DNA of 41,381 nt from Atractiella rhizophila (Eukaryota): contig MU271589.1 in the NCBI GenBank assembly GCA_021432655.1, positions 1 to 41,381 of the forward strand. The letters run 5' to 3'. Of the stretch, positions 1 to 41,381 are shown in pieces. The notes under the pieces were generated by a model. The model made no database searches and was not told where the DNA came from. It saw only the letters and a program-made list of their open reading frames with translations. Within the stretch, counting starts at the first letter, position 1. Every line of letters starts with the position of its first letter. Both the position numbers and the translations under genes were made by a program.

Positions 1-171
1 GTCCGCCGTCGCTCGTCAAGAGCTCGCTTCTCCTCTTCCCACACCCGTTGCTGATTCTTGATCAGCAGCGGGTGCCAGGACTGTAACCATCAAACAATTA
101 TTCAGTAATTGTAATGCAGACCGATGGATGGAGGGACGCACCTTCTTCATGTTCAAGTCACCTCCTCCCAT
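1..171 (-). CDS. CWC25: Pre-mRNA splicing factor Cwc25, 5' part (exon1 171-142, intron 141-81, exon2 80-1, runs off window)
   Basis: Spliced translation MGGGDLNMKK|SWHPLLIKNQQRVWEEEKRALDERRR matches the Cwc25/CIR N-terminal motif; GTGCGT...TTACAG intron. Confidence 0.93.
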
Positions 172-333
172 TTTGGTCGATTATTAGCTCAGAAATTAAC
201 ACAAATTCGGTATCTCTTCGAGTCTCGAAGGTCGGGATAATCAATGCTTTCTGGTACTTGGTAATTCAGCGTTCAGTTGTCGCCACCTGCGAAAGCCCCA
301 AGAGTGGGAGGTCCAAGCCCCCAGTTCACCAAA

Positions 334-346
334 CACGTGACACGTG
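334..346. promoter_or_regulatory. Tandem CACGTG E-boxes upstream of CWC25
   Basis: cacgtg-a-cacgtg about 165 bp upstream of the CWC25 ATG; bHLH (Cbf1-type) binding is inferred only. Confidence 0.3.
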
Positions 347-714
347 CCAGATTGCTCCAGTGTGATATCTTCATGTTCTGGTTCTTTCACGTTTGTTTGA
401 TTTTTGGATCGGCCTCTGCCTAATAAGATTTTGCCTATACCATGAACATTACCAGAAATGAAAACGAAGAAAAATTACCACGATCTCACGGACATTGTTG
501 TCTATCCAGCCGCAATAGAATAGCGATAATCTGGTTCTTTGCAAATACCGAAGGTATGATATACACAATTACTTCAAGCTTCAAGTTACTCAGACAGAAT
601 AATCCACTAGACAGCATAAATCGCATCATGAACGTCATGATAACATATACAAGCAAGAATCCTCGTTCAGGACAATGTGAACGAAATGCGCATCTACTGC
701 AACTCAGAGTTGCA

Positions 715-2668
715 TCACTTCCACGGTGCACGGTTGCCCTCTCTATTGATGCTGCTCATCGTCTTCTTCCCGATCGTACCTGGAGTCGTCCCCTTCTTCT
801 TGACAGTTCCGCCAACACCTGGCCCATCCATTCTCGATCTGGCAATGGCGCGGCTCTTCGTGTTTGAGCCCAAAGTACTATGCTTCGAGACGGCTCGGAC
901 TTTTGGCGTAGTTGTAGACAAGAGAGGCTTCTCCTTCTTCGGCGTCACGTTCGCTTTTCCTGGTGATAAGCCAACAGGTGGAGGAGAAAGCGCGATGGGA
1001 GTTGCGGAGCGCGAGCCACAGTCCTCCGAACGGCCCTTGGAGGGTTCAGAATCCTCGAAGGTTTGAGTCCTCGAGAGGGAACCAGAAGCAGAAGCCTCAT
1101 CTGTCTCTACGGAGGCAATCTTCGATCCTTCTCCTTCAGTAAGCTTCCCTTCGTCATCGGTCGTCTCATTATCAATGCGCACGAAAGATTCGTCACCCAA
1201 CGAAGCAGACTCGCTAACAATGCGTACTCTGGGGGTCTTGGGTATCTGAGCGGGAGCAGCTGAAGCTATAAAATTGACAGAATAAATGAGCTGTATGTGC
1301 AAGAGGAAGAGAAGAAGAAATAGAAATACCTTTCTTCTTGCCCCGCAGAAGGCTCTCCTTTAGATCAAGCTTCTTCCAGCTCGGTCCCTTTGCCAATTTC
1401 GCAGCTGCAGGGGTGGGTTTTGCTGTGACCTTCGCCTTTATAGCTGTTGTTGTTGAAGTTGAAGTTGAAGTTGAAGCTGGAAGTGAGTCCTTGTCTTTCC
1501 CTTGTGTCAAATTCTTGAAACCGGCGGTCGCAGCCTTGAAGATGCCTGAACGTCCAATCGTTCCTGAAGAAACTACAGCAGGCTTCTTCGCTTTTTGCAG
1601 CGTCGAGATAGCCTCAGGATTGATAATAACGGCGGGGTTCGCACCATCAGGATTCCTCTTTGTCAAAGCCATGGAGATTGGCCGAATTCCTACTTGCACA
1701 TCTTCAATTCCAGCACTCGGTGAGAAAGAGAGCGAAACAGACCCGTGCCAAATACTCCGCGCTTTGGACCGACAGTAGTCTTCCCGAGACTCTTCCGTCT
1801 CTTTCTCGCGCTTTCCAATTGAGCTTTCTTCCTAGCTGCCTCTCTTTCTGTCACAATCTTCTTCTGCTCTATCCCTGTAGGAGGCGCTGGCGCGTTTGCA
1901 AGGGTGAGACGGGAATCGCTTGTGGCAGCAGTGGAAGGTTTGAAGCGTTTTGCGTTGCGTTCGCCATCAGGAGCTGGTCTCTTTCCTGGCCGATCAACGA
2001 TACTCGCCATCCTGCATCTCAGCATTAAATTCTGTAGGAGAGATGAGGAGAAGAGCGCACTTGGAAAATTCGCGCTCGTGAGCGTCGTCAAACCTACCCT
2101 TCCTCTTCATGGTCCCAGCTCGTGCACCCATCTCTCGAAATGTTGCTTTGAATTCAGCTTCAACTTCAGGCAGGACTTCCCCTCCACCTATTTCCACTCT
2201 TCGGTTCAGCTCTCTCATCATCTTCTCAGCCGCTGTCAGCCCTGATGTGGACGCTTCAGGAGCGGAAGTTGATCCCATTGGAGGATGCTCGGTATCCACG
2301 TCCATGTCCTGGTTTCCATAAGACCCAGCAGATTTTCCCTCGTTATTACCGCTGGAAGCAGAAGGAGCAAATGCGGCTGGAAGAGGAGGAACAGGAACCG
2401 TCGCCACGTCCTCTGGACCAAGGATGGACATTTTCTTCTTGAAGTTAAACGGCGTGTTTCCAGCATCTGCCACCTTCATAGGTTTGAAAGGCGTGCCGCC
2501 GTTTCTTTCTCTCCTAGGGAGAGACTTGATGGCTCTGCCCATTGTCGATGGCGCAAGAATAGGCAGAGGAGAAATAGCAGGAGTCGGAGAGGCCTGCGTG
2601 CCGGAGACGAGACGGATTCCAGCTGGAGTTCCAGATGTCTGTTTGGGAGTTTCGCAGATAAGTTGGGC
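715..2668 (-). CDS. SAP-domain/NuSAP-like protein, copy A (native C-terminus; N-terminal part in gap)
   Basis: Exons 2668-2061, 2011-1743, 1689-1330, 1265-715 joined by GT-AG introns in consistent phase; RFDDAHEREFSK|MASIVD motif; basic Ser/Thr/Pro-rich tail. Confidence 0.75.
1677..2668. repeat. Segmental duplication, copy of 5291-6283
   Basis: Direct repeat, about 39 substitutions and one intronic 1-bp indel in ~990 bp (manual count). Confidence 0.97.
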
Positions 2669-3524
2669 NNNNNNNNNNNNNNNNNNNNNNNNNNNNNNNN
2701 NNNNNNNNNNNNNNNNNNNNNNNNNNNNNNNNNNNNNNNNNNNNNNNNNNNNNNNNNNNNNNNNNNNNNNNNNNNNNNNNNNNNNNNNNNNNNNNNNNNN
2801 NNNNNNNNNNNNNNNNNNNNNNNNNNNNNNNNNNNNNNNNNNNNNNNNNNNNNNNNNNNNNNNNNNNNNNNNNNNNNNNNNNNNNNNNNNNNNNNNNNNN
2901 NNNNNNNNNNNNNNNNNNNNNNNNNNNNNNNNNNNNNNNNNNNNNNNNNNNNNNNNNNNNNNNNNNNNNNNNNNNNNNNNNNNNNNNNNNNNNNNNNNNN
3001 NNNNNNNNNNNNNNNNNNNNNNNNNNNNNNNNNNNNNNNNNNNNNNNNNNNNNNNNNNNNNNNNNNNNNNNNNNNNNNNNNNNNNNNNNNNNNNNNNNNN
3101 NNNNNNNNNNNNNNNNNNNNNNNNNNNNNNNNNNNNNNNNNNNNNNNNNNNNNNNNNNNNNNNNNNNNNNNNNNNNNNNNNNNNNNNNNNNNNNNNNNNN
3201 NNNNNNNNNNNNNNNNNNNNNNNNNNNNNNNNNNNNNNNNNNNNNNNNNNNNNNNNNNNNNNNNNNNNNNNNNNNNNNNNNNNNNNNNNNNNNNNNNNNN
3301 NNNNNNNNNNNNNNNNNNNNNNNNNNNNNNNNNNNNNNNNNNNNNNNNNNNNNNNNNNNNNNNNNNNNNNNNNNNNNNNNNNNNNNNNNNNNNNNNNNNN
3401 NNNNNNNNNNNNNNNNNNNNNNNNNNNNNNNNNNNNNNNNNNNNNNNNNNNNNNNNNNNNNNNNNNNNNNNNNNNNNNNNNNNNNNNNNNNNNNNNNNNN
3501 NNNNNNNNNNNNNNNNNNNNNNNN
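2669..3524. other. Assembly gap
   Basis: 856 N. Confidence 1.
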
Positions 3525-3813
3525 GTCGTCTGCTCAGCTTCTTTGTGGCAAATAATTACAGTTGCGGTAGTAGCTTCCCTGCATCCCTCAGCAACGAGTA
3601 GGAGCTCAGGAGTGGCCGGGAAGTGCGGGACTTTGCAGGTGTCGAAAACCGCGACACCGTTCTTTGTACCCAACTTTCGATTACCTTTCCATGCAACCGA
3701 CGTAAATAGTATTATTTACATAGTTACCCCTGGACACACACGCTGCGTCTTACAACTTTAGTAGCTTGCTGATTTTCTTGTACCGGTTTAAGACGCCGTC
3801 GTTCTTTTGTTCC

Positions 3814-3908
3814 TTGTTTGGTCCTATTCTCATGAAATGGCGTGCACTTGGTCGTTGAGTTTGGCACAACAAGTGCTGCGGAAACGCGAGCAGTCAGGTG
3901 ATACAAGA
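3814..3908. repeat. 95-bp exact copy of 7370-7464 (upstream region of the NuSAP-like gene)
   Basis: ttgtttggtcctattctcatg...gtcaggtgatacaaga is identical at both positions; homology stops exactly at the LTR start (3909). Confidence 0.95.
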
Positions 3909-4280
3909 TGTGAATACGGCGTATACGGAAAGGTTAAGGTTTAGAAATGCGGGAGTGCTGGATGCGAGTTGAGACTGGGAACAAGTCTGAATTTACATAG
4001 TTGTACGATAGGCCTTATATAAACATGAAATACCAATGATACCATAAACAATCATCGAATATGCAAGAGAGCAAAGTAACAATCATAAGAGACGGAATAG
4101 GGGAGTAAGGAGAGATACTAACAATCATTAAAGGATCACCTAATGCGTGACCTGAATGTTGCAATGAGGGGGAGAATGATGGGGAGAGAAGAGGTGTTGG
4201 AAGGACAGGGAATTCCCCAAAGTGGTGTCGAAGCAGTAGACGGGAACCATGACTCTAACGGAGGAGTCATCGTATCCACA
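3909..4280 (-). mobile_element. 3' LTR (372 bp) of a Ty3/Gypsy element
   Basis: TG...CA ends with 9/10 inverted termini TGTGAATACG / CGTATCCACA; minus-strand polypurine tract GAGAAGGGGATGA at 4281-4293; lies downstream of an integrase C-terminus. Confidence 0.88.
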
Positions 4281-5290
4281 TCATCCCCTTCTCAACCTGA
4301 GCCGTCTCAGGCTCATGGAAAGATAAAAGAAATAGAATCAAACAGATACACAACCGGAGCAAACAGAAACCAAAGAAAACAGAAGTAAGAGTAAGACAAC
4401 ATATTAGAAACAAGACAATAAACGCTAGAGAGGGAAAACCCGGTCTTAGTATACGAAACGCTCGAATACAGCTTACGGGAAACAAAACCTCAAAAGCAAA
4501 ACGAAAAGTTAAGTAAGACTTAGAAACCCTTATACATCATTTGCTAGCAGGCTGAGGTATCCTTCAGATCCTGAAGTCCTCGAGGTGCTGAGGAGGGCGA
4601 GCAAGTCGTCCAGAGCGCAAAGGAACCGAAGAGGAGGTTCGTGGTCGTGGATGATTGTCGTGTACGATGGGGGGAGCAGGACGTGGCTGTCTAGCCCTTC
4701 GAGGCAAAGGTACTGGTGGTGGACGAGGAGGTGGTGGAGGTGGGCGAGTCCGCAAGGTCCTAGTTGAAGGTGCAGGGCGTTGGCGAGTCCGTGCAACAGA
4801 GCGTGCGATCGGAGGGGGTTGAGGAGTGGAAGGAAGCGGAGGAGGCGTAGGCACTCGTGGAATGGGGGGAGGAGTCCAGACACGAGGTGGTTGAGGAGAG
4901 ATAGGTCGAGGAGGGACGATTGGTCGAGAGTGGAAGTCTTGAGCAGCTCGATCTTGAGTTTGTAGTCGTTGTGTCGAGTACCAGAGGTCCGGATTCGTAA
5001 TAGAATGTTTCGTTCTAAACAATTTCAGCTTTTCTCCGTTGATGAGCGTCCTCAACACATAGCCATGTGTTGTCTCCAGCTGGTAAGCCCCATTATCCGA
5101 CATCCCCTTAATCTTGAAGGGTCCATCCCATTTAGGCTGCAACTTGTTAGCACGCCTATCGTTCCACCTAAGTACCAAGTCCCCAATAACAAACCCTTGG
5201 TCGGCATAGGTTTCGTCTCGATCCTGCGCTCGTCGTTCTCGAATGTCATAGGCTCGTTGGGCGGCTTGGGCTCGAATATCTGTGAGGTCA
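4281..5290 (-). mobile_element. Ty3/Gypsy internal 3' fragment: integrase C-terminal GPY/F region, Pro-rich tail, 3' UTR and PPT
   Basis: ORF 5290-4564 has FVIGDLVL...KLQPKWDGPFKI...GAYQLE, typical of Ty3/Gypsy integrase C-termini; truncated at 5290. Confidence 0.85.
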
Positions 5291-7337
5291 ATTGGCCGAA
5301 TTCCTACTTGCACATCTTCAATTCCAGCACTCGGTGAGAAAGAGAGCGAAACAGACCCGTGCCAAATACTCCGCGCTTTGGACCGACAGTAGTCTTCCCG
5401 AGACTTTTCCTTCTCTTCCTCGCGCTTTCCAATTGAGCTTTCTTCCTCGCTGCCTCTCTTTCTGTCACAATCTTCTTCTGCTCTATCCCTGTAGGAGGCG
5501 CTGGCGCGTTAGCAAGAGTGAGACGGGAATCGCCTGCGGCAGCAGTGGAAGGTTTGAAGCGTTTTGCGTTGCGTTCGCCATCAGGAGCTGCTCGCTTTCC
5601 AGGCCGATCAACGATACTCGCCATCCTGCATTTCAGCATTAAATTCCGCAGGAGAGAATGAGGAGAAGAGCGCACTTGGAAAATTCGCGCTCGTGAGCGT
5701 CGTCAAACCTACCCTTCCTCTTCATGGTCCCAGCTCGTGCACCCATCTCTCCAAATGTTGCTTTGAATTCAGCTTCAACTTCAGGCAGGACTTCCCCTCC
5801 ACCGGTTTCCACTCTTCGGTTCAGTTCTCTCATCATCTTCTCAGCTGCCGTCAGCCCTGATGTGGACGCTTCCGGAGCGGAAGTCGAAGCCATTGGAGGG
5901 TGCTCGGTATCCACGTCCATGTCGTGGTTTCCATAAGACCCAGCGGATTTTCCCTCGTTGTTACCGTTGGAAGCAGAAGGAGCAAATGCGGCGGGAAGAG
6001 GAGGAACAGGAACCGTTGCCACGTCCTCTGGACCGAGGATGGACATTTTCTTCTTGAAGTTGAACGGCGTGTTTCCAGCATCTGCCACCTTCATAGGTTT
6101 GAAAGGCGTACCGCCGTTTCTTTCTCTCCTAGGCAGAGACTTGATGGCTCTGCCCATTGTCGATGGCGCAAGAATCGGGAGAGGAGAAATAGCAGGAGTC
6201 GGAGAGGCCTGCGTGCCTGAGACGAGACGGATTCCAGCTGGAGTCCCAGATGTCTGTTTGGGAGTTTCGCAGATAAGTTGGGCGGTGGTTTGTTTGGGAG
6301 GGGTAGGAGGAGGATAGATGGGAACTGAAGAAAACGAGTCTTCCATCTGAGGTGAAAAGTTGAAGGACTGCTCGCCAATCGTCATATCTGCAGCAAGATC
6401 CAACGAAGGCTGAGCCATTGAGAATGTGTCGACAGTTGCAGTTGTCCCCGGAGCAGGAGGCAAGACAGAGGTCGACGGTGGCGTAGTTGGGGCGACGGCG
6501 GAAAGAGACGCTTCAAACGGATTCCGTTCCATTCCATGACTAACTTGAGGAGGAATAATAGCAGTCTCGTCTCCCTCCAACTCAGCCTTATCCTCACTCT
6601 CAGCGTCTTGCCAATCTCCCACTAGTGCCTCCTCATCTTTCGCTTTGTTTCGAGACGGAGACCAGTTTCTCAAACTGCCGAAACTTTTCTTCAGGCTCAA
6701 CCCACTCAATGACTTCTTCAGACTCGAGGCGATGCCAGAGGCAAAGATGGAATGGATGCTCTTGTTTGATTTCGTAGATTTTATGCTTCCACTTCGCTTC
6801 GCGAGATCTGCAGCTGAACGTGTAGGAGTGGAAACGACGCCGACTTCGACGTCTTCAAATTCCGGCAGGATCTTCCCTAACGTAGGTTCGGGGAGAGGTG
6901 CGTTGGATCGAGGTGACGTTGGATCTTCGGACGAGTTGTTGAAGGCGAGAGATTCCTTTGAAGGGTTGGCGAGCGAAAAGGTGAAGATAGAGCCAACGGA
7001 CTTGTTGAGGAGAGATTTGGCGGGAGAGGACTTGGAGGGAGAAGCAGGAGGGGCGACCTCGTCCCCATCTTTCTGAGGAGAAACCCCTTGTTCTTGCTGC
7101 CGCAGAATGTGGCCATGTTCTTTCAGTCGTTCGATGATTTCAACATTCTGCGTCGCACACACAGGTCCCATTGATACATTTCTTATGACAATGCAGCGAA
7201 CGCACCTTTCCATTAGCTTTCAACCCATGTTTCTTGCACAGCGCCAAAAGCTGTGGACGTTTCAGGGCGTGAAGGGCTGGTGACGACTCGAGGATGAGCA
7301 ACGACTCCCTGCGTCCCTTCGATGATGGCGTTGACAT
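4564..7337 (-). CDS. NuSAP-like protein copy B, predicted in-frame fusion to the retrotransposon integrase tail (~870 aa)
   Basis: Exons 7337-7206 (SAP-like LHALKRPQLLALCKKHGLKANGK), 7147-5676, 5625-5357, 5303-4564, total 2613 nt, all phases compatible; host GIRPI reads into DLTDIRAQ at 5291/5290. Confidence 0.65.
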
Positions 7338-7470
7338 TAATAAACGGTGTTTCTTTGACTCGTCTGCTGTTGTTTGGTCCTATTCTCATGAAATGGCGTG
7401 CACTTGGTCGTTGAGTTTGGCACAACAAGTGCTGCGGAAACGCGAGCAGTCAGGTGATACAAGAGTGAAC

Positions 7471-7528
7471 GTCACGTGCTCTTTACTTCCCTACTTCAAG
7501 TTGTCTTGTCCCACGTACCTAGACGCGT
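7471..7528. promoter_or_regulatory. GTCACGTG and ACGCGT (MCB-like) motifs in the divergent promoter
   Basis: gtcacgtg at 7471-7478 and acgcgt at 7523-7528, upstream of the putative mitotic NuSAP-like gene; function inferred. Confidence 0.3.
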
Positions 7529-7737
7529 ATCTCGACGCACCTGGTGAGCTAACAGCAAAGACACCTCCATATCTTACGGGTGCCAGTTGTCACACGGTTT
7601 CCAGATTCCAGTCGGCGCTCCCGCTTCCTGCTTCCAGGAGCACTTGCACAGGATCATATAGAACCTTGGCCAGATATATCTGAAAATTTTTCGTCGCTCT
7701 TTACATAAATTTCAATCGCTCATTTACTTGGAACATC

Positions 7738-9066
7738 ATGCTACTCAGGCTCTCTCTAATATCCTTTGCGTTTCTTGCGCTTTGCCTTCCCTCCCTCGCT
7801 CAGGCGTTGCACGGTCAGAAGAGAGATCATACCGATCTGTCAAAGCTCTTAGGACCTTTAACACCATCAACAGATGAGGGTATGGACGACGCTGGATCGC
7901 TCATCAGCGAACTGAACGCAGACGTGTCATCTCTTCTTGAGGGTCATTCTGTCTGCTCCCATTTCATGTTGGTTCTAAACATTCGTCACAGCTCTTCCCG
8001 ATTCGGATGTAACGGCCTCCTTCGTTCCTTCTCTCAAAGCGATCACTTCAGCTCTCACTGGCGAAAGCACTTACGCCGTGAAGGAACTCCTCTCATGTCT
8101 TTCCGTTCTGAACTCGATGGCCGTCCCTGAAGATTACAAGTGCCTCTCTCCATCTGGAGCTTCTTTTACGGCTGTCAGAACGGCTATGACCGCTATGATT
8201 GAACGCAGTGCTGAAATACTGGGTCCAAAGAGTGTTAATCTCCTCCTAGGAAGTGAGTAACTGATTTATCCACAAGTTGTTCTTGATTGACATACGAAAA
8301 TAGAGCTTGACGAAGCGCTGGACCCCTTGACCCCTCTCTTTCCTCCCCTGAAGGATATTCGAGAACATTTCTCCTCCGCACTGAAGAGCATCGCCGCCTC
8401 TCTCTCCGGCAATGCAGTCACGGCCTTTTCCCTGCTGCAATCTTGTCTACTGGATGCTCCAGTCGCACCATACAACCCCGCCTGCCTCATTTCATCGTTC
8501 TCGCCGATTCAAAACATTTTCCCCACCTTCTTCGACCAAACGCTCGGCATTCTCCTGCCTACAGAAATCGACGGCTTAACGGAAGCTCTCACCCCCGTCT
8601 TTAATAAAGGACCCCTGAAAGACACGTACAACGATATTAAGAACGCTTTGAAATCGGTCGCCTCCTCAGTTGGAGGGAATGGCGCAACACAGTTAGATCT
8701 ACTGGCAGGATGTTTGACGGATGCATTGTTTAGCGATGGAACAAGGGTAGCTCAGCTCTGCACGAGCAAAGAGTTGCTGGATCCGAACGTCACTGCTCTC
8801 GCGTGAGTCTACCTCTCACTCTCAAATATGTTCTGTTGCTGATTTAGTTTTGGACGAACAGGGGTTCGTACGATCAGCTGCACAACGTGCTGGCACCCAG
8901 TGTTGTCATGGACCTTAAAGACCTCGTTGTGCAAGTTGGGGCAAGTAAAGAAGCCGAGTCTGTCAGAAGTTATTTTGTGAAGCAGGGTCGGGATACTCCT
9001 GTTGAGGTTCAAAGGATTCTGCAAGGTCGAAGAAAGCGCAGAATGACGCGGATGTTATCAACCTGA
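7738..9066 (+). CDS. Secreted alpha-helical repeat protein of unknown function
   Basis: Signal peptide MLLRLSLISFAFLALCLPSLAQA then KR; exons 7738-7942, 7992-8252, 8304-8802, 8862-9066 in phase; three LKxIxxxLxG...L.xCL repeats. Confidence 0.7.
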
Positions 9067-9161
9067 AGCTAGTGAAGTTTCGAAAATGAGGCACGAAGAA
9101 GCGAAAGTTGCGTTTGTGCACGTGAGGCGCTTACTTTGCTTGCAAGCAAAGTCGACCATCG

Positions 9162-9225
9162 CCTCACGATCAGGTCTGCTGCTCCTCACTCGCAAGCAGT
9201 CTTCATACGCGTTCTCTTTTTAAGT
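9162..9225 (+). repeat. Split direct repeat A1 (64 bp)
   Basis: cctcacgatcaggtctgc...tctttttaagt, identical to 16370-16433. Confidence 0.95.
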
Positions 9226-9344
9226 ACTGTCCAACACACCTCCCTACTCCTCCTGCTCCTTCCTAGCTTTCTTCAACCTCCTATCTCTCTTCCAGCATCG
9301 AAACGCGTCCCCCTCCCCCCTTCCGATCAGCCTTTTGTGCGGAC

Positions 9345-11955
9345 ATGGCGGACATCGTAGAGATTGACATGGACGCTCCGGACGCGTCTGAGGTAGCGCT
9401 AGGTCCTCAAGTTAGATCTAGAGAGGATTTGAGACTCGAAAACGAACAAATTCGAGCGCAACGCGTCGCCGAAACGAGCTCAGAGACGCGTCCTTCGGGC
9501 GATGGCACATCTCAATCTGGTTTCTTGAACTCTGGCTTGTCGAAGGACGAGTTTATGATCCTTTTTAGCGAAGGCACGAAGCTAGACAACCACGAAAGAA
9601 ATCTCATCGACTTTGTCTCGGCTTGGGAATCAATGGACGAATTAGCAAAGCTGACACAGGGCAGGATGAAAAAGTGGTTTGGCGAACACAGATGGTTGTC
9701 TAAAGGAGGTCAAGGAGAGTGGTTTCCTTATTCAAAACCACCCCCTCAGCGTTTCCAACCTCCTACTCCTCCCACGGTCATTGATGAGGACATCGACGAG
9801 TCGGTAACTCAACCTCTCCTTGACGGCAAACGCAACCCTAACCAGGCTCACAACCCTTCCTCCACGCTCAACACCGCCCCCACCGCTCCGCCTCCCGACA
9901 AAACGCTCAAAGCCTCAGATACGTTCAAAATCGCTTCTACGTTAGTTCAGCGCTTCAGCCTCGGAGAAATCGAATGGATCCAACTCTGCGACTCTTTTGC
10001 CCTGTCCACGCGCGAAATCGAGCTTCTAACCCATGTCAAACGAATCGTCGATGTGGAAATTTCAGGCTTTAAATCTCTCAACGCTAGTCTTTCCGATTAC
10101 ATCGCCGATATCCAGCAAGAACTTTGCACTGTCATGGCCCGCGAGCGTGTTGCAAAGAAAGAACTCGCGAAACTACTCCCCGGCTCCTTAGAAGACACAC
10201 ATCCTCCCATCCGCCCTCCAAAACGGCCAGCTTCCCCCTTCCAAATCCCAGTTACCACAGAACAATTCGAGGAAGCTAGAAAGAAAGCTAGATTACTCCC
10301 ATCTGGGAACGTCGCCCCCAAACCAGTCGAAGCCGACGAAGATCAAAAATCTAGGAGAGACCGCCTAAACGCGCATATAGCGAATTTAACCGACCCTTTA
10401 GTCAAAGTGAATTTGAACCTCAGCCCAGACGATGAACTTATGGTGAGTCCCTCTCTTCTACCATTTTCTCACACCTTCTATTTAGTTACTCGCTACTCCT
10501 CTGTCTTCTCCATATCCCTTCCTTCCCCGATCCTCCCTTCCACGCGGCCAAATGGGCCATTACTCGTTAATCGCGGCCAAATGGGCCATTACTCGTTAAT
10601 CGCAGCCAAATGGGCTATTCCTTGCATCCAAAAGGGCTCTGCATCCCTAGCCAAATGGGCTCTACCTTTCTAGCCAAATGGGCTTCACCTTCATAGCCAA
10701 ATGGGCTCTACCTTCCTAGCCAAATGGGCTCCATGTTTTTAGCCAAATGGGCTCTACCTTATTAGCCAAGATGGGCTCTACCTTACTAGCCAAACGGGCT
10801 CTACCTTCCTAACCAAATGGGCCCTACCTCTTTCATAGAATCGAAGCGCCTTACGTTACAACCAATTGAACCTCACAATCTGCCTTTCAATTCTTTTGAG
10901 CTAATCTCATTTTGCCCTTTCCCTAGACCGAACATCCCCAACTCCAGCACTGGCTCTTGAAAAATCCCCACGCCTATGTCCCCATCATTGCCCTTGCCGG
11001 AAAAGATAGGAAGAAACTCGAGGACTCCTTCACTAAAAGTTCAGCAGCCCTCAATTCATCTGACGCATCTGTCCAGGAGAAGGCTCACAAGGCCTTGGGA
11101 GCGAAAATCCTCAAAGACTTTGAGGCCGTGGAAATGTCGATCTGTAGGCAAACCTGGGAGCTCTGGTATCGCTGGTTACTCGACGTCCTTGAGACCAACG
11201 ATAGGCAAGTAGATGCCGGCTACGCTCCCCTCCTTCGACCATTCTTCAACTGGCTCTGCTCCAGACACGACAAACTCAGGCGTGAGGATGAATCAAGTGA
11301 CGGTTGGGCAGCCATTCTCGCCACTGATATCGAAATCCGAAAGAACCATGCCGCCGCCCCTAATTGCCACCTAGGGACTTCGGATCGTTGGGAGAAGATT
11401 TTCCAAAGATGGTACTTCAAATATCTGGGTCAAACCGCAAAGAGCGATACGGTCGCTTCCACTTGGGTTGACGCTTTCGGAAACCCCCTCTTGAAATCGG
11501 CCGCCCCTTCGTCCTCTGACAAACCTAACACTAAAGGCCCCTCCAACTACATTTCTGGAAACCCCTTTCGTCCGAACTCCAACCCCTCCGATTCATATCG
11601 CCCTAACTACCGCCAATCAAACCAGAAGGACAGGGATAAAGAAGGGAGTACTCCCTTTCATGGAGAAAACGACGGCACCCTTCCCTGCATCAGATGCAAC
11701 AACCCTGGCCACGTCGTCAAGGAGTGCAAAGCAAAGAAAATCGCTAATTGCCCCTCGTCGAAAAAGGATCTCGCCGCCTCCACTCAGCAGGATGGCAAAC
11801 TGCTCCGTCAAAGAGACGGTAGCAAGATTTGCTTCTTCCATCAACAGCGCTCTGGCTGCAAGTGGGGAGAGAGATGCCTTGGTGGACTCCATATTTGTTC
11901 CCTCTGCGAAAGAGACAATTGTGGAGCTTCTCGACACGCTCCCCGTCCCCATTGA
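9345..11955 (+). CDS. Gag-like ORF1 of the YR element (exons 9345-10442, 10927-11955; ~708 aa)
   Basis: Phase-0 intron GTGAGT...GCTAAT...CCCTAG joins the two ORFs in frame; CCHC knuckle CIRCNNPGHVVKEC followed by a Cys/His cluster ICFFHQQRSGCKWGERCLGGLHICSLC. Confidence 0.82.
10543..10829 (+). repeat. Minisatellite inside the gag intron (~12 units, core GCCAAATGGGC, period 29 then ~23 bp)
   Basis: cgcggccaaatgggccattactcgttaat twice, then about ten tagccaaatgggctctaccttNN-type units. Confidence 0.95.
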
Positions 11956-13809
11956 GGTTCCCTTTCCTGTTTTCGAACCAACAGTTTCAATTCAATTCCC
12001 TGGTATCCCCTCGCATCAAATTATCTCACCTTAACAACGCCTCCGAATTTCGCAATCTTATAATCGAGTGCGGGCTACAACACCAATTTCTTAACGACAA
12101 AGTCAATATCCCTTACGGCATTACTAACGGTTTCGATCTCGGTATAGTCAACATCGACCCTATAAAAATCATCGCTCCGAACACGTCCCTCTCCAAAATG
12201 CGTCCCCGAGCAAATTCAATTCGTGAAGACTTTTTGCGAAGAAGAAAAAAAGAACTAGGACGGCTTCTCGGCCCCTTCTCCGAAATCGATTTGGATAATC
12301 ATTTCAATGGCCTTTGGCGCACCAGCCCCATCACAGTTGTCGACAAAGCCGGAGCACCGGGAGAATTTCGCTTGGTAATCGATTTCTCGCGCGATGCTTC
12401 ATTAAAAGCCCCAGATGGTACCATCACTAAGTTCGCCTCCATCAACTCCTTCATTAATCCAGACGACTTCCCATGCGAATGGACCACCTTCTCTGACACA
12501 TTAGCTCTTTTCCTCTCCCTCCCAGAAGACTCTGAAGCCCTAGTTCTCGATGTCAAAGCCGCATTTCGTACCTTCTCTACCCATCCGAAATCTCGTCCCT
12601 TTCTCTGCTTTCAAGACTTCGACGGCAACTTCTGGTCCGATTCCGTGGGCTCCTTTGGCGTCTCCTCGTGTCCAGGCATTTTCGGACAAATTGACGACTG
12701 TTGGGTAGAGATAGTTAGGTCTAAAGTGTGTAAGTTGGTAGTGAAATGGGTCGATGATCACGTTCTCTCTCTTCCGTTTCGCATTCCCTGGGTGTATCCT
12801 GGGATAAGGAGGATCTTCTCCCTCTACTCCAGCGCCTCGGGGTCCACATGCATCCCAAAAAGTGCTTCGACTTCGCGCCGGTCTTCAAGTACATCGGCTT
12901 CATCTGGGACATCAAAAATAAATCCGTCTCTTTACCCCGCCTCAAATTCTTAAAGGCTATTTTTACTCGTATCCTTCTGGCTCAACGATGGTTTCACATT
13001 TCAAAGAAATGATGCGTTCGTGTCTTTACCCCTTCCCTCTTCGCCACCTATCATTGCAGAAGCTGACCCCGCTTAGAGAATCGTTGCAGGGCTTTCTTTC
13101 ACACATCGTACCCATCTTCCCCTTCCTTCGCCCTTACTTGCGCAAAGTCTATAAACTCACAGCGGCCTTTATCGAAAAAGAAAAGCGCGTTAGTAAGGCT
13201 TACTCCTCTTCGATTCGACTTAACGTTGCCGACCCTCTGCGACGAGACCTCCTTTTCTGGTTCGACACCCTATTGTCTTCCCCACCGATCCTCTTCCCCA
13301 GCAACCCAAATTCAGTTTTACGTTTGCAATGGTTCGGCGACTCTTCCACTTCGTGGGGTTGTGCTTCCTTACTAGGCTTTCGCTGGTCAGCTTGGAAGTG
13401 GACTTTGCAGAAGCCAGAAAGAAAAATCGGCCTTGGAGAGACTTTGGCAGTCGAACTTGGAATTTACCTCCTTCACTCGCTCGCTTCGTCACCACAACAC
13501 CCTCTCAACAAACCCCAAACCAGCCTCCGCGCAGTCGAAGTCCTCACAGATAATATGGGGGTCCTGGGTATTTTGGAAAAAGGCTGGGCTGATAACGAAG
13601 AACACAACGACTCGTTAAAACAAATCTTCGCCACCTGTCGTTCTCTTAACATCGTTCTCATTCCTGTTTATGTACGTTCTGAAGACAATCTCGCTGATCT
13701 CCCCTCTCGTGGTATTTTCTCTTCTCTAGATTCATCAGATTTTGTTAGCATTCAGCCTCCGTCCTCACTTTCCTCTGTTGTTGTGGGTTTCCCCGTTGCA
13801 CCTTATTAG
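11660..13809 (+). CDS. Reverse transcriptase-RNase H (pol) of the YR element; frameshifted in this assembly; predicted intron 13016-13076
   Basis: Motifs FRLVIDFS, LDVKAAFR, SFGVSSCPGIFG, WVDD, YIGFIWD (shifted frame); RNase H acidic residues in FGDSS, GETLAV, TDN, NLADLPSRG; indels near 12033, 12770-12800 and ~12970; start codon uncertain. Confidence 0.88.
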
Positions 13810-14063
13810 CTTATTTCTCATGTCTCATTTCACTTCCTGTTGAAACCATCTACACTCCCATCACTTCATCTCGTATTCCCGCTCATCTCAGTAGCATCTT
13901 TATCTCACATAGCATTATCTTATCTCAGCCCGCCTCGTCTGTGTAATCATATTAGTTGTAGCCCATTTTTGAGTCACGCTTAGAAGTGGAATGCTCACTC
14001 ACTCATATCAGTACACTCTCCTCCCCCCTGACCTTCTTGCTCCCCTTGTTTTTTTTTCACACC

Positions 14064-15716
14064 ATGTTCAAAAATTACCCTCCTCCCCCTCGCACCTCCA
14101 CCAGAACCTCCCGACGCCCACAAACAATCATACCCCCTCAACCTCTCACCGCACCGTCCGAAAGAGACAAAGCACGCCTTTTGCCTTACTTTCCAACTTC
14201 ACATCTAAATCAGGACTGCGATTTCTCGAGACTTCTCTCAGATTTTGCCCAAGCGGTTTCAGAACTAGACAGTTTTAAACTCGGCAGCAATCCCTTAACA
14301 CCCAAAGTCAAAGCCTCGGAAAGGATGTTTTGTTGGTCAGGTATCTTCTTCTAGTGCATTGTCTCTTTCCACATTGCATTAACACAGTTCCGCTCAACAA
14401 TAGGCCCTTCCATACCCTCCCAAGGACACCTCATTATTAACCATCCTGTCATCACTCATCTCCAAAAACTCGCGACCAAGAACGCCTGGGCCCCCGCAAC
14501 TTTGGAAACCTACTCCTCTGCACTCCCCGAGTTTATGGAATTCTGCGATAAAATGGGAATTCCCCACTACCAACGCTTCCCTATGACCCCCCAGTTGGTT
14601 TCCTCCTTCGTTTTATGGGCTTCTGGCCCCAAGGATTCATACCCTGGCGCATTGGGTCCGAAGAAGGAGATCGCTGTTAGCACGGCCACAGGCTACGTCA
14701 GTGCCTTTCGCGCATGGCACTTCATTCAGGGTTACCCTTGGGTATGGGACGACAAACCCCATGAACTCGTTCTATGGAGTCGCGGACTCGCCCGGCTCCA
14801 GGGAAACTCCCATAAGAAGCCCCCTCGCCCCGCCATAACTCTGCAGATGATCTCCCTTCTCATCGACAATCTCAGTCACGACGATTGCTTCGACGCCGCG
14901 GTTCTAGCCTGCGCCTTGGTCACCTTCTTTAGTCTCTTCCGCCTGGGGGAAACCACAGTTCGCAGCGTCCGCAATTACGACCCACTAGACGCGATCACCA
15001 GGAAAGATGTCGTCTATCATCTATCACCCGATGGTATCCCCTTTTACAAAATCCTCCTTCGTCACGACAAGACGCTGGACGTGAGTGACATCCGTATCTT
15101 GCGTTTCGTGCAATTAAGGGTTGGCAAATGGTGGATTATGGATCTTGTCAACAATCATCTAGCCCGCAATCTCTCCTCCGATCCAGACGCACATTTCTTC
15201 GGCTACTTCTCTTCCAAGTCCAAGTCGTTTCGTCCTCTCACCAAAGACGCATACATCACCCGTGTCAACCAAGTTTGGTCTACCTTTGGTTACCCTCACA
15301 TAACCGGTCACAGTCATCGCATTGGTGGCGCTTCCTTAATGCTTAACCTGGGATTCGAAATCGAGTTTATTCGCATCATCGGCCGCTGGAAGTCTATCTC
15401 TTATGCCCTTTACCTGCGTCTCTTGGACGAGTTTATTCCCAACAGCTTAGCTAAAATGACATTCCTTATCGACATGAAGAACCGTTCCCAATTCGCTCCC
15501 TCCCTCACGTCAAACCCTCAGGTCATCAAAGATCTGGCCGTTTTGGAACAGCCTTACCTCGACACCTTCCAACAGTCGTCCTCTTCAAAGGGAAGAAACA
15601 TCGCAAAGAAAGTCGAAGCTGCTCAGTCCCGTTCCATCAAGGAAAGGAAACTTGCAACGGTCAAAAATGACGCAGCTCACTTTAGGCTGGGAGCTGGTCG
15701 TGCCTCTCATGGGTAG
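14064..15716 (+). CDS. Tyrosine recombinase of the YR element (exons 14064-14340, 14404-15716; ~529 aa)
   Basis: Catalytic R (LFRLGET), HxxR (GHSHRIGG), W (GRWKS), Y (YALYLR); N-terminal AWAPATLETYSSAL..F..FCD; 63-bp GT-AG intron contains an in-frame TAG. Confidence 0.93.
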
Positions 15717-15758
15717 GTCAGAGCGCTAGCTGCTCTCCCAGGCACTCGCAGCCTTTTG

Positions 15759-15922
15759 GGGTAAGCGCTTCTGCCCTTTTCAGCGGGGTCTTGCGCTTTG
15801 TAGTCGAACAAAACAATAGTTAGTTATTCATTTCTTTCATCCTCTATTTCGACTACAAAGTGCAACAACCCACACATCGCTCTATAGTATAAAGCAAAGT
15901 TGCCATCCTCAGCTTGCACAAA
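15759..15922 (+). repeat. Split direct repeat B1 (164 bp)
   Basis: Matches 16500-16664 with 3 substitutions and 1 indel; holds an 18-bp stem (15791-15808 / 15848-15865). Confidence 0.95.
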
Positions 15923-16369
15923 AGATCACATAGTCTTTTTGAACTTGAAGATCTCATTGGGCTATCTCAGTGATTCGAACTTGAGTCAATACAAACAAAT
16001 TCTGATATACGATTGGCAAAAGCAATTACAGGTGAACGAGCCGTGATGAACGCCGAAATTCGAAACAAAGGATAAGCTGACATCATCAAACGAATTAAGC
16101 CCAGAAGATCTAACATGACGATATAGCAGTTATTGGGTTCAGAGGCACAGTCAATAGATTTACAAAGAATCTATACAAAATAGAGGCAGTCTAAGACCTG
16201 CGAGGAGATTGTCGTAGAGGCTAAGTGGCAAGTCAAAACGAGAGGCACTTTGTAAAGAAGGCTCACAGTGTGAATGGGAGAACGAGTCTTTGCCGGAGTC
16301 TTTCCGGCAGCAGTCTTTTTGTTGCCAGTTTTACTGGGTGCTTTGCCCACTGTCTTCCCCGAAAAAAAA

Positions 16370-16433
16370 CCTCACGATCAGGTCTGCTGCTCCTCACTCG
16401 CAAGCAGTCTTCATACGCGTTCTCTTTTTAAGT
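16370..16433 (+). repeat. Split direct repeat A2
   Basis: Identical to 9162-9225; preceded by A8. Confidence 0.95.
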
Positions 16434-16499
16434 CCCACCCACCCGTCCCCTTGCTTCCTCCAAGTCTATAGAGCGTACTATCCAAATCCTCGTTGGTCA

Positions 16500-16664
16500 G
16501 GGTGAGCGCTTCTGCCCTTTTTCAGCGGGGTCTTGCGCTTTGTAGTCGAACAAAACAATAGTTAGTTATTCATTTCTTTCATCCTCTATTTCGACTACAA
16601 AGTGCAACAACCCACACATCGCCCCATAGTATAAAGCAAAGTTGCCATCCTCAGCTTGCACAAA
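16500..16664 (+). repeat. Split direct repeat B2 (probable right end of element)
   Basis: Copy of 15759-15922 ending cctcagcttgcacaaa. Confidence 0.95.
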
Positions 16665-17130
16665 TGGTAGGTGCCAACTCCATTATCTCATAAGTATACT
16701 ACACTGGGGCTTATTGTCCTTCTAATCACAACGTCGCCTCCAAGATTTCTTTATATCACGGATGTCAATATAACGTCAGAGTTCAAATCACAGTCTGTGT
16801 CTGGAACTTGATATTCGCTCCAGCCCAAGCACCCGCAGGCGACCTTAGATGTTTATGTCGAAACAGAAGCTCTCAAGTATGCGGTTTTACCAGTGCATGA
16901 AAGCACAATGTTTGAGGACTTATTGTCTCGACGTCTTGATGCATTCGACTCTGAGAGTTCAGTTTTCGAGTTTCTGGCCTCAATGACTTGCTCGGGTTCG
17001 TAACAATTGGGATGTGATTTTACGCGACAGCTCTTCAATTTTCTGACTTTAAATTGGCATTCAACTCGACTTACAATACATTACTCCGTTGACATACTCT
17101 TTATCTTGACTGATTCTCCTGTTGTAGACC

Positions 17131-18256
17131 ATGAGTTCAAAATTTGGCCGCTCACCCGATCCTGCTATTCAATCCATAACGTCTACTATTCCCTCTCTCT
17201 CGACCTATAAATTGACACAGACCCATGTCTTATCCTCACTCTGGTCAAATTATGGATCGATCGCTCGTCTTGTATTCTCGCCTCCTCTCAGTCTAATTCT
17301 CAAACGGGTGTCTCCCCCTCCTGCTAAGGGAAAGAAGGCGGACGAGAGCCACTTGCGAAAACTTCTCTCGTACGAAATCGAGAGCTGGTTCTACGCTCAC
17401 CTTGCTCCCGAATTATCTCTCCACGCCGAGGCTGGTGATTGCAATATCGCAAAGTGTTATTCTTCAACACGGTCTAAGGAAGGAAACATCGAGTTGCTGA
17501 TGGAGGATTTGAGCGTCTCTTTCCCTGAGAGTCTGTACGAGTTTGATCTGGAACAAACGCTGGTGGCGTTGAGATGGCTGGCTTGCTTCCATGCCACTTT
17601 TTGGAGTAACCCAGCGAAGGAGGCCGCGAAGATTAGGCCGCCCCTTGAATACAACAACGGAGGTGAACAAACTGGAGGAGTGTGGACGCAAGGTGGATAT
17701 TGGTATTTAGACACAAGGAAAAGCGAGCTGAAAGGCGTCCGTAATAAACTCTTACTCAAATGGGTAGAACCAGTCCGTTACTTCTCTAATACTCTTCGCT
17801 TCTTCACATGATAATATCACGCAGCTCGATAAAATCATCAAGGAAGAAAGCAAGAACTATGGAACGCTAGTCCACGGCGATCCAAAAGGCGAAAACATCC
17901 TTTTCTCTCCCTCATCCGACCCCAGTCCAACCTGCGCCATGTACGACTTCCAATATGTCGGTCTCTCTCTGCCCACCCGCGACCTGGTCTACTTTCTCTG
18001 TACGACTGCCTCCTTGTCAGTTCTTTCGTCTGTAGACAACTTACTCGATTATTACCTCTCCATCCTGCTGGAGAAGAACCCTAATATCGAGTACAAGCAA
18101 GAAAGGCTCAAGTTTCATTGGGAACTCATGGTGGTCGATTGGTACAGGTTCATGGAGGGATGGGGTAGGTGGGGTTCATTCAGATGGGTTGAAGAGAGGG
18201 CGGAGGAGGTTTTGAAGAGGTGGGAAAAGGACGGAGGAATTGCCATCAATGCTTGA
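17131..18256 (+). CDS. EcKinase/APH/choline-kinase-like phosphotransferase
   Basis: Intron 17773-17824; motifs LILKRV, SYEIE..FY, LLMEDL, LACFHA, HGDPKGENILF, YDFQY. Confidence 0.85.
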
Positions 18257-18573
18257 CAGTTTAAACTCAACTCATTAATCATAGCATCGGCCTCCAGTCC
18301 AACTTGCATGGGCTTGTCGGAAAGTTGTCTCACGAGTCACACAGGCATGAGGACCAAAGGCGGTATAAGCGCAGACCAAAGAGAAGTGACGCAGAATAAA
18401 ATAGGTGAAATGCATTGATTTATCAAAACGTAGTATGTATACGAAAAGATTGATCGTTCAGGTGAGAGCGGGGAAGCCAGCCATGAATTGATAGCCTGGC
18501 GACGAGGCGAGTGATATGAGCTCGTTCGACACACTCTCCATTATTATTGGCGTTGGCATTTCAGGCTCAACGT

Positions 18574-19036
18574 TTAACACTGTTTAGCCAACCAGATGTC
18601 TCATTAGGAAGGGCAAAGAGGAACGTAGGGACAGGACAAACCTCTGGTGCATTGCTGGCCGACGTGTTGATGATGAGCGCGACGATCAGACCGTACAGAC
18701 CCAAAACTTCCGCAAAAACTGACAGAGCATATCAATGTCCCAATCTTTTCCCAAACAATGAAGAAGCTAGGTGAGAAGGACGTACTGAGAATCAAAATCA
18801 TTCCGACGTAAAGCCTTGGCTGCTGAGCTGTTCCCCTGACCCCGGCGTCACCAACGATGCCTACCTTACCCTTGAGTACAGTCGACAGAAAACAACAGGG
18901 GACTCACCGATGGCGAATCCAGCTGCAAGACCTGCAAGTCCGACGGACAGACCTGCGCCGAGTTGAATGAAACCTTTGAAGAGGGGCATAGGGGAGGTGA
19001 TTTGGCCGGAGATGAGAACGGAGACGACGAGTCCAT
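18574..19036 (-). CDS. VMA3: V-ATPase 16 kDa proteolipid subunit c, 3' exons only
   Basis: [10 protein letters not shown]...[59 protein letters not shown]; first ~60 codons not found in window. Confidence 0.92.
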
Positions 19037-19069
19037 CTTTGTGAATTTGCATTATTCAGTACTACTCAC

Positions 19070-21113
19070 AAGAGAAGAAGACAAAGAGGTGGCGGAGGCT
19101 CCTCCTCTGGTCGGAAGTTGTAGGAGAAGCGAGCAAGCTGGAGACTCAGGAAGTTTGAAGGGTAAGGTCGGGAAACGGTGAGGAAGTTGCACCACACATG
19201 CTGAAGTAGGTTACGGCACTTTCGGACCCACTGCTCTATTTAAGGCTTGTTCGGCCACAGCCTTATCCTCCACCTCTTCCTGTACTTCGACAAGCGTTCG
19301 ACCAAGCAACGCTAAACTACCGAGTCTCTCCTTCTTCCATCCCGCTCCGCCTCTCACTTGCTAGGGTCAACGGCTTGTGCGAGACGTCCTGCTCTTCTCC
19401 CTTTACCAGACCCACCAAGGTAGGGTGAGGGAGCTGCCGCTCGCGTTACAATCGTCAGCCGCGCTCCAGCAGAGACTAGGACTAGAGACTCGGCTGTTTG
19501 AGCCAGAAGAACACCCTTCTCCTTGGCTCGAACTACCCTAAGCCTCTTTGTCCTCCAATGACTTTACAAATCTCCGGTCCTTTGCTCAAGAACCACCCTC
19601 TATGGTGGCCACGGCTGCTCTTGGTATGCCAGTCTCCACATCACTCAGAACTACATAAGAACATCCAGCCGTGCCCACTATCTGTACTACAAGCGTGCGC
19701 CAGGCTCTTATCAAACGGGTTCTCCAACTGGATTGCTTGTGTTCACTATGGTCTTGTAAGTTGGACTCGACAAACTCTGTTATTGCGCTTTTTTTGCTTG
19801 GAACCTTTCGCCAACGTACATTTACTAGTTTGTGTTGGAGGAGGTAAACGAAGAGGTGGAGAAGGTAGAGGGAGTCCTATTGTAGGGCAAGGGAGAGCTA
19901 CGAGGGGAGGAGGTTGAACCTTAAAACTTCTTATAGGCTCTACTCGAGGTCGTAGCAGCCCTGCAGAAAACTCTTTCTGAACCGTATCATTTGCCAGACA
20001 AGGGCCCTGCACATACGCAAGTTCACGGGAGGTTCCAAGAGCTGTTCGTCGAGCTCGCTCCAAACACCAGCTCAACTCCACGGAAACTTACGGTATACGA
20101 GGGATGTTGGCGTCAGTACAGTCTAGTAGGAAAGAGAGTGCGGAGTAGGCATATGACGTCTTCTCCAAACTTTGAGTGTCTTTCACCCGTTGTGGCAACA
20201 AGAAGAGCAAGAGGCGAGAACTTGGTCGCAGTTAGGTGTGGGGCTGACGTCGTTGGCATAGTGAAAACGAGGCGAAAGTTGTGTTTTATTGTTGTGTATG
20301 GGCATCGTCAGAATCGTGGAAAGGTAAGGAGACACCGATGCCATTCCGGTCTTCCCTCCCATCATTAAAGGCAGTGGCCGCTTCGTTGCGGAGGTTACCG
20401 GCACCGTATCAAGGAGCCCTCAACTCCTCAGTTTTGGGACCGTCCACGACCCGCATCCTTGAAAGGACGACTTCTCCTCGCATTTTCCCTCGCCCGCTCC
20501 CTTCCTGCGTATAACGCGAACCAACCAACCTTACACTAACCAAGCACCAAAAAACAGTCTGCGGCTTTCGCGTCGTAAACCCGAACCTCATGTGCTTGGT
20601 GGTGGAGTCAAGAAGTATGAGGAGTTAAGAGGTGAAAGCATAAGAGAGGAGCTCTTTATTATTTTTACAGCAGACTAGAAACAGGACATACAAGCGAAAG
20701 AGGGCAAACTTGCTTGCTTTGACTGCTACACCTTCCAGATGCGGGGAAAGAAACCACAATACCATGAGTCAGGAGAAGATGAAGTGTGATAGAACGATTT
20801 ATCGTTCCTTATATATCCCGACGTGGAGGCGGTAGCAGAAATGAACATACATAGAGGCGACGGCGGACAAGAACCCTCTCTCAACTTCAACCAACCCCGC
20901 TTCCATACCCACGAAGGATGCCTTGTAGGTTCAGGCCTCAACCGTAGTCGCGGTACCCTCAGGAAGCTGGACTGGAGGAGTAGTTTACATAGTAGGGGCA
21001 GCAGTACCGACCATAGTAACCACATGCATAGGGTGTGGCAGAGTGGAAGAGGTGTGACGCCGAGTAGCGCATTTGAAGAGGAAGTTGAGCGCGACACATC
21101 TAGACACTCGGGT
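19070..21113. other. Unassigned ~2 kb segment upstream of a VMA3 splice acceptor; possible mobile-element insertion
   Basis: No VMA3 or OAT 5' exons and no recognisable protein motifs; ends at the gap. Confidence 0.35.
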
Positions 21114-21138
21114 NNNNNNNNNNNNNNNNNNNNNNNNN
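21114..21138. other. 25-N placeholder gap; true size must be larger
   Basis: 5' halves of both VMA3 and OAT are missing across it. Confidence 0.9.
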
Positions 21139-22418
21139 CCGGCGCAGAAGCTGTTGAAACCGCCTTGAAAATCGCAAGGAAGTGGGGATACGAAAAGAAA
21201 GGCATTACGGAAGGACAGGCGATCATCTTAAGCGCTGAAGGCAATTTTCATGGGAGAACGCTGGGGGTTATTAGTTTGAGCACTGAGGAGGAAAGTAGGA
21301 AAGGTTTTGGGCCGTACCTTTCTCGTGTGGGTGCGGTTTGCCCTGCTGGAGCAGGGAAGATTCGTTATGGCAACATCGAAGATCTTAAGAAGGCATTAGC
21401 AACACGGAAAGGAAACAGCAGCTTTCCTCGTGGAGCCTATTCAAGGGGAAGCGGGGTAAGTGTTCGTTTGCCTGTCCTTGGCATGTGGGATTAACGGTGG
21501 GATGGTTCGAGGCAGTGTTGTTGTTCCACCTGAAGATTATTTGGAGAAAGCTCAGGAACTGTGCAAGCAACACAATGTCCCTCCTCATCTGCGATGAGAT
21601 TCAAACTGGGCTTGGTCGCACTGGCAAAATGTCGGTCTTTCTCGCACTTGTTGTGTTTAGTCGATGATGGGTTCTGCCGCGCTAGGTGCTGCTACGAGCA
21701 CAACCCACGTGTTAAACCAGACATTATCACCCTCGGAAAGGCCCTTTCCGGTGGATTTTATCCCATCTCTGCCGTCCTGACCTCCCATGAGGTTATGGGT
21801 GTGATTAAACCTGGAGAGCATGGTTCAACTTTTGGAGGCAATCCTCGTACGCTTACACCTCCTCCTTTGATATTTAGCCAATCATGTATCACAGTTGCAT
21901 GCGCGATTGGCACCGCTGCTTTAGACGTGATTGTTGATGAGAAACTCACCGAGCGTGCTCAGAGGCTAGGCGAAGTCTTCCGTTCCGCTTTATCCACGTT
22001 GAAGAAGGATGAGAAAGTTGGTAAATGGCTTACGGAAGTTCGAGGCAAAGGTCTACTCAATGCAATAGTCATTGATGAAAGTAAGAGCACGAGGGGAAGG
22101 GGGGCTTGGGAAGTTTGTTTGCTCATGAAAGAAAGAGGTGTGCTTGCCAAACCCACACACCGCAACATGTTAGAGATTCATTTCTTCCCACCACGAAATC
22201 ATTCGCTAATTTGAACGCAGAATTCGACTGGCGCCGCCACTGACCATTGAGGAGGAAGATTTATTGCATGCTGTACAAGTGATCAAAGAGTCGCTGGAAG
22301 CTCTTGATGTGGTCAGTGTCGACTTGTGCATTTAATAAAACAATTGTCTGACAAAGAATAGGTCGACAATATTGACGATCCACATGCATCGGAGAAAATT
22401 GGTAGCATGGAGGCCTGA
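21139..22418 (+). CDS. CAR2: Ornithine aminotransferase (5' part in gap; apparent indel errors)
   Basis: [54 protein letters not shown] (PLP lysine), [24 protein letters not shown]; frame breaks near 21405 and 21580. Confidence 0.93.
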
Positions 22419-22783
22419 AATGTCTGTTCATTCAAGTCGTTTGGATTCAATTATGGAATGTCTCATTCTTAAGGCAATTTCCACGTCCGTGTGCTGCCTC
22501 TCCACGTCGTTCTTTGTCAACTTGTTCATTGGTTCATTGAAAGCATTTTGATCATGTAGCATCACCAGAGCATATCAAATGAATGAAAGTGTTGTGAATA
22601 AAAGTTATTGCTGCCTCTTATCTACCATCAGAAATCTGGAAAAGTAAACTCACCCCTTCGTCGGCAGCCTCACAAACGACTCCAGATGAACAAAATTGAT
22701 TAAACAGATATCATACATAATCGATATAGGCTAATGTCCAGGGTTTTATGTGAAACAAGAATGTCAGTGTCTACTAACTGTCG

Positions 22784-24728
22784 TCATTTCGGTGTTTGCG
22801 TTAGCAGCTCCAACTCCTCCTTTAGGGCATTAACCTGTCTTTGTAACTGGCATTTCTCGTTCTCCATAGCAAGATTACGCAGCGTGAGTTCTTGGAGCTG
22901 CGTGAAGAGTTTGTTGCAGTATGTTGTCTCATGAACCTGTGATACCTGTCAGTAATAAACGAGAAAAGTCAAGCAGGAGTATCGTACTCGGACATCTGTT
23001 TTTGTGCTTTGAAAGAGACATCCTTCAAAGACGTTTGCACATCTTACAGTTGCAATTTAGTCCCAGTAGTAGGACGACACAAAGGAATATGGCGAACCTA
23101 ACATTGGGACAGACTTCTTCGTGAGCCGCTAGCTCTGAACGTTTGATTTGAGGACAATCTGGCCTGCCGACGACAGCGCCAGGACAAGATATGAGTGCAT
23201 TGGGACATTCCTCCACATGCTGAAGCAGCTTATTTTGGGAGATTTGTGCGCCACAGTCACTGGTGACCTCGTTAGCGTCTTCAACGAAGCAACACGAAAG
23301 GGACTAACATGGGGCATGGCACCTTCCTATAACCGCACTGAACCAGGCTTGTCAACTTTTCCAGCAGTGCTGTACCTTCCTTACCTCAAGGTCGTGGATC
23401 AGAGCACAATCACTCCTTCCAGACCAGTCGCAACCATGAACATGATTTCCACACTTCCTTTGTTTGCTCGCCAGTAGCTGCATGAGCTCGGACGCTGGCA
23501 ACACCGCCAATCTGAGCGGCTGGTTGCACAACGCGCACTCCCATCGATTCGGGAGGTTAGAAGATCGTTGCCACTCCAAGCAACTGCACGTCATCCTCAG
23601 CCGATATTACAGAATGACACGGACGAGAAGCATACGCTCTGCAAAATGGATGTTCGTTGTCACACCCAATGACGGGAGCGTCTAAAACTTCCAAACAAAG
23701 TGGACATTCAACATCTGTCACGTCGTCGACGAACAGATTCGAGTCGATTCCAGAAGGTGCATTTCCAAGAGGTGCGGCAGGCGCAGGTGGAGCACGAGCA
23801 CGAGGAGAGGTAACACTGTATGGCGGAATAATATTCAAAATATTGAAAGGGTTCATGGCGAAAGGAGGATCAGTGTTAGTGCGGTTGGGAAGTCGATTCG
23901 CCATATTAGCCATTCTGAGGAAGGGATTTCGTCCTCCACTGATGCATCATTTAGGAGGATAGACTCAATTCCTGCCCTTGGTCTCACTGCTATGTCACCA
24001 ATCTGGCGGGCATGTTGAGTGGTTCCTCGAATATGAGGTAACGTCCGCGATATGGCATCGTTGGCGGGTCGAGCTGCTTGGACAATGTCTTTGGGAGGTT
24101 GAGGAGGCAATACATAGTCTTTGGGCAGGTCAAGCGGTAGCGTTGAATCTTTAGTTGATCGAAGTGATCGGCGTCTCAACTCGACGGTCGGCGATGGGTT
24201 ATGTCCTGGTTGTTTCCTGGAAGAGTGACGAACTGGTAGTGGCTTGATGGTTCTGAGTTGATAAGGTAGAGAAGCGTTGCAATCAATGCTGCCACTTCTT
24301 GAACCTGACCCTGTGTAGAAGCTGTCTAGCATCGCTGAAGACCCAACGGATACGCGCCGCGTCAGCTCGTTTGAAGAAACGTGGGCGGCGTTCCTAGGCT
24401 TATAGCCGTTGGAAGTCTTAGGCATCCTCGCTTCAATAAACTCCACGTCACCATCTGCAGGTGTAGCAGAGATTTTGCGTTTGGAGGTGCTGGCTACCGA
24501 AGGTGGTGGAAAGTAAGGGTTTACTGGCGACGCCATTTTCGAATGAGAGACCACAGGATCTGATTGACGTGATTTCTTGCGTGTCCGGCTCGACTCTTCC
24601 TCTTCAGCTTGGGTAAGGAAGCGTTCCAGCTCGTCCCGCACCGCTTTCGGAGTCGACTCCATGAGACTGAATTGTCTTGCGAAGTAAAGCAATGAGGCAG
24701 TACTGCCACTTGCGGACGCGCTTCTCAC
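22784..24728 (-). CDS. RING finger plus TRAF-type zinc finger protein with C-terminal coiled coil; the disordered ORF 24728-23853 may be its N-terminus
   Basis: CPLCLEVLDAPVIGCDNEHPFC..C....CALC RING; CGNHVHGCDW, HVEECPNALISCP, HEEVCP fingers across several introns; the link between the two frames near 23920-23990 is unresolved. Confidence 0.72.
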
Positions 24729-25193
24729 ATCCTAGAACATTCAAAGACGGGCATACACAACGTATTCGTGTCATAAGAGGGAAAATGCGTGACGCACCCG
24801 TAGCACCTTCTCGAGCGTGGGCTCCCAGGGTCGTGCCACAGCTAGTGGTCGCATCTGGGCTGCATTTTTGACACCACGTTCTATAGCAGCGATATCCATC
24901 TTGATTGAGATCTCGCTACCCAACGCTCTCGAATCCACTTCAATCAGCTCAATCCTCCTTGTCTTGCCCCTGCCCTCCCTTTTGCGAGCCTCGCGGCATC
25001 CAGTCTGCGCGATCGCGCGCAGATTCACGCAACTTGTTTTGCACCACCAAGGTGCGAACCTTGGAAAAAGCGTTGGACCCTGTGGATGAAAGCTTAGCTG
25101 ACTTAGACTAGTTGAAAGTCCACGAGCGCAATGATGACAATCCAGCTTCGTTGTAGAATGGGACTACATAAACGTCACTCTTTGACAGGCACT

Positions 25194-25926
25194 TCATTTC
25201 TTCAACTTCTCCCCTTCGTCCAACACTGACTTAGCGCTGACTACCTCGGCAAATTCTCCATCGATCAAACTCATCTCCACGTTGTGAACCGTCATCGCGC
25301 TCCAAGCGTTTCCATCTCTCCAATCACCTTTTCCCTTCATCTTCTCCCCATAAATCCACACCGGAAACGTGCCACAAGCATCCTCGACCACCCAAACTTT
25401 GTACCCTTCGTCCGTTGCCGCTCTCGCAGCGGAGGAGACGCAATGGACGGAAGACATGCCGACGATGATGAGGTTGTCGATCTTCTTTGCCTTGTGGGCG
25501 GGATGGGAAGACAATAGATCAACCAGGGTTTTGCCCTTCAAAGATGATGGGTGCGCGACCTGTCCCTTGAACGCCGAGCTAGTATGTTTCTGCACGATCG
25601 GCTCGTCCGGCAGAGGAGCAGCGAAATCGAGTGGCTGCACGTTCGTCGTGTTGCCCTCATAGAAAGAGTCTTCGGGGTCTTTCCCAAGGTGGTGCACGTG
25701 GATGATAGGCAGATTGTGTGAGCGGAAGAGGGCAAGGATTGAGGTTACATTTGAGCCGAGCGATTCCCAGGTGGAGGAGAATTGCCGTCCGATGAAATCG
25801 GGAGATTGGAAAGCCTGTACCATACCATTCGCGTCAGCAATTGGAAGTTGAAGTGGATTGGGTATGTACCTTTTGCAGATCGATCACTATGAGCACCGAC
25901 GACTCAAAAGACGAAGGAAGTGGCAT
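25194..25926 (-). CDS. Isochorismatase-family cysteine hydrolase
   Basis: Exon1 MPLPSSFESSVLIVIDLQK spliced to AFQSPD; triad D (IDLQ), K (VQKHTSSAF), C (SVHCVSSAAR); VVEDACG. Confidence 0.88.
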
Positions 25927-26342
25927 GTTTGCTCACTTCTGATGGGGAAGCTTGAAATCGAGTTGTTCTGAGGTTCTGAGGAAGACAGCGGCAGTATCGC
26001 ATCAGAATTCCATGGGGATTTAGATCTTTGCTCCCTTTTATGCCTCAAGGACCCACAAGGAACTGATCAACAATGCGGATGGGAGGACAAACGCGACGCG
26101 AAATTGACTTGAACAGGCTCTTGTATTGCACAACAGGAAGAACCTTACTGTAAAACCTGTAGGAAAGACACGTCAACCAAAAGGCTGTTAAAGGCTCGTA
26201 AAAGCAAGAACTTAAGTGGTGGACTTGGTGATCCCAATACTAACATTCATTCGTCACGTGGCTTTGGAAAGTTTCGAAAGCAGCCTTCAGTGCGTTTCTA
26301 TTCTTCCTTCTGTCTTCGCTAACAATCCTTGGAATCTTAGGA

Positions 26343-27589
26343 ATGTCACACCGTTTCTTCTTTCCCACACGACGGCTGGGGACGCTCTCCATCCCTCTCC
26401 CAAAAGCAAGGCGCATTACCCAGCCTTTTTCAGCGCCAGCATACTTCAGCCGCTCATTCATCCCTCGCGGCCATGCATCTCCTCCTTCCGACCCTCCCAC
26501 GCCCTCTTCAAGCTCATCCGCCGCTTCGTCTAGCAGCACAGCCTCAGCACCATCCCGGCCCCCCTCCTTGAGCTCGGATACCGTCCCCTGCCCCCTCACA
26601 CGCTCTCTTCCCTCTTCTCCGCCTACCGTTCCCTCGCAAAAGACCGCCTCCTCGTTCTCGTCACACTTACCACAATGTCAGGATACGCTTTGGCGCCAGC
26701 GTCCTCCTTCGCCGACCTCAGTTCGCTATCCACCCTCGCAGCCCTCACAGCAGGCACTTGCCTGTGCATTGCGAGCGCGAACGCCATCAACCAACTTGTG
26801 GAGGTGCCTTACGATGCTCAGATGGCTCGTACACGTGGACGGGTGCTCGTCCGTCGTCTACTCTCCCCAGCACATGCGGGGGGTTTCGCATTAACCACTG
26901 GAGTGCTGGGCACTGGGATCCTAGCGGCATTCACCAATCCTCTCACTGCGGCCTTGGGAGCGGGAAACATCGTCCTCTACGCCGGGATATACACCTCCCT
27001 CAAGCGCATCACGCCATTCAACACCCATGTAGGCTCACTCGTAGGCGCCATCCCTCCTTTAATGGGTTGGACCGCGGCCACGAATGCGATAGGCGACTGG
27101 AGAGCGTGGATTGTTCCCGCGATACTGTACATCTGGCAATTTCCACATTTCAACTCACTTTCTTCTTCCCTCGCCAGTTCGTACGCCCAAGCAGGGTACA
27201 GAATGTACGCTTGCCTTTCCCCACGGAAAAACAAGGCTATGGCTCTCCGTTATGCGCTCCTTCTCTTCCCTCTATGCTCATATGCCGCGCCAGCGGTAGG
27301 CATAGTCACTTGGTCATTTGCGTTGTGGAGCGCAATACCAAATGCGGCGTTGGCGGGATGCGCGTTGAGGTGGTGGATGTGGAGTGAGGAGAAGTGGGCG
27401 AGGTATACGTTTTGGGCTTCGCTTGTCCACCTGGCGGTGCTGTTGGGGTTGATGCTGGCTTTCAAGGAAAGGTGAGCTCTCATCTCCTGTCAGTAGGGCA
27501 GAGTTCATTTGTTTTCTGGCAGTGGAGAGCGCGTGGAAAGCTTGGAGCTGGAAGGGAGGAGGTTGCTTGAAGGTCCGTTTAAGTCTTGA
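26343..27589 (+). CDS. COX10: Protoheme IX farnesyltransferase (heme O synthase)
   Basis: Basic mitochondrial presequence; ANAINQLVEVPYDAQMARTRGR, YTSLKR, GSLVGAIPPLMGW, WQFPHFNSLS; one-base frameshift probably in the C-run near 26560; last intron ~27472-27522. Confidence 0.93.
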
Positions 27590-30500
27590 CTCTGTATGGA
27601 CAGAGTACTTACATTACACTTTTCTCAGAGAAGAAGAAAGCGTGGTGAAGGTTACGCTGTTTAAACAAGGTATGAGAAAGGTTTGTCAGTCATGTGTAGT
27701 TGGGATGATCACACTTAATGCATCTTCAGGAGGGTTTAACTTCGTTCAGGTTGGGGAAGAACAGAATTATATTAGTTAGCACTGTATTGGAATGTTCCAT
27801 GTGTGCTGTCAACTGCTCTGCTTTTATCGGTTGGGATATACAGCTCCACTAAACCAGAGTCAATGGACGCACCAACACTTGCACATTGAGAGTGACAATC
27901 TGAACGGCAGTAGCGGAATGGTCAAATTACATTTATTTTGAGGTCGCTAAGCAGGTACGTCTGCAACCGTCAGCATTCGTGGCACATGGGCGGTTTGTTC
28001 GAGGAGCTCCTTCCCCCTTCCAGTACGATAACAAAAGCGGCGTTGCATCTAGAAGTGAGTTGTCAGCTTCATTTGACTTGAACTGACTACTCTCCTTGTG
28101 GCCTTAAAATCGATTCTGCTTCCTTCTTGGATCACACCCTCCTTTCGTCTTTGCAGCGACAATCGTCGTCCTCTCTCGTTTTTCGATCCCTTGTGAACCA
28201 GAGATTCCGGAGATGACTGTGCTCCGTATACTGAAGCCAAAGTCACGCTAAACGGTGCCCTCTACCGCAGACAATGTCAACCATTCAAAATGGACTACCG
28301 ATTGTTTTCCCAGTTTTGACAAGAACTTGCACGTCAAGAAGCATTCAACCTTCCCAAGCCTATTCTCTTTCGCTTCCTCTCCAAGATGCCCCAATTGAAG
28401 ATTCTAGCTCTAGGAGATGTTTATGCCTTGTAGGAGACAGTGGAAACGTCCTTCGGCTGCGGGTGGCATGTCACTGCTGTGCGGTGCTGCTCCCCCTTTC
28501 CTTATCATGCGTGGACCTTACAGTAATGAAAAAGGGAATGTCTTTCCTTCCTGATCAGCACATAACAACGCGCGCCGACGCGCACATGCGCTGTCAAATT
28601 CGAGCTTGTCACCACACCACCGCTGAAAGAGCAACAACGCCTTCCGTCTCTCAAGCCTTGTGATTCTTGTACCCCGATCTTCCGCCTTTTTGCCTGTTAG
28701 GGAGGAACGGAAGTTGGACAAGTCGTGTATTTGCAGCCGTTGGACAAATTGGAGGGCTTAGTTTGGGTTGAGAAGGTGCTCGCACATCGAAGTGAGCGAT
28801 TTCCTTTGGAATTGGTTTTTTCTGATTCTTACTCTCGTCTGTCTGCTTTCTTTACATACAGTAACATTGATCCTCCAGTAAGTAACTTGTGGTGCGTATC
28901 GGAGGCATGGAGATGCTTACTGTGTCAGAGGATTGGAAATTAATGATCTTCGTTGGCCGGGTCGATTGATCAAAGCGCCGTTTGCAGGATGAGCTCACTC
29001 ACAATGCCTCATCTTGCAATCTCAACGATCTCAACCTCAACCTGACGCAAGTTCCTGTCCTAAGGTTTACAGTAGCGCGATGGGCTAAAAGCAATCAATC
29101 GCTCTAATCCGAAAGAAATGACGGCTAATATTTCATCTCAAAAAAGCGTCAATTCAGCTCTGCAAGTTTGATGAGGTGATGACCCTGCCTTGATATTTAG
29201 CCACGTCATTATATTCCCGAGCGCGTAAAGCCTGCTCCAATACGACCTTTACAGTATTTCCCCAAGCTCAGTCCCTTGACACTGCTTGACGAAATAGGCA
29301 GCACGCAAAACGCTAGCGTTCAATCAACGTCTTCACGTCCTATTCACAACGCTAACGCTGCTCCTAGTTGTTCCGTTCAAGTCAGCCCTCAGCCCAGGTT
29401 TTCGTGGGGAAGTGAAGCATCAACAGATGGATTTGATTGCAAAGGGGCCGAAGGACGCCAATTCCGGTGGTGCCCGTGACGTGTGCTCCCTTTTCTTCAG
29501 TTATTATGCGTTCATCCCTGTCGCTATGCCTAGACGCGCCGAAGGGGATCGGTTACAGTTACCTCCATTCGATTCTTGGCAAGTGGTGAGTCCATTGTGT
29601 TTGGACCCGTAAGGAATGAAGTGCGTTTTGTCACGACTTTAGCTCGGCAGGAGAAAAGCTGCGAGGTATTAATGTGGAAGCATTTCAGAAATGAATTGCA
29701 TTCAGCTTCCGTCATTTCTTGTTCGGGAAACAGAGGCTGTCCCTTTATTCGATTTGATTGAGAAAGCAAGTGTGAGGAGGAGGCATCTTGATGAATTTGG
29801 ATGAATCGGAATGAATCACCTTGGACTCCTCTGAAACTGTCTGCCCGGGCTCTCTCTATCTAGCTGACCCTCCGACTTGTCATCGCGGGATGTTTGGGTG
29901 GGCACCGACCTTTATTCCATTTTAGGATCAGGTATCGTCGCTTCAAACAAGGAAAACAGGCAGCTCCAGGGCATAGCTTGTGTTGGGCTTGTGTTGTTCG
30001 CCAATCTCAGCGGTGGAAAGACTGCATGAAGGACGTTCGAGGAACGTCGACTTGCACACGCGCCACTAATACAGTGAGTTACACCACAAGCACAAGCACA
30101 GCACCGGGAAGAGGAAGTCGAGATCCCTTCACGTGCTCAATTGCAACCACTGCGTGCTCTGTCTTTTCAATGGAGCTCATTGAAGGTCGATGTGTCTGGT
30201 ACATTTTGAGCCACTGAGTCGAATTGAATTTTGCTCTTCCAAGAGTCGAGCTGTTTGGCACCTTCCTCGGTTGTTCGGTTGGGTTTGAGTTGCTCGAATG
30301 CGGCCGGAAGGCGGCTCACCGCATGCGGACTTCCAAGGGCTCTTGAAACAGCAGAAAATCAGCGGAGTGCCCATCCTGTCCACGCCGATCGCTTCATTTA
30401 GAGAGCAGAGATGAGATGTATCGCACAAGACTGGAGCGAATTACGAAGCTGTCTTAGCTGTGCAACCATAAAACCCACCGTCGACTGACGTTTTCCCCCT

Positions 30501-30858
30501 TTCGCTTGCTGCCCTGCATTCTTGCTGACAAAGTCGAAAGACCATTGGACTCCGTCCCCCTTGCAGTCTCCCAGAGCTCTCTGCTATCGGTCATCCCTTT
30601 GCTGTCCATCTTCTTTCGTCACTGTACCAATCAAGAGCGTGCCCTCGGATTTTGGCAGTTTCACCAATCGTGCTATCTGGGGCAAGCACAACGGGATCTC
30701 TAATAGCCTGCAGAAAAGTCCCATACAAAAGGGAGCTGTCCATTCACCTACCCCATCCCTTGAAGGATTGATACTTGTTGCTTCCACTCGGACCACGGTG
30801 AGTCCGTTCTACGCCTCTGCGAGGGACCCAACTGATGGTTGTGGTGGGATAATCAGGG

Positions 30859-33018
30859 ATGTCCCATTTGCCACTTGTCCTCCGCACAGAATCTCTAGAT
30901 AGTCTTGCCGGACCCAGCTCTTCCTCCTCTCCCACTCCCACCTCATCGAACAGCATTCTCTCTCCCGACATCACCGGCTTCCGCTCGCGCCTGCGCGGGA
31001 GACATGATACCAACTCGTCTTCATCTTCTTCAGGCAGCTCAGATGCGGACGAAGAAGCTTTAGCTCTGAAAGACCGCGGTACTGCAACTCCTAGAATTCA
31101 GGTTGGAATGGACAACCGCAAGCTTCCCCTCCTGCCAGATAACCAATTCCCTCTCATCGCGAAGTCGAAATCGCTGGAAACCCACACTATGAACACCTTG
31201 CTCCAGCCGATAGAGGGGGAGGAACACAAGAGAGGCAGACCAAGAGGAGCAAGAACAATGCAAGCGGATGAAGTTGGCTCTGGATCGTTGCGGATTGCCT
31301 CTGGCTCTGGATCTACCTCCGGGACTAAAGGACGACGACCCTTACCCCTCCCTCCGTCGAGTAATAACATTTCTCCTACCCTGAACGACCTTTGTCCTTC
31401 CACTTCGATAACCATTTCTCCTACCCTAAACGAGCCTTGTCCTTCCACTTCGACCACTAGCTCCATCCGCTCGGTCCGCCCTCTTCCAACCCCAACCAAA
31501 GTAGAAGAAGCGGAGCAGCAGACACCCATCGAATCTCGAACACGTACAATCTCCCTCCCTTCGTCACCCTCACACTCAGATTTTCCTCCATCCACATTGC
31601 CGTATCTCCGGGCTGCAAGTTCGTCGAGATTCGAAGCCATGCCAGAAGCCTCGACTTCCCAGAAGACCATCGAACAGACATTTTCCATTCCGTCCTCTTC
31701 AAGATCTGTGGTCGTGCAGAAAGACCCTCCAGCGAGTCCTCCGACCTTTGCGACCACTCCAAGCAGTCTGAGCTCGAAGACGTACTCTAAGGAAGAAACG
31801 CTAATATCTTCCTACGTACGGAGTTCTCAGCCTAGAACAGAAGATCTCATCGGTCCACCTCGATCGACTCCAAGAGAACAAAATCCCCTGAGAGTCAACA
31901 GAGACAAAATAGTAGCTCCTGTCGCCATAAAGCCTTCCGCCTCACAGAAGCAAGTTTCAGCCGCGGGACCGGAGTCGTCAAGCTCTAGCGGGAAGAAGAA
32001 TTCAGCCCTCGAAAAGGTCTCGAGGAAAACGATGGAAATTCAGATTGATGTATCACCTGTGACGCCACCTCCATTCTCAGATCTCGTCCCACGACGGCTA
32101 TTGGAGCCTCCTCTCTCACTTTCAGTTGACGGTCACGGATCATTGGAGCTGTCTGATCAGCATGTGAAGCCCCTTCGCTCTCCTCCTTCCATGCCACAGC
32201 TTCGACTTCAGCCTTCGAACCCTGAACCAGGGGATCGCTTTCCTCCAGCAAAGCTGGTGAAGAAGAGCAAAATGAGGGAGATTCTCAGTGCACAGAAGGG
32301 TGAGACTGGGATGACGGCTGAACGGCGATCCAAGGATGCAGAGACTGTCCAAGAGTTTTCCAAATCCGATCCTTCTACTACATCGAAGCGGCCACCACCC
32401 TTGGTTTCTCAGGCTTCACATCTCCTTGCGTCCAATTATACGATCGTCAACGAGCCCGAAACTCTTCTTCCACCTTCACCTTACTTTCATGGCTCGATGG
32501 GACAAAGCTCAAAATCTTCATCCTTACCCAGCAGTCCTCTTCCAACACCGAATTCCGTCCATAACGTCAGTAGCTTCAGTTCACCAAAACCTAGTCCCAC
32601 GTCTCTGTACCACTTCAATACCCCTTCTCCCACATTCGCTGCGACCTCTCAAGGGTCTCACGATTCCTCCATGTCGCACCGTAGTCGATGTAGTGCAAAC
32701 GATTATGCACGACTCGATCCATCCCGTTATACCTCTTTCCCTCTCATGTCCGCTCCACCTTCCACCACGATGTCTCGCACTCTTCCTCAACAACTCTCGC
32801 CGCAACCATCTTCAGCAGATCTTCGAAACCCGTCTGCAACGACGAAGAAGCCTCGCTCCTCGTTCGATTCACCCCAAGTGATGTCTACCAAGTCAAACTT
32901 GTCAAGGGAAGAGACTCATCGGACCTTCAAACTTCCTCTCTCATCCAACAAACCGCTCCCACCCGATCCTGCCATCCTTTCGCTTCAACGCCAATTCGAC
33001 GACATTATGCACTCATAG
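30859..33018 (+). CDS. 719-aa Ser/Pro-rich disordered hypothetical protein
   Basis: Single long ORF; RKLPLLP, RRPLPLPP, RPLPTP and KPLPPDP motifs; no catalytic domain recognised. Confidence 0.75.
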   Translation: MSHLPLVLRTESLDSLAGPSSSSSPTPTSSNSILSPDITGFRSRLRGRHDTNSSSSSSGSSDADEEALALKDRGTATPRIQVGMDNRKLPLLPDNQFPLIAKSKSLETHTMNTLLQPIEGEEHKRGRPRGARTMQADEVGSGSLRIASGSGSTSGTKGRRPLPLPPSSNNISPTLNDLCPSTSITISPTLNEPCPSTSTTSSIRSVRPLPTPTKVEEAEQQTPIESRTRTISLPSSPSHSDFPPSTLPYLRAASSSRFEAMPEASTSQKTIEQTFSIPSSSRSVVVQKDPPASPPTFATTPSSLSSKTYSKEETLISSYVRSSQPRTEDLIGPPRSTPREQNPLRVNRDKIVAPVAIKPSASQKQVSAAGPESSSSSGKKNSALEKVSRKTMEIQIDVSPVTPPPFSDLVPRRLLEPPLSLSVDGHGSLELSDQHVKPLRSPPSMPQLRLQPSNPEPGDRFPPAKLVKKSKMREILSAQKGETGMTAERRSKDAETVQEFSKSDPSTTSKRPPPLVSQASHLLASNYTIVNEPETLLPPSPYFHGSMGQSSKSSSLPSSPLPTPNSVHNVSSFSSPKPSPTSLYHFNTPSPTFAATSQGSHDSSMSHRSRCSANDYARLDPSRYTSFPLMSAPPSTTMSRTLPQQLSPQPSSADLRNPSATTKKPRSSFDSPQVMSTKSNLSREETHRTFKLPLSSNKPLPPDPAILSLQRQFDDIMHS
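31368..31457 (+). repeat. In-frame 45-bp tandem duplication
   Basis: ISPTLNDLCPSTSIT / ISPTLNEPCPSTSTT. Confidence 0.85.
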
Positions 33019-33421
33019 TCGACCCTGGTGCTTTCATTTGTTACTCAGCCTGCAGTTTTTGGTGTGAATGCTGTGCTTGTAGACGACATCGGGAACTTGT
33101 GGGACCCGTCGTAAATTATCCAAGATCAGACTTTGATATCCGTTGTACACTATTTTACCATGTAAACTTCACTGCAACCCGATTCAGTTCCATTTCCGGT
33201 AGAATATGCTGCTGCTCCGTTCCTTGAACGACGAACAGCAAAAGATATTTCCAACTGTATAGTGTAACTCTAAGGCGCTATAGCAGGTAGTCCCTTTTCT
33301 TGTAATGCTCTCAACCCTATCAATTAAGGAAAACGAGGCGTCATGCCGCTCAGCTCTGAACGTGCTTGGCCCCTTTCCTCCTTCATTACATGAACATAAA
33401 TCCTAACTCAATAAAGGCCAA

Positions 33422-34240
33422 CTACAGTCCCCCACCACCAATCCTTGCTGCCAATCTTCCCAGACTTCGCTTCGCCAATGCGTACTGCCGCGACCATAAT
33501 ACCGCGAGGGCTAGGAAGAAGAATGTGAGGTTCGTGCCCTGTACCATATTTGGGAGCAGAGATGAGTTCCTTTCTGCATTAGCGGGAATAAAATGTAGGA
33601 TAGTGAGGAAGAAGGAGGAAAACGAGAGACGCACGACAAACTCCCAATAATCCCTACGCTCCTTGGATATTGCCCGTAAACAGGGCTCCCAAACTTCCCA
33701 CGTCTCTTCACTTCCTCCGCCTCTCTCTTCTACCTCTCCTCCACGGTCCAATAAGAAAGTTTGGTCGGTTTCTCCCTCGTGCGCTTCCCGCCCACTTCCT
33801 TCTCCAGAATGCTTCCGTTCCGCCTCCTCCCACTCTTTCCAACTCGGAAGGTGCTCTTTTGAGCCTGAAGAAGAAGAATGAGGAGGAGAGGCGTCGACGT
33901 AGGTGCAACCTAGCAACCGGTGCGCGTGCGTTGCTGGACAGCTGGTTGGAGGGTTCGGGAAGGAGGAAAAGGTGGGGAGGAGGGGTGTGGTGCATTCTAG
34001 ACAGGCGGAGAGGGGTCGACACATGTATGGTCTATTCGGATGCGGATGTGGAAGTTGGGCTGCCACGACGGCACTTTCGCGATACCGTTCATCGCTTGAA
34101 TGTAACGGGGAGGAGAGACACACCTTTGTAGCGAGAGAGAGACGAGGAACGATACCTTGCCCTTGCCCTTGCCCTTCCCTTTCCTGCTATGTTTGCTTTG
34201 GTGGCACATGCTAGCAGCCAAATTTGAACCAGCCTCTAAC
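33422..34240 (-). CDS. Small Cys-containing single-pass membrane protein, JTB-like; start uncertain
   Basis: YMCRPLSACLECT...CPATHAHRLLGC...WEPC...ERRDYWEFV|GTNLTFFFLALAVLWSRQ (intron GTGCGT...ACAG) gives a Cys ectodomain, TM helix and basic tail. Confidence 0.5.
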
Positions 34241-34504
34241 CTCTTCTTCCTTCTTCTCAAAGTCGTGACAGCGAGTTCTTGAGGGCACTAATAAAGACCG
34301 TACTCTCCCAACTTGCAACTCTACTGCCGGTGCCGCACGTTCTCTTCTTCTTTTCGTCGTTATTAATTAGCTGGTGGTCAGCGGTCGGATTCCTTTGAAG
34401 CTGCACAGAAACACAGACGCGTCACCACTCAGCAACTCTCGAAAGATTATCCTTCAGCGCTTCAGCAGCAAACGTCAGGCCTGCTATATTCAGCAAACAC
34501 TACC

Positions 34505-36301
<1,797 letters not shown>

Positions 36302-36631
36302 ACTCTGCACTTGAGCCAGTTAATTTCATGGTACTGTGTTCTTGTTCACAAGCAAGGTAAATGCACTGGAAAGACTGCTGAAGGCGTTGATGTGAATTTC
36401 CGAATATCATATATCACTATCATCATGAAACAGAACCTTCGAATGATTGAAGAACGCAAGATCAAGGAGGTTCCCTATTTAATCATTTATGGATGTTGCA
36501 AAACTACAGCTGTACTGATTGATTGAGGAAGCAATATCAGACAAAGAAAATGAAGAAGAAAGTCGTCAAGTTTTCAAGAACGAAACGAAGATATTTAGAT
36601 TGCCTGAACATCCGGATCAATATGCTGGCCT

Positions 36632-38358
36632 TCACACGCTGACCTCTTTTGGAGGTTCCGGGCTCGTAGCCCTACTACCGACTCTTGACCCTTGCCTGCT
36701 CCCCTCTCGACTACCGCTCAAAGGCGTGCTTCCATGGCTAAAGCTCCCACTGTCCCTGTTCGGGTTCCGCCCAGCTCCACTGCCTCCAAAGCCCCGTATC
36801 AGGCCGCTCCCACCCCTCCATCCACTTGCTGGGCCACCTTGAGCGTCCGCAGTCCCTCTTCTCGGGTTATTCAGCTTATCACCTAATTGGTTAGCGAATC
36901 CAGCGAAGCCGAGGGGACCTTGACTTTGTCGATGCGCAGGAACGGCAGGCGGACCCATGTTTCCGACCTCCATTGGGATGTTGGAGGCTCGACGAATAGA
37001 ACCAGAGGATGGAGGAGCGTAGTTGTTGATGGAGATGAATTTTGTGGATTGGCTCACTGAACCTGCCGGAGGTGCTCCACCATGCGATTGGAATTCGAAC
37101 TGGATGCCAGGTTCTTGCTCGATCTCTAGCAGCTTGATAAGACGCTTTCCGAGACTGTTAATCCCCTCAACGTCCGATTTTGAACGCGTCCAAAGCTGGA
37201 TACGATGGCCACGAGGTTTGAGCGACACCACTAGAGATTTCGTCAACAGTTGAAGATGGCCGATGAGGCGACAAACCAGCTCCGCAAACTTCATCCTTCT
37301 CATCCAGCACCTCTCCGATCAACGCCAGCACCAACCACATCCAACACCGATCCAGAAGCTCGTTATCCGGCTTTTTCACCGTGAGAACCCATTTGCCGCC
37401 CTACCCATCGCCAATCAGACTCAACCCTCACCGTTCTCAAATCGAATACGCACATCCTGATTTGCAGTGTCTTCCCACATGGGTTTGATGCCGTCTTTGA
37501 AGACGTGAACATTGCTGCCTACTTCGAGTTGACTTGGTCGTTTTGTCCAATTGAAATAGCGACAGAAGGTTTCGACGGTTTTGAATTCGCCAATTACTTG
37601 AAGAGTCGCCTCGTATGCTTGTCCACCGGGATGATGTGAAGCAGTATTTGGCGGGGATGGCAATTTGCCGGAAAGTTCGGGAGATTGCGACTCGTGAATT
37701 GACATTCGTGCAGCGGCAGCCGCCGTTGAGCGAGAGTCAAAATACATCGTCCTAGCTCTCTATCAGAATCTGATGGATAAAAGGTGTATGAGGAGACACA
37801 CCAGACGTGTTGAAGTGGGTGCTGCTTCTCGTCCTTCTTCTCCGACACAGCAGGGGAAGTAGCCCGACCCGCTTTAGGAGGCTCGTCATCATCGATCTCC
37901 CCCTCCTCCTTCTCCTCGACCTTCTCCGTTTCTTTCTCTGTATCTTTCACCTCCTTCACCTCCTTCACCTCCTTCGCCTCCTTCCCATCTTTCTCCGTTC
38001 CATTGACCACCGCAAAATCCTTAACTTGAGGTCTCTCCGCACTTTTCTCCCTCTCCCTCGACGCATCTTTACTGCTCTTCTCCTGCACCTTCCTCCTAAT
38101 CTGATCCAGGCTAGGCAGTCCCTTTCTGCCCTTCCTCTCCTCCGTGCTCTCTCCCCCATTCACAGCAGGTGTGGCCTCATCTTCCGGTGTCCCAGTCCCC
38201 GTGGTACCGATCGACGACGATGAGCCTCTCGGGAGTAGCTTTAACCGTGAAGTCGTACCAGAGCCAGGGTCGGAGGACGGAGTGGAGGTGAGGGAGGTCG
38301 AGCGCGCAAGGTCCGCGGTCTCTTGTTTTAGTTTCTCCCATCGTTCGGGATTCGACAT
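36632..38358 (-). CDS. eIF4E-family cap-binding protein with long N- and C-terminal extensions
   Basis: HPLQHVW, FKTVETFCRYFNW, FKDGIKPMWED, GGKW, LVLALIGE, CGAVVSLKPRGHRIQLW assembled over three GT-AG introns. Confidence 0.9.
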
Positions 38359-39003
38359 CCTAGCGTGAGAAAGCAAAAGTTAATACACTCCCGTTCATCA
38401 GCGACAGCAAGGCAATCTCCCAGAACGGTGCAGGAACCGAGCAGCACAGCTCATAGCTACTTCACCTAAATGAGATCGCGCTCTAAGGCAAATATAACTG
38501 GCGCTGGCGGAAGTGTCAAAGTGTGCAGGCAATAAGCTAGTGAACATATATATCGCAGAAATATCAGATAGGCATCTGCCACTTTCACTTTGTATCCACC
38601 AAAGGTAATGAACGTCCGCGAAATAAGGCGTAGTAACAGCTACGTCCGTGACTTTGACTCTCGCTTGCATATCAAGTTGGTAACAGCAGCTGACCAATGA
38701 AATTCAATTCAGACACATCAGAAGAAGGCATATCCTGCGCTTAGCTTCTACCACCTGACTGATGAAGACCGTTGAATGGCCAGGTTCTTAGAATTTGCAT
38801 GCACAATCATAAAACGTGGTGAGGGGAAGCCACCACTGGGTCAGACTGAACCGCTGTCATGAGGTGTCAGTGTTTTTTTGATTGAAGGTTTGCGTACTTG
38901 TCAACTTCCTTCCTTCGTTTGCACAGACAAAACGGTTGGCAAGGGCTGCCAAGTAGAAATCGAGCATGCCGATTCAAAGCTCTTGCAAAGGCACGGTTAG
39001 ATT

Positions 39004-39333
39004 TTAAGAAGAGCGCGAGTGCCAACAAAGGCCCACAGCCTCGTTACGCTGGCGTGCACTCAAACCACTCCTTTTCAACCACAAACTCGTCCAATGCTCA
39101 GTAAAGAACAACAAGACGCACCTCATGGCCATTGTCAGCTCGCTCAAACTCGGCGGCCTAACCGCCTGCCTTTTCACCTTCTCAAGTCCACCCTTTTCTG
39201 GCTTGAGCGAATCTCCCGATACCGAACTGCCTGGTGCAGGTGCCACGGACGCGATGGCCGCGCTGTTGGGCCCAGCGGTGGAGGGCGACTCGACTGTGAG
39301 GGCTGGAGGCGAAGGCGGGATATCTGCAGACAT
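39004..39333 (-). CDS. Small hypothetical protein
   Basis: ATG-initiated Pro/Ser/Ala-rich ORF with a GTGCGT donor after LTMAM; 3' end uncertain. Confidence 0.35.
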   Translation of the reverse strand: MSADIPPSPPALTVESPSTAGPNSAAIASVAPAPGSSVSGDSLKPEKGGLEKVKRQAVRPPSLSELTMAMRCVLLFFTEHWTSLWLKRSGLSARQRNEAVGLCWHSRSS

Positions 39334-39508
39334 CTTTAGCGAAGGTCGTCGTTGACGTGCCTAATTGCGTCCTTTCTTTTAGGTTCGGACACTTCCTTCT
39401 TCGGCAATAATTAATTTTTTCCATTGTCTGCCCGCAGCTCATTCATTTCGCCCAAACACGTCCAAAGTAACATCAACTCCAAACAAGTCCGAGAGTCTGG
39501 ATTTCAGT

Positions 39509-40069
39509 ATGAGGAACAATTCTGGCCAGCAATTGCCCGTACTTTACGATGAGACCTTTCGAGGAGTCTCCTTCCCTCGATTGGAGATTTTGAGCTTGGC
39601 AAATAGAGTCTGTCTTCATGGAAAGCTTCTCGACCACTCTGCCGAAACGGATGGTAGTTTCGGTATGTGCATTGCAAACGGTCAAGGAAACTTCATGAGC
39701 CTGGTACGTGTTCGACTTACTGGAATCGGATCCTATCCCTCATCACAATCTCATGATCAGTCGCTCTACGAATCGATCCCTCGAAAAAAAAGACCTGTAA
39801 TAGACTTTGAGGACGTTGCGGCTGTTCAGACCCTGTTCGGCCAACAGCAGACCCCACGAGGAAGCGCCATCGTTCCCATCGTTCTCAACGACGAGACTGG
39901 GAGGAGCTTTATACTCAAGCTTAAATTCTACATCATGCCTAGTCTCACCATACCCGTTTTTCTCAGCCTGGGATCGCCATTCTTGGGGGGCTTTGAACTG
40001 GGTGGTGGGACGGAAACCTATACGTTCATTCTCAATGGCGAAGAGGTTAACGTTAGCAGAACGACGTGA
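39509..40069 (+). CDS. 186-aa hypothetical protein
   Basis: Intronless ORF with globular, beta-rich composition; no family recognised with confidence. Confidence 0.55.
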   Translation: MRNNSGQQLPVLYDETFRGVSFPRLEILSLANRVCLHGKLLDHSAETDGSFGMCIANGQGNFMSLVRVRLTGIGSYPSSQSHDQSLYESIPRKKRPVIDFEDVAAVQTLFGQQQTPRGSAIVPIVLNDETGRSFILKLKFYIMPSLTIPVFLSLGSPFLGGFELGGGTETYTFILNGEEVNVSRTT

Positions 40070-40663
40070 AATGTGAAGCAGTGTGTCATCCCTTGTCTAT
40101 CCATGTTGCCTAATCCGTGTTGATTGTCGCTGTATAGATCAGCAGCTTGTCGACGACCCCAGTCTTTGATCTGAGAAAGTGAAATTTGGCTGCACAAATA
40201 AAGGAACGTGGGCAAACAAGTTTCCTGGGTTGTAGATATTCTCGGTCGCAAAGAAGTAACGAAGCAATGAATGAAGTCGCTGTTGGAGAGCAACGCTTCC
40301 TGTCAAACTTGTAACATTTGTACATCAGAATAGGAAAGAAAGCGAACCTGAAGGGCTGAACCTTGAATGGAAGCCAAGTTCTCAAGCTTCGCAGAATGCA
40401 TCAAGCAAAGTCATGGCGAAGGCTCCATAATTTGAGCTCTAAATCAACCTCCAGGGAGCCCTCCTATAACCCGGATAGCACAGCTAGATTCCGCTAGGCT
40501 TGACCCAGCGCTCTAATCATGAAAACCAGGCCACAAAGAGACGCCCATATCAATTCACACCACCTTCACCTCTCCGTCTTTCTAGTCAGTTACCAGGTCA
40601 ACGATTGGGAACAGAGACATCGTTGCAGACAGATCCCTAACCAACAACTTGGTCTTATGACAG

Positions 40664-41381
40664 CTAGCTACGGGAAGAGGGGAAGACGACCTCGACGCTC
40701 TCAGCGGCCGTTCCGCTCTGTAGTAGACCGGTGTAGGGCATCACGTCGTATCCGAGTTTGAAGACCGCTGTCGTGTTCCTGTTGTCGAGAGTCACGTCAG
40801 GTTAGTTGTCATACAAAGAGGAAAGGATAAAGGAAGAAAATAGAAATCAAGGAAAGAGAGGTACCTCTCAAACCGATCGCTGGGATCCTTCAACCCATAT
40901 TTATTCTTCCCACCCGAGATCCTAATCCTTCCATCCCTCTTCCTCCTCACGATCCGATCCCAAATCACCACCCTATCCTTCTTACCCTTTCCATTCCCGT
41001 TCGACGTGGTGGCAGAAGAAGAAGTGGATGGGGAGGAATAGTCGGCGTAGAGGTAGACGAATACTTGCTTGGTGTTCCAATCCCATAGCGGTGTTAGGTC
41101 TGCTGAGAGGTCGTAAGTGATGGAGGCATAGGTCGATTTTCGGGAGTAGGCATGCGGAGAGGTTCGGGGTCCTCTTCCTTGTTGTCTGTCACATCCCAAC
41201 ATTCAATAGAAAAATAATGTTAGTGTGATCGTCGTCGTGAAAAGTGCTAAACAGGAAGAGATGATGGGTAGAGGAGGACGAACACGGAGACGGAGGTGAC
41301 GCTGAGGTTGCCTGGAGTGAAGTTATGAGGGATGAGAAAGGAAGAGATGGCGATGAGCGATATAAGCGTTATGATGCAGGA
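40664..41381 (-). CDS. SPC3: Signal peptidase complex subunit Spc3/SPC22 (5' end off window)
   Basis: TM segment IITLISLIAISSFL; YDLSADLTPLWDWNTKQVFVYLYADY, VVIWDRIV, KNKY, YDVMPYTG. Confidence 0.93.

Follow-up and report, generated by a model that had tools for sequence, protein, structure and literature searches.

The window analysed here is the whole 41,381-nt stretch of DNA. It contains a Ngaro-like tyrosine-recombinase (YR) retrotransposon, whose host is a root fungus resembling Atractiella rhizophila. The element is composed of a gag gene, a pol gene encoding the reverse transcriptase and RNase H (RT-RNase H) and a YR gene, without a methyltransferase gene (Table 1). Each of the three genes carries an intron that is spliced from RNA and kept in DNA copies, an uncommon property in elements copied through RNA.

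Table 1. Features of the element and of its insertion site, in window coordinates.
Feature	Position	Strand	Description
Insertion proper	9068..15922	+	6855 nt: 5' repeat, gag, pol, YR, 3' repeat B1
Probable full 5' repeat A1	9068..9225	+	158 nt: 94 nt at a single end (9068-9161) plus 64 nt repeated at 16370-16433
gag exon 1	9345..10442	+	366 codons from ATG at 9345
Intron 1	10443..10926	+	484 nt, GTGAGT..CTAAT..TAG
gag exon 2	10927..11955	+	342 codons plus stop; CCHC zinc knuckle, C-terminal Cys/His-rich motif
pol exon 1 (reverse transcriptase)	11792..13015	+	WVDD motif 12747-12758
Intron 2	13016..13076	+	61 nt, GTTCGT..CTGAC..TAG
pol exon 2 (end of RT thumb, RNase H)	13077..13809	+	stop 13807-13809
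YR exon 1	14064..14340	+	92 codons plus 1 base
Intron 3	14341..14403	+	63 nt, GTATCT..TTAAC..TAG
YR exon 2 (tyrosine recombinase catalytic domain)	14404..15716	+	R, K, H-x-x-R, W, Y all present
3' repeat B1	15759..15922	+	24-nt inverted repeat, poly(A) addition point at 15846, splice donor at 15819
Host DNA, outside the element	15923..16361	-	439 nt; last exon and 3' end of a host gene, intron 16221-16266
Separate element fragment	16362..16664	+	A8, A2 (16370-16433), 66-nt unique spacer, B2 (16500-16664)

Genes and class of the element

The first gene, a putative gag, forms one open frame of 708 codons when intron 1 is removed. No homologue of exon 1 was detected, including among metagenome relatives. 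The zf-CCHC match of exon 2 (E=0.024) lies below Pfam's cut-off; tblastn matched this exon to 17 metagenome relatives, in their second upstream ORF (best E 1.7e-9), and the C-terminal Cys/His-rich motif recurs in relatives.

The pol gene presumably starts at the ATG at 11792. A total of 810 RT homologues were identified at E≤0.001; all 150 of those listed match 12000-12790, and 43 of the 150 also match 13078-13800. A Pfam scan of 20 RT homologues identified RVT_1 in three, and RVT_3, DNA_pol_viral_C and a weak Phage_integrase in one each. RVT_3 of P0020 and DNA_pol_viral_C of P0076 fall within the parts aligned to the window, which gives pol exon 2 transitive support, and the Pfam scan of the window's own ORFs returned no match for RT or RNase H. 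Several RT-RNase H-YR fusion proteins among the homologues match both the pol and the YR parts of the window. Together with the YR homologues and a match to Cre recombinase, this bears out the initial annotation of the element as a YR retrotransposon.

In the window copy the RT reading frame changes in the order 2, 0, 1, 0, 2, 0, and frame 0 contains a stop at 12951-12953. All 150 listed RT homologues match frame 0, and 66 of them then follow frame 2 between about 12797 and 12961. Extra letters are located at 12033, 12204, 12245 (two), 12769-12777 (five) and 12960. They are missing from the single contigs that cover them in X1 and X3, two of the four sequencing runs compared with the window as contigs (X1, X3, X4 and X5), and these small insertions, about five in all, may be assembly errors. 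With the ten letters and intron 2 removed, pol is open over 747 codons. Removal of intron 2 alone joins window frame 0 to frame 1, and pol of the window copy stays closed even after splicing. The proposal that each intron restores its reading frame stands for gag and YR, the latter becoming one open frame of 529 codons without intron 3, and needs correction for pol of the window copy, where about five insertions also shift the frame.

The YR gene product exhibits homology with 18 sequences. Across 13 sequences the catalytic residues R179, K222, H302, W328 and Y336 do not vary and R305 is present in at least 90% of rows, so the active site is intact, as had been predicted. The YR profile matches Cre recombinase (E 2e-7) across both catalytic stretches.

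The single pol gene with RT and RNase H, and the downstream tyrosine recombinase with its R..K..H-x-x-R..W/H..Y residues, are both Ngaro features. Absence of a methyltransferase separates Ngaro from DIRS1 and PAT elements. The pol stop (13809) and the YR ATG (14064) are just 254 nt apart, with no methyltransferase-sized ORF between them, and the element therefore sorts with Ngaro; the RNase H homologue alignments terminate at 13713-13806. A DIRS1-like element was rejected, as long inverted repeats and room for a methyltransferase are lacking and the only inverted match is an imperfect one of 29 nt between 9113-9141 and the B end. A Crypton was rejected because RT and RNase H are present. The nearest RT and YR sequences found exhibit only 30-40% identity.

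Insertion site and repeats

The window copy is a recent, polymorphic insertion located one base past the stop codon of a host gene. The insertion is missing in other strains, which carry a single C instead: contigs join 9067 straight to 15923 and skip 6855 nt, with the C between (X1 depth 171.2, side 24; X3 depth 181.9, side 151). The X4 joint runs from 9067 to 15937 with 14 diverged letters between, and in another X1 contig the letters past 15922 differ as a loose end. The element had been annotated as continuous from 9113 to 16664. This does not hold, since the polymorphic unit is 9068-15922 and 439 nt of host DNA lie between B1 and A2. The intron in this host DNA is skipped by X3 (joint 16220>16267, CT..AC, depth 1155.6), and the minus-strand host frame reaches a stop shortly after it. 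The fragment beyond interrupts the minus-strand host gene; X1 and X3 contigs differ from the window after 16361, and one X1 contig differs before 16665.

Repeat A1 probably extends over all 158 nt, a size that agrees with A in relatives (139-159 nt). It contains a perfect 20-nt palindrome (9133-9152) within a longer imperfect hairpin (9121-9168). A2 consists of only the last 64 nt of A. These A copies (9162-9225 and 16370-16433) are 100% identical, as the initial annotation stated; the B copies (165 nt) are only 97.6% alike. A and B are each present twice and in the right order, with the end of B1 (15922) and the start of A2 (16370) 447 nt apart. B1 directly abutting A2 is a Ngaro feature that is present in the metagenome relatives L001, L003 and L075 and not in the window copy; it is probably typical of the family. 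The poly(A) point of B1 is marked by an X5 loose end of A8 behind 15846, and its splice donor by X3 and X4 contigs that end at 15818. Further splices begin at the donor inside B.

Pieces from other runs match the element with about 99.6% identity, and their flanks differ by about 1-5%. That identity and the insertion polymorphism support the earlier view of a young element; its intactness is uncertain. The window copy may be a dead end, because it is without the canonical B1-A2 junction and has possible frameshifts in pol.

Introns in RNA and DNA

The three predicted introns are genuine and spliced. As expected of spliceosomal introns, each begins with GT, finishes with AG, carries a branch-like motif close to its 3' end and is cut out of the RNA precisely at its ends; the coordinates, ends and branch-like motifs agree with the initial annotation. 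In intron 1 a 29-nt unit is present 2.7 times and a 23-nt unit 9.8 times, with the common core GCCAAATGGGC. When retained, introns 1 and 3 introduce the in-frame stops already noted in gag and YR (10671-10673 and 14352-14354, TAG), and intron 2 also introduces one in pol (13074-13076).

The run types on record are "?" for X3 and X5 and "DNA?" for X4, and their RNA status is inferred from behaviour. The three runs behave as RNA because GT..AG introns of the neighbouring host gene are skipped too (8252>8304 in X3, X4 and X5; 8802>8862 in X3 and X4) and because X5 has an A8 tail. Contigs of these runs join the exons at the predicted places, at all three introns in X3. For intron 3, the joint 14338>14402 (63 nt skipped) is found in three of the four runs (depth 127.6 in X3, 4.91 in X4 and 8.99 in X5), and shifting the cut by +2 to GT..AG ends yields 14341-14403. 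Splicing of introns 1 and 2 is seen in one run, X3, with short overhangs of 12-30 letters. The intron 2 joint 13015>13077 (61 nt skipped) has a depth of 6.91 and a shorter side of 30 letters, and X3 depth is absent at 13031. For intron 1 the junction is spelled by loose ends of three X3 contigs: in one, the 17 letters behind 10442 are those of 10927-10943, and in two the 12 letters before 10926 are those of 10430-10441. Positions 10926 and 10442 are both G, and the junction is therefore 10442/10927. X3 depth is 1.18 in the bin 10616-10942 and 19.3 in the next; over the element, it is about eight times as high in the YR half as in the gag-RT half. The intron 2 acceptor is also joined to another donor, at 12730, which destroys the frame (joint 12729>13077, depth 3.7). 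A minus-strand GT-AG intron at 13939-13998 indicates antisense transcription.

The DNA-like run X1 has even depth and none of the three intron joints among its contigs, which drop rare variants, such that intron-less copies could escape. X1 contigs lie within introns 1 and 2, each of which is represented by at least two sequence variants. A diverged contig (10338-10730 and 10831-11046; 54 other letters in 609 aligned) retains both splice sites of intron 1 and differs in its repeat array. Intron 2 has length variants of 61 and 63 nt, the longer with an additional CT behind 13031 (313.4 of 396.9). The lack of joints in X1 and its contigs inside introns 1 and 2 fit an unspliced template.

Homologous proteins do not generally read through intron 2: only two of 150 homologue alignments pass it, in frame 1 and with almost no identity inside. 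Of the 43 RNase H homologue alignments, 32 start at 13078, and the frame-0 stretch 12962-13015 can be aligned with homologues. Across the YR junction the annotated Atractiella protein P0001 is identical and reads ..MFCWS-G-PSIPS.., and five more distant fungal homologues are colinear with a conserved W-x-G. The pol and YR alignments of L001, L003 and L075, intact relatives with flanks and complete repeats, are contiguous. The pol and YR introns look lineage-specific, since no introns occur there in related elements whose long frames are intact.

Template, movement and related elements

The whole is best explained, with good probability, by an intron-bearing Ngaro-like element in which spliced RNA serves as the messenger and RNA escaping splicing as the template. 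Removal of three ordinary spliceosomal introns would yield the only RNA able to encode the complete proteins, Gag of 708 aa, RT-RNase H of about 650-750 aa and recombinase of 529 aa, as translation of unspliced RNA meets a stop codon in every gene. Genomic copies keep the introns, so new copies would most likely be reverse-transcribed from unspliced RNA, and the messenger and template roles would then fall to different RNA populations. Retroviruses, which package unspliced RNA only, would be comparable. An unspliced copying template can be soundly inferred, and selection of such RNA, with splicing acting as the switch suggested in the initial annotation, is a hypothesis; full-length unspliced RNA, cDNA and circles were all absent among the run contigs.

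The element-encoded recombinase could also move DNA directly, and the keeping of introns is then explicable without an RNA template. The element would now move wholly or partly as DNA, the recombinase excising a circle that re-inserts, and the intermediate would never be spliced; Cryptons are thought to move by such excision and re-insertion. The intact catalytic residues agree with this, as does an insertion without terminal duplication that ends exactly at the B end, like a circle opened at one site. The A2-spacer-B2 piece 440 nt away resembles a reciprocal product or footprint of repeat recombination, and the window copy is rearranged exactly where B1 abuts A2 in relatives. However, the 747-codon RT-RNase H frame argues for continued selection on reverse transcription, the circle junction (B end to 5' end) was not found among the listed contig joints, and the empty allele may be nothing more than the ancestral state. 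Movement as DNA is an unlikely reason for the retained introns.

It is less likely still that splicing is incidental, that is, cryptic or host-imposed processing which perhaps feeds RNA silencing, with copies spread by segmental duplication. The frame-destroying donor, the antisense intron and the splices from B agree with this, and in Cryptococcus spliceosomes stalled on transposon transcripts trigger siRNA production. Yet all three introns have to be removed to open the frames, and the spliced products are colinear with intron-less homologues. The insertion is polymorphic between strains and sits in unique host DNA, and the divergence of flanks around nearly identical element pieces also speaks against this reading. 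Immobile host genes domesticated from a retrotransposon, in which introns would be unremarkable, are very improbable: the annotation treats one YR copy (P0001) as a normal protein-coding gene and the YR half has the greater X3 depth, but the whole 6855-nt unit exhibits presence/absence polymorphism, X1 holds several copies, one of them diverged, a second and decayed copy (P0002) has 66% identity, and family-type terminal repeats are present.

Ngaro-type tyrosine-recombinase retrotransposons, reportedly described by Goodwin and Poulter in 2004, share with the window element the order gag (putative here), RT-RNase H, YR and the absence of methyltransferase, protease and DDE integrase. The direct repeat order A1..B1..A2..B2 is also common to both, and is A1-internal-B1A2-spacer-B2 in the metagenome relatives. 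The window element differs in its three spliceosomal introns across all three genes, whereas L001, L003 and L075 have none in pol or YR, and in the host DNA that splits B1 from A2 in this copy. A fungal YR survey lists Pucciniomycotina, to which the host belongs, among the groups with Ngaro elements, and a term search of it returned neither "intron" nor "splic" (PMC3783388).

The preferred reading, with unspliced RNA as the template, has parallels in retroviruses and in the plant LTR element Ogre, where unspliced genome RNA is likewise set apart from spliced RNA for translation. In retroviruses unspliced RNA is the genome and spliced RNA serves some translation, and in Ogre intron removal is required to restore the pol frame. 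Retroviral unspliced RNA still encodes Gag-Pol, whereas that of the window element is closed in all three genes, so the presumed template would yield no full-length element protein.

Kangaroo-1 of Volvox carteri, reportedly described by Duncan et al. in 2002, is an algal YR retrotransposon with split direct repeats on the PAT/DIRS1 side. Like the window element it has an intron in its transcripts, according to a single citing statement (PMC1636488). Genomic copies of Penelope-like elements also retain spliceosomal introns, for which they are called "highly unusual among retroelements" (PMC8557442). Those introns lie mostly in the 5' UTR, whereas coding frames are interrupted here, and Penelope-like elements use a GIY-YIG endonuclease and target-primed reverse transcription in place of a tyrosine recombinase. 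Cryptons share with the window element a fungal host, a related recombinase and introns, and differ from it in having neither RT nor RNase H. They are fungal YR DNA transposons (PMC13465315).

Splicing of the element genes

The stop-to-stop frames of the plus strand between 9267 and 15716 describe a two-piece gag-like gene, a multi-frame pol region and a recombinase gene with one interrupting stop. The gap between pol and the recombinase gene is only 254 nt, so no methyltransferase is encoded there. The introns predicted in gag, pol and the tyrosine recombinase (YR) gene (introns 1, 2 and 3) look like both flanking host gene introns (8253-8303 and 8803-8861, GTGAGT..CTGAT..AG). Without intron 1, gag reads open for 708 codons from the ATG at 9345; without intron 3, the recombinase gene does so for 529 codons from the ATG at 14064. 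Retention places in-frame stops at 10671-10673 and 14352-14354, as the initial annotation had noted for gag and YR, and likewise at 13074-13076 in intron 2. The accompanying claim that each intron restores its reading frame holds for gag and YR; pol stays closed in the window copy unless extra letters are also removed.

Positions of the element introns, the adjoining host genes and the downstream repeat piece
Feature	Position	Strand	Description
Intron 1 (gag)	10443-10926	+	484 nt, GTGAGT..CTAAT..TAG
Intron 2 (pol)	13016-13076	+	61 nt, GTTCGT..CTGAC..TAG
Intron 3 (YR)	14341-14403	+	63 nt, GTATCT..TTAAC..TAG
Host gene	7900-9067	+	TGA at 9064-9066
Host gene, last exon and 3' end	15923-16361	-	own spliced intron 16221-16266, X3 depth 1155.6
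A8-A2-spacer-B2 block	16362-16664	+	separate piece

Four sequencing runs (X1, X3, X4 and X5) were compared with the window as contigs; none is recorded as RNA, so their nature was read from their behaviour. X3, X4 and X5 behave as transcriptomes, since the GT..AG introns of the host gene are skipped (8252>8304 in all three, 8802>8862 in X3 and X4), depth is very uneven and X5 has an A8 tail following 15846. X1 looks like DNA, with even depth and without such joints. The joint across intron 3 is present in X3 (depth 127.6, the entire local depth), X4 (4.91) and X5 (8.99). Intron 2 is skipped in X3 at a depth of 6.91, the shorter side of the joint being just 30 letters, and X3 depth is zero at 13031. 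Intron 1 is not among the joints listed; one X3 contig ending at 10442 continues with 17 letters equal to 10927-10943, and in two X3 contigs that start at 10926 the 12 letters ahead match 10430-10441. Because a G is shared by both contig ends, this junction is 10442|10927, and X3 depth is 1.18 in the bin 10616-10942 vs 19.3 in the following bin. Each junction has support at precisely the bases predicted, that for introns 1 and 2 coming from a single run, and the three GT-AG introns with branch-like motifs are borne out in transcript-like contigs.

Further joints were observed in the same runs. An alternative donor (GTAAGT) at 12730 is joined to the intron 2 acceptor in X3, skipping 347 nt at a depth of 3.7 vs 6.91 for the 61-nt splice; the RT active-site region is thereby lost and the frame shifted. 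A well-formed 60-nt GT-AG intron on the minus strand (13939-13998, GTGAGC..CTAAT..ACAG) is skipped (13938>13999, CT..AC) in an X3 contig that also carries the intron 3 splice, and the spacer between pol and YR is therefore also transcribed antisense and spliced. Repeat B contains a splice donor, GTTAGT (15819 / 16561): contigs of X3 and X4 end at 15818, X4 skips 16561-16629 (69 nt, GT..AG) inside the downstream B copy, and X3 and X4 contigs pass from 16560 into unrelated letters, as though spliced to downstream exons lying elsewhere. X3 depth is 104-209 over the 3' half (13232-15922, the RNase H end and YR) vs 10-26 over the gag exons and RT, which could mean that YR has its own transcript, that antisense RNA is present or that truncated copies are expressed.

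Identity and coding capacity

The element is Ngaro-like by gene content and host group. In the available text of a fungal survey (PMC3783388), Ngaro elements are placed in Pucciniomycotina and Agaricomycotina, and DIRS elements outside Dikarya. A Pfam scan of the six raw window ORFs returned nothing even at E<=10 except a weak zinc knuckle, with no reverse transcriptase or recombinase match. No meaningful match came from phmmer when solved structures were searched with the RT and RNase H ORFs, and none at all from Rfam over 8800-16900; a word-indexed protein search, itself weak evidence, found no long pol or gag models. Among 20 homologues scanned with Pfam, RVT_1 was identified in three, and RVT_3, DNA_pol_viral_C and a weak Phage_integrase in one each. 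Several homologues are RT-RNase H-YR fusions matching the pol and YR parts of the window.

With the RT part as query, an exhaustive search identified 810 proteins at E<=0.001, the top match being 39% identical. All 150 of the listed RT homologues match frame 0 until approximately 12758-12788, and 66 of these 150 continue in frame 2 from ~12797 to ~12961. The RNase H piece follows in frame 1 in 43 of the 150, with 32 of the 43 starting at 13078, the first full codon behind intron 2. The frame-0 stretch 12962-13015, spliced to 13077, also aligns with homologues (W-L-x-x..T..). Alignment through intron 2 in frame 1 occurs in two of the 150; identity is nearly nil within the intron, and the query residues concerned fit much better upstream in frame 2.

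Over pol, the only X1 contig and the only X3 contig lack letters that are present in the window at 12033 (1), 12204 (1), 12245 (2), 12769-12777 (5) and 12960 (1). With these extra letters and intron 2 removed, pol is one open frame of 747 codons from 11495 to a stop at 13809. As given in the window pol is full of stops, and the corrected pol is closed when intron 2 is kept. The sites are without exception homopolymers or low-complexity runs where the window has the additional letters, and they fall within a 930-nt cluster whose flanks show few gaps; local assembly errors rather than mutations may account for them. A 47-nt intron at 12762-12808 and another donor/acceptor pair for intron 2 (12968 or 13059) were dropped, as the window has extra letters there.

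The recombinase ORF has 18 protein matches. The best (P0001) is hypothetical protein BT69DRAFT_1249148 of Atractiella rhizophila, which is 97% identical and begins with exons 1 and 2 joined precisely as predicted (..MFCWS-G-PSIPS..). Five more distant fungal homologues (30-35% identical) are colinear over the junction, keeping W-x-G and lacking the 21-residue insert. A profile of the recombinase family matched Cre at an E value of 2e-7 over both catalytic stretches. The conserved catalytic R, K, H-x-x-R, W and Y are all present in the window, in agreement with the intact active site proposed initially.

For gag, exon 2 contains a weak CCHC knuckle, and its matches are to the second upstream ORF in 17 relatives; no relative of exon 1 was detectable. 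Equating exon 1 with the first upstream ORF of the relatives was dropped after tblastn gave no match and hhalign a probability of 0.2%. In related metagenome loci (L001, L002, L007, L010, L015, L022, L037 and others), the end of gag carries a conserved Cys/His-rich motif. Most of the loci shown then have a TGA, with CC in the three bases that follow, and pol resumes in another frame straight after gag. Such an arrangement is more suggestive of frameshifting or readthrough than of splicing. A conserved ~106-nt intron at the gag/pol border of the relatives was dropped, since the gap against the homologous protein P0165 is the gag coding end and stop.

Boundaries and repeats of the insertion

Contigs of X1 and X3 join 9067 straight to 15923 with a single C between, and X4 does likewise with diverged letters. 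From these joins and the host character of the flanks, the polymorphic insertion spans 6855 nt, 9068-15922, and is followed by 439 nt of host DNA. The element is a recent insertion, in keeping with its suggested youth. The single element initially drawn across 9113-16664 is accordingly replaced by this insertion, the host DNA and a separate piece with the second copies of the direct repeats (A2-B2). X1 and X3 contigs have other letters after 16361, and an X1 contig has other letters before 16665. The 64-nt A repeat is, as first described, identical at both sites (9162-9225 and 16370-16433), and the 165-nt B repeat is 97.6% alike between 15759-15922 and 16500-16664.

Among 80 metagenome loci with related elements, L001, L003 and L075 exhibit the canonical order, in which A1-internal-B1 abuts A2, followed by a spacer of 103-244 nt and B2; L021 has the same arrangement with A1 cut by the contig start. 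The A repeat of these relatives is 139-159 nt long. The 94 nt of 9068-9161 together with the 64-nt A give 158 nt, which lies in this range, so the true A1 is probably 9068-9225 and A2 is probably truncated at its 5' end. The 5' part also contains a perfect 20-nt palindrome (9133-9152) and inverted and direct look-alikes of the B end, which are possible recombinase sites. Derivation of the 66-nt spacer by splicing of the sequence behind A1 and before B1 was dropped for want of similarity. The two pieces, ~440 nt apart, could represent two insertions each shrunk by repeat recombination, or alternatively circle excision and local re-insertion by the recombinase.

The insertion lies where two convergent host genes meet, one base behind the TGA of the plus-strand gene, and the A2-B2 piece breaks up a lysine-rich coding exon in the minus-strand gene, which is highly expressed. 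Summed X1 depth is 1504.7 over 8981-9307 vs about 300-560 over the remaining element; the 5' repeat region may have a much higher copy number, for instance through small non-autonomous pieces. Elsewhere in the window, 3001-4000 has only 22.6% G+C vs about 50% otherwise, and the next kilobase is strongly skewed for both G and A.

Intron retention and the template for new copies

Retrotransposons copied from RNA are expected to lose introns. The known exceptions are few and poorly understood (Penelope-like elements, kangaroo-1 and Ogre); in the plant element Ogre, pol is open only after splicing, and some YR elements are said to contain introns. In the window element all three genes need splicing: spliced RNA exists, and only spliced RNA is open throughout. 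DNA copies carry the introns. None of the three intron joints occurs in X1, where contigs drop rare variants, so intron-less copies may have been missed. Both ends of intron 1 lie within a diverged X1 contig (54 other letters in 609 aligned), whose repeat array is different. The two lengths of intron 2 in X1, one with CT added behind 13031 in 313.4/396.9, differ by a number of bases not divisible by three, and tolerance of such a change is as expected for non-coding sequence. The pol and YR introns look lineage-specific, because the pol and recombinase alignments of L001, L003 and L075 are contiguous, with long open frames.

New copies most likely arise from RNA that escaped splicing. The main rival is movement of the element as DNA by its recombinase, which accounts for the kept introns as well as for the split 3' end and leaves the preserved RT-RNase H frame unexplained. 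If unspliced RNA is the template, a signal in intron 1 might, speculatively, mark it as such. A fuller and rather doubtful reading makes splicing a sorting device: all proteins would come from spliced RNA only, an intronic 'genome' signal would be present, only intron-containing RNA would be reverse-transcribed, and introns acquired during the evolution of the element would have produced an obligatory messenger-versus-genome switch. Within this sorting-device reading, the best candidate for the signal is the gag intron array of about 12 repeats with a GCCAAATGGGC core, in which a 29-nt unit occurs 2.7 times and a 23-nt unit 9.8 times.

Intron-bearing retroelements are already known; new here is a Ngaro-like element in which all three genes require splicing, with junction-level support. 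Penelope-like elements were described in 2021 as 'highly unusual among retroelements' in retaining introns, in the text available of PMC8557442, and one sentence of PMC1636488 lists the Volvox YR element kangaroo-1 among elements with transcript introns. That mention was the only one found in a literature search for introns in Ngaro or DIRS elements, and subscription papers may hold an earlier description for fungal Ngaro elements. Neither 'intron' nor 'splic' turned up when these terms were searched for in the fungal survey (PMC3783388) and a DIRS1 overview (PMC3266345).

Since splicing is supported, DNA copies keep the introns and architectural relatives lack introns at the pol and YR positions, the element offers a clean natural system for how a retroelement separates translated from template RNA, how introns are gained within a mobile element, and whether such elements also move as DNA via the recombinase. 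ORF-based transposon annotation misses or fragments such elements, as with the raw ORFs of this window and Pfam.

Short tandem arrays with units of 17-75 nt are also found in non-coding parts of relatives (L036 1959-2094, L067 1258-1417, L046 6829-7120 and L033 8247-8601), and these recall the intron 1 array of the window element.
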